NCBI GenBank assembly: GCA_041666945.1 | Contig: JBAYFY010000002.1 | Location: 129,076 to 193,075, forward strand | Direction: 5' to 3' | DNA: 64,000 bases | DNA from: Candidatus Buchananbacteria bacterium | GTDB taxonomy: Bacteria; Patescibacteriota; Patescibacteriia; 2-01-FULL-39-33 | Shown here: piece by piece, positions 1-64,000 of the stretch | Numbering within the stretch: the first letter of the stretch is position 1 | Layout: every line of letters starts with the position of its first letter | Notes under the pieces: generated by a model | What the model saw: only the letters and a program-made list of their open reading frames with translations | The model's database searches: none | What the model was told of the DNA's origin: nothing | Program-made: the position numbers and the translations under genes

Positions 1-1
1 C

Positions 2-583
2 GCCTCCCCTATTCAAAGCGCCATACTTAACGGCGAAAAGGAAACCGGCGTGACCGTTATGTTAATGGATGAAAAAATGGATCACGGGCCGATTTTGGCG
101 CAAGAGAAAGTCGCTTTGACTGGCGAGGAAACCAACGAGTCCTTGCATTTTCAGTTGGCCGGATTCGGCGTGCCGTTGCTGATCAAAACGATCAAGGATT
201 TCGCTGAAGGAAAAATTAAACCGCAAGAGCAAAATCATGAAGCGGCCACGTTCTGCGCAATAATTGATAAGGCCCAGGCGCGAATAGATTGGCGAAATCC
301 GGCGGAAGAAATAAAAAGAAAAGTCCATGCTTTCTATCCTTGGCCCGCGGCCTGGACGACTTTGGACGGCTTGCGGCTTAAAGTTTTACCACCAGCTACC
401 GCGATTGCCGATGATACAGGTAGTTATGAGTTGGGGCAGATTAAGCTTAATGGCAACTTGGCTGTTTGTTGCGGCGAGGGTTGGCTGGAATTAAAGCAAC
501 TGCAACTGGAAGGCAAAAAAGTCATGTCGGCCGAAGATTTTATCAGGGGCTACAAGGATTTGGACGGCAAAATATTAAAATAA
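2..583 (+). CDS. fmt: Methionyl-tRNA formyltransferase, C-terminal part (gene starts upstream of window)
   Basis: Open frame from position 2; translation ...ILNGEKETGVTVMLMDEKMDHGPILAQEKV... and C-terminal Fmt-like domain (FYPWPAAWT, LKVL). Confidence 0.8.
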   Translation, partial: ASPIQSAILNGEKETGVTVMLMDEKMDHGPILAQEKVALTGEETNESLHFQLAGFGVPLLIKTIKDFAEGKIKPQEQNHEAATFCAIIDKAQARIDWRNPAEEIKRKVHAFYPWPAAWTTLDGLRLKVLPPATAIADDTGSYELGQIKLNGNLAVCCGEGWLELKQLQLEGKKVMSAEDFIRGYKDLDGKILK

Positions 584-614
584 TTGAAAATTTTATATAT
601 TTTAAAAAACGGCT

Positions 615-1922
615 CTAGCGAGTCGTTTTTTTAATTTCATTTTTTTTGTAAGTCGCGATAAACACCAGAACAATCAGCGCCAGATCCATAAACAACTCTT
701 CCCGCTGGAAGTAGTTGGTATAAATAGACATAATGCAGACGAAGGAAAAATAAGCAAAGAGCGCGATGCTAAGCAGATTGGGCCGCTTGACCGCGAAGGT
801 ATAAACCGCGCCCAAAAGCAAACCCCAGAAAACTCCGGCCAGCGCTATCCCCCACCAGCCGAAATCCAAATAGTAAGGAAACAAGAACGTCGCGGTAATC
901 CACCAGGGCACGAAGATCGCGTTCCAATCAACGGGCGCGGAAAATTGCGGGAGGTGAAAAAGTTTCAGAGCGGAATTAAAAACCGACAACTCGGCTGCGC
1001 CGTAGTAGCGCGTGTGGGCATAAAACTCCATTCCCCTGTCCAGCGCCTGCAGATTGAAAACCGGCACCAGATAAATCGGCGTTAAAAATTGCAAAGCGGG
1101 CGGCAGGTTGACTTGGGAAATAGTAGTGATATAGGAAAAGGGATTGTATTCGCCTTGGTAATTGTAATCGCGATAAGTGATGAATTGGCGGAAAGCCGGA
1201 ATGGCTACTGATACGGACAGAATAACCGCGCCGGCAATCAAGGTGCCAATCAGCAGTTTTTTCAATTTAATGGTTTCGCGATTAATCATCAGATAGCCGA
1301 AATAGCACAACAAGACGGTAATAACAATAATCAGGCGCGAAGCGTACATGCATAATATTGCCAAGCCGACGGCGATAACAAACCAATAGAAAAGCTTCAG
1401 CCATTTGGACATGGTTTTCCGATCCAAAATCAACTCCAGAAAAGCCAAAGGAATGAACAGGCGCGGCAGAAGCGACAGCCACTCAAAGACGCCAAAGATT
1501 TCCTTATTGATGATAAAGCGCATCTTGTCCGGAATGGAAGACAGGATGGGCAGAGTGCCGAAACGGCTGAAAATGTAGATATTAGCAATAACGCTGGCCA
1601 AGGCCATCAGCCCGATGGCGATAAGTATGAGGCGGCTATCGGCGCGCAACAGCTTATCGGTTTTGGGCAGCTTGTTATCCGTCAATCGGCGGGCGCAATA
1701 ATAAACCGCGGCGAAGACGGCGAAAAATAACGTTACCGCCAGCCACAAACGCCAGTTCAAGGGGCGCTCCAAAGGGCTCAAATACAACTGGCTGACGGCT
1801 AAAGCGGCCGACCAAAGCGACACCATAAGCCAGGCCGGAGAGAATTTTTCCCGGCCGAAAAAATACAGCCCCGCGGCTGATAGCGAAGCAAGAAAGAATA
1901 TGATAAGTAATAATAAGTTCAT
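615..1922 (-). CDS. Polytopic membrane protein, O-antigen ligase/polymerase (Wzy)-like
   Basis: 435 aa, ~10-12 predicted TM helices, aromatic-rich loops; adjacent to GT2 gene. Confidence 0.35.
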   Translation of the reverse strand: MNLLLLIIFFLASLSAAGLYFFGREKFSPAWLMVSLWSAALAVSQLYLSPLERPLNWRLWLAVTLFFAVFAAVYYCARRLTDNKLPKTDKLLRADSRLILIAIGLMALASVIANIYIFSRFGTLPILSSIPDKMRFIINKEIFGVFEWLSLLPRLFIPLAFLELILDRKTMSKWLKLFYWFVIAVGLAILCMYASRLIIVITVLLCYFGYLMINRETIKLKKLLIGTLIAGAVILSVSVAIPAFRQFITYRDYNYQGEYNPFSYITTISQVNLPPALQFLTPIYLVPVFNLQALDRGMEFYAHTRYYGAAELSVFNSALKLFHLPQFSAPVDWNAIFVPWWITATFLFPYYLDFGWWGIALAGVFWGLLLGAVYTFAVKRPNLLSIALFAYFSFVCIMSIYTNYFQREELFMDLALIVLVFIATYKKNEIKKTTR

Positions 1923-1950
1923 AAAATCAATGACGGCGCATGTTTGTTCA

Positions 1951-2760
1951 TTATTTCAAAAAATACAATACGGCGCTTTTAAAGAAGCGCCACTGGTTGG
2001 TTATGACTTTTTGCTGACCGAAGCTTTTGCCGCCGTAGTGGATTATTTTTGCCGCCGGCGTGTAAATTATTTTGTAGCCGGCCTGCCGCGCGCGCCGGCA
2101 GAAATCAACCTCCTCAAACCAGACGAAGAATCTCTCGTCCAATAAACCGATTTTATCCAAAACCAAGCGCGGGATCAGCATAAAAGCGCCCATCACCTGC
2201 TCCGCTTCCTGTTCTTTGGCGTAGTTAAAATCCTCGGCTAAATAATAGTCGATTGATTTTAGATGCGGGAAAAATTTAGGCAATTTTAAAAGCATCAGAA
2301 TAATCGGCCAGAGCGTGGGCAGGCGTCTGACCGAGGGTTGCGGCCGGCCGTCGGGATAAAACATCTGCACGCCCAGGACGCCGCAATCGCCGTAACGCTT
2401 GAGAACCTCCAAAGATTTGCTTAAGGTGTCAGAAAATATTTCCGTATCCGGGTTAAGCAACAGCACCTGCTCCCCCGTCGCTTGTTTGATGGCCAGATTG
2501 TTGGCTTTAGCAAAGCCGAGATTCTTGTTGCTGGCGATTAATCGCGCTTGGGGAAATTTTTCTTTGATTGTTTCCGCTGTCCCATCGCCGGAGGCATTAT
2601 CCACAATTATGATTTCTAACGTTAAATCACCTTGATTTTTATAAATAGAATCAAGGCATTTAACCAATAAGTCCTTAACTTTATAGGACACGATAATGAT
2701 GGATAGTTGCGGTTGCATAACTGACATAATTATAACACACTCGGACATAAGAGCGAACAA
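1951..2760 (-). CDS. Family 2 glycosyltransferase
   Basis: N-terminal LSIIIVSYKVKDLL...IIVDNASGDGT and DxD-type GT2 fold motifs. Confidence 0.75.
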   Translation of the reverse strand: MFALMSECVIIMSVMQPQLSIIIVSYKVKDLLVKCLDSIYKNQGDLTLEIIIVDNASGDGTAETIKEKFPQARLIASNKNLGFAKANNLAIKQATGEQVLLLNPDTEIFSDTLSKSLEVLKRYGDCGVLGVQMFYPDGRPQPSVRRLPTLWPIILMLLKLPKFFPHLKSIDYYLAEDFNYAKEQEAEQVMGAFMLIPRLVLDKIGLLDERFFVWFEEVDFCRRARQAGYKIIYTPAAKIIHYGGKSFGQQKVITNQWRFFKSAVLYFLK

Positions 2761-2798
2761 AACGCCGCCCTCTTTGCGGAGAGCGGCATCGGGAAAAT

Positions 2799-3104
2799 TT
2801 AGATTTTTTCAATTCTGATTTCAGTGAAGCATTGGCGATGGCCGAATTTTTTGCGGTATCTGGTTTTTCTTTTGTATTTGATGCCGGTAACCTTGTCGGC
2901 GCGGCCTTGACCCAGGATTTTAGCCATAACTTTAGCGGCTAAGGTCGGTTCTCCCACCTCAACTTTTTCACCGTCGGCGACAAGCAGAGTTTCCAGCTCA
3001 ATTTTGGAACCGTCGGCTTCAGCCAACTTTTCCACTTTAATTTTATCGTTTTCTTTAACCAGGTATTGTTTCCCACCGGTCTTGATAACAGCAATTTTTG
3101 CCAT
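2799..3104 (-). CDS. rplU: 50S ribosomal protein L21
   Basis: MAKIAVIKTGGKQYLVKEND... typical bL21. Confidence 0.9.
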   Translation of the reverse strand: MAKIAVIKTGGKQYLVKENDKIKVEKLAEADGSKIELETLLVADGEKVEVGEPTLAAKVMAKILGQGRADKVTGIKYKRKTRYRKKFGHRQCFTEIRIEKI

Positions 3105-3179
3105 ATTTGTTTGTTTTGATATTTACTTAACTATTTTAGTCCAATTATCGTCTTTTGTCAAGGCGGTTGGCGGAAAGAT

Positions 3180-3223
3180 AAAAAAAGAGCGTTTTTTGTC
3201 CGAAGTTGGGGCAAAAAACGCTC
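3180..3223 (-). terminator. Intrinsic terminator after radical SAM gene
   Basis: Hairpin GAGCGTTTTTTG...ACAAAAAACGCTC followed by T7 on the minus strand. Confidence 0.5.
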
Positions 3224-3231
3224 AAAAGGAG

Positions 3232-4425
3232 CTAGCGAACTATTGATAATTTAACATCCGAACGGACTGTCTGACGGTAGCCCACGCCGTAGCGGCCTCG
3301 CAAATACCCATCCAGAATACCGCAACACTTTTGGTAGTGTGTTTCCCATTCTTTTATTTTTTGGGCGCTGAATTTTTCCGGATCCTTACCTTCCCGCAAG
3401 GCCTTGGCCTTAAGCCGGGCAAGAGTCGGGCCGTAGGGCTTTAGGGGGCCGATATGGACGCGCAAAGCGAAGTTTTCAATATTTCTTTCAATCATATTCA
3501 GCCATTTTACAAGCGTGTCCGGGTTGGGATTATACATTTGCGGGAAAATATCCAATCCCGCTTCCACCAGCGTGCGCAGGCAGAAAACCTGATCGGAAAT
3601 GGTGGCGTTAGCTTGAACGTTATCCCGCAGATTGGCGTTGTCTGTGCCTTTAATGGCCGCCAAAACCTTAACCGGAAAAACTGCCAGATGGCGGTAATAA
3701 TCAATCGGCCACAAGTGAGGGGTGGAGAGATTGGTGTCCACTTGCCCGACAATATCTTCTCCCCGTTCTTCAATCCGACGCCAGAGTTTAATGATCCAAT
3801 CCAGCGCTATGGTCGGTTCGCCGCCGGAAACGCGCAGGACTTTGATGTTCAAATCAACTCCGGTTTGTTTTTTGTAAATCTCTCGCACTTTATCCCGAGC
3901 CATTAAGAAGCTGTCAATAACGTCATCAACATCAACCAGCCATTTTTTTCCGGTTTCCCTTTGGCCGTCATTGAGTTCATTATCCACAAAACAATAAAGG
4001 CAGCCGCCGTCGCAGGCGCCGGAATGGAAATTGCAACCGGCCACCTGCAGGATAAACGGCGCATTATAATCTAAGGCACGAGACAATTCATAACCCGCAA
4101 TATGCTTGAACCACAAAGCGAAATCAAATTCCTGCTGCTTAAGGCATTCCTCAATTTCTCCCGGTGACAATCTGCTGGTATCAACAAATTTTTTGCCGTA
4201 AGCCCCAGCCGCTAAGGGGTCAACCTCTTTGGCGTTGAATTTAAAACGAAAAAGCTTTCGCCCGTCTTGGTTAGGCATTAATTCTATAACCTTACTGGTA
4301 TCCTTGCCTTGCAAGGTAGTGGAAAAATCAGCTACTAACAGTCGTCCGCCAGGCGTGACAATGGTTTGATGTAAGGCCTGCGCGCGTTCCAAGGGACTTG
4401 AGACATACGGTTGATCATTATTCAT
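3232..4425 (-). CDS. Radical SAM domain protein with ~130-aa unknown N-terminal domain
   Basis: AGCNFHSGACDGGCLYCF contains CxxxCxxC; GGE-like SGGEPT motif downstream; overlaps the upstream gene by 8 nt. Confidence 0.7.
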   Translation of the reverse strand: MNNDQPYVSSPLERAQALHQTIVTPGGRLLVADFSTTLQGKDTSKVIELMPNQDGRKLFRFKFNAKEVDPLAAGAYGKKFVDTSRLSPGEIEECLKQQEFDFALWFKHIAGYELSRALDYNAPFILQVAGCNFHSGACDGGCLYCFVDNELNDGQRETGKKWLVDVDDVIDSFLMARDKVREIYKKQTGVDLNIKVLRVSGGEPTIALDWIIKLWRRIEERGEDIVGQVDTNLSTPHLWPIDYYRHLAVFPVKVLAAIKGTDNANLRDNVQANATISDQVFCLRTLVEAGLDIFPQMYNPNPDTLVKWLNMIERNIENFALRVHIGPLKPYGPTLARLKAKALREGKDPEKFSAQKIKEWETHYQKCCGILDGYLRGRYGVGYRQTVRSDVKLSIVR

Positions 4426-4891
4426 AATCAGTTTCCCCCTCCTTTAAGAGTTTTATGAATTCTTGGGATAAATTCCGCAATCTTCTTCTGTCGTTTGCCG
4501 TTAGTGCTTTTAAAATTATTTCTCCCTGAAAATGCAGTTTTTTTAATAAAATGTAGCTTGAGCGGTTGGCGATGTTTATCTCGGTTATTAATTCGCTCAT
4601 TTCCATGCTCCACAAAGAAGTAAAAACCGAATTATCGTACCAATCTCCGTTTTGTCCGCGATAATAATGGTAGAATCGGCAATTCTTAAAGAAAACAGCA
4701 AAGCGTTTTTGCTCGCTTAATTTTTTCAGAATATTGCATATCCTGCCTATGCGGCTGTCAATTATCATCTGGCAACCGGTTGAACGACTGATTAGCTTTG
4801 GTCCGGAAAGATGGAAAATGGCGATGAGTAAATCCAATATGTCAAATTTTTCAGCCGGTGTTTTATTGCGCAGTTTTGTTGGCATATGCAT
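4418..4891 (-). CDS. Hypothetical protein with C-terminal winged-helix/HTH-like segment (probable start at MPTKLRNK)
   Basis: C-terminal SELITEINIANRSSYILLKKLHFQGEI resembles ArsR/MarR-type HTH; GAGGAGG RBS; own TTGACA-17-TAAGAT promoter upstream. Confidence 0.35.
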   Translation of the reverse strand: MHMPTKLRNKTPAEKFDILDLLIAIFHLSGPKLISRSTGCQMIIDSRIGRICNILKKLSEQKRFAVFFKNCRFYHYYRGQNGDWYDNSVFTSLWSMEMSELITEINIANRSSYILLKKLHFQGEIILKALTANDRRRLRNLSQEFIKLLKEGETDYE

Positions 4892-4969
4892 TACCTCCTC
4901 TGATTATCGTTGGTTTGTTAAGTTTTAATGTTCAATTGAATTATCTTACTATATTGGGGAGAAATGTCA

Positions 4970-5006
4970 AATAAAAACATCCCCGCGAACAGATCCGCGA
5001 GGATGT
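4970..5006 (-). terminator. Intrinsic terminator of secF (hairpin also followed by T-rich tract on + strand)
   Basis: CATCCCCGCG...CGCGAGGATG 10-bp stem flanked by A/T runs. Confidence 0.55.
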
Positions 5007-5031
5007 TATTTTGAGAATATTATTTTCCAAA

Positions 5032-5937
5032 TTATTTTTTTAATTTTTTATCCCAGATGTTCCAGTCCACGATAAGACAGGAAGCAACGAAAATTGAGGA
5101 ATAAGTGCCGACAAAAATACCGACCAAAAGAGCCAAAGTGAAGTTTTTGGTGCTGACTCCGCCAAATAAGTATAAACAGAGCAGAACCAGCAAAACAGTC
5201 AAAGAAGTATTAATGGAACGCACTAAAGTTTGGTTGACTGAATCGTTAACCACCTCGTCAAATTTGCCGGTATAAAATTTACCTAAATTTTCCCTGGTGC
5301 GGTCAAATACAACAATAGTGTCATGCACCGAGAAACCCATAATGGTTAGAAGCGCGGTAATAAACAAACCGTCAACTTCTATGCCGGCAAAATGACCCAG
5401 GATGGCAAATAAACCGATAACGATGACGATGTCGTGAATTAAGGCCAAAATGGCGGAAACCCCGTATTTCCAAGAAGCTACCGGTTTGGAGACCTTGCGG
5501 AAAGCAAAGGCGATGTAAAGAATAATGCCTAAAGAGGCCACGCCAATGGCCATCCAGGCCTTCTTTTGCAGTTCTTGGCCGATCACTGGGCCGATGGATT
5601 CAAATCTTAACTCCCTGGCTTGGCCGGGAAAATTATTTTCAATGGCTTGCAAAATCTGCTGGTGCTGTTCTTCGTTGACGTTTTGGAATTTTAAAATGAT
5701 GTTTTTATCGCCCGATGGCTGGACAATCACTTCGCCTAAGCTAAGCGATTCAGTCGCTTTCTGAATTTCCGCGGTTTGCGGCCGATTTTCCGTAAAGGTC
5801 AGTTCCAAAAGCGATCCGCCGGTGAAATCCAGGCCCGGTTTAAGACCCCAGGCGATAATCGCCAGAACGGACACGACAAATAACAAACCGGAAACCAGAT
5901 AATAATATTTGCGATTCTTAATGATTTGTAGTTTCAT
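5032..5937 (-). CDS. secF: Protein translocase subunit SecF
   Basis: MKLQIIKNRKYYYLVSGLLFVVSVLAIIAWGLKPGLDFTGGS... SecF signature. Confidence 0.9.
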   Translation of the reverse strand: MKLQIIKNRKYYYLVSGLLFVVSVLAIIAWGLKPGLDFTGGSLLELTFTENRPQTAEIQKATESLSLGEVIVQPSGDKNIILKFQNVNEEQHQQILQAIENNFPGQARELRFESIGPVIGQELQKKAWMAIGVASLGIILYIAFAFRKVSKPVASWKYGVSAILALIHDIVIVIGLFAILGHFAGIEVDGLFITALLTIMGFSVHDTIVVFDRTRENLGKFYTGKFDEVVNDSVNQTLVRSINTSLTVLLVLLCLYLFGGVSTKNFTLALLVGIFVGTYSSIFVASCLIVDWNIWDKKLKK

Positions 5938-5962
5938 AATATTCTTTAATGAGAATCGTTGG

Positions 5963-7789
5963 TTAAATTTTTTTCTTAACGCCGTATAGCCATTTATTCT
6001 GCGCCCACTTCCATTTGGCGACTAAAAGCAGCAACTGGCGGCTGATGATAATGGCTGAAAACATGGAAACGGCAATGCCCAAAGCCAAAGTAAAGGCAAA
6101 GCCGCGAATAATGCTGGAGCCGAACCAAAACAAGACGGCGCAAGTGATTAAAGAAGAAAAATTGGAATCGCGAATTGAAGTCCAGGCGCGGCCGAAGCCG
6201 TCATCAATCGCTCTCATCAGGTCTTTGCCGGCGCGCAACTCTTCTTTCAGACGTTCAAAGATCAGGATATTGGCGTCTACGGCCATGCCAATGGACAGGA
6301 TGAAACCGGTAATGCCGGCTAAAGTCATGGTTACATGGATGACTTTAAATAAAGCCAAAGAGATGACGGTATAAATCAGCAAGGCGATTACCGACAATAA
6401 ACCGGGCAAGCGATAAAAGCAAATCATAAACAAAGCCACGGCCAGCAAGCCGAGAAAGCCGGCAAATAAACTTTTTTGTACCGCTTCCTGGCCTAAAGTG
6501 GCGCCTACGGTGGTTTGAGAGACCAATTTAACCGGTACAGGCAAAGCGCCAGCGTTTAAGCGTTGAGCCAGTTTTTTGGCTTCATCCTGGGTAAAATTGC
6601 CTTGAATTACGGCTTGGCCGCCCAAAATCGCCTCATTGACCTTGGGGATGGAGATAGCTACGCCGTCCAAGAAAATAGCAACCGGCTTGCCGACATTTCT
6701 GGTAGTGATATCGGCAAACAATTGCGCTCCCTCATTATCAAATTCCAAAGACACTTGCGGCACTAAAGCGGTTTGGTCGTATTCCACGGAGGCCTTCTTT
6801 AAGTTTTTGCCTGAAAGCTTGGTATTGATCCATTCCGGTTCTTGGGCGATACCCAAATCAGCCGAGGTTTTGGTTTTAAATAGAATATGCCGGACATTAA
6901 CCGTACGGCTGTCTCCGGTCCCCTGCTCACCTTCCAATTTAATGATATGATAGCCGAAAGTGGTTTTGACCAAATCGGAATAAACTTCGCCAACTTTTAG
7001 TTTATTGAAAGCGACATCGTCAAACTCCGTGACAAATTGCCCCTTGGCAACGCCTTCGTACAGTCCACCATTGTCCTTACTGCCGGGATCTTCGCTGTAT
7101 TGCTTGGCTAAAGCGATAAAATCGCCGCTGTTTTTGATTTGTTGCAAGATATCTACAGCTTGCTTGCGTACCGCCAAATTCATGTCGTCCAGCTGTTTTT
7201 GCTGTTCCAAGGTTAATTGTTGGGCTTGAGGATTTTCTTCTTTGAATTCCAAAAGAGGCGTTTCCCCGATCATTTTGATGGCGGAATTAATGTCGTAAAC
7301 GCCGGCTAATTCCACGCTGATGCGCGGTTTGTCGCCGGATAGAGAGGTTTGGACGATGGGCTCGGAAACGCCCAAAGCATTGACGCGTCGTTCAATGACA
7401 TCTTTGGCTCCGGCCAACGCGTCATTTTTGCCGGCTAAGGAAATCTGCGACAGGTCGGCGTCATAGGTTAATTGAGCTCCGCCCAGCAAATCCAAGCCCA
7501 AACGGAAAGGCAGGCCGTAAGATGACAGTTCAATTTGTTTAATATTGCGCCAAACTAACCGGCTGCTGTTATCGGAAATGTTTTTTTCCAATTTAGGGAA
7601 AATATTGAGATTAGAAACGACAGGAATGGCGGATAGGCCGGTATCCAAGGCGTTAGCTATCGGATTTTTGAAACCGATAATGTCAATGTAAGCGGTAATC
7701 AAAAATAAGACGGCAATACCAAAAAGCACCCAGCGAAGTCGGCCCCTTTGGCCGGGTTTTAGCATTTTTTCTAAGAAATTTTGCGGCAT
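5963..7789 (-). CDS. secD: Protein translocase subunit SecD with inserted parvulin-like PPIase module
   Basis: SecD TM/periplasmic architecture; internal segment ILQQIKNSGDFIALAKQYSEDPGSKDNGGLYEG...FGYHIIKLEGE aligns to PpiC. Confidence 0.85.
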   Translation of the reverse strand: MPQNFLEKMLKPGQRGRLRWVLFGIAVLFLITAYIDIIGFKNPIANALDTGLSAIPVVSNLNIFPKLEKNISDNSSRLVWRNIKQIELSSYGLPFRLGLDLLGGAQLTYDADLSQISLAGKNDALAGAKDVIERRVNALGVSEPIVQTSLSGDKPRISVELAGVYDINSAIKMIGETPLLEFKEENPQAQQLTLEQQKQLDDMNLAVRKQAVDILQQIKNSGDFIALAKQYSEDPGSKDNGGLYEGVAKGQFVTEFDDVAFNKLKVGEVYSDLVKTTFGYHIIKLEGEQGTGDSRTVNVRHILFKTKTSADLGIAQEPEWINTKLSGKNLKKASVEYDQTALVPQVSLEFDNEGAQLFADITTRNVGKPVAIFLDGVAISIPKVNEAILGGQAVIQGNFTQDEAKKLAQRLNAGALPVPVKLVSQTTVGATLGQEAVQKSLFAGFLGLLAVALFMICFYRLPGLLSVIALLIYTVISLALFKVIHVTMTLAGITGFILSIGMAVDANILIFERLKEELRAGKDLMRAIDDGFGRAWTSIRDSNFSSLITCAVLFWFGSSIIRGFAFTLALGIAVSMFSAIIISRQLLLLVAKWKWAQNKWLYGVKKKI

Positions 7790-7961
7790 GTGTTTCTGTG
7801 GATAAGAGTTAAATAACTGGAATTATTTTAACAAAAATAATTGAAAAGGGCAAGAATTACGCTATTTGTGCCGATTAGACCCAATTTTGAGCACTTAACA
7901 TTTTCAAAAAAAAGGTGTAAACTTAAATCATTGCTATTTTTAAGATAAAATTTTTAAAAGT

Positions 7962-9332
7962 ATGTCTAACTCTTATTCTACGGTTTGGAGCCGGTGCCGT
8001 TTGGCCACAAAAAGAGCCGCTATGCGTCTGGCCATTAAAATCGTCTCCCATTTGCCTGATCAAGGCCTGGTGGCGTTATCTTATGTGGCGGAAAAACTGA
8101 CTTACGGCAAGCCGGCCAAAACGGTCATTAAGCAATTCCGGGAATTAATTAAGATTAACCACCCCAGCATTGGCCTGGTGAGGAGGATTTTAAATGACAC
8201 CCAACCGCAAATTCGGAAAAAACTGGTGGATAACTTGATCATCAATGGTTTTCTATTGAATCAAGAAAAAAAATTGGCGGCCACGGCTGTTGGCGAAGCC
8301 GTGCCCACCACTATTTTGATCAGCCCGACCATGCGTTGCAATCTTAACTGCGTCGGTTGTTATGCCGGTAATTACAATAAGGCCGATGACCTGACATTTT
8401 TCGTTTTTGACCGGATTATTCGGGAAGCCAAGGATATGGGCGTATCTTTTTTCACCCTTTTGGGCGGTGAACCGCTGTTTTACCCTCATTTGTTTGATAT
8501 CTTAGAAAAACATCAGGACGTTTTTTTTCAGTGTTATACTAATGGCACATTGATTGACGGGGCTATGGCCGATAAAATTTCCGCTGTCGGCAACGTCTTG
8601 CCGATTTTGAGCATTGAAGGCCACGAAAAAGAAACTGATGAACGGCGCGGCGCTGGCGTTCATGAAAAAGTGCTGAAAGCCATGGATATCCTCAAGAGCC
8701 GGAAAATTCCTTTTGGTTTTTCCGTTGCCGTTACCAATAAAAACGCCGAACTGATTTCCAGCGATGAATTTATTGACGACATGATCAAACGCGGCGCTTA
8801 CCTGGGTTGGTTTTTCCTCTATATGCCCGTGGGCAAGGGCCCGGATTTAAGTTTGATGCCGACTCCGGCCCAAAGACGGATGCTGGTGGATCGCGTTGCT
8901 CATATCCGCGAGACCAAGCCATTGTTTATTGTTGATTTTTGGAACGACGCGCCGTTTGTCGGCGGCTGCATTGCCGGCAAGGAATACGTGCACATCACCT
9001 CCAAAGGCGATGTGGAGCCGTGCATCTTTACTCATTTCGCTGTGGACAATATAAAGGATAAGTCGCTCAAAGAAGTGATGAACTCGGATTTTTTCCGCGA
9101 TTTGCGCCGCCGCCAGCCCTATAATGAAAATTTGTATATGCCTTGCATGTGGATTGATAATCCCGAGGTCAGCCGCGAGGTCATCGCCCAGTTTCATGCC
9201 TACCCCACTCACGAGGGCGCTGATGATGTGTTGGTTAAAGAGGAGTTGAAAGCCGGCGTTGACGCTTATGCAGCCAAGATCAAAGAGATTTACGATCCGC
9301 TCTGGGAGAAGATGAGCCAGCCGAAAAAATAA
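7962..9332 (+). CDS. Radical SAM protein with C-terminal Cys-rich (SPASM/twitch-like) domain and ~100-aa unknown N-terminal extension
   Basis: MRCNLNCVGCYAGNY (CxxxCxxC), LLGGEPLF, C-terminal GGCIAGKEY...EPCIFTH...MPCMWID cysteines. Confidence 0.7.
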   Translation: MSNSYSTVWSRCRLATKRAAMRLAIKIVSHLPDQGLVALSYVAEKLTYGKPAKTVIKQFRELIKINHPSIGLVRRILNDTQPQIRKKLVDNLIINGFLLNQEKKLAATAVGEAVPTTILISPTMRCNLNCVGCYAGNYNKADDLTFFVFDRIIREAKDMGVSFFTLLGGEPLFYPHLFDILEKHQDVFFQCYTNGTLIDGAMADKISAVGNVLPILSIEGHEKETDERRGAGVHEKVLKAMDILKSRKIPFGFSVAVTNKNAELISSDEFIDDMIKRGAYLGWFFLYMPVGKGPDLSLMPTPAQRRMLVDRVAHIRETKPLFIVDFWNDAPFVGGCIAGKEYVHITSKGDVEPCIFTHFAVDNIKDKSLKEVMNSDFFRDLRRRQPYNENLYMPCMWIDNPEVSREVIAQFHAYPTHEGADDVLVKEELKAGVDAYAAKIKEIYDPLWEKMSQPKK

Positions 9333-9344
9333 TTAAAAGCAAAA

Positions 9345-9370
9345 CCTCGGAATCAGCTTCCGAGGTTTTT
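9345..9370 (+). terminator. Bidirectional intrinsic terminator
   Basis: AAAACCTCGGAAtcagcTTCCGAGGTTTTT. Confidence 0.6.
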
Positions 9371-9406
9371 GAATGTTCTTTTTTACTACTAACTACTAGT
9401 ACCGAC

Positions 9407-9724
9407 TTAGTACCAGTTATATTTTTCGATTAGTCGGTACTTCCAAGATTCTTCGAATTTTGATAATTTGGTGGATTCGCCATCGCAGTATTCCATGGTT
9501 TGGAGTTTTTCATACTGTCGTTCTAATATATAAACAGCAACTCCTATTAGGAATATCATAAATAACGCCGGCTCCCAAAATAAAGTGATGATGTCGGCGC
9601 TTTTCTTGCTAATCTTTTCCCCTACTTCGCTTACTTCGAGTAACGCCGAAGTTAAAACCATTCCCTCAAAGTGAACGATAATAATAATACCAATAATTAT
9701 CCCGACAATCAGAGTGTACAACAT
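9407..9724 (-). CDS. Small membrane protein, hypothetical
   Basis: 105 aa, two hydrophobic helices. Confidence 0.3.
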   Translation of the reverse strand: MLYTLIVGIIIGIIIIVHFEGMVLTSALLEVSEVGEKISKKSADIITLFWEPALFMIFLIGVAVYILERQYEKLQTMEYCDGESTKLSKFEESWKYRLIEKYNWY

Positions 9725-9901
9725 GAAATATTCTCCCTTTATTGTTTCTACGCCGTTTAATGTGCTTTACTGATGTATTCAGTAAATTATATTATTATAC
9801 ACCATTGGCAAAATTTTGTCAAGGTGTAATAATAATTTTGTTTAAAGTTAGCTATTTTATTGGGAACAGGCCTTACTTGTACCTTTGCGGTATGGCTTGA
9901 T

Positions 9902-10900
9902 TTATATGGCCAGTGCCATTTCCACCAAGCGGTTGGAATAGCCCCATTCATTGTCATACCAAGCCAGGATTTTGACCAAGTTGCCGTCAACCACGCGGGT
10001 ATATTTCAAATCCACAATGGCGGATTGAGTGGTGCCGATAACATCAGAAGAAACTAACTCGTCATCATCCTCGGCAACAGCTAAGATGTTTTTATACAAA
10101 GGATGAGAGGCCATTTTCCGGAAGGCGTCATTAATCTCCTCAACGGTTACGTTCTTCTTGAGTACGGCGGTAATATCGGATAGTGAACCGCAGATTACGG
10201 GCACGCGGATGGAGATGCCGTCAAATTTATTTTTTAGGTCGGGGATGACCAGAATAGCGGCTTTGGCCGCGCCCGTTGAGGATGGCGCCATATTGGCGGC
10301 GCCGGCTCGGCCGCGCCTTAAATCCTTGGCGTCAGGGCCGTCAACGAGGCGTTGGCTGGCGGTGTAAGCGTGGATCGTGGACATAATTGACTTCTCTACC
10401 CCGAATTTGGAATGCAGGATTTGCATCACCGGCGCGATGCAATTGGTGGTGCAGGAAGCGTTGGAAACGATTTTGTCTCGCCCGATTATTTTTTTGGTTA
10501 ATTCAGTGCCGAAAACCAGAGTCGTAACTTCGTCCTTGGCCGGCGCTGACAGGATGACTTTTTTGGCTCCGGCTTGCGCGTGTTTCTTCAAGTCCTCGGC
10601 TTTTTCAAAAACCCCGGTGCACTCCAGGACCACGTCAACCTTGTATTTTTTCCAGGGCAATTTAGCCGGATCTTTTTCGGCGAAAACCGGAATTTTTTTG
10701 CCGCCGACAATAATGTTTTGTTTGTCATAAGCGACTTTTTTGCCGTAACGGCCGTAAACCGTGTCATATTTGAGCAAATAAGCCAAAGTGCGGGTGTCGG
10801 TCAGATCATTAATGGCGACAATTTCCGTTCCTCTTTTTTCCAGAGCGATTTTAAGAGCGCAACGGCCGATACGGCCAAAGCCGTTAATGGCTATTCTCAT
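9902..10900 (-). CDS. gap: Glyceraldehyde-3-phosphate dehydrogenase
   Basis: MRIAINGFGRIGR...SCTTNC catalytic Cys context. Confidence 0.9.
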   Translation of the reverse strand: MRIAINGFGRIGRCALKIALEKRGTEIVAINDLTDTRTLAYLLKYDTVYGRYGKKVAYDKQNIIVGGKKIPVFAEKDPAKLPWKKYKVDVVLECTGVFEKAEDLKKHAQAGAKKVILSAPAKDEVTTLVFGTELTKKIIGRDKIVSNASCTTNCIAPVMQILHSKFGVEKSIMSTIHAYTASQRLVDGPDAKDLRRGRAGAANMAPSSTGAAKAAILVIPDLKNKFDGISIRVPVICGSLSDITAVLKKNVTVEEINDAFRKMASHPLYKNILAVAEDDDELVSSDVIGTTQSAIVDLKYTRVVDGNLVKILAWYDNEWGYSNRLVEMALAI

Positions 10901-11035
10901 AAATTTGTAGTTAGTTAGCTTGATTTGTTGGTATTATAGCATGAAAGCCGGAAATTAAAAAATAGAGAGATGCAGAGATTGGGGTTTTTAAAAAAAATCG
11001 ACCCAGCGGCAGAACCACGGGGTCGATTTATCCAA

Positions 11036-11839
11036 TTAATCTTTGGTTATGGGAACTTCCACAATTACCGCTTTGTCTTGATCGCGTTCTTTGTCCAACT
11101 CTACGTCCACGCTGCAACGCAAAACGTGCCAGCCCACGACCGCCCCGCGGCCATGTTTGGTTTTGACTTTAGTGCCCAACGCCGGCAATTTGGCGATTAA
11201 ATCCTGATAGTATGATTCTTCATAAGCCAGACAGCATTTGAGGCGGCCGCAGATGCCGGACAAACGTTCGGCCCCGCGATGCACGATCTGTTGGTCTTCG
11301 GCGAAATCGGAAGAAACGTTGCCGAGTTTTTTCAGGTGGCTGCGGCAGCATTGGCCCAAGCCGCAAGAACCGACATCCCCCACTAATTTGGCCTCATCCC
11401 GAACGCCGATTTGCTGCAAACGTATCACGCGGTTGAATGTCCGGCTCAATTCCTTGACCAGCTCGCGGAAATCAATCCGGCCGTCGGCAATAAAAGCGAA
11501 AGACAGACGTTGGCCGTCCAAAGAAAAATGCGCGTCAACTATTTTCATTTCCAAATCGTAACGCTTGACCGTTTCCCGGCAATCTTGAATAACCTTGTCC
11601 TTGTCCTGGCGATTCTTTAAAAGCGCTTCCCAATCGTCGGTTTTAGCCAGGCGTTCCACGCTGTTAGAGACGGCCTTGGCTTCTTCTTCGCCCACTTCTT
11701 TGAGTTCCACGATTTTTCCCGCTTCTTCGCCGTATTCGGTGTTGATAACGGCAAAATCACCGATAGATAAAGTCAGGCCGCCAGTATTGGCGGCGCTGAG
11801 CTTTTCCCATTGGTTTATTTCAACTGTGGCGATAATCAT
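11036..11839 (-). CDS. PSP1 C-terminal domain protein (RicT/YaaT-like)
   Basis: CGRLKCCLAYE motif and conserved Cys pairs typical of PSP1/RicT. Confidence 0.6.
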   Translation of the reverse strand: MIIATVEINQWEKLSAANTGGLTLSIGDFAVINTEYGEEAGKIVELKEVGEEEAKAVSNSVERLAKTDDWEALLKNRQDKDKVIQDCRETVKRYDLEMKIVDAHFSLDGQRLSFAFIADGRIDFRELVKELSRTFNRVIRLQQIGVRDEAKLVGDVGSCGLGQCCRSHLKKLGNVSSDFAEDQQIVHRGAERLSGICGRLKCCLAYEESYYQDLIAKLPALGTKVKTKHGRGAVVGWHVLRCSVDVELDKERDQDKAVIVEVPITKD

Positions 11840-11857
11840 AACGGCTGATTAGCGGCG

Positions 11858-12646
11858 TTAGCAAGCAGGCGCGCTTTCCAAAACGTATTTGGCCCAATTG
11901 ATGATTTTGGCTTCACCCAAAAGGTCTTTAATTTTTTTACTGTCGTCTTTAATGAAAACTTGGTTAAGCAGACAGTTTTCTTCGTAAAACTTATTTAATT
12001 TGCCTTCAATGATTTTATCCCAGATTTGTTCGGGTTTGCCTTCGCCCTTGAGCTGTTCGCGATAAATTTCTTTTTCTTTTTCTATCACGGCGACATCAAC
12101 GGCAGACGGTTCCAGCCAGCGCGGGCTCATAGCGGCAATTTGCATGGCAATATCATTGGCCAGCGCTTCAGTCCCGCCGGTTAAAACGCAAATGCCAGCC
12201 ACTTTGCGGTTGGCGTGGATATAATGCCCCACAATCTCGCCTTCGTAAACGCCAAAACCGGAGAGTTGCATGTTCTCCCCCACTTTCATTACCAGTTCTT
12301 TGAGTTGGCTTTCCGCCCAAGCTTTAAATTCTTCCGGCTGGGAAACCAAAAGCTTTGCCGCAAAATTTTGAACGGTAGTACGGAAATCGTCGGTGCGGGA
12401 GACGAAATCGGTTTCGCAAGCCAACGCCACAATGGCGCTTTTTTTGCTGTCGCCGGAAACGGCAATGACGCCTTCCTTGACGGCGCGGTCGGCTTTTTTG
12501 GCGGCTTTAATCTCGCCTTTTTTCCGCATGATTTCCACGGCTTGTTCCAGATTGCCGCCTGCTTCTTCCAAAGCGGCCTTGCAATCGCCTAAACCGGCGC
12601 CGGTTTTTTCGCGGAGTTGGGAAATGAGCTTGACGTCTATGGACAT
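11858..12646 (-). CDS. tsf: Elongation factor Ts
   Basis: MSIDVKLISQLREKTGAGLGDCKAALEE... UBA-like N-terminus plus EF-Ts core. Confidence 0.9.
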   Translation of the reverse strand: MSIDVKLISQLREKTGAGLGDCKAALEEAGGNLEQAVEIMRKKGEIKAAKKADRAVKEGVIAVSGDSKKSAIVALACETDFVSRTDDFRTTVQNFAAKLLVSQPEEFKAWAESQLKELVMKVGENMQLSGFGVYEGEIVGHYIHANRKVAGICVLTGGTEALANDIAMQIAAMSPRWLEPSAVDVAVIEKEKEIYREQLKGEGKPEQIWDKIIEGKLNKFYEENCLLNQVFIKDDSKKIKDLLGEAKIINWAKYVLESAPAC

Positions 12647-12703
12647 ATGATAAAAGTTTAAAATCTATTTAAGAGCTTAAAAACCTGAAAACTAACGTTG
12701 TGA

Positions 12704-13411
12704 TTAATTTTTAGTTTTTTCCTTATCCTGCCTCACTTTGCCGAAATTAATGGCTTCGGCGATAACGCGAGTTATCAGGTCAATTGAATTGATGGCGTCG
12801 TCGTTAGCCGGAATCGGATAAGTGAACAGATCGGGATTGATATTGGTATCGCACGGCCCGATAATCGGGATTTTGCGTTTTTTGGCCTCTAAGACCGCGG
12901 TTTTTTCGCGTTTGGCGTCAAGAATAAAAACCGCTTCAGGCAAGCGATTCAAATTTTCCAGTCCGCCGACCATTTTGTCCAGGCGTTCTATTTCTTTGCT
13001 GATCATCACTTGTTCTTTTTTGGTGTATTTGGCCAGGGCGCCGGAATCGCGCTGTTCTTTCAGGGAGCGGTATTTTTTTATCAGTTTTCCGACATTGGCA
13101 AAATTAGTGAACAGCCCGCCGACCCAGCGTTCCTTGATGTAAGGCATGCCGGCTTGTTGGGCGTATTTTTCAATCAACGGTTTGGCTTGGCTTTTGGTGC
13201 CGACAAAAAGAATGTTGCCGCCGTTCTCGCCGATTTTTTCGGCGAACTCGGCCGCTTCTTTGAGTTTGGCCAAAGTTTGCTCCAAATCAATGATATGGAC
13301 TCCGTTGCGTTCGGCAAAGATGAACGGTTTCATCTTGGGGTGCCAGCGGCCTTTCTGATGGCCGAAGTGAACTCCCGATTGCAGGAGTTCCATTAATGTT
13401 GGTAAATTCAT
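12704..13411 (-). CDS. rpsB: 30S ribosomal protein S2
   Basis: LLQSGVHFGHQKGRWHPKMKPFIF... Confidence 0.9.
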   Translation of the reverse strand: MNLPTLMELLQSGVHFGHQKGRWHPKMKPFIFAERNGVHIIDLEQTLAKLKEAAEFAEKIGENGGNILFVGTKSQAKPLIEKYAQQAGMPYIKERWVGGLFTNFANVGKLIKKYRSLKEQRDSGALAKYTKKEQVMISKEIERLDKMVGGLENLNRLPEAVFILDAKREKTAVLEAKKRKIPIIGPCDTNINPDLFTYPIPANDDAINSIDLITRVIAEAINFGKVRQDKEKTKN

Positions 13412-13622
13412 AATTTTTCCTTTCTTTCTTTGCAGCCCTTAATCCGCGGCTAAGCCGCAGATTGGCCCGATTTTGGTTGGTCTTAATATTACGGGCAAGG
13501 ATTAATTCGGGGCTGTTGTTTATTAGTAAAAATGTATTAAAAGATTATCATAAATCGGCGGATAAGTCAAATCTTTGATTAAAAATTAATGATGTCTGCC
13601 CTGTCACGGAGCCGCTTTAAAT

Positions 13623-13650
13623 AAAAAAGCCACTCCTTAGCGGGAGTGGC
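13623..13650 (-). terminator. Intrinsic terminator after paralog A
   Basis: GCCACTCC-ttagcg-GGAGTGGC followed by T6 on minus strand. Confidence 0.6.
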
Positions 13651-13675
13651 GGTAAATGAACGGTTTTGGCCCTGG

Positions 13676-14998
13676 TCAGTTGCTTGGCCAATTTTTGTCG
13701 GCCGGCCACTCGGTGATGTAAACACCGTCAGTCATGAGGCCGGCTTCGCTTAGACGCAATTGCGTGTTTAAGGAAATAACTTCAATAATGCGTCTTCTAT
13801 GTTGCGACAGCTCCTCCGACATGCCGGCCATAATACTGCCGGCGCTCTCCATTCCCGGGTTGGCAAAAACAGAACAAGTCGTTTCCGTCGGCAAACATTC
13901 AGCCAGCGCCGCTACGGCCTCTTTTTTAATAATGTCAATGAGATACTCTTCAAGTTTTTCCTGCCGCTGGAAAACTATAAGATTCCTCAAATAATCTTCA
14001 TCTCTGGTTAGAGCGTAGCTGGCGGCCAATCTCAACTTACTTTCGCCGAGCGACGCTTCAACCGCCAAATCATTTTTGGCGGCGGCTATGCCCTGGGCGT
14101 ACTTTTTGGTGAACAGGTTGACGAATCTGTGATTATAAGTCAGCAATTCATCGTTGCCGTTGAGGGCGAAACGTCTGTAAAATTCCCCGTCGGATCGGTT
14201 GACAAGAATAATCGAACTACTTTTACTATTTAAATTACTGCTTAAATATGACGGGGTTTTAAAAGTTATAAAAATTGACATAACAAGAATTGCAATGAAA
14301 AATGCCATAACCGCCGGCTTACCCTTGTTGTCTGTTACGGAATCCACTATCCCAGCTATTATTACTGCTAGCAACAAAATACAGAGTATTAAAATGCATA
14401 CTTCAGCCATATTCCAGAAAAACCCTGATAAGAAAAGCAAATAAATTACCATAGCGATAGCGGCAATGATTATGCCCCAGGGAATAATTGCCTTCCAAAT
14501 AAAATACAACAGATCTTCACCATTTTCGCAGAACCAATTTTTTATTCCCTTGGCTATCAGGGCAAAGCCGCAGAATAGCCAGCCCAAAATCAGGCCGATA
14601 GGGCTGAAGATTTTCTTTAATGTTTGCATCGTCTTGTTGGGCGGTTTTAGCAACGCTCTGGCCTGCGACAAACTGACGATTTTGTTGGATATCAATGAAG
14701 CGATCAACCTTTCATATCGCGAGTTCAAAGACGGCAGAAGTTCAGCTTGCCAATCAGTTCCCGTGGCTAAGTAGAATAACGTGAGTCCCAGCTGGTGGAA
14801 AGATTCGCGCACATCCTTGACCGGAGTTGCTTGGCCGTAATCGACTTTATTGTCATCATCAATAAAAATATTTCCCGCTTCATACCTAACTAATTCTCTT
14901 TTTTCTTTCAGGCGCGTTTCTATGTCTTTCAACAGTTCCGAGACAATGACATATAACAAGTCATCGCCCAATTTGACTTCGTAGCGTTTCTTTCCCAT
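13676..14998 (-). CDS. Paralog A of a tandem family: N-terminal kinase-C-lobe-like domain, TM segments, C-terminal soluble domain
   Basis: 440 aa; shares N-terminal FIDDD...LGLTLFYLATG...LLKPP block and central TM cluster with the two downstream genes. Confidence 0.5.
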   Translation of the reverse strand: MGKKRYEVKLGDDLLYVIVSELLKDIETRLKEKRELVRYEAGNIFIDDDNKVDYGQATPVKDVRESFHQLGLTLFYLATGTDWQAELLPSLNSRYERLIASLISNKIVSLSQARALLKPPNKTMQTLKKIFSPIGLILGWLFCGFALIAKGIKNWFCENGEDLLYFIWKAIIPWGIIIAAIAMVIYLLFLSGFFWNMAEVCILILCILLLAVIIAGIVDSVTDNKGKPAVMAFFIAILVMSIFITFKTPSYLSSNLNSKSSSIILVNRSDGEFYRRFALNGNDELLTYNHRFVNLFTKKYAQGIAAAKNDLAVEASLGESKLRLAASYALTRDEDYLRNLIVFQRQEKLEEYLIDIIKKEAVAALAECLPTETTCSVFANPGMESAGSIMAGMSEELSQHRRRIIEVISLNTQLRLSEAGLMTDGVYITEWPADKNWPSN

Positions 14999-15276
14999 GG
15001 CGCTGTTCTCCTTTATGGTTGTGTAACAGTCGTTCCGGTTAAAGTTTAAGGCCCAAATTGTAAAGTGCTTGTTAGCTGTGTAACAATATGGCAGGTTAGC
15101 ATGATTTTATAAGAATGTCAAATAGCGCAACAGAATATAGCCCCGGGCAAGCCCCGGGGTAATAGTGGAACTTGCGTACTAACAGCTCGGCAAGCCGAGC
15201 AGTATTTGACTATATTGGCGTCGCTCGCTCGGAATCCAGCGCTTTGAAGCGCTGGTTCGCTCGCTTACTAGCCAAT

Positions 15277-15305
15277 AAAAAAGCCACTCCCCTCAAGGAA
15301 GTGGC
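15277..15305 (-). terminator. Intrinsic terminator after paralog B (near-duplicate of the 13623 terminator)
   Basis: GCCACTCC-cctcaa-GGAAGTGGC followed by T-run on minus strand. Confidence 0.55.
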
Positions 15306-15379
15306 GGTAATGAACTGTGTTATTTGGTTTCTCGTTCAGCCGTTATTTTGGCTGCCGGACCGAGTGAATCGCAGAGCGC

Positions 15380-16873
15380 CTATTTCCCGAGCGTCTCCCC
15401 TAATTTTCCCGACTCCTTGATTTCAATGTAGTTGTATTGATCCTTGAATTGTTCGCGCAGCCGGTCTTGGATATCAGCCATAATTTTCTGGCGTTGCTTC
15501 ACCAGCAAAGTTTGCCGTCGGGACAAGAGTTCGTTTCTGACCAGACGGACGGTAACTTCGCGTATGACCTGGTAATCATTCTTTGATAATGTGCCATCCG
15601 CGCCTTTAGCTTCAACGGTTATGCCGTTAAGTTCTTGTTCAATCGCCGCGCGGGATTTAATGGGAGTATCGCTTTCGGCCATAGCTTTTATGGTTGCGGC
15701 TTGGCCGGCGACAATCAGCTCTTGCTCCAAATCGGCTTGCGTTTGCTTGTTTTTCATCATCCGTTTCCAGTCGTTTTCAAATGTCGCCTGGTCGGTGATG
15801 GCATACTTGATCCAAAAGCAAAATTTTTCCCCGTCTTCCTTCTCGGCCAGCGGCGCTTCTACCAGGATGTCCTCGCGTTGGGTAATTATGCCCGGCGCGT
15901 AACTCCTGACAAATAAATTAACGCATCTACCTTCGTAATGCGGAATGTAGTTCCGGTCGTTTGCGTCAGCTATTCGGCCGATCAAATTTCCGCTGGAACG
16001 GTCAACTACCACTAAGGGATTGAGCTGGATATCAGCTGTCGGGGCCTCAAAGATTTCATAAACTGAAAGAGAGGCAACCAAGATTAAAAAGATGATCCAG
16101 CCCCAAAAAATACAATCGTCCTCACATGTGCCATCAGTAATGATGTGTAATATCATTACTGATACAGCCCCCAACATAATGGAGACAGTTATAATTAATA
16201 AGCCGCAACCGATGGTCATCGGACCGCCGAAATAAATAATATTGACAAAAGCCAGACAAATGAACGAGGCAATGGCGACAATAATCAGCGCTATATACAT
16301 AATCAACGTGAATTCACGTTTTATGAATTTCAGGAATTTCACCGCTTTGGCCGCGGCCTTTTTTGTTTGCGAATAAACGTTGCCGGCATTAATCCTTAGC
16401 CATTGAAAAGCCATGACCGCTCCCCGACCGATTAAAGCAACGAGCCAAAGCATGGCTATGGCTGTCAGCGTCAAAATCCGGTCGCCGAATTTTTTTATGG
16501 CTGTCGGCGGTTTGAGCATGGCTTCCACTTGAGGCAAGCTGGCCGCCGATTGCGACAAGAGCAGCTCAAGAAGCGGCCACAGTTCCGATTCAAACGGCTT
16601 ATAAACGAAATTGCTCTTGTTGTAGGTTGATTGGCCCGTGGCCAAGTGATACAAAGCGACGCCTAAAGCGTAAAGCCCCTCGCTAACGCTGTCAACGGTC
16701 TTGATTTTACCTGAGTCCTCGTGGCAAACTTTGCCCGCGCTATTGATAAAAATATTTTGCGGATCAAAGGCAATGTAAATGCCATTATCCGTTTCTTTCT
16801 TAAAGCGCTCAAAAATAAATTGAGCAACTTTCCATAAGTCGCCATCAAGCATCAATCTGCCTGTTTTTTTCAT
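15380..16873 (-). CDS. Paralog B of the tandem family (start probably the MKKTG Met whose ATG overlaps the upstream stop as ATGA)
   Basis: FDPQNIFINS...LGVALYHLATG...MLKPP N-terminal block, TM cluster, VVDRSSGNLIGRIAD motif. Confidence 0.5.
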   Translation of the reverse strand: MKKTGRLMLDGDLWKVAQFIFERFKKETDNGIYIAFDPQNIFINSAGKVCHEDSGKIKTVDSVSEGLYALGVALYHLATGQSTYNKSNFVYKPFESELWPLLELLLSQSAASLPQVEAMLKPPTAIKKFGDRILTLTAIAMLWLVALIGRGAVMAFQWLRINAGNVYSQTKKAAAKAVKFLKFIKREFTLIMYIALIIVAIASFICLAFVNIIYFGGPMTIGCGLLIITVSIMLGAVSVMILHIITDGTCEDDCIFWGWIIFLILVASLSVYEIFEAPTADIQLNPLVVVDRSSGNLIGRIADANDRNYIPHYEGRCVNLFVRSYAPGIITQREDILVEAPLAEKEDGEKFCFWIKYAITDQATFENDWKRMMKNKQTQADLEQELIVAGQAATIKAMAESDTPIKSRAAIEQELNGITVEAKGADGTLSKNDYQVIREVTVRLVRNELLSRRQTLLVKQRQKIMADIQDRLREQFKDQYNYIEIKESGKLGETLGK

Positions 16874-18372
16874 GACGTTTCTCCTGTTGTGATTTGGCAT
16901 GCCGGTTGAAGCCGCGTGATTTGGATTTGGCACAAAAGTCCCTGAAAGTTGTCGGCCAGCGAAGCCGTGATCAAGTCGCCGATTTTTGGCGCCGCTTGTT
17001 GGAATTTGCCGTTGTACAAATTGATCAACGCGTTCCGAGCGCGGCAGTCAGCTTGATCTTGAACGGCCTCGATCTCTTCCGCTGACAACAAGCCGTCAGG
17101 ATCCTTGATTGACACTTCCAAATCGGCGAGCTTTTTACTTAATTCAGACCCCAAAGGCATTTCGTTTCCCACTTGTTCTTTTATCGCCTGACTTTGCCTT
17201 AACAGGCAATCCGCAATGGCTGTTTTAACCTCATCGTCCGTTTTCCAGATTTTTGAGGCCGCGTCGTAGGTTTGGCTTAAGCTGTAATAAATGGTTGCCA
17301 CGCCGATTTCTTCGCCCGCTTCCGGAGTGCCGGTGGCGCAGAAAAGCGGAATCACTACTGCGCATTCGGGACGCAAGCCGAAAGCCGGTTTATACTTGAA
17401 CGGATTAATGAAAGTATTGGTAAATTGCTTGCCCTCTGAAACGTCAGTGGCCAGCGAGCCGCAATATTGGCCGGTTTGGCGGTTGACACAGATTAAATTG
17501 TCCGGGGTTTTGTTATCCCTAGTACAGTATGATAGCGGATTGAGAAAAGACATGACGGTTATAGTAACAAAAAAAACCGTTTCAAAAGTGAGTAGGCCGA
17601 TATTCAACCCCCAATCATAATTACTGGACATATCTGCGGTCATCGCGCCGCCAAAAACACCCAAAAGTATACTGATAAACAGTGCGAACACAAACATAAA
17701 AAACACGCTGCCTGCTATTTGATAATAGCTAATATTTAATCCGATATACCATTGGCAACTTAATACTACCAGAACGCCCACTATAAAGTAACAAATCTTA
17801 AGCCAGTGCTGTTTTAGCCGTTTAATCTGTCGGGCCAAGTGCTGCCGGATCAAGCATTTGTTTATAAATCCGACTGAACCGTTGATCGCCTTTTGGCCTT
17901 GCGCCGCCAGCAGAGGCAGAAGCCCCCACAGCCCGCCGATAATCAGACAGAGCCAGTTTACCAGCGGTTTGGTTTTTCGCGCCAGTTTTTTTATTCGGCT
18001 GGGCCGGATAAGCAGTTCCTCGATCTGTTTGAAACTGACCGCTTGCCCGGACAACAATAATTCCACCAGCGGCCACAAATCCGATTTAAACGGTTCATAG
18101 CGGGCGTCTTCGGCGCGCAAAGTCGGATCGTTTATTTCTGATTTGCCCGTAGCCACGTGATACAGAGTAACGCCCAATGAATGAAGCGCCTCGCGAATGT
18201 TTTTGATCCGCGTCGTCGGCAAAGTGTCATAGACGACTTGCCGGCCGCTATCAATGAATATCGTATCCGGATCAAAGCATAATATCGCGCCATTGTCCGC
18301 CGCTTCGCGCAACATTTTAGTCAAAGCTTGCGCGATGAGAAACAAATCTTCTTCCCGTTGCCAGATTTCCAT
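16870..18372 (-). CDS. Paralog C of the tandem family
   Basis: FDPDTIFIDSGRQV...LGVTLYHVATGKSEI...LLIRP N-terminal block, TM cluster, CVNRQTGQYCGSLATD motif. Confidence 0.5.
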   Translation of the reverse strand: MEIWQREEDLFLIAQALTKMLREAADNGAILCFDPDTIFIDSGRQVVYDTLPTTRIKNIREALHSLGVTLYHVATGKSEINDPTLRAEDARYEPFKSDLWPLVELLLSGQAVSFKQIEELLIRPSRIKKLARKTKPLVNWLCLIIGGLWGLLPLLAAQGQKAINGSVGFINKCLIRQHLARQIKRLKQHWLKICYFIVGVLVVLSCQWYIGLNISYYQIAGSVFFMFVFALFISILLGVFGGAMTADMSSNYDWGLNIGLLTFETVFFVTITVMSFLNPLSYCTRDNKTPDNLICVNRQTGQYCGSLATDVSEGKQFTNTFINPFKYKPAFGLRPECAVVIPLFCATGTPEAGEEIGVATIYYSLSQTYDAASKIWKTDDEVKTAIADCLLRQSQAIKEQVGNEMPLGSELSKKLADLEVSIKDPDGLLSAEEIEAVQDQADCRARNALINLYNGKFQQAAPKIGDLITASLADNFQGLLCQIQITRLQPACQITTGETS

Positions 18373-18466
18373 GAGTTCTCCTTTGGCCTTTTGGGCCGTT
18401 TGCTTGCTGATTCAATCAATGTTTTTAAATTTTCAAGGTTCCAGTCCGGTTACTTCCGGAATACAA

Positions 18467-18529
18467 AATCTTAGCATATTTTAGATAAAATGTCAATATG
18501 TTGACATTTTGGCTAAAATCAGATATAAT
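18467..18529. promoter_or_regulatory. Back-to-back divergent sigma70 promoters sharing a perfect palindrome AAAATGTCAA-tatg-TTGACATTTT
   Basis: Plus strand TTGACA (18501-18506) -17- TATAAT (18524-18529) for rpmE; minus strand TTGACA (18491-18496) -18- TAAGAT (18467-18472) for the paralog C/B operon. Confidence 0.55.
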
Positions 18530-18562
18530 TAGCCATATTATCAATTAACGTATTAAGCGTTT

Positions 18563-18865
18563 ATGAAAAAAGATGTCCATCCCCAGTATTTTACCCAAGC
18601 TAAGGTTATCTGCGCCTGCGGCAATGTTTTTAATGTCGGATCAACCCGTGAGGAAATCCATGTTGAAATCTGTTCCGCCTGCCATCCGTTTTACACCGGC
18701 AAACAAAAATTAGTGGATACGGCCCGTCGCGTTGACAAATTCGTCAAGCGCGCTGAAGCCAAGTCCGTTAAAGCCGGAGGCAAGAAAGTCAAAAAGGAAA
18801 AACAGAAAGCCATCAAGGCGGCCAAAAAAGCCGAGCAAGAAGGAGTTAAAATAGTCAAAAAATAA
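18563..18865 (+). CDS. rpmE: 50S ribosomal protein L31 (zinc-ribbon type) with Lys-rich C-terminal tail
   Basis: [10 protein letters not shown]...CACGNV...[10 protein letters not shown]. Confidence 0.9.
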
Positions 18866-18959
18866 CTGTGCTAATAAAGGACTCGTTATTATTGGCGAGT
18901 TCTTTTATTTTTATGTATAATTAGAGCAGATGAAGCGTGTAAGACGTAACAAGCAATAC

Positions 18960-19030
18960 GTAATGAGTAACAGGTAATTGTTATTTATTTTACTTATTAC
19001 TTATTACTTTGTTACTTATTACGTATTATC
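18960..19030. repeat. Short tandem TTATTAC(T/G) repeats
   Basis: tacttattacttattactttgttacttattacgtattatc; same motif recurs at 61363-61395. Confidence 0.6.
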
Positions 19031-19037
19031 ATAATGT

Positions 19038-20108
19038 ATGCAAGATAAATTGCAACAATTGCAAATCAGATTTGAGGAATTAGAGCGCCTGCTGCAGCAG
19101 GACGCGGTGATTAATGATCCCGCCAAAATCAAAGAAGTGTCGCAGGAGTACGATGATTTAAAGGAAATTATCGCCGCCAAAAAAGAATTGGACAAAGTCA
19201 GCGCCGAATTAATCGGCGTAGAAAAAATGCTGGAAGAAAATAAAGACGATCAGGAATTATATAAAATATCACTGGAAGAAAAAACCGCTTTGGCGCGGCA
19301 GAAAGAGGAAGCGGAAAAGTTGATTAAGTCGCTGTTAGTCCCCAAAGATCCGGCCGACAAAAAGAACGTGATTGTGGAAATCCGCGCCGGCGCCGGCGGC
19401 GATGAAGCGGCGTTGTTTGCGGCCGAGCTGTTCCGCCTGTATAACCGCTACGCGGAAAGGCATAATTGGAAAGTCAAATTGATTTCCGACAATCGCATCG
19501 GCCTTGGCGGATTTAAAGAAGTGATTTTTGAAATTACCGGCAACGGCGTTTACGGCCGATTGAAGTTTGAAAGCGGCGTGCATCGCGTTCAGCGCGTGCC
19601 CGAGACCGAGAAGAAGGGCCGCGTGCATACTTCCACTGTTACAGTCGCTGTTTTGCCGGAAGTGGAAGAAGTGGATATGAGAATAGAACCCAAAGACCTC
19701 CGCATTGATACTTTTTGCGCCGGCGGCCACGGCGGCCAGTCGGTTAATACCACTTATTCGGCCGTGCGCATCACCCACTTGCCCACCGGACTGGCGGTTT
19801 CTTGCCAGGACGAACGCAGCCAATTGCAGAATCGGGAGAAGGCCATGTTGGTTTTGCGTTCCCGTTTGTACGACTTGAAACGCCAGGAAGAAGAAGCCAA
19901 GCTCTCCGCCGCGCGCAAATCGCAAATCGGCACGGGCGACCGAAGCGAGAAAATCCGCACTTACAACTTTCCCCAGGATCGCATTACCGATCATCGCATC
20001 AACGAGAATTTTTCCAATATCCCCGGCATCATGGATGGCGATTTGGACAGGATTTTGGATCAACTGAAAGAATTTTACGATGTCCAAGCCATTAACGGCC
20101 AGGAATGA
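19038..20108 (+). CDS. prfA: Peptide chain release factor 1
   Basis: GGQ motif ([11 protein letters not shown]), PET (PxT) tripeptide, RF1 domain order. Confidence 0.85.
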
Positions 20109-20167
20109 AGAATAATCGGGCAAACTTAAAAGCGTTCTCCTTGGAGAACGCTTTGTTCGTAAGGTGC

Positions 20168-20767
20168 TTAATGGCGGTTATCGGCGCTGTCGGGTGAATT
20201 TTTCCGCGGCCGGAGCTGAATGGCATCATCAAGTTTTAAGCGTTTGCGCGTAGGTTGACAATGCGCCACCAGAAGCAGCGCCCGGTTGCTTTCCAGCCGG
20301 CTTCCCCAACGCAACTTACACAGTCCAATGAGATATTCGGCATGGCCGTCCTGAAACGCCGGCGACTCGTGAATGGCTCGGAGCGGGCGCCATTTCTCGT
20401 CAGTCAGAATTAAAATGCTGTTTTTGTAAGGCGAGACGCGGAAAAGACGGATAAGATAATCAATTTTTCCGGCATAGTGCATTAGCGAGAATAACCACAT
20501 CCAGTATTGATGGGACTCGTCGTCTTGAATCGGTTCATTGCTTAGGCGACAAGTCATAGCCACAGCCGGCGGTAGTTTGAATTCTTTTATGAGAATTGAA
20601 CGCGGGATTTTGGCATAATTAATGCTGGTAAGGCACAGGGCTGATTTTATTTCTCTGCTTGGCTGTTGGCCGGTTGCCCTGGCCTCCCAAAATTCAACTA
20701 TGGCCTTCAGATAACCACTAATAGTTTGCCTGTATTCCTCAAGGGCGTCACTGCAACCGCAAGACAT
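20168..20767 (-). CDS. Hypothetical protein
   Basis: 199 aa ORF between prfA and prmC on opposite strand; no recognisable motif. Confidence 0.35.
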   Translation of the reverse strand: MSCGCSDALEEYRQTISGYLKAIVEFWEARATGQQPSREIKSALCLTSINYAKIPRSILIKEFKLPPAVAMTCRLSNEPIQDDESHQYWMWLFSLMHYAGKIDYLIRLFRVSPYKNSILILTDEKWRPLRAIHESPAFQDGHAEYLIGLCKLRWGSRLESNRALLLVAHCQPTRKRLKLDDAIQLRPRKNSPDSADNRH

Positions 20768-20861
20768 GATTAATTCCTCCTTTGCCTGTCGTTTTTAACG
20801 TTATATTTTATATGTTAAAGTCCTATATTTATAAACAGCATGTTATCATTTTTACTTTTTT

Positions 20862-21722
20862 ATGTCAATAAGCGAAATATTGCGGCCAGCCGTTAAAAAA
20901 TTGAAAAATCGGAATATTATCTCCGCCGAGCTTGATGCGGAATTGCTTTTGGCCTTTGTTTTGGCTCGGCCGCGCGAATATGTTCTGGCGCATCCGGAAT
21001 TTAAGTTGACCGCCAAGCAATTGAATAAGTTTAAAAATTTATTAAAACGCCGGATTAATTATGAACCGATAGCATATATTTTGGGCCGGAAAGAATTTTT
21101 TGGCTTGGAATTTAAGGTGAACAAAAATGTCTTAATCCCCCGCCCCGAGACCGAAACGCTCTGCGAACTGGCCATTGAATTTATCCGCGCCAACAAGATT
21201 AAGAAAATCGTTGATGTGGGCACGGGCTCGGGCGCCATTGCCTTGGCCGTAAAAAAATCCTTGCCCCAAATGGAAGTCCTGGCCGTAGACGATTCGATCT
21301 CGGCCCTGCTTCTGGCCAGGCAAAATGCCAAGCTGCATAAATTTAAAATCAATTTTCTTAAAAGCGATTTAGTGAAAAACATTCCTGATCACTGGCTGGC
21401 CGGGTCAGTAATCGTTACCAATCTCCCCTATCTGGATCGGGCGACGATAAAAAAATATTCTAAGTCGCTTAAGAAGCAATTGGCTCATGAACCGCCAGGA
21501 GCTTTATTTGCCGCTAGCCATGGCACTGCGGCGTATGCCGGATTATTCAAGCAACTGGTTGCTCGCCCGGTCAAGCCCCGCGCTGTTTTTTGCGAAATCG
21601 GTCCTTGCCATTGGCAGGAGTATTACAAGGTAGCGGAAAAGTATTTTCCGGCTACTGCGATAAAAATCGAACCGGATTTAGCGGGTAAAAAGAGATGTTT
21701 GATTATTGAATTTGATAATTAA
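20862..21722 (+). CDS. prmC: Release factor glutamine N5-methyltransferase PrmC/HemK
   Basis: VDVGTGSGAI SAM motif and NLPY (NPPY-type) motif. Confidence 0.8.
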   Translation: MSISEILRPAVKKLKNRNIISAELDAELLLAFVLARPREYVLAHPEFKLTAKQLNKFKNLLKRRINYEPIAYILGRKEFFGLEFKVNKNVLIPRPETETLCELAIEFIRANKIKKIVDVGTGSGAIALAVKKSLPQMEVLAVDDSISALLLARQNAKLHKFKINFLKSDLVKNIPDHWLAGSVIVTNLPYLDRATIKKYSKSLKKQLAHEPPGALFAASHGTAAYAGLFKQLVARPVKPRAVFCEIGPCHWQEYYKVAEKYFPATAIKIEPDLAGKKRCLIIEFDN

Positions 21723-21734
21723 TTTGATTTGAAT

Positions 21735-21842
21735 TGTATTCAATAAATGCGAGCATAACAAAATCTTGTGCGATTTTATGCGGGAACGACCAGAAAAGTT
21801 TTGCAAGCCTGCCTGCCGATTCTTCGCTTTACTCAGAATGAC
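21735..21842 (+). repeat. Copy 1 of a ~100-bp repeated hairpin element (second copy at 34695-34913)
   Basis: TGTATTCAATAAATGCGAGCATAACAAAATCTTGTGCGATTTTATGCGGGAACGACCAGAAAAGTTTTGCAAGC ... GATTCTTCGCTTTACTCAGAATGACA; 12-bp stem GCATAACAAAATC/GATTTTATGC. Confidence 0.6.
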
Positions 21843-21889
21843 ATACATAAAAAACAACCTACTTACGCAGGTTGTTTTTTATGTAGAAA

Positions 21890-22561
21890 TTATTTTTTAT
21901 CCTTGCCTTCTTCAGCGGCTGAAGCGTCGGGAGCCGCAGTTTCGCCTTCCGCCGGGACTTCGCCCTCAACTGCCGGAGCGGCCGCCGGGACCTCTTCCAC
22001 TTCAATCTTGGGTCTGGCTACGTTGACCACGGCATCTTGCGGGTGGTGATGCAATACTTCTAAGGTTGCCGGAATCTTCAAATCAGCCAAGGTGATAACA
22101 TCGTCAAAAGTGTTTAAGGGAGTGATATCAACTGAAATTTCATGGACTAAATCAGTCGGCAGACAGCGAACTTCCAATTCGGAAATATTATGCACTAAAA
22201 CCCCGGCGTCTTCCTTGACAGCGCGGGATTCGCCGATAAAATTCAAAGGAATGGTGGCGTGCATTTTTTCTTTCATATTCACCCGATGCAAATCAGTATG
22301 GGTAATGCGGCCCTTAACCGGTTCAAATTGTACTTCAGAAACGATAGTTTTAATCGGCGCTCCTCCGTCAACGCTTAAATCAATAATCGTGCTCTCGCCG
22401 GCTTCTTTAAGTACCTTTTCAAATTCAATGTAATTAAGCTCTAAGTTCTGGTTGGCTTGGCCGTGGCCGTAAATTACAGCCGGGATTGATCCCCGATCCC
22501 TTAGGGCCTGGACTTTTTTACCCGATTCTTTGCGGGTTTTAGCGTTTAAATTCAATGTCAT
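21890..22561 (-). CDS. rplY: 50S ribosomal protein L25/general stress protein Ctc
   Basis: MTLNLNAKTRKESGKKVQALRDRGSIPAVIYGHG... Confidence 0.85.
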   Translation of the reverse strand: MTLNLNAKTRKESGKKVQALRDRGSIPAVIYGHGQANQNLELNYIEFEKVLKEAGESTIIDLSVDGGAPIKTIVSEVQFEPVKGRITHTDLHRVNMKEKMHATIPLNFIGESRAVKEDAGVLVHNISELEVRCLPTDLVHEISVDITPLNTFDDVITLADLKIPATLEVLHHHPQDAVVNVARPKIEVEEVPAAAPAVEGEVPAEGETAAPDASAAEEGKDKK

Positions 22562-22720
22562 AGTAAAGGTTAATTCGTAATAACCAGGTTACTTTAGCAT
22601 TAAATTATTTTTTTGTCAAATTAACAATGCCTGATCGCCCATACGACAAATAAACTGTTTTAGAGCAAGAAAAAAAGCCCCGCTAATTGGAGCTTTATTT
22701 GGTTTGGTAAAAGGTGCTGA

Positions 22721-23332
22721 TTAATCGGCGGAAGCGGAGGGCTCGGTGTTGGCATCTGCGGCCGGAAAGGCGCTATATTTGATCATAGCCGTTCCTGAAC
22801 TATCGTCAGGGAAAATTCCATAAAGAGTTGTTAGGTTTGATTGGTCGGGCAAACGCCGGGGTCTTCCTCTCTTTAGTCGCCGAGGAAGAGGAAAGAGTTG
22901 TTCATCGGATGGATCATCGGCCGGAGATTGTTCCTGGAGGGGAAAACCATTGTTTAGTTGCTCAATTAATACCTGATCGGGCGTTTTAAAGATCACCTCT
23001 TGTTTTTCGTGATCATAATCGGCAAATAACCGGTTAAAAGCAAAAATAATTCGCAGATTTTCATCAAGCAGGACGCCATAGTCGCAAACAATTTCTTCGG
23101 TGCCAAGAATCTTACTGACTAAATTAGCCATCTTGGTTTCTTCGGGGTAAACGGCCATAAATTCTTCGGCCAGTTTAGTTTTGCCTCGCATGATAATCAA
23201 ATAACAATCCTGCGCCTCCCCATCCGTGGGATCTTGAGAATCTTGACGGCCTGGCAGTTTTACCTTGACTCGATGATTTTGCAAGTCAAACCGTAAAAAA
23301 GAAAGAGCGTTACCGCATGTCAGATTGTTCAT
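22721..23332 (-). CDS. Hypothetical protein (contains RGRPRR AT-hook-like motif)
   Basis: 203 aa ORF 37 nt downstream of radical SAM/SPASM gene, same strand. Confidence 0.35.
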   Translation of the reverse strand: MNNLTCGNALSFLRFDLQNHRVKVKLPGRQDSQDPTDGEAQDCYLIIMRGKTKLAEEFMAVYPEETKMANLVSKILGTEEIVCDYGVLLDENLRIIFAFNRLFADYDHEKQEVIFKTPDQVLIEQLNNGFPLQEQSPADDPSDEQLFPLPRRLKRGRPRRLPDQSNLTTLYGIFPDDSSGTAMIKYSAFPAADANTEPSASAD

Positions 23333-23369
23333 TTTTTCTCCTTAATTTGGTTGCCGATTGCCGTTTAAA

Positions 23370-24389
23370 TTAATTGAATAAGCTACGGATGCAACAGAAT
23401 GGCGCTTGTCCGAATTTATCAAAATGAGCCAAGGCCATGGATTTGCATCCGCCTTGGCACCAGGAATACTTCTGGCAGTTTTTGCATATCCCCGCCGCTT
23501 GGCAGATTTTATCATCCCGAAATAATCTCATAATTCCATTGTCTTGCCGCCAAATTTCTTTTAATGTTTTCTGCCGTATATTGCCTAAAATAAAACGTTC
23601 ATCCATTAGTGATAAGCAGGGCAAAACATTGCCGCAGGCATCAATCCCTATGGTCTGTTTGCCGGCCGTGCAGCCCGGCCAACCCGGACCGCGCAATAGA
23701 GTACAGTCATAACCGAAACAATCGGCCGCTCTGATATCTAAACAGGATTGATAAATATTACGCAGCTTTATTAAGGCAAGGCAAATTTCGCGGAATATTT
23801 TTTCATCTATTGCTAACTCGCTGTTATCTTTAGCTCGCCCGATAGGTGAAACCAGCTGAACTTGCCAGCCGGAAGCCCCGACCTTATGCAGCAGCTTGGC
23901 CAACTCCGGCAGTATCGCGTAATTCAGGCGACTGACAGTGGTAATGGCGGCAACCCGCAGACCTGCGGCCTTGGCCGTAGCGATGGCGTTTAGCGCCATT
24001 AGCCAGGAACGGTTATTGCCACGGATATAGTTATGTATGGCCGAATTGCCATCAACGGAAACGCCAAGAGTGCGGGCTCCCGCGTCTTTGAGTCGCTTAG
24101 CCAGATTATCGGTCATGGTTAAGCCGTTAGTGATTAAGGCGAAACCGATATTTTTTTCTTGCAGGCCGTCAAGCAGTTGCGGAAAATCATCTTTAATGGT
24201 TGTTTCACCGCCGGACAGTGTTAACTGTTTTAAGCCCAGTCCCCGTAATTGATCAAAGACCAGCAGCCATTCTTTAGCTGTCAACTCGTTGGCTTTAGTG
24301 TTTTTTACGCAATTAGAACCGCAATGTCGGCAATTGAGATTGCAACTTGCGGTCGTTTCTACTACCGCGTTAGTGATTTCTTCAAACAA
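23370..24389 (-). CDS. Radical SAM/SPASM domain protein
   Basis: CNLNCRHCGS CxxxCxxC at residue 16; C-terminal CxxxxC...CxxCxxxxxCxxxC SPASM-like cysteines (CLSLM, CKNCQKYSWCQGGC). Confidence 0.7.
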   Translation of the reverse strand: MFEEITNAVVETTASCNLNCRHCGSNCVKNTKANELTAKEWLLVFDQLRGLGLKQLTLSGGETTIKDDFPQLLDGLQEKNIGFALITNGLTMTDNLAKRLKDAGARTLGVSVDGNSAIHNYIRGNNRSWLMALNAIATAKAAGLRVAAITTVSRLNYAILPELAKLLHKVGASGWQVQLVSPIGRAKDNSELAIDEKIFREICLALIKLRNIYQSCLDIRAADCFGYDCTLLRGPGWPGCTAGKQTIGIDACGNVLPCLSLMDERFILGNIRQKTLKEIWRQDNGIMRLFRDDKICQAAGICKNCQKYSWCQGGCKSMALAHFDKFGQAPFCCIRSLFN

Positions 24390-24477
24390 TAGATCACCCT
24401 CCTTCCCGTATTTTGTTGAGTTATTAAAATGTAAAGAACTCTTGATATTGTATATTATCTTAAAAAAAATAAGCTTG

Positions 24478-25587
24478 TCAAGCGGCGCGACGGCCGTATC
24501 GGGCGATGGATAAGTTGATGCCGATAAGTATCATCATGGTCAGTAAAAAGCTGCCGCCGTAAGAAACTAACGGCAAAGAAATTCCGGTTACCGGCAACAG
24601 GCCGACGCACATGCCGATATTGATGAAAACATGGAAAAAAACCAGCGCGGCTGTCAGCAGCGCGATAAACATGCCCAAATCGTCAGGCGCGCGCGCGGCA
24701 ATGCGGTATAAGCGGAAAAAGAACAAACTGAACAAACTTAAAACCATACAAACGCCGACAAAACCGATTTCTTCAGCTATGACAGAGAAAATAAAGTCAG
24801 TTTGGCTTTCCGGAATGAATTTCAATTGGCTTTGGCTGCCAAAGCCCAATCCCCGGCCCATGAGTTTTCCGGCGCCGACCGCGATGATTGACTGGCGCAC
24901 GTTGTAGCCCCGGCCTTGCGGATCCAAAGCCGGATTGATAAAGGTAAAAATGCGGTCTTTTTGGTAATCTTGGAAAATGAAAAACCAGGCGCCAAGCAAG
25001 GAAGCGATAATTAAACCGAAGATCAAGAAAAATTGCCAGCGTTTTTGAACAATCAGCAGGAAAGCCGTTAGCCAGATGAAAAATAACACCATGGCTGAAC
25101 CGAAATCGGGTTGCAGGGCAACCAAAAATAACGGCACCGCCACAATGGCGCCCAAAAATATCAAGTGCCAGAATTTATACAGCGTTCGGCTGTAGCGGCT
25201 GCAAATATCAGCTAAAACGATGATCAAAAATACCTTGGTCAATTCTACGGGCTGAAAGCTCATGAAGCCAAGATCAAACCAGCCGCGGGCGCCGTTAACC
25301 ACTTGGCCCAAAGGAGTTAAAACCAAAATCAGCAGCAGGATGGACGCGGCATAGCCGATCCAGCCGATATAACGGAAAACGCGGTAGTCCAAAAAAGAAA
25401 TCACGCCGGCCGCGCCCAAGGAAACGAAGAGCCAGAGGATTTGCTTGCGGAAATTATCAAATTCGCCTAAGCCGCGGCCCAAGGCGACGCTGTAAATGGC
25501 GGCCAAACCGAAAAGCATTAAAAAAATCGAGCTGGCCAAAAGCCACCAATCGATTTTTTTGAATAAATTTGTAATTAATGTCTGCAT
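24478..25587 (-). CDS. SEDS family cell-cycle protein (FtsW/RodA)
   Basis: 10-TM protein with FtsW/RodA-like motifs (DFGSA, GxGxG loops). Confidence 0.8.
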   Translation of the reverse strand: MQTLITNLFKKIDWWLLASSIFLMLFGLAAIYSVALGRGLGEFDNFRKQILWLFVSLGAAGVISFLDYRVFRYIGWIGYAASILLLILVLTPLGQVVNGARGWFDLGFMSFQPVELTKVFLIIVLADICSRYSRTLYKFWHLIFLGAIVAVPLFLVALQPDFGSAMVLFFIWLTAFLLIVQKRWQFFLIFGLIIASLLGAWFFIFQDYQKDRIFTFINPALDPQGRGYNVRQSIIAVGAGKLMGRGLGFGSQSQLKFIPESQTDFIFSVIAEEIGFVGVCMVLSLFSLFFFRLYRIAARAPDDLGMFIALLTAALVFFHVFINIGMCVGLLPVTGISLPLVSYGGSFLLTMMILIGINLSIARYGRRAA

Positions 25588-25610
25588 TGCTTGTTGTCAA
25601 ATATTGCCTT

Positions 25611-26849
25611 CTATTCGTGCCTTAAGGCGGCGATGGGATTCATATTGGCCGCCTGGCGCGCCGGGTAATAACCGAAGATCAGTCCGACGGCGCCGCAGAA
25701 ACCGAAGGCGATGGCGATGGATTGCGGCGGCAAAATGAATTGCCAACTGTAACCCAAAAGGCCTGCGGCAAAACTGATCAGATAAGAAGCGCCAATGCCG
25801 GCAATAATTCCCAGGGCCCCGCCAAGCAAAGTGATTATAACCGCTTCATAAAGAAATTGCCAGAGGATCTGGCCCTTTTTGGCGCCGACGGCTTTGCGCA
25901 AGCCGATTTCAAAAGTGCGTTCCGAAACCGAGACATACATGATATTCATGATGCCCACGCCGCCGACGAGAAGCGAAATGCCGGCGATGGCGATTAACAG
26001 CAAGGTGATGCCGTTAAAAATCGTGTTGATCATGTCCCGGGCTTCGGTCATGGTGGTAACGGAAAAGTCGTCATACTTGGGGTCGTCGATTTCGTGGCGA
26101 GTGCGCAAGAGATAAACAATATCATCGGCTGTTTGGTCTTCTTTGCCGGTGTCGATGATATTGGCGGTAATAGTTTGGATGTAATCAATGCCCATGACGA
26201 TTTTTTGCAAGGTTTTGACCGGCACATAAGCCAATTGGTCAAAGTCAAAACCGAAAGTAGCGCCGGCTTCATCCATGACGCCGACAACGCGGAATTTGTT
26301 GCGGCCGATTTTAATATCCTGTCCGATGGGATTTTGGTTACCGAATAATTTAGCTGACAGTTTGCTGCCCAGCACAACGACGCGCGCCAGTTCATTGTTT
26401 TCGTCTAAAGTGAAGAAACGCCCGGTTTTGACTTTGGTTTTGCCCATCTCCACGTAAGCCGGCAAGGTGCCGATCAAATTGACGGATTTTTGCTGGTCTT
26501 GAAAGGACACCACTTCCTGATCCATGATCATGGGATAATAGGCCTCAATATTGGGCAGTTTGCCTATGGCCTCGGCATCGTCCATAGTCATAGTGGTAAC
26601 AGCCACGCCTTGCGCCATGGTAGTGGCGTTTTGGGCGGAATTTTTTCCCGTGGTCGGCACCTTAACCTCTATTTGTATTATTTTTGAACCGAAGGCCTCC
26701 AGTTGTCCCAGAATTTCCCCCTTCAATCCCTCCCCCGCCGACATAACAATAATCACCGCGGCAATACCGATAATAATGCCGATCACCGTTAAAGCGGTGC
26801 GGGTTTTGTTGTTTTGCAAAGATTTCAGAGCGATGTTAAGTGATTGCAT
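25611..26849 (-). CDS. ABC transporter permease, MacB/FtsX-like
   Basis: N-terminal TM plus large periplasmic domain plus C-terminal FtsX 3-TM bundle. Confidence 0.75.
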   Translation of the reverse strand: MQSLNIALKSLQNNKTRTALTVIGIIIGIAAVIIVMSAGEGLKGEILGQLEAFGSKIIQIEVKVPTTGKNSAQNATTMAQGVAVTTMTMDDAEAIGKLPNIEAYYPMIMDQEVVSFQDQQKSVNLIGTLPAYVEMGKTKVKTGRFFTLDENNELARVVVLGSKLSAKLFGNQNPIGQDIKIGRNKFRVVGVMDEAGATFGFDFDQLAYVPVKTLQKIVMGIDYIQTITANIIDTGKEDQTADDIVYLLRTRHEIDDPKYDDFSVTTMTEARDMINTIFNGITLLLIAIAGISLLVGGVGIMNIMYVSVSERTFEIGLRKAVGAKKGQILWQFLYEAVIITLLGGALGIIAGIGASYLISFAAGLLGYSWQFILPPQSIAIAFGFCGAVGLIFGYYPARQAANMNPIAALRHE

Positions 26850-26898
26850 AAGAACGCTTATGGTAATCTTAGTTAAAACTACGCGCTACTGGCCGCGC

Positions 26899-29800
26899 TT
26901 AAGCGCGGAAATCGCAGATGCCGTTGTAATCGCACCATTTGCAGGTGTTTTCCGACGGCTGCGGCGGGAATTTGCCGCGTTTTATATTGGTGACGGTAGC
27001 AATGATTTTTTCTTTCATTTTTTCCAGTTCTTGAGGCGTGCCCAAAAAAGACAATTCGGAATTGTTGTCAAAGTAATAGTAGGCCAATTCTTTGACCGGC
27101 TGGCGCAACACCTGCTCGGCCGCTAATTGATAAATCAACAATTGTTCTCTATCTTCCGCTTCCAGTTTTTTCTTGGGACTGCCGGTTTTGTAATCAATCA
27201 GCCGCAAGCCGCCTTCAACCTCGTCAATGCGATCAATGGCGCCACGCACCGATACTTCCGGCGCCAGTTTGACGGTAAAGCCCTTTTCCAGCTCTTTGGC
27301 CAAAGCCGGCGCTTGCCGCCAACGTTCAAAAAATTCTTTCAGGCAATCCAGGCCGTGATCATGGTATTTGCGTTTGGTTAACGCATCCGGATACCACTCG
27401 TCCACAAAAGACATTTCATAAAGTTCCTTAACCTCGTCCCAAGAAATTTCCAGCGAATCCCCCGTTTCACCAAACAGGTTTTTCTGTTTGGCCTCGGCCT
27501 TGGTCCGCGCCAAGATAAAAAATTTCTGCATGATGGAATGCATGGTTTTGCCGAAAGAAAAGACGGGCTTGCCTTTTATGGGCAGACGCAAGACGTGGGC
27601 AAAGCGGTATTGGTAGGGACAGGACTCAAAGGATTTTAACTGGGTAAAAGAAATCGTGGGCAAAAGCGGTTTGCCGCCGGCCGGCAATGACTCGTCGGCT
27701 TGTCGGGATTTGGCCGCAAACAATGAATCGGAATTGGGCGCAGCCGAAGCGGTGGCGGCCAGAGCAAAGCCATCCTCGTTGAGCTCCGTTAAAAAGCGCG
27801 AAAGTTTTTTGGCTCGGGCGCCGCCATAGTCCTCGGCCGAAGAAAAATACAGGCCTTGCTTGGCGCGCGTCATGGCGACGTAAAACAAGCGTCGTTCTTC
27901 CTGCAGGTGCGCGTCGCCTTCCGGGAGAATTTCCTTGGTCAGCGCCGCGGGCAATTCCAGCCGATCGCTCTTGTTGCCCGAAGGGAATTTTCTGTCCACC
28001 AGATTGGCGATAAAAACATATTTGAATTCCAGGCCCTTGGCCGAATGCACGGTCATGACCCTGACCGAATCGGGGCTTAGATCCTCCAGATTGGGCGCTA
28101 AAGCGCCTTCCTCCCCCGCCTCCAGTTCCAAATCCAAAAGAGCGCGGAAATTATTCAAGCTGCGATCCAAGTTATCTTTTTCAAACGTCAGCATCTTGCG
28201 ATAAAACTGATTCAGGTAATTGAGTTCTTGGCGATTCTCCAAGTTATCTTTGGCAGTCAGGCGCTTGAGATAGCCGGTGGCTTCCAGAAAATCCTGGCAG
28301 AGCTCCGTGGGACGGGCGCCGGCTTGGGCGCGCGCGGTTTGTGTTTCAATCAGCCCGGCGATTTTAAGCAGTTTTTTTCTGCCTTCTTCGGACAACCCCG
28401 GCAGCAAGGAATTCTGTTTGGCGGCTTCAAACAGCGACCAGGCGCGTTTGCCCGCCTGATAATTAAGCGTGCCGAAATCAGTCAAGTTGATTTGCCAGGC
28501 CGGCAAACTTAGAATGCGGAACATGGCGATATTTTCGCGATAATCATCCAGCACCTTGAACCAATTCATAATATCCAAAATGATCTTCTTGCCGTAAAGA
28601 CCGCGCGAAGCCATAAACATGTAAGGAATGTTGGCGGACTCCAAGGCGTAACAAAAGCCGTCGGCCGAAGCGTTGGCGCGCACCAGAATCGCAAAATCCG
28701 ACCATTTGGTTTCCGGGCTGTCGTTATATAATCCAATAATTTTATCCACCGCCGCTTTAACTTCATCGGCGATGGTTTGGCCGTGCAAATGGATTATTTC
28801 TCCCTGGCCTTTCAAATGAGCGGTGAGTTTTTTGGATAATTTTTTCCGGCCTTGGGACAGTTTTGCCTCCAGCCGGTCGGGATTGTTTCGTTGGATGAAA
28901 TTGTAAGACAAATCCAAAATATTCTGGCAGGAACGATAGTTATCGGTCAGTAAGATTTCTTTGGCGCCGGGAAAATCATCTTTGAACTGCAAAATATTGG
29001 ACACCGATGCGCCGCGGAATTTATAAATTGATTGATCATCGTCGCCGACCACCGTCAGATTGTTTTTGGGTTCGGCTAAAAGCTTGACCAGCTCATATTG
29101 CGCCCAATTGGTGTCTTGAAATTCATCCACCAGAATATGCTTGAATTGCGAGCGGTATTTATACAATACCGCCTTCCTGGTTTTAAATAACCGGAGAGTG
29201 TAATTTATCAGATCGCCGAAATCCAAAGCGTTGTTTTCTAACAGTAATTGCTGATAAGTGTGGTAAGCGTCGGCGATTTCCAGTTGTTTGGAAATTTCTT
29301 CCGTTTTTAATTCGGCAATTTCCGTCGGCGACAGGTTTTCTCGCGCGTCTTCCTTGATTATTGCTTTGAGAAAATCTGCGGAATCAGCGTTTAGTTTTAA
29401 GTTTTCCGCGTATTCCAAATAAGCGGCCGCGGAGATTTCTTCGTCTTTGGCGCGAGAAAACAGTTTTAATAAATCATGAATGAATTTAGTGGGATTGCCC
29501 AAGGGGCGGTAGTGTTTGAGATTGAAGCGATCCAGATTTTGGCGCACCAACAGCCATTGTTCGGTTTGGGTGAGCAGGCGGAAATCAGCCGGCAAACCTA
29601 TCTCCAACCCGTATTCCTTGAGAACTCGTTCACAGAAAGCATGAAAAGTGGAAATCCATAAATCGTTGTAGCCCAGAGGCAGGAGTCGATCTACACGTTC
29701 TTCCATTTCAGCCGCGGCTTTGTCGGTAAAAGTCAGAGCCAGGATCTGTTCGGGACGGATTCCCTGCTCAATAACCAGCCAGGCGATTTTAGAAGTGATA

Positions 29801-29907
29801 ACCGTGGTCTTGCCCGTGCCCGCTCCGGCGATAATCAAAAGCGGGCCGCTGTTGTGCAAAACGGCCTCTTTTTGGCTGGAATTTAAGTTTGTTAACTGAT
29901 TATTCAT
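26899..29907 (-). CDS. UvrD/PcrA-type superfamily-1 helicase fused to C-terminal PD-(D/E)XK nuclease with Cys cluster (AddA/RecB-like)
   Basis: GAGTGKT Walker A, helicase motifs; C-terminal CKWCDYNGICDF iron-sulfur-type cysteines. Confidence 0.75.
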   Translation of the reverse strand: MNNQLTNLNSSQKEAVLHNSGPLLIIAGAGTGKTTVITSKIAWLVIEQGIRPEQILALTFTDKAAAEMEERVDRLLPLGYNDLWISTFHAFCERVLKEYGLEIGLPADFRLLTQTEQWLLVRQNLDRFNLKHYRPLGNPTKFIHDLLKLFSRAKDEEISAAAYLEYAENLKLNADSADFLKAIIKEDARENLSPTEIAELKTEEISKQLEIADAYHTYQQLLLENNALDFGDLINYTLRLFKTRKAVLYKYRSQFKHILVDEFQDTNWAQYELVKLLAEPKNNLTVVGDDDQSIYKFRGASVSNILQFKDDFPGAKEILLTDNYRSCQNILDLSYNFIQRNNPDRLEAKLSQGRKKLSKKLTAHLKGQGEIIHLHGQTIADEVKAAVDKIIGLYNDSPETKWSDFAILVRANASADGFCYALESANIPYMFMASRGLYGKKIILDIMNWFKVLDDYRENIAMFRILSLPAWQINLTDFGTLNYQAGKRAWSLFEAAKQNSLLPGLSEEGRKKLLKIAGLIETQTARAQAGARPTELCQDFLEATGYLKRLTAKDNLENRQELNYLNQFYRKMLTFEKDNLDRSLNNFRALLDLELEAGEEGALAPNLEDLSPDSVRVMTVHSAKGLEFKYVFIANLVDRKFPSGNKSDRLELPAALTKEILPEGDAHLQEERRLFYVAMTRAKQGLYFSSAEDYGGARAKKLSRFLTELNEDGFALAATASAAPNSDSLFAAKSRQADESLPAGGKPLLPTISFTQLKSFESCPYQYRFAHVLRLPIKGKPVFSFGKTMHSIMQKFFILARTKAEAKQKNLFGETGDSLEISWDEVKELYEMSFVDEWYPDALTKRKYHDHGLDCLKEFFERWRQAPALAKELEKGFTVKLAPEVSVRGAIDRIDEVEGGLRLIDYKTGSPKKKLEAEDREQLLIYQLAAEQVLRQPVKELAYYYFDNNSELSFLGTPQELEKMKEKIIATVTNIKRGKFPPQPSENTCKWCDYNGICDFRA

Positions 29908-29951
29908 GGATGTATTTTAGCACAGTTTCTTCGCCTTACCAAGGTCTTGAC

Positions 29952-29980
29952 TCTTATTATTTCAAGTGATAGAATATCGT
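29952..29980 (+). promoter_or_regulatory. Sigma70-like promoter for small Cys-rich ORF
   Basis: TTGACT-17-TAGAAT. Confidence 0.45.
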
Positions 29981-30042
29981 TGTTGATTGATTTGGCGTTG
30001 TAATAATGTACCGATAAAAACAAGAGAAAGGGCGGAAAGAAA

Positions 30043-30327
30043 ATGGCGGAGAACACCGGAACCAAAAGAAAGAGCGGACAAGTCAAGGGTGAAAAATGGT
30101 TGGTTTTGACAGAAAGCACTGGTGAGCCAGGCGTGGGTTTCCGGCATAATTGCGGCGCGGAAATTATGGCGCAACGAGTTACTCATCCTATTTGGGACGG
30201 ACCATTTGCCTGTTCTGGCAGCGGCCGGTGCAGTTCTGAAGAAGTTCCTTATTGTCCGCAATGCGAAGAACAACCCAACTGCTGTGGCGAGCCGATAATT
30301 CCCAAGGGGAGTTATCACCATCCATAA
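30043..30327 (+). CDS. Small Cys-rich protein (putative zinc-binding), hypothetical
   Basis: 94 aa with about ten Cys (CPQC, CCGEP); own promoter and strong downstream terminator. Confidence 0.45.
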   Translation: MAENTGTKRKSGQVKGEKWLVLTESTGEPGVGFRHNCGAEIMAQRVTHPIWDGPFACSGSGRCSSEEVPYCPQCEEQPNCCGEPIIPKGSYHHP

Positions 30328-30352
30328 GTAATATTAAATAAAGCACAAGTTA

Positions 30353-30383
30353 AACGAGGCGGTAGTGTCACCTCGTTTTTTTA
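30353..30383 (+). terminator. Intrinsic terminator
   Basis: ACGAGG-cggtagtgtca-CCTCGT followed by T7. Confidence 0.65.
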
Positions 30384-30459
30384 TTGGTATTTAAATTGGC
30401 ATACATCCACTCTTAAAAAATAAAAACAAAACAAAAATCACGTCCACGACTCGGGGACA

Positions 30460-30530
30460 GGGGCTCGAACCCCGATTAACGGCTTCAAAGGCCGCTGTCC
30501 TACCATTAGACGATCCCCGAGTTATAGACG
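30460..30530 (-). tRNA. tRNA-Gln (anticodon TTG)
   Basis: Cloverleaf hand-folded: acceptor TCGGGGA/TCCCCGA (U1-A72), D-arm GTCT/GGAC, anticodon loop CTTTGAA, T-arm CGGGG-TTCGAGC-CCCTG, discriminator G; CCA not encoded. Confidence 0.8.
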
Positions 30531-30603
30531 CGATTTTTCATTAACGCCCTGCTTGATTTGAATTATTTGCTCCGGGGCAAAGCCCCTGTCCAGGGTTGGC
30601 GTC
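30513..30603. repeat. 91-bp direct repeat copy A (tRNA-Gln 5' 18 nt plus 70 bp upstream)
   Basis: Near-identical (1 mismatch) to 30689-30779; contains GGGGCaaaGCCCC hairpin. Confidence 0.8.
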
Positions 30604-30688
30604 AAATCCTGCGCCAGCTCGGATTTGCCGACGCTCGACTGCGTCTGTCGACTGGTCTCGCTTCCAACCAGTCGCAGATTACTGCGAC

Positions 30689-30779
30689 CCATTAGACGAT
30701 CCCCGAGTTATAGACGCGATTTTTCATTAACGCCCTGCTTAATTTGAATTATTTGCTCCGGGGCAAAGCCCCTGTCCAG
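30689..30779. repeat. 91-bp direct repeat copy B
   Basis: Duplicate of 30513-30603 separated by an 85-bp unique, hairpin-rich spacer. Confidence 0.8.
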
Positions 30780-30783
30780 TTTT

Positions 30784-30906
30784 TTACTTATTATAAGGCC
30801 GACCAGTCACCTTGGTTTCAAATTTTTTCTTTCTGGCGCTTTTTTTGTCTTCCAATTTGACTAAGCGAGGCACTTTAATTTTTGGATCTCTTTTTCTTTT
30901 TGCCAT
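30784..30906 (-). CDS. Possible 40-aa highly basic small protein (MAKRKRDPKIKVPRLVKLEDKKSARKKKFETKVTGRPYNK)
   Basis: Short ORF not in track; preceded on minus strand by TTGCCA-17-TAGAAT promoter-like element at ~31010-31040. Confidence 0.25.
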   Translation of the reverse strand: MAKRKRDPKIKVPRLVKLEDKKSARKKKFETKVTGRPYNK

Positions 30907-30937
30907 ATGATAATTAGATTATTTTCTTTATCGTCAT

Positions 30938-30957
30938 CCCTGCCTGCCGGCAGGCAG
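30938..30957. repeat. GC-rich perfect palindrome CCTGCCTGCCGGCAGGCAGG (REP-like)
   Basis: Same palindrome family expanded at 49745-49803; CTGCCTGCC also inside repeat at 21808-21817. Confidence 0.6.
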
Positions 30958-31058
30958 GCTCGGAAAATCCGTAAACGTAAGCGGGAGGATTTGTCCGGGG
31001 ATCCAATAAACCTGTATTTGATTCTAACAAATTTATCGCCGTTTGGCAAGATTTTGCC

Positions 31059-31828
31059 AAAAAAAAGAGCCCCCGCAACCATAGTCGCACACCTTTATGA
31101 AATATTACTATTTATTGGTGTGTGGCTGGTTGACGGGGGTCTCAAAAGGAAATGTACTATTTAGTGGCGGGGATCGGAGCGCCTTTTGACACTCTTTTCG
31201 GCCGGGTCCGGTCGCGGCTCCATACTTAATGCGACATTTTTGAGCCGCCATAACACGCGAGAGCTCCGCTAAACGCCGCGGCTAATGCCCATTTTCTCTT
31301 CCTCATCTTGGCATCGCGCGAACAAACAAGTGCAGGCCTCGTCGCAACAATCCGGATGTTTGGGCCGCGTCTCGCGCCCCGATCCCCAAAGTTAGCCGGT
31401 TGGTGATTTCCTAAGGGGCCCGGCTTGCCCCTAAGTACATCGTTTTCTATGTAGCACGAGATTTCCTCGTTGTTGATGTTTTTTCTCCGCCGTTTAAAAA
31501 CACCACTTTTGTTGGTCGGTGTTTAACCATTTGGCAACAGGTCAGGAATACTCCCAATCGGGCAGTTCCCTGAATAATCGATTATGCAAGTTGCCATTTC
31601 GTCTAGCCCGTAACTACACAAATCCCACGGGATAACGACTCATTGTGAGCCCTCCAATTTTCGGTGGCCTGGCGTTCTAACTGCCCGGATGTTCGCCTGC
31701 GGCGAGACCCCGGAAAAAACGATGTTTGGACTGTCAACGAGCTTGGTGGGGTGAGACGTAAGCCGCCCTTAGGCGCAGAAGAATACCTTTTTGTTCTTCT
31801 TCGCTTTTCGTCCCACCCCACTTTGAGT
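31059..31828 (-). ncRNA. Candidate large (~760 nt) structured noncoding RNA, unknown class
   Basis: No ORF >75 aa in any frame; GC-enriched; minus-strand TTGACA(31856-31861)-17-TATGAT(31833-31838) promoter; 3' long interrupted hairpin plus U8 terminator; many internal stems, e.g. GTGGGGTGGGACG...CGTCTCACCCCAC. Confidence 0.45.
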
Positions 31829-32052
31829 ATTCATCATATCACATCGTTGATTTTTTGTCAATAGCGTTATCCACAGGTAAACTAAAAATAATCTAAATTT
31901 GGTCTAAATTTAGATAAATTAATTTATTTTATTTTATGATCAAAATGGCTCTAATTTGTTAAAAACAACATTTTTCGGGATGGATTAAAGCATGGATTAA
32001 AGCAATGACTCATACTTGCCCCGATGGATTTTATCGGTTAGAATGAAGCTAT

Positions 32053-32649
32053 ATGCCTGAATCAAACATTAAGAATTTAATTGAAAAATTCGCCAGATTT
32101 CCCTCAATTGGCCCCAAAACCGCCGAGAGAATGGTTTATTATCTGCTTAGGCAGTCGCCGGATAAGATGGATGAGTTAGCCGGTGCCATAAAACAACTCA
32201 AAAATAGCGTAACCACTTGCAGTGTTTGTTTTAATTTCAGCGAGTCCAATCCTTGCCCGATTTGCGCTGATTCCCGTCGTGATCGCCGGATTATTTGTAT
32301 TGTGGCTAAGCCCCAGGATATCTCGGCGATAGAAAAGACCGGATCGTATAACGGCGTTTATCATGTCTTGGGTGGCAACATTAATCCTTTGGAAAATATT
32401 ATGCCCGAGAACTTGCGGCTTAAGGAACTTTTGTCGCGCATTAAAGATAATGAGGTGTGCGAATTGATTTTGGCGTTAAATCCTGATATGATCGGCGAGA
32501 CCACTTCCATTTATCTGTCTAAGCTGTTAAAGCAGTTCTCCCAGGTGACAGTAACGCGTTTGGCGCGCGGCTTGCCCATGGGCGCCGATTTGGAATACGC
32601 TGATGAAGTAACATTAGAAAGCGCGCTCAATAACCGGCAATCAATATAA
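32053..32649 (+). CDS. recR: Recombination protein RecR
   Basis: HhH N-terminus, C4 zinc finger CSVCFNFSESNPCPIC, Toprim domain. Confidence 0.9.
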   Translation: MPESNIKNLIEKFARFPSIGPKTAERMVYYLLRQSPDKMDELAGAIKQLKNSVTTCSVCFNFSESNPCPICADSRRDRRIICIVAKPQDISAIEKTGSYNGVYHVLGGNINPLENIMPENLRLKELLSRIKDNEVCELILALNPDMIGETTSIYLSKLLKQFSQVTVTRLARGLPMGADLEYADEVTLESALNNRQSI

Positions 32650-32692
32650 AACAAAAAACCTCGATCACTCGAGGTTTTTATAATACTAAGAA

Positions 32693-33166
32693 TTAGATAT
32701 TTTTCTCTAAAATCAGTTCATGATCAAAAAAGCCGTTTTTTCTGTAAAAATTAATACCCTTGCTATTGCCGGCTGAAGCGACGACGCGCAATCTATTAAC
32801 TCCTTTTGATTTGCTCCAATCAGCAAAGGCCTGGCAAAGCATTGATCCCGCGTTCTGTCCGCGATATTCTTCTAATACTAACATATTTTCCAGTTCGGCT
32901 AACTTCATGGGGATTCGATAACTGCTGGCCTGGCTTAAACCGCCCGCCAAATAGCCAATAATTTTGTCATTGGCCCAAGCGACAAAAATGCAATTATCGT
33001 CTTCGAGAATTCGTTTACTAAAATAATTTTTGTTTTCCTCTGCGTTAGTCCATTGAAGGTCGATAGTATCATCAAATAATTGACTTTCTCTTTCAAATAA
33101 TAGCCGGTTTAAATCTCGAATGGCCGGCAGATCATTAATTGTAGCTGTTTTAATTATGATTTCCAT
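32693..33166 (-). CDS. GNAT family N-acetyltransferase
   Basis: Acetyl-CoA binding motif RGQNAGSML... Confidence 0.7.
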   Translation of the reverse strand: MEIIIKTATINDLPAIRDLNRLLFERESQLFDDTIDLQWTNAEENKNYFSKRILEDDNCIFVAWANDKIIGYLAGGLSQASSYRIPMKLAELENMLVLEEYRGQNAGSMLCQAFADWSKSKGVNRLRVVASAGNSKGINFYRKNGFFDHELILEKNI

Positions 33167-33170
33167 ATTT

Positions 33171-33848
33171 TTAAATTACTTCTTGCGGTTTAACTTCTTT
33201 GTACTCCCCTTCTTTTAATCCTCCCAATTTCAGTTTGCCGATTCTGACCCGTTTTAAATCCTTCACTTCGTAACCCAGTTGTTCGGCCATGCGGCGAATT
33301 TGGCGATTGACGCCTTCTTTCAGAATCAAAGTTACTTGGTCGCCTCGCTGTTTTACGATTTTTACCGGTTGGAGTTTTTTGCCGTCCAAAATCAATCCCC
33401 GCTCTATTTTTTGCGCGTCGGTTTTATCCAGGGGCCGATCCAGCTCAACCTCGTATTCTTTTTCGTGGCCGAACTTGGCGTGGGTCAGACGGTAAGCGAA
33501 ATCGCCGTCATTGGTTAATATTAACAGCCCGCGCGAGTCCTTGTCCAGCCGTCCGACCGGATAGATGCGTTGCTTGATTTTGACTAAATCCAATACCGAC
33601 TTGCCTTGTGAGTCGGTGGAAGAAGTGATATAGCCCGCGGGCTTGTTAAGCGCTAGATAGATTTTCTTCGTTTCTGCCGCCAGTTTCTTGCCGGCTAATT
33701 CCACCGTGTCGTTATTTTCATTAATTACCAAGCCCAAGTCATTGACGTTTTGGCCGTTAACTTTCACTTTGCCGGCTTTAATCAGCTCATCGGCTTTGCG
33801 CCTTGAGCACACCCCGGCTTGAGCGATGTATTTGTTTAATCGGATCAT
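33171..33848 (-). CDS. Pseudouridine synthase, RsuA/RluB family (S4 domain plus catalytic domain)
   Basis: MIRLNKYIAQAGVCSRRKADELI S4 domain; GRLDKDSRGLL catalytic Asp motif. Confidence 0.8.
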   Translation of the reverse strand: MIRLNKYIAQAGVCSRRKADELIKAGKVKVNGQNVNDLGLVINENNDTVELAGKKLAAETKKIYLALNKPAGYITSSTDSQGKSVLDLVKIKQRIYPVGRLDKDSRGLLILTNDGDFAYRLTHAKFGHEKEYEVELDRPLDKTDAQKIERGLILDGKKLQPVKIVKQRGDQVTLILKEGVNRQIRRMAEQLGYEVKDLKRVRIGKLKLGGLKEGEYKEVKPQEVI

Positions 33849-33854
33849 AATTTT

Positions 33855-33969
33855 TCGTCATTGCGAGCGGAGTCAGTCCCTTGTCATTTCGACCGGAGCG
33901 AAGCGGAGTGGAGAAATCGCTTGCATTTAATTAATAACCAAGGGATTTCTCGACTACGCTCGAAATGAC
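33855..33969 (+). mobile_element. MITE-like palindromic element, copy 1
   Basis: Terminal inverted repeats GTCATTTCGACCGGAGCG...CGCTCGAAATGAC; about 85% similar to reverse complement of 36062-36180. Confidence 0.5.
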
Positions 33970-34006
33970 ACTGTGGTCGCATTTTAGAATACGAAAATAA
34001 AATAAA

Positions 34007-34771
34007 TTAAATGCCATGTTTTTTTTGCACAATCTTTTTCCACTTCTCATAATTTTCTTTAGCCGGCAACTTCAGCCAAGACAACTTGTAAGCAAATGAT
34101 GGCAGCCATTGGCTCATGGTTCCACCGGTCGCGACCTTAAACAATACCTCGGGAATGAACACTCCCCGACCGCCGCGCTCGGTTATGGTCAAAAACAAAT
34201 CCCAATCCTGGAATTTTTTCAGTGTTTCATCAAAGCCGGGGAATTTTTCCCGCCTGATTAAAGAGCAAGTATGAATATATGGTTGTTGTTTTAATTTTTC
34301 CGCATCAAACGGCCAGAGACGGAATTTTTTCCAGCCCCACAAAAACCGGCTGTAAGCGAAGTCAGCTTCGGGCGCGGCTTTAAGCGCCAAATGCATCTTT
34401 TCTAAGGCCTGGGGTTTAAGAATGATATCAGCGTCAACAAAAATCACTTTCGATCCGGAAGATTGGCTGAAACCGTAATTGCGCGCCGCCGGCGCTCCTT
34501 TGTTCTCTTGATTCAAAATAGTCAGGCGATGGCGGCAAGTGGTTAAGGCTAAAAGCAAATCATCGGTGGACCCGTCATTGACTACAATAATCTCGCAATC
34601 TTTAAAGGTTTGGTTAAAGATGCTGTCTAAGCAGGCAGCAATGGTCTTACTGGCATTATATGCCGGGATGATGATGGATATTTGAGGCATGCATTTGTAT
34701 TTATTCAATAAATGCGAGCGTAACAAAATCTTGTGCGACTTTATGCGAGAACGACCAGAAAAGTTTTGCAA
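34007..34771 (-). CDS. Family 2 glycosyltransferase
   Basis: ISIIIPAYNASKTIAACLDSIFNQTF...VVNDGSTDD; DAD motif. Confidence 0.75.
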   Translation of the reverse strand: MQNFSGRSRIKSHKILLRSHLLNKYKCMPQISIIIPAYNASKTIAACLDSIFNQTFKDCEIIVVNDGSTDDLLLALTTCRHRLTILNQENKGAPAARNYGFSQSSGSKVIFVDADIILKPQALEKMHLALKAAPEADFAYSRFLWGWKKFRLWPFDAEKLKQQPYIHTCSLIRREKFPGFDETLKKFQDWDLFLTITERGGRGVFIPEVLFKVATGGTMSQWLPSFAYKLSWLKLPAKENYEKWKKIVQKKHGI

Positions 34772-34913
34772 GCGGAGCGTCAGAAACTTTTCGGGAGTGG
34801 AGCATAAAGTTTAGCCATGATTTATGCTTTGCTCGCGACTCTTTGGAGATACCTTTCTCTTAGAGAAAGGTATCAGAAATGAATTTGAGATTCTTCGCTT
34901 TACTTAGAATGAC
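34695..34913 (+). repeat. Copy 2 of the repeated hairpin element (with ~117-bp internal insertion relative to copy 1)
   Basis: Matches 21735-21808 and 21817-21842; compensatory changes preserve GCGTAACAAAATC/GACTTTATGC stem. Confidence 0.6.
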
Positions 34914-34932
34914 AAAAGAATATTTGACAGTT

Positions 34933-36048
34933 TTAACTGTCTAATATAATTTTGATCTTTTCTATTTGCTTCTTCCAATCAAACTCCTGCGCTCGTTTTT
35001 GGCCGGCTTCGGCCAGGCGCCGCCACAATTCGCGATCCGTGGCGATTGTTATTATCGCTAACCTTATTTCCCGTTCAATTTGCGGATCAACCAGAATGCC
35101 GGTAACGCCGCCCACAACCGCCTCCCGGGAACCGCCGAACTTGGAGGCGATAACCGCGGTTTTGGTTGCCGCGGCTTCCAGATAACTGATGCCGAAACCC
35201 TCCGGCTTCAACGAGGCCGTGATGTAGATGTGAGCCAGTTGCAAATAAAACGCTTTGGCTTCCGGAATATTAGCCGCTTCTCCGGCAAAAATCACATTAT
35301 ACTTCAGTCCTAATTGCTGGGCTAAGTTTTTTAATTTTTCTTCTTGCGATCCGCCACCGACAATAATGTATTTAAGTTGCGGCGCAACCGACAGGAGTTC
35401 CGGCATCATTTTAATGATCGTCTCCAGATTTTTTTCCGGTTCCAGCCGGCACATTGACAGCATGATGACGTCATTGTCGTCCAAACCCAATAATTTCTTC
35501 TTGCCCGCGAAATCCTTGTCCGGTTTGTTGAGCGCTTCATAATCAATGCCGGGATATACCACTTCAATTTTGGTTTTATCGCCGGTTATTCTGGTGATTT
35601 CTTCCGCCAAATAGTCGCTGTTGGCGATAAACTTGCGGCACAAGGAATTACTATAAACCCGCTTGAGCATCCGTTTCTGCCACCAGCTGTTTTTGACTTG
35701 CGTAATGTCAGTGCCATGGACAAAAACATAAAAAGGCAGTTTGAATTTATCGGCTAAGGAATTATAAGGATGAAAATGGCCGAAAATCAGCCGTTCCGTT
35801 TTTTCCGTTTGGATAATGTCGCCGATGTCTTTGGCCAGCGGCCGCCAGCGTGGCGGGATCCGGCCAGAAAAAAAATCAGCGCGATAAATGCGGTAGGGTT
35901 GCGTTTGGTCAAACGCCTTCTCCCCCGCTTGGGTTTGCGCCAAAACGCAAATCTCCTCCGGCTTCAATCGCGAGAGCAGGTTAAGATAATAGTTTTGCAC
36001 TCCGCCGGTTTCCGGCGGGAAGAAATTGGTAATCAGCAATTTTTTCAT
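34933..36048 (-). CDS. Family 4 (GT-B) glycosyltransferase
   Basis: C-terminal EGFGISYLEAAATKTAVIAS motif typical of GT4. Confidence 0.75.
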   Translation of the reverse strand: MKKLLITNFFPPETGGVQNYYLNLLSRLKPEEICVLAQTQAGEKAFDQTQPYRIYRADFFSGRIPPRWRPLAKDIGDIIQTEKTERLIFGHFHPYNSLADKFKLPFYVFVHGTDITQVKNSWWQKRMLKRVYSNSLCRKFIANSDYLAEEITRITGDKTKIEVVYPGIDYEALNKPDKDFAGKKKLLGLDDNDVIMLSMCRLEPEKNLETIIKMMPELLSVAPQLKYIIVGGGSQEEKLKNLAQQLGLKYNVIFAGEAANIPEAKAFYLQLAHIYITASLKPEGFGISYLEAAATKTAVIASKFGGSREAVVGGVTGILVDPQIEREIRLAIITIATDRELWRRLAEAGQKRAQEFDWKKQIEKIKIILDS

Positions 36049-36061
36049 AAGTTATCTAATA

Positions 36062-36180
36062 GCTGCCATTCCGAGTTCCCTCTTCTGCCATTCCGAGCGT
36101 AGTTGAGGAATCCCTTAGATGTTTAATGAAAGCGATTTCTCCGCTTCGCCGACGATTACGACGGCCCCGGTCGAAATGAC
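36062..36180 (-). mobile_element. MITE-like palindromic element, copy 2 (inverted relative to copy 1)
   Basis: GCCATTCCGAGCGTAG...GGTCGAAATGAC; reverse-complement homolog of 33883-33969; duplicated terminus GCCATTCCGAG x2. Confidence 0.5.
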
Positions 36181-36194
36181 AATAAGAAGCATTA

Positions 36195-39100
36195 TTATAA
36201 TTTGTTACCTAATATATTCTTAGCTTTTAAATAAGCCAGCACGGCAAAGGCGGCTTTTTTCTCCACCTCGCTCAAATCGTTCTGCGCTAATTCTACTATT
36301 TTTTCCATCAAATTGACAGCCGCGTTCTTGTCTTCAGTTGCGCCAGCCACCACAAATCGGCCCAAAAAATCCTGCATCATCTGCATCAGCTTGTTGCCTG
36401 CCGGTGTTTCGTCTTTTTCCGGTTGTTCGGCCAGTTTCCGCCGTTCCTTATCGACTGCGCCGGCCAGCTCCAATATGGCCTCCCCTTGCTGGTAGGGGTT
36501 AGCCAAATCCAGTTGGTGTATGGGCGTATACCAGTAATAATTAAGCAAACTCTCAATAATCGCCAAGTGCGATTCTTTGACTTGGTATTTTAGGATGCTG
36601 TTTAACACCCGTTCCAGTTCGCCATTGGACATCTTGCGGACGGTTTCCGCGTCTAACCGGTTCAGGCCGTCAATAATCTCCTGGACTCTTTTGATCGCTT
36701 CCGCCGATTGCCCTTTCTCCTTGCTGATTGACTCTTGTTCTTGTTCAACAAGCGACGGCAGAGAAACTCCGATTACGCCGTCAGGCGTGCCGTCAACACT
36801 GATCACTCTGCTCTTGCCTGCCTCATCGGGCCAAACCACAAACGCCGTAGCGTGAGCGTGTTTCATTCTGACGATTTTGTCTTGTCCGCCAAAACCCACG
36901 ATTACGCCCGAGGCCAAACCGGCGCGCCTTAGCAGGGTGGCGGTCAGCTGGGCGAAGTCAGCGCAAACGCCGGCAAACTTTTTGCCTCTTAGCTCTGGGG
37001 CTAATTCCGGTTTTTGTTGTCGCAGTTCCTCCAGCCGTTGCTCCATGACATACAGTTGCTCTTCCAGCGGTTTGCCTCTTTTTAGTTCATTGACTTCCTG
37101 ATTGTTTTGATCATAGTAACCCAAGTCGCGCACCAGGCGTTCAATTGCCATCACTTGCTCTTTTGGATTCTTGCCCTCAATGACAGACAAAAGTTCTAAT
37201 TCCAAGTCCTCCGGTATGTTGGCCAAAATCTTGGTTAAATCTTGTCCGCCGGTTGTTTCCAATTGTTTTTTAAATAGCTTATATTCGCGCTGATTCAAAT
37301 CTCTCAATGGTTCCGGCGCCTGGGCTACGGCTATGGAATAGACAATCTTCTCTACCCCGCTCGGCTTATTCACCACTTTGGCTTCTCCCAGATTATTCAC
37401 TTCTATCTCCAAATCATGCTCCCGGCCTTGAGCGTCAAAACCTTTGACGCGTTCCGGAATTATTCTGGCTTCCAAGGTTTTGGGCAAAGACACCGCAGAC
37501 AGGTTTTTGACATTGGGCAGGGTGGCTGTGGTTTCTATGGCCGGTTCAATCAGCGGGGCGCTAACAGAAAAATCAACCGTTTCCCAGCGTTTGGACGAAG
37601 GGTTGTACCGGCCGTAAATATTAGTGGCGATGATACTCCCTAAGGCCTCGCGAAACTCCATTACTTCCCGATCATCATTCATTAGTTCTATGCCCCCGCC
37701 GACCAGTTCTTGGTTGGAATTGGGGTTAAGGCAGTCCTCGGGGCCGGCTGATCCGGCCGGCCGGCCGCCTCTTTCCAGGCCGGAATAGCCGGAAAACCCG
37801 TGCCAAGCCGTCTCCTTTTCGGCTTGCAGTATTTCCGGAAAAATCTTAATCGACAACTGTTGGGCAAAAACCTCGGGCAAACGATCGCGCTTGGCCGGCA
37901 GAGTATCTAAGAATAATTTCGGTTCTTCGCTGATGATTCTGTTTATGATGCCGGTAACAAAGCGGTTGCCACTAAGCAATTTTTTCCAGCCCGGCTTGGC
38001 GCTGCCTTTCTCCTTAGTGTTTTTTTCTGCGAAGTGCTTGTATATTTTATCACTGGTTGGGTGATGAAGCAGATTAAGCGTATCCAGCCGTTCTTGTTCC
38101 TCCTTAGTTAATTCTTTTGCCTTATTTGTTTTCTCTTTTAGTTTTAATTGCCAAACGAAAGTAATATAATCGCCGGCCAAGCCCCCGGCAATATGACCTT
38201 TATCAACCCCGTCCTTGATAAATTGCTCTCTCATCTCCCAGGCGCGATCCGAGTCCAGGCCGGATAAACCCCAGGTGATATAACCTTTACCAACCCCGTC
38301 TTTGATAAATTGCTCTCTCATCTCCCAGGCGCGATCCGAGTCCAGGCCGGCCAAGCCCTCGGCGATATAACCTTTATCAATTCCGTCTTTGATAAATTGC
38401 TCTCTCATCTCCCAGGCGCGATCCGAGTCCAGGCCGGATAGGCCCGCAGCTATATAATTTTTATGAACCCCATCCTTGATAAATTGCTCTCTGATAAATT
38501 GCTCTCTCATCTCCCAGGCGCGATCCGAGTTCAGGCCGGATAGGCCCGCAGCTATAAAATCTTTATCAACCCCGTCCTTGATAAATTGCTCTCTCATCTC
38601 CCAGGCGCGATCCGAGTCCAGGCCGGATAGGCCCCAGGTGATATAATCTTTATCAGCCCCGTCTTTGATAAATTGCTCTCTCATCTCCCAGGCGCGATCC
38701 GAGTCCAGGCCGGATAGGCCCATAGCGATATGACCTTTATCAACCCCGTCCTTGATAAATTGCTCTCTCATTTCCCAGGCGCGATCCGAGTCCAGGCCGG
38801 ATAAACCCCAGGCGATATAATTTTTATCAATTCCGTCTTTGATAAATTGCTCTCTCATTTCCCAGGCGCGATCCGAGTCCAGGCCGGATAGGCCCATAGC
38901 GATATAATCTTCATCAGCCCCGTCTTTAATTAGTTTATCTATGTAATCCAGCGCCTTGTCTTCAAACTTAGCAAAATCAAATTCTTTCTGCTCCGTCTTT
39001 TTTTCCTGCGCCAACTGGAATTTTTTAAGCTGTTCTATGAATTGTTCATCACGGATTTCCAAGATAAAACTCCCTGTTGAATTTTTTTCGTATTTGCCAA

Positions 39101-40994
39101 TAATGTTAATTTTTCCATTCTCATAATATAACTCATTAACTTTTTTAAATGGAACAAACCCTTCAGTGGTTATGCGACCGGTATCAATATTATACAATCC
39201 TTCAAATCCGCCGGATCTAACCATACTGGACATATCTGTGAAACCTAACTTCATTCCAGCCAATTCATAAACGTCGCGTCCGAGTGATTTTTCAGTTAGC
39301 AACTTGGCCTCAATTCTTCCTTCCGGCGGTAGATTCTCAATTTTTTCTATATATTTGGCTCTAAGTTTAATATCATCCGCATCTATGCCGTGCCTTTGGC
39401 CCGGAACGCCAATATCTATGTTTAAATTTGCTGACCCGCCGTCTTTGAATACGCCCTTAAGATAAATCGTGCCATCTTCATAATATAAACTGTCTATACG
39501 CGAGATAAAAGGAAAGGTGTCGGTGATAAATGCCCAGGATTTACAATCAACAAATGCTTGTCCATCATTTACAACGCCTAATTTGACTTTTATGCCGCCA
39601 AGTTGGTAGATATCTTCGTCTTTTATTCTTTCTAAAAATTTACCCTCAATCCTTTTATGCGGTTTTTTTTCTTTTTTCTCCCCCGCTTCCAGTCGGCGGA
39701 TTTTATCCACATCCAAAGTCACCTCTTGTATTTTGTTCGGCCCGCCCCACTCTGGCCCTTTTTCAATAATTTTTAATTTTCTACCAATGCGTTCTACGGC
39801 GACTAAATCATTTTGCACCATTAAAGCTTCTCCCGCATGGCAATTTTTTCCTCCAATTTCAGTACTAACAACAGCTGTTCCGTTATTTCGAGAACGCATA
39901 TCGAATTGCCTGCCGTTAATTGTAAAAGAACCACCTCTAACATTTACTGCCTGCTCCGGTGTCATATCATCCCAGCCGTCTGACGGTTTTTCTTTCTCCT
40001 TACCTTTCTCCTTATCCTCCACCACTTCATACTTATCCCCCGTCAGCTGGACTTTCTGTTCGCGGTTTTTGAGCGATTCGTTCAGTTTTTTGACCAGACC
40101 ATTTTCGGCTTGCAGGGTTTTTATGCCCACAGTGGAAGAAATATACCTGGCGTGCTTAAGCCGGGGCTTTATATCCTCAAATGGTATGCCCAGGCGGTCG
40201 CATTCCTTCTCAATATCGTCGGTCACGATAAAAATCTCATCAGCCGACAGGCGGAATTCGCCTTCAATCCGATGCTGTTTTTGATAACGCCGGATGATTT
40301 CCCTGACTGATTCGGAATAATACGTCGGAAACAGCAAAAGCTGCTGTTGCCATAAGGCCTCGTCAGCCAGTTGTTCCGAGCTTTTTATCTCTCGCGTCTC
40401 GCCGGCCTTCAAACCCTTAACCTTTTCGCCGACCGGATATTCGCTGTGGACTTTTGCCGGCATTATTTGCCGCGTCTTTAGTAGTGGGGCGTAATAACTA
40501 TCAATTTTATCTAATAATTTATTGCCGCGGCGCAAGTCCCTCTCCTGCTCTAATTTTTCTTCAAATTCAGACCAATCCTTAGATTCTCTGGCCGGCAGAA
40601 CATGATTATCCCAAAAATCTATCATTTTCTCTATAATCGCCCAGTGTTTTTTGTTGTTTTTAAGGGCTTGCCAAACTTTCTTGCCAGAATCGCCCGGCAA
40701 CGTTTGAGGTATGGATAACACGTCTTTTAAAATTTGATTATGTTTTATCACAAATCCGGGCGACATGACCACCTCGGCTAATTCTTCCTCATTCAAGTTA
40801 AGCCGGCTATTCAACTGCAGGCCGTCTTCAACCGAATGCTCAAAAACACGCTTAGCCGCTTCCAGAGTTTGCCGTCTGTTTTTCTGTTCAGTGATTTGCG
40901 CAAAAAGCTCCTCGCGTTTTGTGCGCGCGGCTGATTCCGGTTGTTCTATTTTTATTTTTTCAGCGTTTATTGTCGGCCGTCTTAGCGTCGGCAT
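36195..40994 (-). CDS. Giant (1599 aa) protein: transglutaminase-like Cys-His-Asp core plus nine tandem 29-aa helical repeats
   Basis: GVCADFA...HAHATAFVVW...ISVDGTPDG TGc triad order; repeats GLSGLDSDRAWEMREQFIKDGxDKxYIAx; no signal peptide obvious. Confidence 0.7.
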   Translation of the reverse strand: MPTLRRPTINAEKIKIEQPESAARTKREELFAQITEQKNRRQTLEAAKRVFEHSVEDGLQLNSRLNLNEEELAEVVMSPGFVIKHNQILKDVLSIPQTLPGDSGKKVWQALKNNKKHWAIIEKMIDFWDNHVLPARESKDWSEFEEKLEQERDLRRGNKLLDKIDSYYAPLLKTRQIMPAKVHSEYPVGEKVKGLKAGETREIKSSEQLADEALWQQQLLLFPTYYSESVREIIRRYQKQHRIEGEFRLSADEIFIVTDDIEKECDRLGIPFEDIKPRLKHARYISSTVGIKTLQAENGLVKKLNESLKNREQKVQLTGDKYEVVEDKEKGKEKEKPSDGWDDMTPEQAVNVRGGSFTINGRQFDMRSRNNGTAVVSTEIGGKNCHAGEALMVQNDLVAVERIGRKLKIIEKGPEWGGPNKIQEVTLDVDKIRRLEAGEKKEKKPHKRIEGKFLERIKDEDIYQLGGIKVKLGVVNDGQAFVDCKSWAFITDTFPFISRIDSLYYEDGTIYLKGVFKDGGSANLNIDIGVPGQRHGIDADDIKLRAKYIEKIENLPPEGRIEAKLLTEKSLGRDVYELAGMKLGFTDMSSMVRSGGFEGLYNIDTGRITTEGFVPFKKVNELYYENGKINIIGKYEKNSTGSFILEIRDEQFIEQLKKFQLAQEKKTEQKEFDFAKFEDKALDYIDKLIKDGADEDYIAMGLSGLDSDRAWEMREQFIKDGIDKNYIAWGLSGLDSDRAWEMREQFIKDGVDKGHIAMGLSGLDSDRAWEMREQFIKDGADKDYITWGLSGLDSDRAWEMREQFIKDGVDKDFIAAGLSGLNSDRAWEMREQFIREQFIKDGVHKNYIAAGLSGLDSDRAWEMREQFIKDGIDKGYIAEGLAGLDSDRAWEMREQFIKDGVGKGYITWGLSGLDSDRAWEMREQFIKDGVDKGHIAGGLAGDYITFVWQLKLKEKTNKAKELTKEEQERLDTLNLLHHPTSDKIYKHFAEKNTKEKGSAKPGWKKLLSGNRFVTGIINRIISEEPKLFLDTLPAKRDRLPEVFAQQLSIKIFPEILQAEKETAWHGFSGYSGLERGGRPAGSAGPEDCLNPNSNQELVGGGIELMNDDREVMEFREALGSIIATNIYGRYNPSSKRWETVDFSVSAPLIEPAIETTATLPNVKNLSAVSLPKTLEARIIPERVKGFDAQGREHDLEIEVNNLGEAKVVNKPSGVEKIVYSIAVAQAPEPLRDLNQREYKLFKKQLETTGGQDLTKILANIPEDLELELLSVIEGKNPKEQVMAIERLVRDLGYYDQNNQEVNELKRGKPLEEQLYVMEQRLEELRQQKPELAPELRGKKFAGVCADFAQLTATLLRRAGLASGVIVGFGGQDKIVRMKHAHATAFVVWPDEAGKSRVISVDGTPDGVIGVSLPSLVEQEQESISKEKGQSAEAIKRVQEIIDGLNRLDAETVRKMSNGELERVLNSILKYQVKESHLAIIESLLNYYWYTPIHQLDLANPYQQGEAILELAGAVDKERRKLAEQPEKDETPAGNKLMQMMQDFLGRFVVAGATEDKNAAVNLMEKIVELAQNDLSEVEKKAAFAVLAYLKAKNILGNKL
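38180..38935 (-). repeat. In-frame 87-bp tandem coding repeats (x9) inside the giant gene
   Basis: ggcgcgatccgagtccaggccgga recurs every 87 bp. Confidence 0.85.
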
Positions 40995-40996
40995 AA

Positions 40997-42505
40997 TTAT
41001 TTTTTAAAATCCCTTATTAATTCCTTAAGCGAGCCCAAACGGAACAAGCCCAAGGCGTAAGCCGCGGCAAAATAAACCGCGCCGCCGGCAATGATCGCCA
41101 CAATGAAATGCGCTCGCTCCTTAAGCAGCCAAACCGCCAGATACATGATCAAGCAGGCCAAAATCATCTTGACCGCCGACCAGATTAAGAATTTCCAGTC
41201 ATATTTTATCACTTGACTGACTACGGCAATGCCCAGAATAAATAACAGCAGGTAGCTGGCGAAATTGGCCAGAGCCGAACCGTTGTAGCCCCAAAAAGGA
41301 ATCAAGGCCAAATTGGCGACAAAAGAAAAGCCGGCGACAACGCCCAGATGAATCGTGTTTCTGGTTTGCCGATTGCAGGCGTTAAGCAGGGCGCCAACAG
41401 GAAAGCATAAAAAGACAAAAACCAGGGAGAGAATCAGAATATTCAGGGGTAAAACCGAGGCCGCGTACTGGCTGCCGAAAACCGGACCGATTACTTTGTC
41501 GGCGATGGAAATTACGCCGGCTGATATGGGCAAGGAAAAAAACATCAGCCAATACATGGACTTGACGAAAAGTTTTGACAGTTTCTCCTTGTCGTGCGCG
41601 AAATAGTTGGCAAAGGCCGGATAGATGGAAGCGGAAAAAGCCAAAGCGATAAACTGCAGAGCAAAGGCCACTTTAAAGGCCACGGAATAAATTCCCACCG
41701 CGTAATCGCCGGCTAATTTTGACAGCAAAACAACGTCAATGGCGGAAAAAATCCGATTGAAGATTCCGGCCAAAGCGAAGGGAATGGAAATAAGTATCAG
41801 TTGTCTGATGGTCAGCCAGTCAAAAGAAAAAACCGTTTTAATTTTATATTTATGGCGCAGGTTGAAAGTTGACCAACAGAGATTGAGCAAACTGCCCAGA
41901 ACGTAAACCGCCATGACCCAGGTAAGCGGCACGCCCATAAGCAATAACGCTCCGCCGACAACCAAAACCGTCAATTGGTTGAAAATAACGCCGAAACTCT
42001 CGTAAATTAGATTTTGATGCCCGCGCAAAGCGCCGTAAACGCTTAAAGACAGCGAATCTAACAGCATGACTAAGCCGGAAATATACACTAACGATTTGGT
42101 CAGCGGCGGGTAACCCATGATATTTACGGAAACGACGATAATCAGATAAATAACCGCTGAAGCCGCCAGTTTATAGCCGAGAATATTGGATAAATATTTG
42201 GCGGAATGCTCGCGATTTTTGGCCACTTCGCGGATCAGTATTTGGGTTAAACCCAAATCCAAAAACATGGCGAAAATGGAAGTGAAACTTAAAGCAAAAG
42301 TGAATTTTCCTTGTTCGGCCACGCCGACGGAGCGCGCCAAAATAATGAAATATAAAAATGACAATACTTTTTGAGCGGCTAATGAAGCGCTGTAAAAAAA
42401 AGTGTTTTTAGCTAAGTTTCGGTTGGACATAATGCTCACATTATACCATAAAATAAGAGAAAAACAAAGCCCGCTAAAGATAGCAGTAGCGGGCAAAAAG
42501 TGCAA
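40997..42505 (-). CDS. Polysaccharide biosynthesis/export flippase (Wzx-like, MOP superfamily)
   Basis: 502 aa, ~14 TM, N-terminal ...SASLAAQKVLSFLYFIILARSVG... Confidence 0.7.
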   Translation of the reverse strand: MHFLPATAIFSGLCFSLILWYNVSIMSNRNLAKNTFFYSASLAAQKVLSFLYFIILARSVGVAEQGKFTFALSFTSIFAMFLDLGLTQILIREVAKNREHSAKYLSNILGYKLAASAVIYLIIVVSVNIMGYPPLTKSLVYISGLVMLLDSLSLSVYGALRGHQNLIYESFGVIFNQLTVLVVGGALLLMGVPLTWVMAVYVLGSLLNLCWSTFNLRHKYKIKTVFSFDWLTIRQLILISIPFALAGIFNRIFSAIDVVLLSKLAGDYAVGIYSVAFKVAFALQFIALAFSASIYPAFANYFAHDKEKLSKLFVKSMYWLMFFSLPISAGVISIADKVIGPVFGSQYAASVLPLNILILSLVFVFLCFPVGALLNACNRQTRNTIHLGVVAGFSFVANLALIPFWGYNGSALANFASYLLLFILGIAVVSQVIKYDWKFLIWSAVKMILACLIMYLAVWLLKERAHFIVAIIAGGAVYFAAAYALGLFRLGSLKELIRDFKK

Positions 42506-42513
42506 AAATACGG

Positions 42514-42861
42514 TTAATGCTTTTCCGGCGCGTCAATCATGGTTTTGTATAATTGCCAATCAATCTCGGATAGCAGAACTGAATTAGAGGAGTTGCCGCA
42601 GATTAAGGCAAAAATCGGAAAGAGCCGCGGTAATTCCTCGGGGCAATGTTTGAGGCAATTGGAATAAAGTTCCGATACGATTTTTTGCAGGCAACCGACG
42701 CAAACCCTGTTATCTTTATCTACTAACTGGGCGCGCTTAGCCATTAAGGCGGATAACAGTTCCTGCAGGATTATTTGCCGTTCATGACACTTGGCGGATT
42801 TGTCAGCCGCCCTGGCCAGTAGTTCTAAAATCTTCCGTTCATGCATAATGGCACCTCCCAA
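42514..42861 (-). CDS. Hypothetical protein
   Basis: 115 aa ORF between rpsI and wzx, same strand. Confidence 0.3.
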   Translation of the reverse strand: MGGAIMHERKILELLARAADKSAKCHERQIILQELLSALMAKRAQLVDKDNRVCVGCLQKIVSELYSNCLKHCPEELPRLFPIFALICGNSSNSVLLSEIDWQLYKTMIDAPEKH

Positions 42862-42984
42862 GGTTAAAGATCCGACTTAACCTTAGCAGATTACGGGCAC
42901 GATGGCAATCGTGATTTATTCTCAATGAAAAAATCCGCATAACACTTAGTGCTATGCGGATTTTTATGATAAGAATTAAATAGA

Positions 42985-43446
42985 TTAGCGTTTAGACCAC
43001 TGCGGAGCGCGACGGGCGCGTTTCAGGCCGGGTTTCTTTCTTTCTTTGACTCTGGGGTCGCGAGTCATTAATCCCTCGGCTTTCATGGCCGGGCGCAGTT
43101 CCGGATTCAGTTGTTCCAGTGCTCGAGCGATGCCGTGGCGAACGGCAGCGGCCTGGCCGTTTTTGCCGCCGCCGACCACATGGACGGAAACGGTGGTGTT
43201 TTTGTCATGGCCGGTCAAAACTAACGGCTTCAAGACGACGTTTTGCAGATCTTTGGTGGGAAAATAAACTTTATAATCAAGATCATTGACTACAATTTCT
43301 CCTTTGCCCTTTAGATATAAGCGAACATTGGCGGACGCGGTTTTCCGGCCTCCTCGGCCATAGAAAAATTTGCCTTCCGGCTTAACAATCTCGACTTCTT
43401 TGTTTTCTTTCTTTTTGGTAGCCATAATATATTCTTGCCAAAACAA
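42985..43446 (-). CDS. rpsI: 30S ribosomal protein S9 (true start probably MATKKKENK)
   Basis: C-terminal ...RKKPGLKRARRAPQWSKR uS9 tail. Confidence 0.9.
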   Translation of the reverse strand: MFWQEYIMATKKKENKEVEIVKPEGKFFYGRGGRKTASANVRLYLKGKGEIVVNDLDYKVYFPTKDLQNVVLKPLVLTGHDKNTTVSVHVVGGGKNGQAAAVRHGIARALEQLNPELRPAMKAEGLMTRDPRVKERKKPGLKRARRAPQWSKR

Positions 43447-43806
43447 TTAGTTAGTGGTTTTTAACCGTTTGATCATCTGATCGCGTAATTTGTTTTTGGG
43501 TAACATGCCCCAGACGGCGCGTCTTAGGACTTCGCCGGCATTGGCTTTCATCACCACGCTGGCCTTTTTGATTCTTAATCCGCCCGGGTGGGTGGTATGC
43601 CATTTGTATTCTTTTTGCTCCGATTTTTTACCGGTCAGTTTGAGTTTGGCGCAGTTAGCAACCTCAACAAAATCTCCGGCATCAATATTCGGCATAAAAG
43701 TGGCTTTGTTCTTGCCGCGTAAAATAGTGGCGATGCGCGTGGCTAAGCGTCCGACCGGTTGGTCAGTGGCGTCAAGCTGATGAGTTTTTCTTTCTATTTC
43801 TTTCAT
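43447..43806 (-). CDS. rplM: 50S ribosomal protein L13
   Basis: HQLDATDQPVGRLATRIATILRGKNKATF... Confidence 0.9.
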   Translation of the reverse strand: MKEIERKTHQLDATDQPVGRLATRIATILRGKNKATFMPNIDAGDFVEVANCAKLKLTGKKSEQKEYKWHTTHPGGLRIKKASVVMKANAGEVLRRAVWGMLPKNKLRDQMIKRLKTTN

Positions 43807-43819
43807 AAAATAAATTTAA

Positions 43820-44170
43820 TTAAACGAATTCAATAATCGCCGCTTCCGCCCCATCGTTGACGCGCGGAGCCACTTTGACGATTCTAGTGTAACCGCCTTT
43901 GCGATCCTTGTATTTTGGCCCCAAAACCTCAAATAATTTTTTGACAGCGCCCTGGGTGTACAGCACTTTTAAGGCCTCGCGACGGTTATGCAGGGTGTCA
44001 TTTTTGGCTAAGGTGATCAGTTTTTCCACTTTAGGACGGGTTACCTGGGCCTTGGCCTTGGTGGTTTTAATTTTTTCGTATACCACAAGAGAGGTGACCA
44101 AACTGCGCAATAACGCTTCCCTTGGCGCCTTTTCACGACCCAGTACTTTTCCTTTTCTGTTATGTCTCAT
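43820..44170 (-). CDS. rplQ: 50S ribosomal protein L17
   Basis: MRHNRKGKVLGREKAPREALLRSLVTSLVVYEKIKTT. Confidence 0.9.
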   Translation of the reverse strand: MRHNRKGKVLGREKAPREALLRSLVTSLVVYEKIKTTKAKAQVTRPKVEKLITLAKNDTLHNRREALKVLYTQGAVKKLFEVLGPKYKDRKGGYTRIVKVAPRVNDGAEAAIIEFV

Positions 44171-44264
44171 AATATGTTAGTCATAAGGTCGAAAGTCGAA
44201 AGTCGAAAGTCAGTAATAATATGATTATTTTTGACTTTATGGACTTTTGGCTTTGGACTCAATT

Positions 44265-45131
44265 TTATTCTTCAATTTTTTTGGGTCGGCCGCGTTTCTT
44301 GGGTTTGGGTTCTTCCGCCGCCGCTTCCGCCGGTTCTTCAGCGGCCTCAACGTTTTCTTCCAGAATTTCTTCGGCTTTTTCTTCAGCGGCTATTTCCGGC
44401 AGGATAACCGGCGCTTCAATGTTAATTTCCTCCATTTCCCTGGCCCCGCCTTCCATAATCCAACTGAATTGATTGGTCAAGATTTCCGCGGCTTTTTTGA
44501 CGGCGTCTTCCGGAGAAATAGTGCCATCGGTTTCAATCGTCAGAACGAGTTTGTCATAATCGGTGCGTTGGCCGACACGAGTCGCTTCCACCGACAAGCC
44601 GACATTAATCACCGGAGTAAAAATAGAATCAGTCAAAATAGTGCCGATTTCGCCCTTGTTTATGCTTTGATCTTCCACCGGAACGTAACCGATGCCTTTG
44701 GCCACAGTCAATTCCATTTCTATTTCAGCGTTTTCCGCGCTTAAAGAAGTGATAACGGCGTCCTTGTTGACCACTTCGGCGTCCAAAGACGGCTGAATGT
44801 CGGCGCCGGTAACTTTCTTTTTGCCCTCGGCTTTGAGTTGCAAGGTAACCGGCTCATCGGAGTAAACTTTAAATCTCAAAGTTTTCAAATTCAGGATTAT
44901 TTCCAAAACGTCTTCCGGTACGTTTTCCATAGCCGAAAATTCGTGCTTGACGCCTTTGATTTTGACTGCGGTAATGGCGCCGCCGGGCAAGGACGACAAG
45001 ATAGTGCGTCTTAGGGCGTTACCCAAAGTCAGTCCGTAGCCGGGAAAGCAGGGCTCAATGACGATTTGGGCCGATTTGCCCGGAACGGATTCTTCAACGA
45101 TGAATTTTTTAGGCAAAGGGATGTATTTCAT
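44265..45131 (-). CDS. rpoA: DNA-directed RNA polymerase alpha subunit lacking canonical C-terminal domain; acidic/AT-hook tail
   Basis: NTD MKYIPLPKKF...GYGLTLGNALRRTILSSLPGGA; C-terminus EEKAEEILEENVEAAEEPAEAAAEEPKPKKRGRPKKIEE. Confidence 0.85.
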   Translation of the reverse strand: MKYIPLPKKFIVEESVPGKSAQIVIEPCFPGYGLTLGNALRRTILSSLPGGAITAVKIKGVKHEFSAMENVPEDVLEIILNLKTLRFKVYSDEPVTLQLKAEGKKKVTGADIQPSLDAEVVNKDAVITSLSAENAEIEMELTVAKGIGYVPVEDQSINKGEIGTILTDSIFTPVINVGLSVEATRVGQRTDYDKLVLTIETDGTISPEDAVKKAAEILTNQFSWIMEGGAREMEEINIEAPVILPEIAAEEKAEEILEENVEAAEEPAEAAAEEPKPKKRGRPKKIEE

Positions 45132-45205
45132 AATATTTCCTCCTTAGGCGCGCCGTAGCTTAAGCGTGGGCGGTCTTAACTTAAATTAAATTATTTTAGT
45201 TTATG

Positions 45206-45844
45206 TTATTTGCTGTAGTATTCAACGATAGTGCGCCAATCAACATTGACGGCGATATCCCCTAATTTGGGTTGGCTGGTGATCTTGCCCTCAACTTTTT
45301 CCGAATCAATGGTCAGCCAAGCGGGAATATTAGTCAGTTTGCTTAATTTTTGTTTGATATCTTTGTAACCGGAACTTTTGAGGGTCTTATCGGATAAAGT
45401 GACGACATCGCCAACTTTGGTTTGATAGGAAGGTATGTTGACTTTTTTGCCGTTGACTCTGACATTGCCATGGCCGACCAATTGGCGCGCGGCGCGGCGG
45501 GAAGCGGCAAAACCCAGGCGATAAATCGTGTTATCCAAGCGCCCCTCCAAGAATCTGAACAGCCATTCGCCGGTGTTGCCGACTTTGCTCAAGGATTTTT
45601 TGAAATAAATCAAAAATTGCGCTTCATAAATGCCGTACATGCGCTTGGCTTTTTGTTTTTCCGTCAATTGCTTGCCAAAGTTGGTTTTTTTGCCTACGCG
45701 TTGCAACGGGCCGTGCATGCCCGGAGGAAAGTTGCGTTTGACCATGGGGCATTTGGCGGAGTTGCATTTTTCGCCTTTCAAAAATAATTTTTCACCGGCG
45801 CGGCGGCAAGATTTGCATTGGAGATTTCTGGTAAAATTAGACAT
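45206..45844 (-). CDS. rpsD: 30S ribosomal protein S4
   Basis: CKSCRRAGEKLFLKGEKCNSAKC zinc ribbon; S4 domain. Confidence 0.9.
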   Translation of the reverse strand: MSNFTRNLQCKSCRRAGEKLFLKGEKCNSAKCPMVKRNFPPGMHGPLQRVGKKTNFGKQLTEKQKAKRMYGIYEAQFLIYFKKSLSKVGNTGEWLFRFLEGRLDNTIYRLGFAASRRAARQLVGHGNVRVNGKKVNIPSYQTKVGDVVTLSDKTLKSSGYKDIKQKLSKLTNIPAWLTIDSEKVEGKITSQPKLGDIAVNVDWRTIVEYYSK

Positions 45845-45872
45845 AGGGAATTAAGAAATAGAAAAATAAAAA

Positions 45873-46349
45873 TTAAACGCGGCGCGGTCTGGGCGCGCGG
45901 CAGCCATTATGAGGAATCGGAGTGATGTCTTTAATGCTGGAAACGATGAAGCCATTGGCGTTGATGGCGCGAACCGCTGATTCGCGGCCGCCGCCGATGC
46001 CGCGGACAAATACCGAGACCTCTTTCAGGCCGTATTTTTTAACCTTTTCCGCGGCCGTTCTGACAATAATCGTCGCAGCATAAGGGGTGGCTTTTTTGGG
46101 GCCCTTAAAACCGCATTGGCCGGCGGAACACCAAGACAATACATTGCCGTTCTGATCGGTAAAGGTGACAATAGTATTGTTATAGGTGGATTTAACATAA
46201 GCCCGGCCGCTGGCCACCTGACGGGCAGCGACGACTTTTTTGACTTTTTTTTTCGACTTGTCGGCCGGTTTGGCGGCTTCGGCGTCAGCGTTAGCTTCCG
46301 CCGGAACGGTGGCAACGGTCGGCTCGTTGATCAACAATTCTTCAGACAT
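45873..46349 (-). CDS. rpsK: 30S ribosomal protein S11 (with Lys-rich N-terminal extension)
   Basis: ...GRAYVKSTYNNTIVTFTDQNGNVLSWCSAGQ... Confidence 0.9.
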   Translation of the reverse strand: MSEELLINEPTVATVPAEANADAEAAKPADKSKKKVKKVVAARQVASGRAYVKSTYNNTIVTFTDQNGNVLSWCSAGQCGFKGPKKATPYAATIIVRTAAEKVKKYGLKEVSVFVRGIGGGRESAVRAINANGFIVSSIKDITPIPHNGCRAPRPRRV

Positions 46350-46380
46350 AATTATATTGGTATTTGACTATTTAGATTGG

Positions 46381-46776
46381 TTAGGTTTTTTGGCTGGTAT
46401 CTTTTCTGCCCGAACTCATGGTTTTTCTGACATTGCCGCGCACCGTGCGATTATTGGTTTTGGTGCGTTGGCCGCGAACCGGCAGACCCTTCATGTGGCG
46501 GATGCCGCGATAGGCCTTGATTTCTTTCAGGCGCTTGATGTTGCCCATGACCTCACGGCGCAGATCGCCCTCAATGCTAAAGCCGCCTTTTTCCACAGCC
46601 GTTCTTAAAGCGATTACTTGCTCCTCGGTCAAATCATTAACCCTGGTATCGGGATTGATTTTGATGCTGGCTAAAATTTTGTTGGCGCGCGGCTTACCGA
46701 CGCCAAAAATATAAGTTAAGGCGATTTCCACTCTTTTATTGTTGGGGATAACGACCCCCGCGATTCTAACTGCCAT
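46381..46776 (-). CDS. rpsM: 30S ribosomal protein S13
   Basis: [27 protein letters not shown]. Confidence 0.9.
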
Positions 46777-46799
46777 AAGTATGTATAGTTTATAAATTA

Positions 46800-46913
46800 T
46801 TACCCTTGGCGCTGCTTATGCTTGGGATTCTTGCAAATGACAACCAGGCGCTTTTTGCGTCTGATAACTTGGCAATCTTTGCAGATTTTTTTAACTGAAG
46901 CTCTAACTTTCAT
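46800..46913 (-). CDS. rpmJ: 50S ribosomal protein L36
   Basis: Hand-translated [37 protein letters not shown] (not in ORF track, <60 aa). Confidence 0.85.
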
Positions 46914-47011
46914 AAAGATAAAAATTGAGAAATAAGAAATTAAAGTAGGCAAAACTCACCCCTGGCTTTCAGCCATTAGACGTATGCCGTAGACCGTAAG
47001 CTGTTTAAATG

Positions 47012-47275
47012 TTAATAACGGTAAGTGATGCGTCCGCGAGTCAGGTCATAAGGCGTCATTTGCACCTTGACTTTGTCTCCGGGCAACAGGCGGATGTTGA
47101 ACATTCGCATTTTGCCTGACAAATGGGCCAAAATTTCATGGCCATTCATTAACCGAACGCGGAAATTGGCTGACGGCAATGATTCCGTCACCTCGCCGTC
47201 CAACTCCAAGAAATCCTTGGAATCAGCGGCATTTTCTGGTTGTTGTGACATTGTAAAGTTATTCTTTAATAACAA
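47012..47275 (-). CDS. infA: Translation initiation factor IF-1
   Basis: ...[65 protein letters not shown]. Confidence 0.9.
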
Positions 47276-47549
47276 ATTACTTTATAATTTCCAATCTTGG
47301 CTTTTGACGGCCGGGGTCGGAAATAAAGCGATAATTTTTTCAGATAAAACAAAAACTTGCGGCTCCCCTCTTTGCGTCCAAATTCGGCCATACTTTTAGT
47401 GAAATTAAGCCAAATTTTGTCTTTTTCAAATCTGAGATAATTATAGCAGATTGAGTAATTTTGTCAATACTTGCTGAATTTAATTTAATTTTATAGTAAT
47501 TTTGGCTTATTGTCAAGAAAAAACCGCCTGGCCGAGAATGGCAGGCGGG

Positions 47550-47753
47550 TTAACATTGCGGTTCTTTGCCATTATGGTCGCCAGGCAAATTTTTGATTTG
47601 CTGTCGGAGCTTTTCGTTTTCTTGGCGCAGACGCTCATTATCATTAACAATTTGCATCATGCCATAAACCATTAATCCGAATAACAAAAAAATTACAGTT
47701 AAACCCAGCCAATGTTGGTAAAGAATATAAAGAACGATTTTCAGCGTTTCCAT
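47550..47753 (-). CDS. Small single-TM coiled-coil protein (FtsB/DivIC-like)
   Basis: 67 aa; TM followed by NDNERLRQENEKLRQQIKNL leucine-zipper-like segment. Confidence 0.4.
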   Translation of the reverse strand: METLKIVLYILYQHWLGLTVIFLLFGLMVYGMMQIVNDNERLRQENEKLRQQIKNLPGDHNGKEPQC

Positions 47754-47792
47754 CAGTTATCCTCCTTTTTCAGCGTTTCCATCAGTTATCCT
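47735..47792. repeat. Perfect 29-bp tandem duplication spanning the RBS and start codon of the FtsB-like gene
   Basis: TTTCAGCGTTTCCATCAGTTATCCTCCTT x2; creates a 9-codon uORF METLKKEDN overlapping the real start (TGATG). Confidence 0.8.
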
Positions 47793-47818
47793 CCTTTCCG
47801 GCCGGGGTTTAATGGCGT

Positions 47819-49597
47819 TTAATCCAAAATCGCCTTGATGCGTCTGATGCCGGAAGAAGACGCTTCTTCTTTGATGATTTTGAAATGCCCGAGTTCCCCG
47901 GTGTTTTTGGCGTGCGGTCCGCCGCAGATCTCTTTGGAAAAGCATTGTTCAAAAGTAGCGTCGCCGCCGATGCTGTAAACTTTGACGCGATCGCCGTATT
48001 TGCTGTCAAAAATTCCCATGGCGCCGCAGGCGCGAGCTTTTTCAATCGGCAAATCCTCGCTAATGACAGGCAAATTATTTTTTATTTGTTCATTAACCAA
48101 ATCCTCTATTTGCTTTAATTGTTCCGGCGTAACTTTTTCCGGATGCGAAAAATCAAACCGGATGCGTTCGGCGGTAATGTTGGAGCCGCGCTGAAATACG
48201 TGATCGCCCAAGATGCGGCGCATGGCCGCCAGCATCAAGTGAGTGGCCGTATGCATGCGCGCCGATAGTTCGGTGTTATCGGCCAGCCCGCCTTTGAATT
48301 TTTTTTCTGCGCCTTGTCGGGAGGTTTGCTGATGCTTTTTGAATTCTTTCTGGTATTCTTCCTCATCTATTATCAATCCTTTTTCTTTGGCTAATTCGCG
48401 CGTCATTTCAATGGGAAAACCGCAAGTGGCAAAAAGCTGAAAAGCGTCTGCGCCGGAAATTTTTTTACCTTCTATTTTTAATTTATCAAATTTTTTCAAA
48501 CCCTTTTCTAAAGTGATGTTGAATTTTTCCTCTTCTTTATTGAGTTCATCAACAATCCGCTCACGCTTGTCCCGCAATTCTTTGTAGAACCCGCCCTGCA
48601 GTTCAATCACCGCTTCGGCCACTTGAGAGGTGAAAGGAGAATTGATGCCTAACTCGGCGCCGAAGCGAATGGCGCGGCGCAACAGACGGCGCAGGACATA
48701 GCCCTGCTCCACGTTGGACGGCGTGACGCCGTCAGCCAAAAGAAAAGTGGCGGCGCGCAAATGATCGGCGATAACCCGAACCGGCTTCAAATCCTCCGGC
48801 GACAGTTCATCGGGCAATCGGCCGCATAGAGCGCATACTTGAGCGACGATGGTGTATAACGGATCAATGTCATAAGCGCTGGCTTTGCCGTCCAGCGTGG
48901 CCACGGTGCGTTCCACGCCCATACCCGTATCCACGTTTTTCTGCGCCAGCTCTTCATATTTGCCGTCGGCGGTTTTATTGTAAACCATAAACACGTTGTT
49001 CCAAATTTCCACCCAGTGTTTGTCGCTCGGATCAAATTCCCGTGGCGCTTCTTCTTCGCCGGACCAATAAAACATTTCCGTATCCGGACCGCACGGGCCG
49101 GTCTGGCCGGCCGGACCCCACCAATTGTCGGCTTTGGGCAAATAAGCGATGCGCGCCGGCTTTACCCCGAGCTCCTGCCAAATGGCGAATGATTCCCGAT
49201 CTTGCGGCGCGTCATCATCGCCGGCAAAGCAGGTGAAAGCCAGCTTATCCAGAGAAATGCCTAATTCTTTGGTTAAAAAATTAAAACTTAGAGTCATGGC
49301 CTCGCGTTTGCCATAATCGCCCAACGACCAATTGCCTAACATTTCAAACAAAGTCAAATGCCAAGCATCGCCGACATCGTCAATGTCGCCGGTGCGGATG
49401 CATTTTTGGACATTGGCCAACCGTTTGCCGCAGGGATGTTTTTCGCCCAAGAGGTAGGGCACCAGGGGGTGCATGCCGGCAGTAATAAATAAAGCGGTCG
49501 GATCATTTTCCGGTACAAGAGGCGCGCCGGGAATAATCGCGTGGCCGTTATTTTCAAAATATCCAAGAAATTTTGTTTTGAGATCTTTGGCGGTCAT
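47819..49597 (-). CDS. alaS: Alanine--tRNA ligase, short form lacking C-terminal C-Ala/DHHA1 domain
   Basis: Class II core (FTCFAGDDD..., WGPAGQTGPCGPDTEMFYW) and editing domain (HTATHLM, CGGPH) but only 592 aa. Confidence 0.85.
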   Translation of the reverse strand: MTAKDLKTKFLGYFENNGHAIIPGAPLVPENDPTALFITAGMHPLVPYLLGEKHPCGKRLANVQKCIRTGDIDDVGDAWHLTLFEMLGNWSLGDYGKREAMTLSFNFLTKELGISLDKLAFTCFAGDDDAPQDRESFAIWQELGVKPARIAYLPKADNWWGPAGQTGPCGPDTEMFYWSGEEEAPREFDPSDKHWVEIWNNVFMVYNKTADGKYEELAQKNVDTGMGVERTVATLDGKASAYDIDPLYTIVAQVCALCGRLPDELSPEDLKPVRVIADHLRAATFLLADGVTPSNVEQGYVLRRLLRRAIRFGAELGINSPFTSQVAEAVIELQGGFYKELRDKRERIVDELNKEEEKFNITLEKGLKKFDKLKIEGKKISGADAFQLFATCGFPIEMTRELAKEKGLIIDEEEYQKEFKKHQQTSRQGAEKKFKGGLADNTELSARMHTATHLMLAAMRRILGDHVFQRGSNITAERIRFDFSHPEKVTPEQLKQIEDLVNEQIKNNLPVISEDLPIEKARACGAMGIFDSKYGDRVKVYSIGGDATFEQCFSKEICGGPHAKNTGELGHFKIIKEEASSSGIRRIKAILD

Positions 49598-49744
49598 AAT
49601 GTGGCGTGTGGTTTATGGCGCGTAATCAATAAGCAACAATCTTGATTAATTTAGTTTATATATAAAATCATAACAAAATCAGCTGATTTTGGCAAATTTA
49701 ATCCGGCAAAAACAAAATGAAATAAATAGAATTTCAGCTACTTG

Positions 49745-49803
49745 GATTCCCGCCCCTGCCTTGCCGGTAGGCAGGCCTGCCTGCCGGTAGGCAGGGGCGG
49801 GAA
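49745..49803. repeat. Long GC-rich palindrome (two ~28-bp arms)
   Basis: TTCCCGCCCCTGCCTTGCCGGTAGGCAGG / CCTGCCTGCCGGTAGGCAGGGGCGGGAA. Confidence 0.7.
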
Positions 49804-49870
49804 TGACGGAGATCGTGCAAATTAAAAACACCCGGCGGATATGTCCCGCGCGGGTGTTAAAGTGCGTTTT

Positions 49871-50689
49871 CTAATTATTCGGTTTAGTCGGCTCTTGGGT
49901 GGCCAGTCCCCTTTTGATGAACTTCGTCGCTTCTCGGACACGTAGTGATCCGAAGAAAGCATAATTTATCTGCTCTAAAACCACCAAACTTAGTCTTTCT
50001 TCTGCTCCAAACGATAAATCGGATTGATCAAGGACACGATTTGATAGATCCTTGTCTAGATTAATAGAGGTAAAAACCTTGCTGTGATCGCCGCAGTGAA
50101 AATACCTCTTAATTGCGTTGCTTAGTCGGCCGCAATATTTTTCATCGAGCAGATGTCTTGGTATTCCTCTATGTGCGTTACTCACTAAATGAATAAGAAT
50201 ATCGTCCAGGCCGTCATTAAAATCTTGGGGTATTCGACGGTCCCACGATCCCGCCAGTTCCAATAAAGATAAAATAACGCCAAGCATGAGTTCATTACTA
50301 AAGTAAAGGTAATAATTGCGCAAGGCCCCCATCCACTCCTTAATCGTAAGGCCGTTTATGGTGTTTTGACCTACTAGGCCGTTTATGTTGCTTTGACTGT
50401 CTAGAACATTTTTAGTTACCGTATTGATAATACGGCAGGTATCGTCTATTCCATGATTAGATGATTTTACTATACTATCAATGATTTCAATGATTTCTCT
50501 AAAATTTGGTTTACTGCCGTGAAGGAGTATTATTATTTTCAATACTTTACTATCCATCACTTGGAGTCCCTTGCATAGAACTTCCGCCAGGCAGCTTAAT
50601 GCTTCCGGAGTTGCTGTTTTCAAACACTCCATTAAATCCGGGGGATTTGTGTCAGCAACCGCCGTTGATTCCGAATTTCCATTAGCCAT
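49871..50689 (-). CDS. Hypothetical protein (lower-GC, possibly acquired)
   Basis: 272 aa ORF; no recognisable motif. Confidence 0.35.
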   Translation of the reverse strand: MANGNSESTAVADTNPPDLMECLKTATPEALSCLAEVLCKGLQVMDSKVLKIIILLHGSKPNFREIIEIIDSIVKSSNHGIDDTCRIINTVTKNVLDSQSNINGLVGQNTINGLTIKEWMGALRNYYLYFSNELMLGVILSLLELAGSWDRRIPQDFNDGLDDILIHLVSNAHRGIPRHLLDEKYCGRLSNAIKRYFHCGDHSKVFTSINLDKDLSNRVLDQSDLSFGAEERLSLVVLEQINYAFFGSLRVREATKFIKRGLATQEPTKPNN

Positions 50690-50892
50690 GATGCGTTCCT
50701 TCCTGGCCTATCGGCCATATTCTTCTCTCAAAGAACACTCTCCCTCTCAGGAGATGAATACGGAACATCCGTATATCTTATCTATGATAGCATAATTTTA
50801 TTAATAAGTCAAGGTATTACCTGAAAATCAAATAATATTATCTAATTTTAAATAAAAAACACCGAGTAATCGGTGTTAAATAATTGTGCTTT

Positions 50893-51189
50893 TTAGTTAT
50901 CAAATTCTTCGCAAACTTCTTTTTTGAAGACCAATCTGACATGGATGATTCCCGGCAGATTATCTTCCCACCACCGGGCCGCTTCGGGGTTTTTATTTTT
51001 CAACAATTTAATTGCTTTGCCCCCGGCAACTTCGTAACCCCCAAGATTTTCCGGCTGACCACCCAAGACACCAACTTGATGGCCGGTTGCAGCGCTTAGC
51101 CCGGCCGCAGGCAATTCCAAACCAATCCATGCTTGACGCACCCATTCAGGCGCTTGCCCCGGCGGGGTCGCTGTGATTCTGATTTTCAT
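50893..51189 (-). CDS. Hypothetical protein (high GC relative to neighbours)
   Basis: 98 aa ORF MKIRITATPPGQAPEWVRQAW... Confidence 0.3.
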   Translation of the reverse strand: MKIRITATPPGQAPEWVRQAWIGLELPAAGLSAATGHQVGVLGGQPENLGGYEVAGGKAIKLLKNKNPEAARWWEDNLPGIIHVRLVFKKEVCEEFDN

Positions 51190-51210
51190 TTTGCCCTCCT
51201 TGCGAGTTGA

Positions 51211-51444
51211 TTAACCTTTTAGTCGTTTGGCTTCTCTTTCCTTTTTGCGTTCCAGGGCCGCCAAATAACCAATATAACTATACAGAGACGCTTTGAAACC
51301 GTGGGATTGCCCGGAGACACTGCAATGGCTTTCTTCTATGACATAATTGCAGCTTTCGCAGCCAAACCAACTCTTGCCGGTATGAAAATATAGCGGGCGT
51401 AGAAGCTCCATTTGTTTACCGCACTTTGGACAGCACATAATCAC
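51211..51444 (-). CDS. Small zinc-ribbon protein
   Basis: CPKCGKQ...CESCNY two CxxC pairs. Confidence 0.4.
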   Translation of the reverse strand: MIMCCPKCGKQMELLRPLYFHTGKSWFGCESCNYVIEESHCSVSGQSHGFKASLYSYIGYLAALERKKEREAKRLKG

Positions 51445-51460
51445 CCTCCTCTCTTTGTCA

Positions 51461-52210
51461 TCAGTTAAGCGCTTCGGCTATTGTCATTTCCAATTTTTTC
51501 TTTAATTCATCAACGCTCAAATCCTGATATTCTTCAGGCATGATCGGCTTAAGAAATTTAAAGGTTATGGTGCCCGGCCTGACCAACAAACTGCCGCGCC
51601 GCCAGGACTCATAAGCGCCACGGATGACGCAGGGAATTATGACGGGTTGGACATTCTTAGCCAAATGAAAAGCGCCCTTTTTAAATTCTTGCAGCCGGCC
51701 GGTTTTGCTTCTCTCCCCTTCCGGAAAAATCAACAATGATTCGCCGGCCTTAAACGCCCCCTCGATTTTTCTGATGGAAGCGATTGCTTGCTCATGACTT
51801 TTGTTGCTTATGGGAACAATGCCGTGCGCTTTTGCCATCCAGCCCCAAATCGGCAGCTTAAAATATTTATCGGCGCCCACGCCGGTGATTCTGTGCGGCA
51901 TGGCGTAGCCCGCTAAAAACGCGTCAATCAAAGATTGATGATTGAGCAAATATAAGTAAGGGCCGCTTGCCGGGTCCGGCCTGTCACCCTCAATTGCTAC
52001 TTGTTGGCCGAGCGTTTTCAAACAGATCCAGCCGCAAGGCCTGACCCAGAAACGCCACAGGAATTTTCGTGGCAGAAACAGCAATAAAACCATGTAAAGC
52101 GCGCAACAAATCACGGCCGCGCAGAAGAAGGCCGAAAGAAGAATCAGCGCCCTTAAGGCGGTCAAGAGCCAGATGATTAATCGTCCGGTATTTTTTGGTA
52201 GTCGCATCAC
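51461..52210 (-). CDS. plsC: 1-acyl-sn-glycerol-3-phosphate acyltransferase
   Basis: NHQSLIDAF (HxxxxD) and FPEGERS motifs; N-terminal TM. Confidence 0.8.
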   Translation of the reverse strand: MMRLPKNTGRLIIWLLTALRALILLSAFFCAAVICCALYMVLLLFLPRKFLWRFWVRPCGWICLKTLGQQVAIEGDRPDPASGPYLYLLNHQSLIDAFLAGYAMPHRITGVGADKYFKLPIWGWMAKAHGIVPISNKSHEQAIASIRKIEGAFKAGESLLIFPEGERSKTGRLQEFKKGAFHLAKNVQPVIIPCVIRGAYESWRRGSLLVRPGTITFKFLKPIMPEEYQDLSVDELKKKLEMTIAEALN

Positions 52211-52279
52211 CTATCTCCTTTGCTTGTTTTTAAAGAACTTTTATTATCGCAATATATCAGAATTACCTTTTATAGTCAA

Positions 52280-53353
52280 TCAGCCGATAATCCCTCCGCC
52301 GAGCAGTTTGTCTTTATCGTAAAAAACAATTGATTGGCCGGGCGTGGCGGCGCGAGGCGGACGGATGAATTCCGCCACATAACGCCGGCCGATTTTCCGG
52401 ACTCGGCATTTTTCCGGCCGGCCTCGGTAGCGGATTTGCGCTTCGCAGGACAGGGGGAATTTGATTTCCCTCATTAGCCAATTAGCCGACTCAAAAAACA
52501 CTTGGCGGTTGCGCAGCTTGGCGCTGTTGATTTTTTTTGACACTGCCAACTCATTGCGGGAACGGTTAAAGCCGATTACGTACCAGGGGCCGCCGGATAA
52601 GCCGATGCCGCTGCGCTGGCCCAAAGTGTAAAGAGCCAGCCCTTGATGCGCGCCGATAACCTCGCCTTTTTCATTAACGATTTTCCCCGGTTTCAGCTTC
52701 AGATATTTTTTTAAAAATTCTATATGGCTTCGGCCCACAAAACAAATCTCCTGGCTGTCGGGCTTGGCGTGCACGGCCAAGCGGAATTTTTTGGCTAATC
52801 CCCTTGTTTGTTTTTTGGTGTAATCGGCCAAGGGGAAAAGCAAATGTTTCAGTTGCTCCTGTTCCAAGTTATACAAAAAATACGTCTGATCTTTATTCTT
52901 GTCTTTGGGGCGGCATAAATCAAACTGATTTTTAGCTCGCGGCTTGAGTCGCGCGTAATGGCCGGTGGCCACGTAATCGGCGTCAAAAACAGTTCGCGCG
53001 TAATCCAATAATAATTTGAACTTGATGAATTTGTTGCAAGCCACGCAAGGATTGGGCGTGCGGCCGGCCTTGTATTCGTTCAAGAATTCGTCAACAATTA
53101 TTTTTTTGAACTGTTTGCCGAAATTGACTTTGTGGATCGGAATATCCAGCACGCGCGCCACTTCCCTGGCCTCGTTCCAGGCCGCCAAACTGCAACAGCG
53201 GTTCTCGCCGTACTTCTCTCCGCTGGGGAACCAGAATTGCATAAACACTCCCACGACGTTATAGCCCTGTTTTTTTAACAGCGCCGCGGCCGCCGAAGAA
53301 TCCACTCCGCCGGACATGGCCGCCACGACTCTTTTGTTGCTGGTTTTTTTCAT
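52280..53353 (-). CDS. mnmA: tRNA-specific 2-thiouridylase MnmA
   Basis: VVAAMSGGVDSSAAAALL PP-loop; catalytic Cys contexts. Confidence 0.85.
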   Translation of the reverse strand: MKKTSNKRVVAAMSGGVDSSAAAALLKKQGYNVVGVFMQFWFPSGEKYGENRCCSLAAWNEAREVARVLDIPIHKVNFGKQFKKIIVDEFLNEYKAGRTPNPCVACNKFIKFKLLLDYARTVFDADYVATGHYARLKPRAKNQFDLCRPKDKNKDQTYFLYNLEQEQLKHLLFPLADYTKKQTRGLAKKFRLAVHAKPDSQEICFVGRSHIEFLKKYLKLKPGKIVNEKGEVIGAHQGLALYTLGQRSGIGLSGGPWYVIGFNRSRNELAVSKKINSAKLRNRQVFFESANWLMREIKFPLSCEAQIRYRGRPEKCRVRKIGRRYVAEFIRPPRAATPGQSIVFYDKDKLLGGGIIG

Positions 53354-53518
53354 ATCTCAATCATAACCGATATTTTTCAGAAAAACAAACGATTAAAGTT
53401 CGTTGCTTGACAATTATGGCGGATTTGTTATAATCATTAATTAAGATACCGTATTATCCAATTAAGCTCTTTTCAATCTGACTGCCAAGCGTAACAGCAA
53501 CGAGAAGGAGGAATGAAT

Positions 53519-53689
53519 ATGATTGCAAACCTATTTTTTGTGATGGCCGTAATTTCCACATTAGTGTTGGGAACATTGTCACTTTTAGACAATTATAATA
53601 ATCAACCAAATATAAAATTGAAGGTAGCGTTATTTATTTCTTTTATTTTTGTAGCTGTATCCCAGATTTTTGCAAATCTGGGATACTAA
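53519..53689 (+). CDS. 56-aa two-TM hydrophobic peptide (toxin/holin/bacteriocin-like) in low-GC segment
   Basis: GGAGG RBS 8 nt upstream; MIANLFFVMAVISTLVLGTLSLLDNYNNQPNIKLKVALFISFIFVAVSQIFANLGY. Confidence 0.35.
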   Translation: MIANLFFVMAVISTLVLGTLSLLDNYNNQPNIKLKVALFISFIFVAVSQIFANLGY

Positions 53690-53829
53690 CTAAGCAGAAC
53701 TTTGTTTATATCAAGAATGCACTTTTGACTTGGCATAGTAATATTTTATTGCTATAATGCTTTATTATCAAATTACGTTCTTTTATATAGTTAATATATA
53801 GTTAACAAACAACGAAAGGAGTAGATTCT

Positions 53830-54180
53830 ATGGGATCTGATAGGACTCGTTTTAAGGGTTCACTGTTTTGTCCATTAACCATGGATCAATTGACTGTCAA
53901 TAGACAAATAGATGAGCTTGATAATTTAGAGGCTTCAAATGAATCTTTAATAGTCACAAGATCTCGGCTCGAGACCGAATTAAAATTGATGAATGGTAAA
54001 GAGCGTCTGATTTGTCAAATTATGACAAGTATTGAATGCTTTATTGACGGAGATATCAACGATAAAATCCGGGAAAAGATAAAGAAACTATTGGATTGTT
54101 ATCGGAAAATAATCAGAGTTTCCTTAGTTGATGAGCTTTATGATATTGAGCGGGAGATAGCTAATATTTTTTACCAATAG
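53830..54180 (+). CDS. Hypothetical protein (AT-rich, likely acquired)
   Basis: 116 aa; AAGGAG RBS; ~30% GC. Confidence 0.35.
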   Translation: MGSDRTRFKGSLFCPLTMDQLTVNRQIDELDNLEASNESLIVTRSRLETELKLMNGKERLICQIMTSIECFIDGDINDKIREKIKKLLDCYRKIIRVSLVDELYDIEREIANIFYQ

Positions 54181-54282
54181 ATTAAGCGTGTATTAAAGTG
54201 ATTAAATGATTTTGTATTTTAACACCGGATAGATAAATGTTCGGTGTTATTTTAATTAATTTTAATGTTTTATTTTTTATTT

Positions 54283-54470
54283 GCTGCGGGTCAGGGACTT
54301 CCGCTCTCATCCGCCGCCAGAAAGCGGCGGATTCGTTTGTCCTGGGTCAGCGCTGAATACTCCTTATGGTCGCATTCATCAACGCTCGTCTACGCTTTTC
54401 GGCTTCTGCCTCAAAGCTTGTATCGCTTCTGTCCTATTCGAGTCCCACCCCGCATTAAATAATTTCAAAA
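54283..54470 (-). pseudogene. Degenerate tRNA-Gln(CTG) copy
   Basis: Starts with GCTGCGGGTCAGGGACT identical to 59633-59649 (tRNA 3' end) and ends with GTCCTA...ACCCCGCATTA resembling tRNA 5' end; ~120 bp of unrelated sequence between; T-arm destroyed. Confidence 0.5.
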
Positions 54471-54570
54471 GGCACCCTTGTGGTGCCTTTTGAAATTACC
54501 AAACTGACTGACTCGGTCTAGAACCGATCCATATCAAGTATTATAAGGGCTTTTCGGGAATATTGCCAGC

Positions 54571-54607
54571 GGTGATTTGAGGCGTCTCAGTCGGGTAGAA
54601 ATATGCT
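54571..54607. repeat. ~35-bp direct repeat, left copy (candidate island boundary)
   Basis: TTGAGGCGTCTCAGTCgggtaGAAaTAtGCtATG vs 59593-59628 TTGACGCGTCTCAGTCatttGAAtTAGCATG. Confidence 0.5.
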
Positions 54608-54608
54608 A

Positions 54609-54754
54609 TGAAATGCGACAAATGCGACAGTACTTTAGCACTTCATAAATACAGGATTTTAGGCGGTAAAATGTTACAATGTTACACAATTTGGCAGGTT
54701 TTAGAGTGTAACATTTTAGTGGCCAAAATGAGAATGAGACAAATGAGACACTAA
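54609..54754. repeat. Cluster of AATGNNACA iteron-like short direct repeats
   Basis: aaatgcgacaaatgcgacag; aatgttacaatgttacacaat; aatgagaatgagacaaatgagacac. Confidence 0.6.
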
Positions 54755-54912
54755 AACGGGGTTTTTTAAAATAGTCAAATTTATGGATATTTTATCTTAG
54801 TTTAGAATAAAATCAGTGTGAGACAGCAAAAAATAACTGCCTCATTTTTCAATAAACGAAAACCGCCACCCAAGGATAAACCCTGAGTGGCGTGTTGTGC
54901 GAATAGTTGCGC

Positions 54913-55185
54913 CTACTTGGAGGCGAGTGCTTTGAGTTCGGCGCTAAACTTCTCATCGACGCCACTCTCAGCAAGGAATGTTTTGAGGAGTTCTTTAACT
55001 CGATCATCGAGCCCTGCGTCCCGGGCCGCCATAATGGCACCGCGTCGTGCGATTCTACCTTCCATCGAAGCTGGCGACGTCTCATTCGCAATCGCCAATT
55101 CGGCATTGGCCAGTTCCCTTTGCGCATCAATGACTTTGCCAATAGCCGCAGTAACATTCATATTCAACTTATCGAGCTTGTTCAT
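54913..55185 (-). CDS. Hypothetical coiled-coil protein (third gene of island operon)
   Basis: 90 aa, Ala/Glu-rich heptads; 24-nt gap to upstream gene. Confidence 0.4.
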   Translation of the reverse strand: MNKLDKLNMNVTAAIGKVIDAQRELANAELAIANETSPASMEGRIARRGAIMAARDAGLDDRVKELLKTFLAESGVDEKFSAELKALASK

Positions 55186-55209
55186 CTTGTCGCCCTCCTT
55201 TCAGAAGTT

Positions 55210-55614
55210 TCAACGTGTTGGCAGAAATCCCAACGATCCCCAATAATCAGGCTCGAAGGAGCGATCGAATGTCAACCCGTCGGCGTCGAAGTGACCAATC
55301 GAAAGCTGATTATCGTTCCAGTCAATCGTCGGAACTTCTGGGTGTAATTCTGATTTTCTGCAACCCGCAAGATCTCGCAATTCATTCTCTGTTGCGAATC
55401 GCATACCCTGTAGTGCCAGCAGTTCTTCCACCGAGACCGGCCGGCAACCCCACCATTTCATCAGGATGGAGATCCGTTTGAAATTCGTGCCGCGTGCCGC
55501 TTGGAAGAAGGCAAGTTTGCCGTCGCCTTGCGGGCGGTAAGCTTTTTGACACAGAACTTTGCCGCGGATATAGGCCACGATGACCCACAGATAATCCAGA
55601 ATAGCCTGTTTCAT
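55210..55614 (-). CDS. Hypothetical protein (second gene of island operon)
   Basis: 134 aa; 11-nt gap to upstream gene. Confidence 0.4.
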   Translation of the reverse strand: MKQAILDYLWVIVAYIRGKVLCQKAYRPQGDGKLAFFQAARGTNFKRISILMKWWGCRPVSVEELLALQGMRFATENELRDLAGCRKSELHPEVPTIDWNDNQLSIGHFDADGLTFDRSFEPDYWGSLGFLPTR

Positions 55615-55625
55615 GTCGCATCTCC

Positions 55626-56147
55626 TTATTGAAGTTCGTTGATGGCTTCAGTGAGCGAATCGCTGTCTTTTGCGTAGCTGACGCGTTTCGCCGTTTCAAA
55701 AAGTTTGAATACTCCCTCACAGAGGTTCCCGCGATGGGTATTCTGATAGAGGGCGATCATTTTTTGGATAACGATCATGAGCGCCCGCGCCTTCTTGGTA
55801 TCCTTCGATTCTTCCATGATGTCGGGAGTTCTGAGTTCCTCCTCGAATCTCATCTCACCCTTACGGGTATCAGAGAGATAGCGAATGGAAACCCTGACGC
55901 ATTCATTCTTGTAATCCTTCGGTTCAACGACGATTCCCTCGATTTCCCAAATCGTCGCGGTCGGATGCCGCCTTCTGGCGGAAATAATCTTGACGGTAAT
56001 ATCATACGCATCATGGGTGTGAATATAGTCTGGTGTATGAAATTCTACTGTCCGCTCACCCAGCTCAGTATCGAAAAGGGCAAGCATGAGATCGAGTTTT
56101 GATGGACCGCCGTCCACCAGGTGTGTTTCTTCTTTTCTTTGTGTCAT
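55626..56147 (-). CDS. Hypothetical protein (first gene of island operon)
   Basis: 173 aa; AAAGGAG RBS; strong promoter upstream. Confidence 0.45.
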   Translation of the reverse strand: MTQRKEETHLVDGGPSKLDLMLALFDTELGERTVEFHTPDYIHTHDAYDITVKIISARRRHPTATIWEIEGIVVEPKDYKNECVRVSIRYLSDTRKGEMRFEEELRTPDIMEESKDTKKARALMIVIQKMIALYQNTHRGNLCEGVFKLFETAKRVSYAKDSDSLTEAINELQ

Positions 56148-56246
56148 ACGACACTCCTTTCAATGTGCTGCGCATTAGCCGAGGAACGCGCACAACCTCC
56201 TTATTCCCAGCGGGAACGACTTAGCTATACAGCCAAGAATTACTAT

Positions 56247-56275
56247 ATATTAGCATATAGACATTATTTTGTCAA
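56247..56275 (-). promoter_or_regulatory. Strong sigma70 promoter for island three-gene operon
   Basis: Minus strand TTGACA-17-TAATAT, followed by 5' UTR hairpin GAACGCGCACAAC/GTTGTGCGCGTTCC. Confidence 0.55.
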
Positions 56276-56390
56276 GTATTTTATCCACAATTAACCAAAA
56301 TATTACAGATATTTACCTAAAATTAAACAAAAAAATGCCAGTAATTTATGACATTTTAATCGCTAATATTAATAATTCCTGCTTTTCTTA

Positions 56391-56696
56391 CTATTTCTGC
56401 TTTTCCTGGTATTCTAGCGTTTTTTCCATCGGAGAAAGGCCACCCAAAGCCTTATGAGGGAAGTAATTCCAGGCGTCAGTTATTGTTTCCAGAATGTTGC
56501 TTAATTCCGAGACATCGCCGCCCCGGTCGAACATAGCCATAATCGTCGACAGATCATCATTATCTTCCTCTTGATAAATGGCATCAAGAATATCTTCCAG
56601 TTCAAAGTCGCTCTCGGTTTCTGCAAGCAAATCAATAATATCTTGTTGGATTGTTTCGCGTTCAGATAGGATTTGTTGTTGGGATAGATTTTGCAT
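56391..56696 (-). CDS. Small highly acidic protein (possible DNA-mimic/anti-restriction-like)
   Basis: 101 aa with about 28 Asp/Glu (EDNDD, DFELEDILD); adjacent to recombinase. Confidence 0.4.
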   Translation of the reverse strand: MQNLSQQQILSERETIQQDIIDLLAETESDFELEDILDAIYQEEDNDDLSTIMAMFDRGGDVSELSNILETITDAWNYFPHKALGGLSPMEKTLEYQEKQK

Positions 56697-56810
56697 AAGA
56701 GTTGGTTATATATTAGCAAATAATTAGAAATTATTGAAATTTAGTTATCAACAGCTTGCCAACTTAGCCCTCCTGGACTCCCTATCGGGATTGCGTTATT
56801 CATTAGTTAT

Positions 56811-58124
56811 ATGAATGAAACAACAAAGCCCGTGAGGGCTACGGGCACGATAATAGCCCCACCAAAGGTCAAATACTGCCTTTATGCAAGGAAATCAACG
56901 GAATCAGAGGAACGGCAAATACTCTCTATTGATAGCCAGATCAAGGAGATGCTTTTGCTGGCTGAAAAGGAGGGTTTGGAGGTTGTAACTATGAAGCGTG
57001 AATCCCACTCCGCCAAGGAAACTGGCCAGCGTCCGATTTTTAACGAGATTGTTGAGGAGATAAAGACGGGACAGTATAATGGTATTCTGACGTGGGCGCC
57101 GGATCGCATCAGTAGGAATGCCGGCGACTTAGGTAAAATCGTGGATCTGATGGATTCTGGGCTATTAATAGATATCAGGACTTACGGCCAAAGATTCGGC
57201 AATAATCCTAATGAGAAATTCTTGCTGATGATCTTAGGATCGCAAGCCAAATTAGAAAATGACAATAAGGCGGTCAATGTCAAAAGAGGATTAAGAAGCA
57301 GGTGCGCTATGGGCTGGAGGCCGGGTCAGGCGCCAACTGGCTATTTGAATGAAAAGCATGTTGATAAAAAATGCCAATGCCGCTTAGATCCTAAGCGAGC
57401 GCCGGTAATTAAACAGATGTTTGAAAAAGTAGCCTATGAAAGCTGGAGTGGCAGAAAAGTATATAGATGGCTTAAGGACATTGATTTCAAGACTAAAAAT
57501 GGCAAGCACCTGGTGCTTGCTAACATCTACATTCTTCTTAGAAATCCATTTTATTACGGCGAATTCGAATATCCGGTTAAAAGCGGCGTTTGGTATACTG
57601 GAAAGCATACGCCGATTATTACTAGGGAAGTTTTCGATAAGGTTCAACTATTACTAAGTGACCGCTACGTATCAAGGACGGAAAGCAAGGAATTTGCCTT
57701 CACCAAATTGTTCAAATGCGGCTATTGCGGATCTGGCATCTCGGCCGATGAGAAATTCAAGAAACTTAAAGATGGCGGCACAAACCGCCATGTCTATTAC
57801 TTCTGCACCAAAACGAGAGATATTGATTGCAAAAACCAGCCGATAAATGAAACTGATTTGATAAGCGAGCTAAGCCGCTTAATGGACAAGATTGATCTGG
57901 ACGAGCTTGGCGTCAAGAAAAAACTTGAAGATGAAATGAGAAGGTATAATCGATTCAATGTCGGAGTGTTGGGCAAAAAACAAAAGGAGTTTAATAAGGA
58001 CGTGGATATTAGGAATTATGCCAAATACTTGCTCAGGGATGGCACTATTTTGGAAAAGAGAGAATTACTGGGTTGCCTGAAAAGCAAAGCGATATTAAGG
58101 GATAGGAAAATTATTTTAGAATAA
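56811..58124 (+). CDS. Large serine recombinase (resolvase catalytic domain, recombinase domain, zinc ribbon)
   Basis: YARKSTESEERQILSIDSQ catalytic Ser motif; ...CGYCGS...C..C zinc ribbon; 437 aa. Confidence 0.8.
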   Translation: MNETTKPVRATGTIIAPPKVKYCLYARKSTESEERQILSIDSQIKEMLLLAEKEGLEVVTMKRESHSAKETGQRPIFNEIVEEIKTGQYNGILTWAPDRISRNAGDLGKIVDLMDSGLLIDIRTYGQRFGNNPNEKFLLMILGSQAKLENDNKAVNVKRGLRSRCAMGWRPGQAPTGYLNEKHVDKKCQCRLDPKRAPVIKQMFEKVAYESWSGRKVYRWLKDIDFKTKNGKHLVLANIYILLRNPFYYGEFEYPVKSGVWYTGKHTPIITREVFDKVQLLLSDRYVSRTESKEFAFTKLFKCGYCGSGISADEKFKKLKDGGTNRHVYYFCTKTRDIDCKNQPINETDLISELSRLMDKIDLDELGVKKKLEDEMRRYNRFNVGVLGKKQKEFNKDVDIRNYAKYLLRDGTILEKRELLGCLKSKAILRDRKIILE

Positions 58125-58154
58125 AGACAAATTAAAAAAAATTAAAAACACTAA

Positions 58155-59441
58155 TTAAACTTTCTCGCATATAGCAACCATTAATTTTTCCAATACCTCT
58201 TTATATCTCGATAAAATTTCTCTATGGAGCATCGACCAATTATCATCCTTATAATAATCAAATAATTTCTCTTTTATTAAAATATCAGTCAGTTCTGTCG
58301 TAATTTCTTCGTCGGGATGAGCCAGTTTGGAAACAATGCGATTAATATTTCTAAGACCATAAATACCGGGGTCAACATTTATTTTTCTTTCTAATAATAT
58401 AAAATAAAATTTATTTATGCTTCCTTTTAAATCTTTTATTTCGAATTCATTAGACATTTCTTTTGTAATTTCTAATTTAATAATTTCATCATCAAAATTC
58501 CCCAACATAGATCTTAATACTATACAGTAACCAACTAACATGGCCTTATCCTTAGCTGGCTTTCCTTGTTGATATATTTCTTCTGATGACGAAAAAATAG
58601 GAAAGCCGAACTTCTCATCAATCAAGCTAAATTTATTTATTCTAACCCTTAATTCTGCAATAGCACTGATAATATCCGCAGTCTGATATTCTTCCCTTAT
58701 TTCATTTTGTTCTTTTATCTCCTTGCCTTGCTTTTCTTTATCCTTATTTAATTGTTCTTTTTGCAATATCTCTTTAGCTCTTTCAGAACCCAACTCTAAT
58801 ATTCTTTGATGAACTAATGGCACTATCCCATTTCGCCATGTAGAAATTTCTTCTACAAAAATAATTTCGGTTTTTTTTCCTACAATGAAATTATAGTTAT
58901 CATAATAAAAATTAATATATTCCTTCGGCTTAACTTTTAAAAGTTTTTTAAGTGCTATTTTTCTTGTCTCAATAGTTTGTCTGTCATCTTCGAAACATTT
59001 TTTTAAAAAAAACTCTATTTCTACCATATCCTCGCCCGATTTTTCAAGATACACAAAGCATTTCTCTAAATCATATTCTTTAATTTCTCCTAAAGTTATA
59101 TTAGCTTCGAATATTATTTTTATTTTTTTAACAATCTCGTTGTGAAAATATTGAATATCCGTCAAATACCCTATCATCATAGCAATATCACCATCTTTAT
59201 CGGTTGTGTGTGCAATTTCTTTTAATATTTCAGCGGAGTCTCCAGTCTTAAAATATGTTAAATCGCTCACAAAATAATGGGAGACCGAAGTTTTTCTAAA
59301 TTTTTTATATGCTTCGTATATTTGTCTTGGGAATATAGCGTCACCAATTTTAACCATCTCATCAGAAATATGGGTTGCCTTTTCTGCATTTTCAGCAGAA
59401 TAAAGATCAGCTATTAAGTTTGCATTATAATCAGAGGCCAT
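58155..59441 (-). CDS. Hypothetical protein, strongly AT-rich (about 28% GC) cargo gene
   Basis: 428 aa; composition sharply different from housekeeping genes. Confidence 0.45.
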   Translation of the reverse strand: MASDYNANLIADLYSAENAEKATHISDEMVKIGDAIFPRQIYEAYKKFRKTSVSHYFVSDLTYFKTGDSAEILKEIAHTTDKDGDIAMMIGYLTDIQYFHNEIVKKIKIIFEANITLGEIKEYDLEKCFVYLEKSGEDMVEIEFFLKKCFEDDRQTIETRKIALKKLLKVKPKEYINFYYDNYNFIVGKKTEIIFVEEISTWRNGIVPLVHQRILELGSERAKEILQKEQLNKDKEKQGKEIKEQNEIREEYQTADIISAIAELRVRINKFSLIDEKFGFPIFSSSEEIYQQGKPAKDKAMLVGYCIVLRSMLGNFDDEIIKLEITKEMSNEFEIKDLKGSINKFYFILLERKINVDPGIYGLRNINRIVSKLAHPDEEITTELTDILIKEKLFDYYKDDNWSMLHREILSRYKEVLEKLMVAICEKV

Positions 59442-59592
59442 ATTATTAGTAATAACAATAGTATTTTATTAAAAGAAGTCAATAAATATGCTATATTTTT
59501 ACCTGAATTTTATCTGCCTGCAGTATATAACAAATCTACAAAGAAATAAAGGTAAAAACACCACGGTAAAATCGTGATGTTTTTGAAGCTAG

Positions 59593-59628
59593 ATCATTGA
59601 CGCGTCTCAGTCATTTGAATTAGCATGT
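59593..59628. repeat. ~35-bp direct repeat, right copy
   Basis: See 54571-54607. Confidence 0.5.
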
Positions 59629-59633
59629 ATTGG

Positions 59634-59704
59634 CTGCGGGTCAGGGACTCGAACCCCGATAACATCCTCCAGAGGGATGCGTCCTACCATTAGACGAACC
59701 CGCA
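59634..59704 (-). tRNA. tRNA-Gln (anticodon CTG)
   Basis: Hand-folded: acceptor TGCGGGT/ACCCGCA (U1-A72), D-arm GTCT/GGAC, anticodon loop CTCTGGA, T-arm CGGGG-TTCGAGT-CCCTG, discriminator G. Confidence 0.8.
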
Positions 59705-59761
59705 TTATTTTTTAACTATTTAACAGTATAGCACGTAAATCAAGATAAATCAAGGATTGCT

Positions 59762-59790
59762 CTTGACAGAATTAAATATCTGTGATAAAA
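59762..59790 (+). promoter_or_regulatory. Sigma70 promoter of rnpB
   Basis: TTGACA-17-TAAAAT, about 7 nt upstream of P1 5' strand. Confidence 0.6.
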
Positions 59791-59797
59791 TTATAAC

Positions 59798-60200
59798 ACT
59801 GAATATGACGGATAGCTACTCTTTGGCTTAGGCCAAAGGGAGGAAAGTCCGAACACCCTTTCTGGCGCAAGCCGGGATGTCGCGGTAATGGGTAACGCCC
59901 ACCCGGACGGTCGCAAGGCCGGCCGAGGACCAGTTCCACAGAGACAATACTAACGAGATACGCAAGTATTTCGTGAAAGGTGAAAAGTGTGATGGTGTCT
60001 TAAACTAAGCAAGAGATATCTCCTTAGCTTAAAGCTACGTCACTCGGCCTCCAGCAATGGAGAGCTTGTGGTAAACTCTACCTGGTGCAACCTCGTTTTG
60101 AGGGCTTGATCATGCCGGTAACGGCAATGACAGACAGATGGCTATCATCCGTTCCGTTAAGGAACGGATACAGAATTCGGCTTACAGTCATATTCAGTTA
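59798..60200 (+). ncRNA. rnpB: RNase P RNA (bacterial type A-like)
   Basis: P4 strands GGAGGAAAGTCCGAAC and ACAGAATTCGGCTTA; GGTAACGCC, CCACAGAGA, GAAAGGTGAAAAGTG conserved blocks; P1 CTGAATATGAC/GTCATATTCAG. Confidence 0.75.
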
Positions 60201-60204
60201 AAAA

Positions 60205-60232
60205 ACACTTCGCTGCTGCGAGGTGTTTTTTT
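60205..60232 (+). terminator. Intrinsic terminator of rnpB
   Basis: ACACTTCG-ctgctg-CGAGGTGT followed by T7. Confidence 0.65.
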
Positions 60233-60242
60233 ATTCACTCAT

Positions 60243-60647
60243 TTATTCGTGGCTGTCAATCGCTTCGTTGACCAGTTTGTCAGCCAGTTTGTTCTGTTCG
60301 CGGTAAATATGCTTGAAGGTGATTTTTTTAAACTTAGTAGATAAGTTGTATACTTTAACAAATAATGGCGCTAAATCTTTGTCTTTGACTCTATATTCGC
60401 GGTTCAACTGTTTGACTGCCAATTCGGAATCCAACAGGCATTCGGCTTCGGTTACGCCGGCCACGAGAGCGTGCTCTAAAGCCAAAATTAAGGCGCGATA
60501 CTCCGCTTGATTATTAGTGGTCTCGCCGATGTAGTGTTTGAGTTCAATCTGCTTTTCGCCGATTTTTATGACGGCGCCGATGCCGGCCGGCCCGGGGTTG
60601 CCCCGCGCTCCGCCATCAGAATGGATAATTGCTTTCATATTTGACAT
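60243..60647 (-). CDS. rnhA: Ribonuclease HI
   Basis: IHSDGGARGNPGPAGIGAV..., ...TNNQAEYRALI..., ...REQNKLADKL RNase H catalytic D-E-D-D context. Confidence 0.8.
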   Translation of the reverse strand: MSNMKAIIHSDGGARGNPGPAGIGAVIKIGEKQIELKHYIGETTNNQAEYRALILALEHALVAGVTEAECLLDSELAVKQLNREYRVKDKDLAPLFVKVYNLSTKFKKITFKHIYREQNKLADKLVNEAIDSHE

Positions 60648-60732
60648 TTTAATATAAGAAGTTATACTTTATCTACTGCTCTTTAAATTATAGCGTTTAA
60701 TTGCTAAGCCAACAATCGGAAAGGAACTAATT

Positions 60733-61254
60733 ATGCTTGAAGAACAAAGGTATGGGCCGCATATATTTGGTGAATGGAAACATGATTTTTTTCATCGATA
60801 TCGCATTCATTCCTGCCCTTGCGGAGCGATAGAAATTGCTAATGACCCTCCAGATTCTACATGGTCTTTTCATGCCGCTGGATATGATACTTTGCCAAAT
60901 GTGCGTCAATGCCGGCTTAATAAGTTTGAAACAACCGGAAAGGAGGCAATTATGCCTGAAGTCCAAGAAAAATACGGTAGACATCTGTGGGGTAATCCGG
61001 AAAATCCGGCTGGTTGCGATGCTACCTTTACAACCTGTATGCTTTGTGGCGCTGTGATGGGCGGCTGTTCTGGTTGTGGTCATAGTGATCCATCAGGTGG
61101 AAAAAATCCTCAGCCTGATCCGCACCTTTGCGGCTATCACCCACTATCCCGAGAAGAACTTCTGGTATTGGTCAGCCAACTGGAAGCCGAGATAGAAAAA
61201 ATGGAAGTCGAGATAGAAAAAATAAAAAAAGAGGCCGAATCATTCCTAAGGTGA
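60733..61254 (+). CDS. Cys/His-rich protein with internal duplication and C-terminal coiled coil, hypothetical
   Basis: Two similar modules (EEQRYGPHIFGEW... / VQEKYGRHLWGNP...), CGAVMGGCSGCGH; terminator 61336-61362. Confidence 0.4.
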   Translation: MLEEQRYGPHIFGEWKHDFFHRYRIHSCPCGAIEIANDPPDSTWSFHAAGYDTLPNVRQCRLNKFETTGKEAIMPEVQEKYGRHLWGNPENPAGCDATFTTCMLCGAVMGGCSGCGHSDPSGGKNPQPDPHLCGYHPLSREELLVLVSQLEAEIEKMEVEIEKIKKEAESFLR

Positions 61255-61335
61255 GCATTGGAGCTGTTTAAGAACCTCGAACATACGATTCTCTTTTCTG
61301 AGTTCTATAATAAATCGTAAATAGCACTTTCACCA

Positions 61336-61362
61336 CCACCTAAAATCAATAGGTGGTTTTTT
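61336..61362 (+). terminator. Intrinsic terminator
   Basis: CCACCTA-aaatcaa-TAGGTGG followed by T6. Confidence 0.6.
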
Positions 61363-61384
61363 ATTTCGTATTACGTATTACTTA

Positions 61385-63109
61385 TTACGTATTACTAACC
61401 CTTAAATCCTCAATCTTCAATTGCAACTCCTTGTTGCCGTTCCACTCATTCACTCCCAGTTCAAAAACAATATCAATCTTGTCTCCTGCTTTAAGCCGAG
61501 CGCACCACTCGCCGAAAGAAAAACCGATCAGCTTGTGCAGATTGCCCAAGTCGCCGTCTTGCGACACTAACACCTTTAAATGCTTGCCGTCAGCGCCGAC
61601 CGTTTGCACTTGCTCTACGGCTAAGCTGAAAGCGGCAAACAGCGGCCGTTTGTTATCTTCGCCGAACGGTTCAAATTTGCCAACCTCCTCCAGCAACTGC
61701 CAATTGATCTGCGAGAGCTTTATTTCCGTGTCAATCATCAATGTCGGCGTCAAATCCAATCCCGCCAGCTTTTCTTTGGCCAGGCGCCGGATTTTTTCTT
61801 TAAACTTAAGGAAGTTATCTTCACCGATGATTGTCAGTCCGCAGGCCTGGGGATGGCCGCCGTATTTGGCCAATAAATCATCGCATCGTTTCAGGGCTTC
61901 AGTGATATCAAACTCCTCAATGCTCCTCCCGGACGCCAGATATTTGTCGCCTTCCTTGGTAAACACCAGCGCCGGCCGGCGGTATTTGTCAGTCAAACGT
62001 CCGGCTACCAATCCGACTACGCCTGCCAGCCAACCCTCGCCCTCGGCGATTAAAATGTATTCCTCCTCCGCGGTTTTGGCGACCTGGATAAAAGCGGCCT
62101 CCAAAATTTTGCCGGTGATCTGTTGTCGTTCTTTATTATTGTCTTCCAAAAATTGCGCCCACTTCCCCGCCTCTTCCTGCGTTTCGGCGGTTAAAAGATT
62201 AAACGCCACTGAAGCATGGTCAATTCGGCCGGCGGCGTTAATCCGCGGCACAATGCGCCAACCCAAGTATTCCGTATCCAAACCGTTGCGGCGATTGTTA
62301 ACCAATTCCATCATCTTGGCCAAGCCCAAATTGCGGGTTTTGTCCATTACCATTAAGCCGTATTTGACGATAATCCTGTTTTCGCCCAAAAGCGGCACGA
62401 TATCGCCGACCGTGGCGATTGCCGCCAAGTCCAACAGCCATTTCTCATAACCTTCAGGCAATTGGATCGGGCTGTTGTTTTCTTGCTGATGCTTGATGAT
62501 TGCTTGCACGAATTTGAAAACCACGCCGGCGCCGCATAACGGGCTGTTGGGGTAACCGCAGGATTTAACATGGGGATCAATAATCGCCAGGGCTTGAGGC
62601 AGTTCCAGCGGCTCTTCGTGGTGGTCCAAAATAATGACGTCAATGCCGGCGGCGGTAAATTCGGCAATCTCTTTCTTATTGGCAATGCCGCAATCCACGG
62701 TGATGACCAAATTGAATTTTTGATTGATAATTTGCCGAACAATTTTAGTGTTCAATCCGTAACCCTCGCTTTCGCGAAAAGGAATGTAGGTATCGGCGCG
62801 AGCGCCCAAAGCAGTCAGTGTCTGGAATAAAATGGCAGTGGAACAAACGCCGTCGGCATCGTAATCGCCGTAGATCATGATGTGCTCTCCGGCCAGCAGG
62901 GCTTTAAACAGCCGCTCCACGGCCGAACGCATATCTTTAAACAAATAAGGATCAAAAAGTTGCCGGTCAAAGTCGGGGTTGAGAAACTCTTCAATCTTTT
63001 CTTTTTCTGTCAGTCCGCGGTTAAACAAGAGCTGCAAGACCAGCTCGTTGTAATTCGGATATTGCCGGATGAATTCCGGGGTTATCTTGTCTTTAATTTT
63101 CCAAATCAT
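61385..63109 (-). CDS. recJ: Single-stranded-DNA-specific exonuclease RecJ
   Basis: DHH motifs (IYGDYDADGV, ILDHHE), DHHA1 domain, C-terminal OB-fold. Confidence 0.85.
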   Translation of the reverse strand: MIWKIKDKITPEFIRQYPNYNELVLQLLFNRGLTEKEKIEEFLNPDFDRQLFDPYLFKDMRSAVERLFKALLAGEHIMIYGDYDADGVCSTAILFQTLTALGARADTYIPFRESEGYGLNTKIVRQIINQKFNLVITVDCGIANKKEIAEFTAAGIDVIILDHHEEPLELPQALAIIDPHVKSCGYPNSPLCGAGVVFKFVQAIIKHQQENNSPIQLPEGYEKWLLDLAAIATVGDIVPLLGENRIIVKYGLMVMDKTRNLGLAKMMELVNNRRNGLDTEYLGWRIVPRINAAGRIDHASVAFNLLTAETQEEAGKWAQFLEDNNKERQQITGKILEAAFIQVAKTAEEEYILIAEGEGWLAGVVGLVAGRLTDKYRRPALVFTKEGDKYLASGRSIEEFDITEALKRCDDLLAKYGGHPQACGLTIIGEDNFLKFKEKIRRLAKEKLAGLDLTPTLMIDTEIKLSQINWQLLEEVGKFEPFGEDNKRPLFAAFSLAVEQVQTVGADGKHLKVLVSQDGDLGNLHKLIGFSFGEWCARLKAGDKIDIVFELGVNEWNGNKELQLKIEDLRVSNT

Positions 63110-63365
63110 TGACTGTTGGCCGGTTAATCCGTTATAATTGACTTATATGAAAATACGCAAAAAACGCTTAATGAAAATAGTTTGGATTATTTTAACTTTT
63201 CTGATGGTTATCTCCATGGTTTTCTTTTCTTTGATGCCGATTCTTGGTTAAGCCGTCAAGCGCCCGTCCAAGCGTAGCGAAGAATTTCCGATTCTCTCCC
63301 TGCGTTTTTTTGTTGGTTTAGAAATTCAGATCCTTTGTTTCATCTGGAATGGCAATGTTGGGTCT

Positions 63366-64000
63366 TTACCGTTTTAACACCGCCAAAAAGGCGTCGGCCG
63401 GTATATCCACTTTGCCCATGGCCATCATTTTTTTCTTGCCTTTCTTTTGTTTTTCCAAAAGTTTGGCGCGCCTGGTCCAATCGCCGCCGTACAATTTGGC
63501 GGTAACGTCTTTGCGCAAAGCGGAAATGCGTTCGGAAGCGATTATTTTGCCGCCAATAGCCGCTTGGATTTTAACCATGAACTGCTGGCGGGGCAGGGTT
63601 TCTTTGAGTGTTTCCACTATTTTTCGCCCCACTTGCTGGGCGCTGTCCTGATAGGTGATAAGCGACAGGGCCTCCACTTTTTCTTCCGCTACCAGAATAT
63701 CCATTTTTACCACCTCGGTTTTTTCATAGCTGGAAAAATCATAATTGAGGGACGCATAGCCGCTGGTAATGGATTTGAGCTTATCGTAAAAATCAACAAT
63801 AATCTGGGTTAACGGCAAATAATAATGCAACACGGCCAGCTCCTCGTCCAGATACTCGGTATTGATGTAACTGCCGCGTTTTTCAGCGGATAACTGCATC
63901 ACGCCGCCCAGGTATTCTTTGGGCGTAAAAATGTCAACTTTCATTATCGGTTCTTCCACTTGTTTGTAATAAGTCGGATCGGGGAATTCTTGCGGATTGT
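63366..64000 (-). CDS. lepA: Elongation factor 4 (LepA), C-terminal part; gene continues beyond window end
   Basis: ...ITSGYASLNYDFSSYE... LepA C-terminal domain; frame open to position 64000 (first in-window codon GTG, no stop upstream). Confidence 0.8.
   Translation of the reverse strand, partial: NPQEFPDPTYYKQVEEPIMKVDIFTPKEYLGGVMQLSAEKRGSYINTEYLDEELAVLHYYLPLTQIIVDFYDKLKSITSGYASLNYDFSSYEKTEVVKMDILVAEEKVEALSLITYQDSAQQVGRKIVETLKETLPRQQFMVKIQAAIGGKIIASERISALRKDVTAKLYGGDWTRRAKLLEKQKKGKKKMMAMGKVDIPADAFLAVLKR

Follow-up and report, generated by a model that had tools for sequence, protein, structure and literature searches.

A compact locus of Candidatus Buchananbacteria (Patescibacteria), in which two genes of unfamiliar function sit between secF and rplU, raises the question of what these genes encode, whether they form a functional unit and on which substrate their products would act. 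Within the window, a stretch of 64,000 nucleotides, reading of the open reading frames confirms two overlapping genes on the minus strand at the positions given by an initial annotation: the upstream gene (4418..4891) encodes a small partner protein and the downstream gene (3232..4425) a radical SAM protein of 397 residues, termed rSAM in the following, with both sharing an 8-nt overlap of the sequence ATGAATAA (4418-4425). In our best explanation, to which we assign slightly better than even confidence, the locus is an operon that joins an uncharacterised radical SAM enzyme of probable DPANN origin, with a core resembling the activase of pyruvate formate-lyase, to an orphan and probably accessory partner.

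The arrangement of signals around both genes reads as that of a self-contained and translationally coupled two-gene operon with a terminator on either side. The flanking genes secF, secD and the gene of L21 are confirmed by Pfam. On the minus strand, the upstream secDF unit is closed by a terminator-like hairpin (4976..5007) with a 14-pair stem containing seven GC pairs, a 4-nt loop and a T-rich tail, which directly precedes the –35 hexamer of a predicted sigma-70-like promoter of the operon (TTGACA-16-TAAGAT, 4943..4970, minus strand, 10 of 12 consensus matches). Both hexamers of this promoter had been recognized before, with a spacer of 17 nt that we count as 16. The ribosome binding site GAGGAGG of the partner (4894..4900, minus strand), which had equally been noted, precedes the ATG at 4891 by only 2 nt and that at 4885 by 8 nt. 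Due to this spacing, the product of the reading frame that was described with 157 residues probably starts at the latter codon and comprises 155 residues (4418..4885), and the NCBI record P0121 is a partner product of the same length. The predicted ribosome binding site of the rSAM, GGAGGGGG (4435..4442, minus strand), lies within the partner gene, at its 3' end. The operon is closed by an intrinsic terminator (3180..3223, minus strand), consisting of a hairpin (3223..3187) followed by U7, with a folding energy of –18.8 kcal/mol and a z-score of –5.23, and none of 200 shuffled sequences folds as well; rplU carries a separate promoter-like sequence (TTGACA-17-TAAAAT). The pair, its overlap and its location are maintained in related genomes, with all four that were recovered (L001-L004) containing both genes at the same site and the overlap ATGAATAA being read in L001 and L003. 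An insertion that splits a usual secDF/rplU neighbourhood, as put forward in the initial annotation, is a conjecture.

The partner is a lineage-restricted orphan and a real gene that is under purifying selection. Its dN/dS ratio amounts to 0.22-0.25, compared to 0.07-0.11 for the rSAM, and its GC content to 37.6% versus 45.3% in the window. It has four homologues, all from sister Patescibacteria, and HMMER, run exhaustively against 1.84 billion representative proteins, detected no relatives beyond this cluster. Searches with any of the four members did not reveal a Pfam family at E≤10, a profile search of the PDB was equally empty at E≤10 and there were no matches in NCBIfam, PADLOC and PHROG. 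The C-terminal ArsR/MarR-like helix-turn-helix that had been assigned to the protein from its sequence does not withstand these profile searches, which advises caution towards assignments of this kind. The protein is predicted to be helical and its structure model is unreliable; its conserved residues include Cys 40, Cys 52, Cys 71 and a GDWY motif. A relationship to a zinc-ribbon protein preceding the rSAM genes of certain phages was considered and rejected based on an hhalign probability of 0.2%. The partner most likely has an accessory role that is specific to this clade, for instance as adaptor, stabiliser or regulator.

The conserved features of the pair have led us to consider that the partner is itself the substrate in this lineage, in a RiPP-like or protein-maturation system. 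Such a role would account for the tight translational coupling that is kept in four genomes and for the invariant cysteines at positions 40, 52 and 71 next to an aromatic-rich CRFYHY..GDWY stretch, and it would find a parallel in the nearest structural relative of the enzyme, which modifies a protein. We nevertheless regard it as very improbable, since about 31 archaeal or other bacterial members of the enzyme family, most of them monocistronic, lack a homologue of the partner, whose 155 residues are conserved throughout, unlike a leader-core precursor. A relationship of the rSAM to RiPP maturases was rejected, as the 55 aligned family members do not show matches to SPASM or PqqD/RRE domains, a twitch domain and conserved auxiliary cysteines are likewise absent and there is no recurrent small neighbour. 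With the partner being absent from all of these approximately 31 loci, coupling to a regulator is not supported as a trait of the enzyme family.

The downstream gene encodes a predicted, functional-looking radical SAM enzyme of the PF04055 superfamily, as judged from its GGE motif, a partial TIM-barrel fold and a PF04055 score above the gathering threshold of Pfam. Its core (residues 122-345, 3391..4062, minus strand) is predicted to adopt a partial (β/α) barrel like that of the pyruvate formate-lyase activating enzyme (PFL-AE) and contains a cluster loop that is defined by alignments as C131-x10-C142-x2-C145 (3991..4035, minus strand). The three cysteines are invariant in two alignments of 55 and 26 family members and throughout the 36 loci, where the cellular proteins uniformly read CNFH..GGC.YC, and they align with C29, C33 and C36 of PFL-AE. 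The loop also holds the invariant His 134. The string AGCNFHSGACDGGCLYCF, which the initial annotation had cited for this protein, is indeed present at residues 129-146, but its interpretation as a canonical CxxxCxxC motif relies on Cys 138, which is found in the window copy but not conserved across the family, and this canonical-looking motif is probably not the ancestral set of ligands. In the envisaged mechanism, Cys 131, Cys 142 and Cys 145 would hold a [4Fe-4S] cluster on a loop that is extended by seven residues (CX10CX2C), with Cys 138 as a further candidate ligand in this copy. From motifs and fold, SAM would be bound by SGGEP (200-204), by Asp 230 and Asn 232 in the sequence D230-x-N232-LST and by Lys 259 of a K259-G260 pair. 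The reductive cleavage of SAM to a 5'-deoxyadenosyl radical is common to all radical SAM enzymes, and the same features suggest that the radical generated in this way would abstract a hydrogen atom from the substrate.

PFL-AE (PflA, PDB 3c8f) is the best structural match of the rSAM with respect to its overall fold and it shares the order of motifs, with the cluster loop following β-strand 1, SGGE(P/A), the D-T-N motif after β-strand 3 and a lysine after β-strand 4. Both proteins differ in several respects. Their sequences are 16% identical with an hhalign probability of just 4%, the cluster loop of the rSAM contains the seven-residue insertion and its cluster motif begins at residue 131, behind a domain of 120 residues, whereas it is close to the N-terminus in PflA and NrdG. 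The rSAM additionally contains a C-terminal helical extension and lacks the DGxGxR loop found in PFL-AE ahead of the cluster motif, with L118-D-Y-N-A-P123 at the aligned position.

The resemblance to PFL-AE invites the view that the rSAM is a divergent activase of a glycyl-radical enzyme, acting on a class III ribonucleotide reductase (NrdD) or pyruvate formate-lyase that is encoded elsewhere in these small anaerobic genomes and that would dock to the N-terminal domain. Fer4_12, the Pfam cluster domain of the NrdG/PFL-AE type, matches 10 of the 55 members, several family members were named 'pyruvate formate-lyase activating enzyme' or 'organic radical activating enzyme' by JGI annotators, and the best, though weak, match in NCBIfam is the YjjW activase (TIGR04041). 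DPANN and CPR organisms live by anaerobic fermentation, and NrdD is often encoded in their genomes. The YjjW score of 17.2 bits, however, falls far short of the cut-off at 250.2, PflA and NrdG models are absent from the listed NCBIfam matches, the DGxGxR loop is missing and activases possess neither an N-terminal domain of 120 residues nor a helical extension at the C-terminus. The C-terminal RVxG[YFW] signature is found in none of 58 proteins of at least 450 residues within ±8 kb of the 36 loci, and no family of glycyl-radical enzymes was identified among the neighbours of these loci or in the 64-kb window. Neighbours of 650-720 residues, which were inspected as candidates for NrdD, were instead identified as Rad50-like, GyrB, MetRS, a histidine kinase, an AsnB-diphthamide synthase and a sulfatase. 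With 36 species, the family is also far rarer than would be expected for NrdD in these phyla, and we consider an activase function to be improbable.

Comparison with other families that the initial annotation had named for this purpose, including viperin, QueE, NrdG, RiPP maturases and MoaA, shows that the rSAM fits none of them. The cluster-binding loop of QueE is lengthened as in the rSAM, particularly in the protein from Burkholderia multivorans with its CX14CX2C motif, and a weak match to the PHROG entry 'QueE-like radical SAM domain' was obtained at 17.6 bits. The rSAM exceeds QueE by about 170 residues and bears terminal domains unrelated to it, and QueE was rejected in light of the absence of an NCBIfam QueE match and of queC, queD and tgt as neighbours. 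MoaA models score between 12.3 and 14.3 bits against cut-offs of 231-325, and there are no conserved cysteines past residue 145 that could hold a second C-terminal cluster. In general, no NCBIfam model comes near its cut-off, searches of the PDB with the single sequence and with a profile of 55 sequences did not produce matches and a Foldseek search of BFVD retrieved generic radical SAM proteins at TM-scores of 0.2-0.38. We also did not find a published description of the family in the literature on DPANN/CPR, Woesearchaeota or radical SAM proteins with a CX10CX2C motif. Since orthology to a characterised housekeeping enzyme was not observed, the initial view of an enzyme whose specificity is not assignable to a known family persists, and sequence searches do not reveal a characterised homologue.

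The similarity to viperin bears on the suggestion that the locus is a module of anti-phage defence, in which a viperin-like enzyme would make a modified nucleotide and the partner would act as sensor or regulator. Prokaryotic viperins (pVips) are also radical SAM proteins, and weak matches spanning the cluster and GGE region were found in PADLOC (PDLC02903, 14.6 bits, E 0.004) and NCBIfam (NF038283, 16.3 bits against a cut-off of 180). The patchy cross-domain distribution of the family with phage-encoded relatives would suit a defence function, as would a restriction enzyme, an Imm5-like protein and HepT/MNT genes, each located beside single members. An unrelated, generic SPASM radical SAM protein encoded at 7962-9332, however, reaches 45 bits on the same pVip model and thus outscores the enzyme of the operon, which indicates that the match reflects only the shared radical SAM core. 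The viperin-type C-terminal extension is absent, and the genes surrounding the 36 loci are mostly of housekeeping type instead of forming defence islands. In light of these results, the defence role proposed in the initial annotation appears hardly credible.

The terminal regions of the rSAM are specific to its family. The unfamiliar N-terminal domain that had been noted before is delimited by alignments to residues 1-121 (4063..4425, minus strand), is predicted with pLDDT values of 90-97 and contains the invariant residues Asp 42, Arg 60, Lys 62, Asp 69, Phe 100, Asp 101 and Trp 105. It does not match any family in Pfam or NCBIfam, and a profile of this domain alone retrieved just two truncated family members and no other protein architecture. 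The C-terminal extension (residues 346-397 and the stop codon, 3232..3390, minus strand) is similarly specific to the family, with a helix at residues 349-379 (pLDDT 95-99) and invariant residues Trp 360, Tyr 383 and Arg 388. Together with basic and aromatic residues that are invariant in the family, namely Arg 60, Lys 62, Lys 66, Arg 198, Tyr 298, Tyr 331, Arg 337, Tyr 383 and Arg 388, both terminal regions would most likely close the substrate pocket. Although many radical SAM enzymes lack an assigned function, the very confident structure model, the full-length conservation, the unusual cluster loop, a domain without known relatives and a restricted distribution make this family a tractable target.

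The family is rare and conserved over its full length, and judging from the names attached to its sequences, nearly all members belong to DPANN archaea. It comprises 147 clusters at E≤1e-3, with about 50% identity across 97% of the length, which carry names of Woesearchaeota, Nanoarchaeota, archaeon or Patescibacteria. Among 185,579 species genomes, 36 loci were found, about 31 of them labelled archaeal. In a neighbour-joining tree with phage relatives as root, the bacterial sequences branch from inside the archaeal ones, suggesting a transfer from archaea to Patescibacteria, although the tree was constructed quickly and without support values, so that the direction of transfer is tentative. 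Horizontal acquisition from DPANN archaea is the most likely origin of the patescibacterial gene. The family appears confined to two radiations of ultra-small symbionts, besides its distant relatives in phages, and its substrate, once found, might point to a metabolic or surface-modifying capacity shared and exchanged by DPANN archaea and Patescibacteria. The partner in turn offers a clean case of a lineage-specific gene that has joined a horizontally acquired enzyme.

The conservation of pair and site in related genomes does not extend to other branches, as no neighbour recurs in more than four of the 36 loci, archaea included. Together with the lack of partner homologues elsewhere, this defines the rSAM as a stand-alone enzyme outside the patescibacterial pair, and the archaeal members would act without a partner. 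The identity of certain neighbours might point towards a modification of RNA or DNA, with a basic N-terminal domain binding nucleic acid and the radical modifying base or ribose of a tRNA, rRNA or nucleoside. Genes related to translation and RNA encompass rplU in the window, MetRS, TruB, NMD3 and Rpr2, a ThiI-like PP-loop protein with an NFACT-R RNA-binding domain is located directly downstream in two Woesearchaeota, the invariant residues of the N-terminal domain include an R60-x-K62-x-x-x-K66 strand and phage relatives adjoin an MT-A70 methyltransferase and an exonuclease. Housekeeping neighbours are nevertheless expected by chance in genomes of 1 Mb, THUMP, PUA and TRAM RNA-binding domains were not detected and the patchy spread over 36 species would be unusual for a core RNA-modification enzyme, which leaves this assignment unlikely. 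RaSEA, the radical SAM enzyme of archaeosine (PMC11298593), was dropped as candidate in the absence of an NCBIfam match of this type and of arcS as neighbour, as was the AmmeMemoRadiSam system, of which a Memo gene occurs in L001 and L003 at a distance of about 4 kb, since there was no TIGR match.

A different lead towards the substrate is provided by three phage contigs from IMG/VR (L043-L045), which encode uncharacterised relatives of 329-340 residues. These are the sole detectable sequence relatives outside the family, with 26-30% identity over residues 112-336. They share DYN..F.VQVA.C, CWYCFVD, R.SGGEPT, DTNL(S/A)T, KG and Y.P motifs and the N-terminal R.K...K strand, and retain the residues equivalent to Arg 60, Lys 62, Lys 66, Arg 198, Tyr 298 and Tyr 331, but they differ by a short loop with a canonical CX3CX2C motif (CNLDCWYC) and by the absence of N-terminal domain residues from about 69 to 105 and of the C-terminal helices. 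On all three contigs, the gene is part of a conserved module containing a PfkB kinase, a SIS isomerase, a HAD phosphatase, a GT4 glycosyltransferase and methyltransferases. This sugar- or glycan-type module hints at a sugar or nucleotide as substrate, even though the function of such distant relatives may differ. In line with this lead, a GT2 gene and one resembling an O-antigen polymerase are found two genes away from the rSAM gene in the window. By analogy to the phage proteins and from the chemistry of the conserved residues, we tentatively propose that the rSAM may act on a discrete phosphorylated compound, either a sugar phosphate, a nucleotide or a nucleotide-sugar, which is possible but clearly short of an even chance.

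A bolder scenario, which strikes us as rather doubtful, assumes an undescribed reaction on such a compound in scavenged form that would be enabled by the new N-terminal domain and the CX10CX2C loop, with the newly evolved orphan recruited by the patescibacterial lineage as obligate partner, either as adaptor or substrate, following cross-domain transfer. If true, it would constitute a new two-component radical system.

PFL-AE as best structural match acts on a protein, which counts against a small phosphorylated substrate, and an enrichment of sugar genes was not seen in the archaeal neighbourhoods.

The pair of genes between secF and rplU is a real, well-delimited operon. It encodes a 397-residue radical SAM enzyme (rSAM, 3232..4425, (-)) and, directly upstream, a small orphan protein, its partner (4418..4891, (-), 157 residues from the first ATG), with both reading frames and their 8-nt overlap (ATGAATAA) found as initially annotated. 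Pfam searches identify secD and secF upstream of the pair and ribosomal protein L21 downstream. A terminator-like hairpin at the end of secF (5007..4976) is followed by a promoter-like site (4970..4943) of the form TTGACA-16-TAAGAT, which had been described before, although with a spacer of 17 rather than 16 nt. The predicted GAGGAGG ribosome binding site is equally present (4900..4894), but since its distance to the second ATG (4885) is 8 nt and to the first just 2 nt, the partner is probably a protein of 155 residues, which matches the NCBI record, instead of the 157 previously assigned. The rSAM stop codon is followed by a hairpin with a U7 tract (-18.8 kcal/mol, z = -5.2) and rplU has its own promoter-like site (TTGACA-17-TAAAAT). 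The hairpins on both sides, the promoter-like sites, the ribosome binding site and the overlapping reading frames thus define the proposed insulated, translationally coupled operon. The gene order secD-secF-partner-rSAM-rplU-GT2 and the 8-nt overlap are identical in four Patescibacteria genomes. Immediately downstream of rplU, a GT2 glycosyltransferase and an O-antigen-polymerase-like membrane protein (615-2760, (-)), both kept in the related genomes L001-L004, place surface-glycan genes 0.5-2.6 kb from rSAM, a closeness that may be coincidental.

The partner is a real gene. Purifying selection acts on both members of the pair, with dN/dS values of 0.22-0.25 for the partner and 0.07-0.11 for rSAM (secF: 0.04-0.06), and the GC content of the partner (37.6% for 4418-4891, compared to 48.0% in rSAM, 45.4% in secDF and a window mean of 45.3%) is consistent with a separate or recent origin. 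Among 5.8 billion proteins we identified four homologues, all from sister Patescibacteria, and when the family profile was run exhaustively with HMMER against 1.84 billion representatives, its own cluster alone was recovered. The C-terminal stretch ELITEINIANRSSYILLKKLHFQGEII resembles a helix-turn-helix by eye, as noted in the initial annotation, yet no test favours this assignment: searches of Pfam, NCBIfam, PADLOC and PHROGs and a profile comparison to the PDB returned no match, and no helix-turn-helix family was detected at E<=10 in a scan of all four known members. A role as regulator finds no support.

The rSAM belongs to a family that resembles the pyruvate formate-lyase activating enzyme and is set apart by a new N-domain and a new cluster loop. 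The cysteine motif seen in the initial annotation, CDGGCLYC, is present and looks canonical, but C138, which creates this appearance, is not conserved: most members contain Ser, Thr, Glu or Pro at this position, and Cys is limited to the window clade and two further loci (L024, L039). The invariant cysteines C131, C142 and C145 align in hhalign with C29, C33 and C36 of E. coli PflA (sequence identical to 3c8f_A) with a 7-residue insertion; in this alignment SGGEP falls opposite SGGEA and DTNLS opposite DTNG, and distant phage relatives carry a short CNLDCWYC in the same register. The family loop is therefore CX10CX2C; it encloses an invariant H134. An AF2 model based on 55 sequences (pLDDT 94.1, pTM 0.93) accompanies two family-specific additions, residues 1-121 and ~346-397, neither of which has a Pfam match in any of the 55 members. 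The N-domain (residues 1-121) was found in no other protein architecture, in line with its earlier description as unfamiliar.

We found no orthology to a characterised housekeeping enzyme, as all NCBIfam scores are far under their cut-offs (YjjW activase, 17 bits vs 250; viperin, 16 vs 180; MoaA, 12-14 vs 231-325) and QueE gave no match. SPASM, twitch and RRE domains and auxiliary cysteines are absent. The viperin score and 14.6 bits for pVip in PADLOC, which is below the value obtained with the same model for an unrelated SPASM enzyme (7962-9332), leave the suggested defence function unsupported, and a defence nucleotide is the most improbable of the substrate or product classes considered. 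A glycyl-radical enzyme, the target expected of an activase, is an unlikely substrate, since activases share a DGxGxR loop that rSAM lacks; nearby proteins of at least 450 residues at rSAM loci also contain no C-terminal glycyl-radical motif.

The family occurs in DPANN archaea as well as in a few Patescibacteria; in the window it is joined to the orphan protein. Besides a 100% match labelled 'radical SAM protein [Candidatus Buchananbacteria bacterium]', we found ~147 related clusters, most of ~400 residues and ~50% identity over 97% of the length, the majority named Woesearchaeota, Nanoarchaeota or 'archaeon'. A survey with one genome for each of 185,579 species yielded 36 loci, ~31 labelled as archaeal (DPANN), two as Patescibacteria (L007 of the window's clade and L018) and one each as Saccharibacteria and Gammaproteobacteria. 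The last (L036, CAZYUN010000026.1, 'uncultured Gammaproteobacteria') clusters with L018 and both adjoin a divergent gyrB; erroneous binning of this MAG may explain its label. A quick NJ tree without support values, with phage relatives as the root, places the window clade inside archaeal diversity, which is consistent with a transfer from DPANN archaea into Patescibacteria; gene exchange between these groups is a subject discussed in the literature. The window clade also lacks ~9 residues present in most archaeal members (residues ~238-250, about 3676-3714) in the stretch that separates the DTNLST motif from the following strand ('L-WPIDYYRHLAV' vs archaeal 'VV..FE.EGIYE..ILEKLA'), a deletion specific to this clade and close to the predicted rim of the active site.

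Since rSAM loci beyond the four Patescibacteria genomes show neither a partner homologue nor a recurrent neighbour, rSAM appears to work alone in archaea; the partner as its substrate is very unlikely. Adjoining genes encode Rad50-like proteins (four loci), GyrB (two), MetRS, a ThiI-like PP-loop/NFACT-R protein, TruB, SRP54, Topo VI-A, PCNA and TFIIS, besides a restriction enzyme and, at one or two loci, MNT/HepT-type (nucleotidyltransferase/HepT) genes. At two woesearchaeal loci (L005 and L025, 7238-8215), the 325-residue protein directly 3' of rSAM combines a ThiI/PP-loop ATPase with an NFACT-R RNA-binding domain in an unusual architecture.

The rSAM, whose motifs and fold are those of a [4Fe-4S] enzyme that cleaves SAM, would do so reductively to generate a 5'-deoxyadenosyl radical, which would take a hydrogen atom from a substrate presumably sandwiched between barrel and family-specific domains. 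A lead to its identity comes from distant relatives of 329-340 residues (26-30% identity) on three IMG/VR phage contigs of 92-114 kb, which retain R60, K62, K66, Q127, R198, SGGEPT, D230, N232, K259, Y298 and Y331. They reside in a module conserved across the contigs (L043, 3796-15789; L044, 6416-10725; L045, 4367-9595), in which a PfkB kinase, an RNase T-like exonuclease, an MT-A70 methyltransferase and a Zn-ribbon protein precede the rSAM relative, and a SIS/GmhA-like isomerase and a ~265-residue protein with an EDD (DxD-like) motif follow; in L043 it continues with methyltransferases, GT4, a beta-helix protein and a HAD phosphatase. This module, which may represent a phage-encoded sugar/glycan (or DNA-sugar) modification pathway with a radical SAM step, hints at sugar-phosphate or nucleotide-sugar chemistry. 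A phosphorylated small molecule is, tentatively, the likeliest substrate class, and a nucleic acid is a more doubtful candidate.

The window contains a second radical SAM gene and a third, radical SAM-like reading frame. The SPASM enzyme (7962..9332, (+)), located between secD and the GAPDH gene, has its best NCBIfam matches, all under cut-off, in NirJ2 and in mycofactocin and sactipeptide maturases. Since L001 and L003, which are syntenic, have a GAPDH-secD gap of just ~120 nt, the surrounding ~2.1-kb segment (7790-9901) looks like an insertion specific to the window genome; it includes a 105-residue hydrophobic reading frame (9407..9724, (-)), and no obvious precursor peptide was identified. 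The radical SAM-like reading frame (23370..24389, (-)) encodes 339 residues with a CX3CX2C motif at residue 16 (TASCNLNCRHC).

What the first reader, a model, noticed from the sequence alone, without database searches (positions are those of the whole stretch)
5963..7789. SecD with an inserted, apparently circularly permuted parvulin-type PPIase domain
Within the periplasmic head of SecD the segment AVRKQAVDILQQIKNSGDFIALAKQYSEDPGSKDNGGLYEGVAKGQFVTEFDDVAFNKLKVGEVYSDLVKTTFGYHIIKLEGE aligns well with E. coli PpiC helices through the final beta-strand (FGYHIIK). The strand equivalent to the PpiC N-terminal beta-1 (ALHILVK) appears after it as RTVNVRHILFKTKT. A foldase module built into the translocon motor subunit would couple export with prolyl isomerisation. 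I am not aware of this as a described SecD feature.
Basis: partly seen in the sequence, partly recalled or inferred. Interest (0 to 1): 0.5.

Follow-up and report, generated by a model that had tools for sequence, protein, structure and literature searches.

The report
SecD carrying a circularly permuted parvulin
The protein-export motor subunit SecD of this ultra-small (Patescibacteria/CPR) bacterium carries a built-in prolyl-isomerase (parvulin) domain whose first strand has moved to its end, which suggests that export and folding are physically joined in one protein.

Summary
ORF 5963-7789(-) is a 608-aa SecD (TIGR01129, 380 bits), followed by secF. Residues 186-319 are a significant parvulin insert (PF13616 E 2e-22; PF00639 E 1e-18), placed just after the P1 base-to-head hinge strand LEFKE. 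The HMM match lacks beta1 on its N-terminal side. A conserved strand after beta4 (TVNVRHILFK, 296-305) supplies it. Four lines of evidence support this:
- Moving the strand in front of the body raises PF00639 from 71.4 to 77.4 bits and extends coverage to profile position 1. Shuffled controls do not.
- Covariation couples the strand to beta4, beta2 and two helices.
- Its His301 is lost together with the beta4 His.

The tetrad D234/H301/H281/T276 is kept in over 90% of relatives. The architecture occurs in at least 80 Patescibacteria species genomes. An insert-less relative and double-insert forms also exist. Databases already show the Pfam domains on these proteins, but I found no paper describing the fusion or a permuted parvulin. 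The likely role is a cis-acting PrsA-like foldase on the translocon; this is inferred, not shown. I rate it a new variant of known kinds, of moderate-to-good interest.

The parts
5963..7789 (-). secD ORF, 608 aa: N-terminal TM helix, periplasmic P1 domain with the insert, and a C-terminal membrane domain
   Evidence: ORF; TIGR01129 379.7 bits; Pfam architecture; Foldseek of the full-length model to SecDF 5xan/5yhf/3aqp, E 1e-20 to 1e-23
7232..7408 (-). P1 base, N-terminal part (residues 128-186, Pfam SecD_1st), ending in the hinge strand PLLEFKE (178-184)
   Evidence: PF21760 E 4.5e-16. Aligns to T. thermophilus SecDF residues 33-132. Strand E180-185 in the model.
6833..7234 (-). Whole insert (residues 186-319) between the hinge strand and the P1 head. 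The insert-less relative P0089 has only a linker here: 25 aa by the alignment columns, 27 aa by the sequence anchors.
   Evidence: Alignment A1; insert-length census; comparison with 3AQP, where ours 324-591 matches Tt 159-426
6923..7210 (-). Parvulin body (residues 194-289): long helix alpha1 (194-219), alpha2 (224-231), loop with catalytic D234, beta2 (243-248), helix (254-263), beta3/beta4 (about 274-289) with T276 and H281
   Evidence: PF13616/PF00639. PrsA 6vj6 E 6e-18. AF2 secondary structure. Foldseek to 6vj4, 84 columns at 1.0 A.
6905..6922 (-). Hairpin loop (residues 290-295) joining beta4 to the displaced strand. This is the junction where the ancestral C- and N-termini would have met. 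Its length varies, and in the double-insert forms a second, canonical parvulin occupies this position.
   Evidence: three loci have about 20 extra residues here; double inserts
6875..6904 (-). Displaced beta1 strand TVNVRHILFK (residues 296-305) carrying H301, the equivalent of Pin1 H59 / PpiC H8
   Evidence: Translation. pLDDT block 99 and DSSP strand in the isolated-insert model. Re-permutation gain of +6 bits with profile coverage from position 1. H301 108/121, I302 120/121, L303 116/121. DCA couplings to beta4, beta2, alpha1 and alpha3.
6536..6823 (-). P1 head subdomain (residues 323-418)
   Evidence: PF22599 E 4.8e-31, profile 19-114/114, the same coverage as in insert-less P0089
6014..6529 (-). 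SecD membrane domain (residues 421-592) with the invariant GMAVDAN motif (D505)
   Evidence: PF02355; invariant columns; alignment to 3AQP 'AAVDGN'
5032..5937 (-). secF, 301 aa, the partner subunit, 25 nt downstream of secD
   Evidence: TIGR00966 294.7 bits; PF02355 E 3e-59

Best explanation
This is a genuine SecD. A parvulin-type PPIase domain has been inserted into the periplasmic P1 domain, directly after the base-to-head hinge strand (LEFKE) and before the P1 head. The parvulin is circularly permuted. It begins with helix alpha1 and runs to beta4. A short hairpin then leads into the strand TVNVRHILFK, which fills the central beta1 slot between beta2 and beta4 and contributes His301 to the catalytic tetrad D234-H301-H281-T276. 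Because the tetrad is conserved, the most likely function is a cis-acting PrsA-like foldase held at the exit of the Sec channel. On this reading, chains pulled out by the proton-driven SecDF P1 head meet a prolyl isomerase and binding surface immediately, and the domain is carried along by the head's swinging motion. What is shown: SecD identity, the parvulin insert, the missing N-terminal beta1, conservation of the downstream strand, the predicted fold, and the taxonomic spread. What is inferred: the exact strand pairing (no coordinates were seen), enzymatic activity, and coupling to translocation. My sub-confidences are about 0.99 for the insert being a parvulin, about 0.85 for the permutation, and about 0.5 for catalytic foldase function in cis.
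Against: No coordinates or contact map could be inspected, so the beta1-slot assignment rests on DSSP in an isolated-domain model and on covariation from only about 136 effective sequences. Some MI signal (243-246 with 298-299) may reflect clade structure. The bit-score gain on re-permutation is modest at about 6 bits. The DCA pairs (index sums 584-586) do not fix the beta4/beta1 register. In this lineage the widespread GGDLG motif reads GGLYEG (L243), and its effect on activity is unknown. Parvulin domains with intact-looking residues can be poor enzymes and act mainly as chaperones, so conservation of the tetrad does not prove catalysis. A close relative without the insert (P0089, 63% identical) shows that SecD works without it. 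Whether these genomes lack a separate PrsA, PpiD or SurA was not tested.
Confidence: 0.6

Rival explanations
1. The insert is a permuted parvulin fold, but it works as a non-catalytic substrate-binding (holdase) or spacer module that enlarges the P1 head, as in the inactive parvulin domains of PpiD and SurA P1. It would not act as a prolyl isomerase.
Against: The tetrad D234/H301/H281/T-S276 is kept in 107 of 114 single-insert proteins and 73 of 75 species loci. That differs from known inactive parvulins, which to my knowledge have lost these residues. When a second parvulin is present, exactly one intact tetrad is preserved, which argues for selection on the active site.
Confidence: 0.25
2. 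The downstream strand RTVNVRHILFK is only a vestige of the beta1 of a lost second parvulin, as in tandem SurA-like proteins. On this reading it is not part of the fold, and the parvulin is simply truncated.
For: The strand aligns to the beta1 that precedes the second parvulin body in the tandem protein 8hm4 (RINTRHILLKPKVS). Double-insert SecDs exist.
Against: A vestige would decay, but I302 is kept in 120/121, L303 in 116/121 and H301 in 108/121. AF2 makes it the most confident strand of an isolated-domain model. It covaries with beta4, beta2, alpha1 and alpha3. Its His is lost together with the beta4 His of the upstream body. Without a beta1 the parvulin sheet would lack its central strand.
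Confidence: 0.04
3. The parvulin is not permuted, and the SecD hinge strand PLLEFKE, just upstream, serves as its beta1.
For: That strand lies immediately N-terminal to the insert and is a beta-strand (E180-185).
Against: Including it gives no HMM gain (70.8 bits, profile still from position 12, protein 8). The insert folds at pLDDT 92 without it. It is conserved equally in insert-less SecDs such as P0089 and T. thermophilus. It shows no covariation with the parvulin strand set; the best pair involving the displaced strand is at rank 278. It also lacks the His.
Confidence: 0.03
4. The architecture is an assembly or gene-calling artefact, for example a chimeric contig or two fused ORFs.
For: The source is most likely a metagenome-assembled genome.
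Against: The reading frame is uninterrupted, with SecD sequence on both sides. The same architecture appears in 119 of the 120 best database hits from many independent samples, and in 80 of the 80 best loci from different GTDB species genomes at 43-92% identity.
Confidence: 0.01

Closest known systems
Canonical SecD/SecDF (T. thermophilus 3AQP/5YHF, D. radiodurans 5XAM/5XAN)
   Same: Same scaffold: TM1, P1 base and head, an RND-like membrane domain with the conserved AVDxN Asp, and a secF partner.
   Different: Thermus has about 38 residues between the hinge strand LEFR and the conserved part of the head, and P0089 has about 25-27. Here there are 138, forming a separate parvulin domain.
PrsA of Firmicutes (for example B. 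anthracis 6VJ6/6VJ4, B. subtilis 1ZK6)
   Same: Closest parvulin by sequence and fold (E 6e-18; 43-46% identity; 84 columns at 1.0 A). It is an extracytoplasmic, membrane-tethered foldase acting on Sec substrates, which is the function proposed here.
   Different: PrsA is a separate lipoprotein, and its parvulin has the canonical order (beta1 first) inserted into an N/C helical chaperone domain. Here no chaperone domain was detected by Pfam, the anchor is SecD itself, and the strand order is permuted.
Translocon-associated parvulin chaperones acting in trans: PpiD-YfgM at SecYEG, SurA at the holo-translocon/SecDF, and Mycoplasma Mdp444 (Mpn444) with SecDF
   Same: A parvulin-containing folding factor positioned at the periplasmic or extracellular exit of the Sec machinery, in two cases contacting SecDF (PMC9643414; PMC9987972; bioRxiv 10.1101/2025.04.25.650208; 10.1101/2024.09.05.611430).
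   Different: Those are separate polypeptides that bind non-covalently. Here the parvulin is covalently built into SecD at the moving hinge.
Bacteroides SurA-like tandem-parvulin PPIase, the BfUbb target (PDB 8HM3/8HM4)
   Different: It is a soluble periplasmic chaperone with an N-terminal chaperone region, an additional His-less beta1-like strand before body 1, and a second degenerate body after the strand. Whether its body 1 is completed by the following strand, as proposed here, could not be checked without coordinates.

Membership tests
SecD (protein translocase subunit SecD, TIGR01129) | Scores above the curated cutoff of the SecD equivalog-domain model | tested here: met
   379.7 bits against a cutoff of 244.4, covering residues 97-587 and model positions 1-397
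SecD (protein translocase subunit SecD, TIGR01129) | Architecture: N-terminal TM helix, periplasmic P1 base and head, C-terminal SecD_SecF membrane domain | tested here: met
   Pfam SecD_1st, SecDF_P1_head and SecD_SecF_C. The AF2 full-length model has helices 14-37 and 433-591. Foldseek to SecDF structures gives E 1e-20 to 1e-23.
SecD (protein translocase subunit SecD, TIGR01129) | Partner secF gene adjacent or fused | tested here: met
   secF lies 25 nt downstream; TIGR00966 294.7 bits
SecD (protein translocase subunit SecD, TIGR01129) | Conserved membrane-embedded Asp of the proton pathway (the AVDxN motif; Asp340 in T. thermophilus, numbering from my own knowledge) | tested here: met
   D505 in GMAVDAN is invariant in A1 and A4 and aligns to 'AAVDGN' of 3AQP. 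Proton transport itself is not testable here.
Parvulin-type PPIase domain (Pfam PF00639 / PF13616) | Significant match to the family HMMs above gathering score | tested here: met
   PF13616 80.1 bits (cutoff 22.5); PF00639 68.2 bits (cutoff 21.7)
Parvulin-type PPIase domain (Pfam PF00639 / PF13616) | Parvulin fold: four-stranded antiparallel sheet packed by helices | tested here: met
   [not shown]
Parvulin-type PPIase domain (Pfam PF00639 / PF13616) | Canonical element order, with beta1 at the N-terminus before alpha1 | tested here: not met
   The HMM match starts at profile position 12-13. The region before alpha1 is helix (H187-190, H194-219). The beta1 equivalent follows beta4. The domain is therefore a circular permutant of the family, not a canonical member.
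Parvulin-type PPIase domain (Pfam PF00639 / PF13616) | Catalytic tetrad (Pin1 C113/H59/H157/T152; Par14 D74/H42/H123/T118; mapping from my own knowledge) | tested here: met
   D234, H301, H281 and T276 are present. Conservation is 120, 108, 118 and 121 (T/S) of 121, and 73/75 species loci have all four.
Parvulin-type PPIase domain (Pfam PF00639 / PF13616) | Peptidyl-prolyl cis/trans isomerase activity | not testable with these tools
   Needs an enzymatic assay
PrsA/SurA/PpiD-type foldase chaperones | Parvulin embedded in a helical N/C chaperone (SurA_N / trigger-factor-like) domain | tested here: not met
   No SurA_N or related Pfam hit was found in the 608-aa protein. The flanks of the insert are SecD P1 base and head.
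PrsA/SurA/PpiD-type foldase chaperones | Extracytoplasmic location at the membrane or translocon | tested here: met
   The insert lies within the periplasmic P1 domain, between TM1 and the membrane domain of SecD. Topology is inferred from SecDF structures.
Circular permutant of a known domain | All elements of the parent domain are present in cyclically shifted order, and restoring the parent order improves the match | tested here: met
   The re-permuted sequence covers PF00639 positions 1-96 and gains about 6 bits in two proteins. Five controls show no gain.
Circular permutant of a known domain | The displaced element occupies its original place in the 3D fold | tested here: inconclusive
   Supported by DSSP strand assignment in an isolated-domain model and by covariation with beta4, beta2, alpha1 and alpha3. 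No coordinates were available to check contacts or register.

The most novel reading that the evidence does not exclude
In a large part of the Patescibacteria, SecDF is a single-polypeptide translocation-folding machine. A catalytically active, circularly permuted parvulin sits on the proton-driven P1 hinge. Each power stroke that pulls a segment out of SecYEG would then also present it to a prolyl isomerase, and this module would replace a separate PrsA/PpiD-type foldase in these minimal genomes. The permutation, which moves the attachment points to the opposite pole of the domain, would be what orients the active site toward the emerging chain. The double-insert forms would be a nested parvulin-within-parvulin.
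Probability: 0.3. Interest if true: 0.75.

Novelty: new variant of a known kind. Interest (0 to 1): 0.55.

Why it matters
Recent work shows that parvulin foldases (PpiD, SurA, PrsA-like Mycoplasma proteins) dock non-covalently on the Sec machinery, partly through SecDF. A natural covalent fusion found in many species is Rosetta-stone-type evidence that SecDF and parvulin foldases act on the same substrate at the same moment. It also offers a compact system for testing how pulling and folding are coupled.

It would be, as far as I could find, the first described natural circular permutant of the parvulin fold. Related single, double (apparently nested) and insert-less forms lay out an evolutionary series.

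It also bears on how ultra-small CPR bacteria with reduced genomes organise envelope protein biogenesis.

Tried and rejected
1. I tried an AFDB (afdb50) fold search with the insert model, to see whether the permuted topology occurs in other families. The library was not available.

2. I tried to establish how PDB 8HM3/8HM4 is wired. The original paper (Nat Microbiol 2024, doi 10.1038/s41564-023-01541-5) is not held, and the related Nat Commun paper does not describe the domains. Bacteroides homologues gave the sequence order but not the pairing, so this stays a lead only.

3. Literature searches for a SecD-parvulin/PPIase fusion, for SecD with PpiC in CPR, and for a circularly permuted parvulin found nothing describing either. 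That is absence in this library, not proof of absence.

4. I searched the 64-kb window for any other parvulin gene with an HMM built from the inserts. None was found. This covers only a small part of the genome, so it says little about whether a separate PrsA exists.

5. I considered that the GGDLG-to-GGLYEG change removes the catalytic Asp. I rejected this because the catalytic Cys/Asp equivalent is D234 in YSEDPGS, which is conserved in 120/121.

6. I considered the SecD hinge strand as a substitute beta1 and rejected it.

7. Determining the beta4/beta1 register from DCA pair sums (584-586) was inconclusive.

8. The E<=1e-30 count from the 50%-identity representative search (11 clusters) underestimates the family, because many representatives are fragments. 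I did not use it as a size estimate.

Full report
**Observation.** It is SecD: TIGR01129 scores 379.7 bits against a cutoff of 244.4. Pfam finds SecD_1st at 128-186, SecDF_P1_head at 323-418 and SecD_SecF_C at 421-592. secF follows 25 nt downstream at 5032-5937 (TIGR00966, 294.7 bits). Between the two P1 pieces, Pfam finds a PpiC-type rotamase: PF13616 at 185-285 (E 2.3e-22) and PF00639 at 202-286 (E 1.3e-18), both far above their gathering scores. The closest solved relative is B. anthracis PrsA 6vj6 (E 6e-18). The PF00639 match starts at profile position 13 of 97, so the N-terminal beta1 of a normal parvulin is absent where it should be.

**Insert boundaries.** A close relative without the insert, P0089 (500 aa, 63% identical), has only a short linker between PLLEFKE and W..T.L(S/T)GK: 25 aa by alignment columns or 27 aa by sequence anchors. 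The window protein has about 134 aa between the same points. Against T. thermophilus SecDF (3AQP), residues 95-199 align to Tt 33-132 and residues 324-591 align to Tt 159-426. The module therefore sits in the variable stretch directly after the base-to-head hinge strand. The P1-head HMM covers the same profile positions (19-114) in the insert-bearing and insert-less proteins, so the head itself is intact.

**Is the parvulin circularly permuted?** Five independent lines say yes.
- *Re-permutation test.* The body alone (192-289) scores 71.4 bits on PF00639, with coverage from profile position 12. Placing residues 292-309 in front raises this to 77.4 bits with coverage of positions 1-96, and raises PF13616 from 81.3 to 88.8 bits. 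Three shuffled strands, the reversed strand and the native upstream SecD context all score 70.7-71.0 bits, with coverage still starting at 11-12. Homologue P0110 behaves the same way (70.0 to 75.8 bits).
- *Structure prediction.* The insert alone (residues 186-325, 66-sequence alignment) folds with mean pLDDT 92.4 and pTM 0.84. Residues 296-305 are a DSSP strand forming a hairpin after beta4 (279-289), with the highest confidence block in the model (99). DSSP assigns a strand only to residues with bonded partners, and nothing but the insert is in this construct, so the partners must be parvulin strands. The full-length model reproduces the same elements, and the insert is its most confident region.
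- *Conservation.* Across 121 proteins the strand is as conserved as the core motifs: I302 120, L303 116, K307 109, H301 108. Of 75 species-level loci, 73 carry the full tetrad D-(T/S)-H-H.
- *Covariation (177 unique sequences, Meff 136).* The strongest DCA coupling in the 165-column alignment is 289-296. Further couplings link the strand to beta4 (286-300, 287-298, 286-298), to beta2 (243-298; MI rank 1), to helix 254-263 (256-299, 260-299) and to alpha1 (207-304). The SecD hinge strand shows essentially no coupling to it. A strand flanked by beta4 and beta2 and packed by helices on both faces matches the central beta1 position of parvulins (sheet order 2-1-4-3, from my own knowledge).

**Correlated histidine loss.** Mapped to Pin1 and Par14 (own knowledge), the tetrad is D234 / H301 / H281 / T276, with H301 on the displaced strand. 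Among 114 single-insert proteins, 107 have both histidines. The only two that lack the beta4 His (P0076 and P0079, H->F) also lack the strand His (H->T). A subfamily of about 685-712 aa carries two parvulin bodies in the order body1 - beta1 - body2 - trailing strand. In 15 such proteins:
- body 1 has lost its beta4 His in 15/15;
- the trailing strand has lost its His in 10/14;
- the middle beta1 keeps its His in 15/15;
- body 2 keeps its beta4 His in 14/15.

Pfam reads that second unit as a complete canonical parvulin (profile positions 1-93). The trailing strand therefore follows the fate of the first body, not of its immediate neighbour. This fits a nested arrangement, with a canonical parvulin inserted into the beta4-to-beta1 hairpin of the permuted one. 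It also means that one intact tetrad per SecD is maintained.

**Distribution.** Of the 120 best database hits, 119 carry PF00639 together with the SecD domains. They are labelled Patescibacteria, Buchananbacteria, Falkowbacteria or Uhrbacteria. A scan of one genome per GTDB species found 472 confirmed relatives. All of the best 80 cover the whole 180-aa flank-insert-flank query at 43-92% identity. They come from Patescibacteria MAGs, additionally including Kuenen-, Komeili- and Moranii-bacteria and Paceibacter. The closest is JBAZRV010000003.1, at 92%. The feature is thus a lineage-wide trait, and assembly artefact is excluded.

**Function (inference).** SecDF is thought to use the proton-motive force to swing the P1 head and pull substrates out of SecYEG (background in bioRxiv 10.1101/2025.04.25.650208). 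Parvulin foldases are known to dock there in trans:
- SurA on the holo-translocon via SecDF periplasmic domains (PMC9987972);
- PpiD-YfgM on SecYEG (PMC9643414);
- the PrsA-like, PPIase-active Mdp444/Mpn444 cross-linked to SecDF in Mycoplasma, where substrate density contacts its PPIC domain (bioRxiv 10.1101/2025.04.25.650208 and 10.1101/2024.09.05.611430).

The module here is most similar to PrsA parvulins, keeps the catalytic tetrad, and has aromatic or hydrophobic residues at the proline-pocket positions (Y244, F252, F256, by alignment to Pin1 L122, M130, F134). It is tethered at the moving hinge. The best-supported reading is a cis-acting PrsA-like foldase and binding site for emerging chains.

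Canonical parvulins already have adjacent termini. So the permutation is not needed for insertion as such. It moves the attachment points to the opposite pole of the domain, which would re-orient the active face relative to SecD. That point is my inference.

The main rival is a non-catalytic holdase or spacer role. It is supported by the clade-specific GGLYEG motif in place of GGDLG, and by retention of the degenerate outer domain in the double forms.

**Comparison with what is known.** The scaffold passes every SecD test. The insert passes the HMM, fold and active-site tests for parvulins but fails the canonical-order test, so it is a permutant rather than a standard member. It is not a PrsA/SurA/PpiD-type protein, because no helical chaperone domain was detected. 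Public collections already attach the Pfam domains to these proteins, which are named simply SecD. Six literature searches found no description of the fusion or of a permuted parvulin.

1. a His-less strand;
2. a body with a beta4 His;
3. an RGD turn;
4. an RHILLK strand;
5. a degenerate second body.

This order hints that the same body-plus-following-strand pairing may already exist in a solved structure. I could not verify that.

**Limits.**
- No model coordinates were accessible.
- Covariation depth is modest and partly confounded by phylogeny.
- Enzymatic activity, coupling to translocation, and absence of a separate PrsA in these genomes are untested.

**Verdict.** It is a new variant of known kinds: SecD plus parvulin, fused and permuted. 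Interest is about 0.55.

Noticed in passing
Related proteins P0087, P0100, P0106, P0111, P0113, P0117, P0242, P0245, P0247, P0254, P0280, P0284, P0290, P0322 (no counterpart in the window): A subfamily of SecDs of about 685-712 aa carries two parvulin bodies in the order body1 - beta1 - body2 - trailing strand. The outer pair (body 1 and the trailing strand) has lost the dual histidines, while the inner canonical unit keeps them. This suggests a parvulin nested inside the hairpin of a permuted parvulin.
   Followed up: partly
[not shown]
   Followed up: partly
Protein P0089 (500 aa): A SecD 63% identical to the window protein lacks the parvulin entirely and has only a short linker (25-27 aa). 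The insert has therefore been lost, or gained, recently within this clade, and SecD can function without it.
   Followed up: partly
window 7505-7672 (-), SecD residues 40-95: There is a lineage-specific periplasmic extension between TM1 and the conserved GLDL motif. It is predicted as a helix plus two short strands at modest confidence (pLDDT about 66-72). It is absent from more distant insert-bearing SecDs such as P0110 and P0115.
   Followed up: no
window 7063-7065 (-), residue L243, and clade relatives: The widespread parvulin GGDLG motif reads GGLYEG or GGFY.. in this clade (L 63, F 19, D 28 of 121). This is not the catalytic Asp, which is D234, but it lies next to the proline-pocket residue and covaries strongly with residues 298-299 of the displaced strand.
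   Followed up: partly
window 7962-9332 (+), 3232-4425 (-), 4418-4891 (-): secDF is flanked by two radical-SAM genes: a 456-aa radical SAM + SPASM protein upstream on the other strand, and a 397-aa weak radical-SAM protein downstream. A 157-aa ORF without Pfam hits overlaps the latter by 8 nt. This could be a peptide-modification cluster.
   Followed up: no
window 36195-40994 (-): A 1599-aa ORF with a transglutaminase-like core near its C-terminus lies in the stretch with the strongest GC skew of the window (-0.24 at 38-40 kb).
   Followed up: no
window 58155-59441 (-), next to tRNA-Gln (59631-59704) and RNase P RNA (59800-60200): A 428-aa ORF with no Pfam hit lies in a markedly AT-rich stretch (GC 0.33, against about 0.45 for the window).
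   Followed up: no
Loci L003, L006, L007, L009, L011 and many others: Many third-party-assembled MAG contigs carrying this Patescibacteria-type SecD are titled 'uncultured Gammaproteobacteria bacterium'. One 2.6-kb contig is labelled Endomicrobiaceae and one Saccharibacteria. These labels look like placeholders or mis-binning rather than real occurrences outside the clade.
   Followed up: no

Follow-up and report, generated by a model that had tools for sequence, protein, structure and literature searches.

Three tandem Patescibacteria membrane proteins with a probable non-catalytic, KIND-like kinase C-lobe domain at the N-terminus

Within the window, that is, the whole stretch of 64,000 nucleotides (64 kb) analysed, three consecutive genes designated A, B and C encode membrane proteins whose N-terminal domain (N-domain) is predicted to adopt the fold of a kinase C-terminal lobe. 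The reading that we favour, and consider probable, is that the three proteins form hetero-oligomers in the membrane and carry a docking domain that resembles KIND and has no catalytic activity, and that they belong to a rare Patescibacteria family. The genes and their neighbours are listed below.

16870–18372, minus strand: paralog C, 500 aa, first gene of the C-B operon (ORF and translation); N-domain about 17998–18372, hydrophobic block about 17545–17964, C-domain about 16918–17517 (N-domain and C-domain HMM matches)
15380–16873, minus strand: paralog B, 497 aa counted from the ATG at 16873 (the ORF extends up to 16933 at most); N-domain about 16499–16873, hydrophobic block about 16058–16477, C-domain about 15407–16030
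13676–14998, minus strand: paralog A, 440 aa, predicted to form its own transcription unit; N-domain about 14633–14998, hydrophobic block about 14261–14611, C-domain about 13703–14233
12704–13411, minus strand: flanking rpsB
18563–18865, plus strand: flanking rpmE

The preliminary description of this DNA had reported three consecutive minus-strand paralogs between rpsB and rpmE, and this was borne out by the ORF list and by pairwise identities of 22–30%, which mark A, B and C as paralogs. In BLASTP, the N-domains of the three aligned with one another at E 1e-9 to 1e-31 and the rest of the proteins at 1e-5 to 1e-14, and tblastn detected no fourth copy within the 64-kb window. The neighbouring genes are rpsB, tsf, PSP1, rpmE, prfA and prmC, and an Rfam scan of positions 12600–19200 showed no match to a known RNA. 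The exact paralog C protein is present on ENA contig k141_1624134. The single architecture attributed to the three proteins was likewise found: each contains a hydrophilic N-domain of about 120–125 aa, followed by four hydrophobic segments (residues 133–246 in A, 133–271 in B and 141–274 in C) and a C-domain of about 180 aa with the conserved motif [VI]x[VI][ND]RxxG, which opens as ILVNRSDG in A (residue 264), VVVDRSSG in B (288) and ICVNRQTG in C (294).

The following expression signals were identified at the locus.

16870–16873, minus strand: ATGA shared by the stop codon of C and the start codon of B, read from the sequence, with a GGAGA Shine-Dalgarno 7 nt upstream
18468–18496, minus strand: promoter-like site of the C-B operon, TTGACA-N15-TGCTAAGAT (consensus match only)
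15093–15121, minus strand: promoter-like site of gene A, TTGACA-N15-TGCTAACCT (consensus match only)
15275–15305, minus strand: intrinsic terminator after B, 10-bp stem GCCACTTCC..GGAGTGGC, then T6
13621–13650, minus strand: intrinsic terminator after A, GCCACTCC..GGAGTGGC, then T6, a paralog of the terminator after B

The overlap and its Shine-Dalgarno agree with the translational coupling of C and B that had been proposed. The promoter-like site of the C-B operon stands back-to-back with the rpmE promoter (18501–18529, plus strand) and occurs at the same position in the related loci L001 and L003, while that of gene A precedes a leader of about 120 nt and is kept upstream of the A orthologs in the same two loci. 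Duplication of a promoter, considered from the likeness of the C-unit and A-unit sites (TTGACA-N15-TGCTAA), was rejected: the pattern is also present at 22619 and 56275 and may thus simply be the promoter consensus of the genome. The near-identity of the terminators after B and A, also claimed previously, was confirmed, as GCCACTCCCGCTAAGGAGTGGC+T6 at 13629–13650 and GCCACTTCCTTGAGGGGAGTGGC+T6 at 15283–15305 are the sole two pattern matches in 64 kb, compared to a chance expectation of 0 in 100 shuffles. Their likeness reaches upstream into GTTCATT(T)ACC, and the same terminator type was found at orthologous positions in two related genomes (after A in L001 and L003).

To describe the N-domain, an AF2 model was built from 44 sequences, with a pLDDT of 90.3 and a pTM of 0.83. 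Foldseek searches with this model gave TMq values of 0.55–0.63 and the best 50 matches were all kinases; the full-length AF2 model likewise matched kinases. The model contains αE, the catalytic-loop strands, αF, αH and αI, and the predicted fold is that of a Hanks-type kinase C-terminal lobe (αE, catalytic-loop and β8-β9 strands, αF, αH, αI), as the preliminary description had suspected from a kinase-like N-terminal block. By hhalign, the family profile matched a kinase alignment across αF-αH (Prob 87%, E 4e-6), and the catalytic-loop segment gave a weaker colinear kinase match (P 0.11 alone; E 0.005 against a small database). Genuine Ser/Thr kinases of Bacillota, encoded next to a PP2C phosphatase gene, have a subdomain IX that reads exactly as the family motif LGVTLYHLATGKS; scanning contigs with the motif LYHLATG[KEQ]S retrieved only genuine Bacillota kinases in genomes and two loci in metagenomes. 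Pfam Pkinase showed no match to A, B, C or their N-domains (E<=10), nor to any of 76 family members (E<=0.01). A profile search of PDB sequences with the whole protein, the N-domain and the C-domain returned only subdomain IX of MKK4, at a non-significant E of 0.26–1.4.

The lack of a glycine-rich loop and VAIK lysine noted earlier holds for the whole N-lobe, since these elements and the αC glutamate are absent and the AF2 model opens at the αE-equivalent helix, at residue 10. The large majority of family representatives have the N-domain starting at residue 1, and only 190 nt of promoter-bearing intergenic sequence lie upstream of C, leaving no coding room for an N-lobe. The activation segment is about 29 residues shorter.

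The family comprises 73 clusters among 1.84 billion representative proteins. All of its named members are from Patescibacteria and all are annotated "hypothetical", so that the family is rare and appears confined to Patescibacteria. A word-indexed homolog search returned only 3–4 proteins even with the 44-sequence profile. Scans of A, B and C against Pfam, NCBIfam, PADLOC and PHROGs gave no match, and the Pfam scan of 76 family members gave no consistent one. The homologs are therefore not ubiquitous housekeeping proteins: they are rare, apparently restricted to Patescibacteria and unannotated, and their copy number varies at the locus. About half of the family are soluble proteins with the N-domain, lacking the transmembrane block and the C-domain. 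Family-wide, the N-domain is the most conserved part and has near-invariant, surface-independent motifs.

Many membrane-type members have only three strong transmembrane segments; A, B and C have a fourth, weaker hydrophobic segment directly after the N-domain. Summed over 34 members, the region before the core transmembrane block has 134 Lys plus Arg residues, loop 1 has 13, loop 2 has 78 and the region that follows the block has 63, and the C-domain probably faces outward on this charge pattern; it would be cytoplasmic if the fourth, weak segment spans the membrane. In the full-length AF2 model the C-domain has a pLDDT below 50, and the fold and helix packing beyond the N-domain are not readable. 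The profile search of PDB yielded nothing below E 0.69 for the C-domain, and no consistent Pfam match emerged from 21 C-domains. An SPFH/FliL-like C-domain, an idea taken from the strand-then-long-helix pattern, was discarded, as relaxed Pfam scanning of the 21 C-domains produced one FliL match (E 0.016) and no Band_7 match.

The gene neighbourhoods of more distant relatives bear on a different reading, according to which A, B and C would be membrane adaptors or components of a Cdc48/VAT/PAN-like AAA+ unfoldase machine for membrane-protein extraction, secretion or quality control, with the C-lobe domain docking on the N-terminal domain of the ATPase, in loose analogy to EssB and type VII secretion. 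We regard this reading as possible but unlikely. In all four of the more distant membrane-type contexts examined, a conserved module lies directly beside the family gene or the tandem pair; it is made up of a protein of 169–195 aa, one of about 68–71 aa, usually one of 59–85 aa, and an AAA ATPase of 807–990 aa. The small proteins are homologous between loci, and among solved structures the ATPase is closest to VAT/p97/Cdc48. Furthermore, P0069 contains a stretch of about 375 aa with homology to the ATPase N-terminal region (E 1e-27), and the C-lobe domain follows it in place of the AAA core. However, neither the AAA module nor a homolog of its small proteins was found in the 64-kb window or in the fetched flanks of the close relatives L001, L003, L009 and L011, the association is limited to distant members at 20–25% identity, adjacency does not amount to interaction, and no WXG100-like or FtsK-like type VII secretion gene lies nearby. 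A bolder version, which we think quite improbable, would make the C-lobe domain a bacterial counterpart of KIND and the membrane docking adaptor of a new Patescibacteria Cdc48/PAN-like AAA+ machine with three small conserved proteins, in which tandem pairs would form the transmembrane part and the ATPase module would lie elsewhere in the genome of the window lineage. A defence system, considered in view of the tandem arrays and the AAA ATPase, was rejected, since PADLOC gave no match to the family and its sole match, in the ATPase, was to a generic AAA core of the IetA-like type.

Comparison with related genomes gave a dN/dS of 0.23 for A and 0.22 for B; the value was 0.11 for the N-domain of C, and only 0.03–0.06 for rpsB and tsf. 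Identities in the same genome pairs were 56–67% for full-length A and B and 79% for the C N-domain, against 89–96% for rpsB and tsf, and non-synonymous change is about 4–10 times faster in A, B and C than in the flanking genes. Judged by these substitution patterns, A, B and C are real genes under purifying selection. In L001 and L003, the second gene is the A ortholog (75–80% identity in the N-domain, 48–61% in the rest); B has one ortholog in P0002 (64% identity) and another in the body of P0003 (66%); and the C lineage is represented by gene 1 of L011 (P0007) and, for the N-domain, by gene 1 of L003. One relative carries a chimera with a C-type N-domain on a B-type body. The subsets of the A, B and C lineages that are kept differ between related genomes, and distant relatives keep orthologous tandem pairs. 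On these orthology assignments, A, B and C are three anciently diverged lineages that have been differentially retained. Hence, of the tandem expansion put forward in the preliminary description, the tandem paralogs and the copy variation at the locus stand, the latter as a survey of a few loci rather than a broad one, while a recent expansion does not.

These rates also bear on the proposal that the fast-evolving C-domain is the functional part, a surface adhesin or host-recognition domain of an episymbiont, with the kinase remnant as a folding or anchoring stub and with paralogs and swaps giving surface diversity. The rapid non-synonymous change, the lower conservation of the A body compared to its N-domain, the differing copy content and chimeric gene among close genomes, the positive-inside pattern favouring an outward C-domain and the restriction of named members to Patescibacteria all speak for it. 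Nevertheless, dN/dS is well below 1, giving no sign of diversifying selection at the whole-gene level, the strongest conservation lies in the N-domain, which argues for a function of its own, about half of the family is soluble, and adhesin-like repeats and known surface domains are absent. We therefore hold this proposal to be rather doubtful.

The catalytic residues were inspected in the 44 sequences. The column of the catalytic Asp (HRD) contains Asp in none of them, the catalytic-loop Asn column contains Asn in seven and the DFG Asp column contains Asp in two, the equivalence of these columns being approximate because it derives from weak colinear HMM alignments and not from residue-level structural superposition. 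The absence of Asp at the positions aligned to the catalytic Asp and its rarity at DFG make canonical phosphotransfer by the N-domain very unlikely, as far as alignment can tell. The family does not conserve the "D..P.N catalytic loop" that had been pointed out in B and C; its consensus at this place is FPPExI, implying a non-catalytic remnant and not a degenerate enzyme. It could still be imagined that the three proteins are active kinases of an atypical kind or nucleotide-dependent enzymes that bind ATP in trans, through another polypeptide or a paralog interface (a split kinase), given that B and C keep a D-P-x-N/T string, that B has D-S-G at the DFG-aligned position and that pseudokinase folds have repeatedly turned out to have unexpected activities, as reportedly in SidJ; but these residues are lost even in orthologs of A and B, no N-lobe-like ORF was found nearby, a kinase HMM finds no kinase in the 64-kb window and the Pkinase and Asp counts above are against it, so that we give this reading hardly any credence.

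In the favoured reading of A, B and C as docking proteins, the C-lobe remnant would serve as a cytoplasmic protein-docking module, by analogy with the eukaryotic KIND domain and the EssB pseudokinase, and the three core transmembrane helices would tether it to the C-domain of about 180 aa. The co-transcribed, co-retained paralogs may assemble into hetero-oligomers, an idea drawn solely from co-retention and operon structure, and these would link the extracytoplasmic domain, possibly in surface or host contact, to a cytoplasmic partner. A signalling or surface system, as suggested in the preliminary description, may be involved.

Inert kinase-fold docking modules are well known in eukaryotes (KIND and many pseudokinases), with a few bacterial cases (EssB), and Patescibacteria have tiny genomes and a poorly known surface and host-contact biology. 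If the favoured reading is true, a bacterial C-lobe-only family would be an independent example of the kinase fold reused as an inert docking module, and would give a structural handle on some "hypothetical" Patescibacteria membrane proteins. Testable predictions on heteromeric assembly and partners arise from three features: tandem pairs that are conserved, the gene recombined at a domain boundary, and a Cdc48-like ATPase module that recurs beside the family genes of relatives.

Compared with the membrane-anchored Hanks-type bacterial Ser/Thr kinases YabT, PknB and PrkC, the family lacks the N-lobe (glycine-rich loop, VAIK lysine and αC helix), the HRD-aligned Asp is absent, the DFG-aligned Asp is rare, the activation segment is shortened, and neither PASTA nor any other known sensor domain is present. 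In EssB, an N-terminal cytoplasmic, catalytically inert kinase-related domain for protein–protein interaction is followed by a membrane anchor and, across the membrane, a C-terminal domain; the protein is dimeric, and its N-terminal domain has two globular lobes separated by a cleft (PMC3526858). Like EssB/YukC of type VIIb secretion, A, B and C are bacterial membrane proteins of similar size. Unlike EssB, which is bitopic and has a two-lobed pseudokinase, they have a C-lobe only and 3–4 hydrophobic segments, match no Pfam YukC model and have no type VII secretion gene (EssC-type FtsK/SpoIIIE ATPase or WXG100) near the locus, and their distant relatives adjoin a classical AAA ATPase and not an FtsK-like one. 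KIND is a kinase C-lobe without an N-lobe or catalytic residues, typically N-terminal, that acts as a protein–protein interaction module (PMC2064798, PMC11231147). The N-domain resembles it in being N-terminal and C-lobe only and in having lost the catalytic residues, and by analogy may share the interaction role. However, KIND is known from eukaryotic cytoskeleton and signalling proteins whereas this family is bacterial, with no match to Pfam KIND or any other Pfam model; the domain is shorter, at about 125 aa, with a truncated activation segment, and is fused to a transmembrane block and C-domain in about half of the family. Most likely, it arose independently of KIND, from a bacterial Hanks-type kinase.

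Genes A, B and C lie on the minus strand between rpsB and rpmE, with rpsB-tsf-PSP1 downstream on the same strand and the divergent rpmE-prfA genes (plus strand) on the other side. An AGGAGA-type ribosome-binding site was found at all three starts. The features of the interval are as follows.

18496, minus strand: promoter-like site before C, TTGACA-N15-TGCTAA
16870-18372, minus strand: gene C, ORF of 500 aa
15380-16873 (from its ATG), minus strand: gene B, ORF of 497 aa
15283-15305: intrinsic terminator after B, near-identical to that after A
15121, minus strand: promoter-like site before A, TTGACA-N15-TGCTAA
13676-14998, minus strand: gene A, ORF of 440 aa
13629-13650: intrinsic terminator after A, near-identical to that after B

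The stop codon of C and the start codon of B overlap in the sequence ATGA, in agreement with the translational coupling noted in the preliminary description, and no TTGACA-N15-TGCTAA site precedes B. Because of this overlap, the promoter-like sites before C and A only, and the terminators after B and A, two transcription units, C-B and A, are predicted. What the preliminary description recorded of the locus was confirmed in each of its descriptive elements. Matches to TTGACA-N15-TGCTAA in the window number four (22619, 56275, 18496 and 15121, minus strand), and strong promoters of this genome may usually have an extended -10 element of the TGnTAA type.

Further elements were observed around these genes. 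A hairpin-rich stretch of 157 nt (15126-15282; for example CCCCGGGGCTTGCCCGGGG and GCTCGGCTTGCCGAGC) separates the B terminator from the A promoter; it is unique within the window and absent from the shorter intergenic regions of the related loci L001 and L003. A palindrome, ATTGTTAcacagcTAACAA, lies at 15069-15087 (minus strand), approximately at the predicted transcription start of A; its arms are conserved and its loop is variable in L001 and L003 (TTGTTATatggATAACAA and TTGTTATgcagATAACAA), and the palindrome may act as an operator or form a 5' hairpin. About 210 nt upstream of rpsB (13412-13620), including TTGACTTATCCG..TGATAATCT and paired GCGG/CCGC segments, are highly conserved in L001 and L003; this region has no Rfam match and may be an S2 autoregulatory leader. 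Between prfA and prmC, a 199-aa ORF without a Pfam match (20168-20767, minus strand) is matched by a conserved ORF of equal length and placement in L001, L003 and L009.

Pairwise alignments of the three proteins span the full length at 22-30% identity, and in BLASTP by domain every pair reached significance (E 1e-9 to 1e-31 for the N-domains and 1e-5 to 1e-14 for the remainder), confirming that they are paralogs; tblastn found no fourth copy across the 64-kb window. The tripartite plan described earlier was likewise recovered in all three: a hydrophilic N-domain of about 120-125 aa, a hydrophobic block in which the Kyte-Doolittle profile peaks four times, and a C-domain of roughly 180 aa opening with the conserved motif [VI]x[VI][ND]RxxG. 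The family consensus of the C-domain is vlVdR.TGeFvaRlp...dD..l.w...fiNhFkYkvvpGlp.

Searches of Pfam and NCBIfam gave no match for A, B or C, and the isolated N-domains had no Pfam match even at E<=10. PDB sequence searches gave nothing beyond a sub-threshold match that paired the LGVTLYHLATG stretch with subdomain IX of MKK4. In the full-length model of B, residues 10-120 alone were confident, and a Foldseek search with this model showed that the top 50 matches were all kinases, PknB being the first. Modelled on its own from 44 diverse members of the family, the N-domain had pLDDT 90.3 and pTM 0.83, and its query-normalised Foldseek TM-scores against kinases were 0.55-0.63. Its secondary-structure elements follow the kinase order from αE to αI: one long helix, then two short pairs of strands, a second long helix and finally two short helices. 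Alignment of the family profile with a small kinase alignment by hhalign gave Prob 87% and E 4e-6 over αF-αH, together with a weaker colinear match pairing the family P-x-x-I-x-I...K-V with the kinase catalytic loop P-x-N-I-L...K-I; a kinase HMM matched family members through the same two segments. When GTDB genomes were scanned for LYHLATG[KEQ]S, three genuine Bacillota Ser/Thr kinases were retrieved, which are adjoined by a PP2C phosphatase gene and have DIYSLGVTLYHLATGKS as subdomain IX. The 646-aa kinases at the Bacillota loci L006:7422-9362 and L007:7422-9362, in which DIYSLGVTLYHLATGKS is identical to the Patescibacteria family motif, were matched by the family N-domain HMM at E 2e-6. 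In these kinases DIYSLGVTLYHLATGKS is, by its sequence, the family motif in its original setting. The structure prediction was decisive in identifying the modelled N-domain of A, B and C as a kinase C-lobe and nothing more.

The N-lobe of a kinase, with its glycine-rich loop and VAIK lysine, is absent. In most family representatives by far, residue 1 of the protein is also the beginning of the N-domain. The window leaves no coding room upstream, where the space is taken up by 190 nt of promoter DNA before C, the overlap before B and a terminator before A.

An exhaustive profile search over 1.84 billion representative proteins found 73 family clusters at E<=1e-3, of which 32 remained at E<=1e-10, so the homologs are not ubiquitous housekeeping proteins. 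Source names were looked up for 10 clusters; the five that carry one are all Patescibacteria (Candidatus Azambacteria, Candidatus Paceibacterota or "Patescibacteria group bacterium") and all annotated "hypothetical protein". The full architecture is present in 39 of the 76 sequences analysed, none of which gave a consistent Pfam match; the remainder carry the N-domain on soluble tails, stand-alone at about 145 aa, or with extra N-terminal domains. The family is rare, and its three-part membrane plan is a conserved one. Its genes typically stand in tandem, with pairs in L011, L012, L016/L017 and the contig of member P0009, and a single gene in L015. In L013 (1-9977), at least six soluble-type paralogs of 407-658 aa, each a C-lobe domain with a long tail without TM segments, form one tandem array beside glycosyltransferase and polysaccharide-export genes.

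At the syntenic rpmE...rpsB interval, copy content varies. The window corresponds to ENA contig k141_1624134 (assembly ERZ27249449), and L004 comes from the same metagenome. L001 (JGI, 958-kb contig) has two genes, of B and A type, and L003 and L004 have two each; the more distant L011 has C and B types directly upstream of rpsB, with the A type absent. The first gene of L003 (8001-9548; also in L004 and L005) is a chimera, whose N-domain is 78% identical to that of C and 42% to that of B, and whose body is 66% identical to B and 25% to C. The two parts meet at residues about 140-148, within the first hydrophobic segment and immediately past the N-domain; one unequal recombination event between neighbouring C and B genes of a three-gene ancestor would yield exactly such a gene. 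Since the sequences fall into three lineages in the neighbour-joining tree, arranged as (A,(B,C)), the three-copy state is old and differentially retained. The tandem expansion proposed earlier therefore holds as to the paralogs and their varying number, but not as a recent event. The GCCACTYCC..GGAGTGGC pattern matches the window only at the terminators of A and B (chance expectation, none). Both genes of L001 and L003 are again followed by a terminator of this type, one of them with compensatory changes in the stem, which fits the suggested duplication of gene together with terminator.

The dN/dS values were 0.23 for A, 0.22 for B and 0.11 for the C N-domain, compared with 0.03-0.06 for rpsB and tsf, at similar dS (about 0.7-1.5). 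Judged from these ratios, A, B and C are functional, fast-evolving genes under purifying selection. The L016/L017 pair also lies upstream of rpsB-tsf, with three glycosyltransferase genes between, and the loose linkage to rpsB is therefore old. Taken together, the loci show ancient tandem paralogs with lineage-specific loss and one domain-boundary recombinant.

In the tree, the genes of L012 and L016 cluster by position, first with first and second with second; tandem pairs are therefore inherited as pairs, the main argument for a heteromeric function. In all four distant membrane-type contexts, the family gene or pair abuts a conserved module (L012:3813-7754, L015:4441-7820, L016:2020-5849) of a 169-195-aa protein, a protein of about 68-71 aa, in most cases one of 59-85 aa, and an AAA ATPase of 807-990 aa whose N-terminal region is long and whose closest solved relatives are VAT/p97/Cdc48. 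The small proteins are homologous between loci and have no Pfam or NCBIfam match. In member P0069 (L018:343-2052), about 375 aa are homologous to the N-terminal region of the module ATPase (E 1e-27), and a kinase-C-lobe domain at residues about 380-490 takes the place of the ATPase core. Nothing of the module lies in the window or in the DNA fetched for its close relatives; it should be taken as a lead and not as a feature of A, B and C themselves. The most interesting rival explanation is a possible adaptor role for a Cdc48-like ATPase machine; a second would make the C-domain a surface adhesin.

Among 34 members, K+R residues numbered 134 in the 20 residues before the three-helix core, 13 in the first loop, 78 in the second loop and 63 in the 20 residues after the core. 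Because of this distribution and the only three strong hydrophobic segments in many members, a topology with the N-domain inside, three spanning helices and the C-domain outside is favoured. Right behind the N-domain, A, B and C each show one more hydrophobic helix, which is weaker and, in B, interrupted by Arg-Gly; if it spans the membrane, the C-domain would be cytoplasmic. No C-domain relative was detectable in Pfam or PDB searches, and its part of the full-length AF2 model is unreliable.

Across 44 sequences, weak colinear alignments place no Asp at the equivalent of the catalytic Asp (0/44; the column holds I, V, L, S, C, R, F or A), Asn in 7/44 at the catalytic-loop Asn column and Asp in 2/44 at the DFG-Asp column. 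The D-P-x-N string of B and C, read earlier as a catalytic loop, is therefore probably a lineage-specific leftover and not a conserved site. Conservation is seen instead at P38 (35/44; the proline of the catalytic loop), E65, G71, Y75, H76, G80 and W99, and the activation segment falls about 29 residues short of its kinase counterpart. Residual or split catalysis is the least likely of the rivals.

These findings support the preliminary interpretation. We propose that the N-domain would act as a docking module, by analogy with KIND, a precedent for a kinase-derived docking module (PMC2064798, PMC11231147), and the pseudokinase docking module of EssB (PMC3526858); the paralogs would assemble as hetero-oligomers, with the C-domain facing outward. 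The kinase fold as an inert module is known in principle, and its C-lobe-only form is known from eukaryotes. The Pfam, NCBIfam and literature searches found no bacterial C-lobe-only family with a membrane block inherited as tandem pairs. Pseudokinases known from bacteria include two-lobed ones such as EssB, whereas the present family has the C-lobe only.
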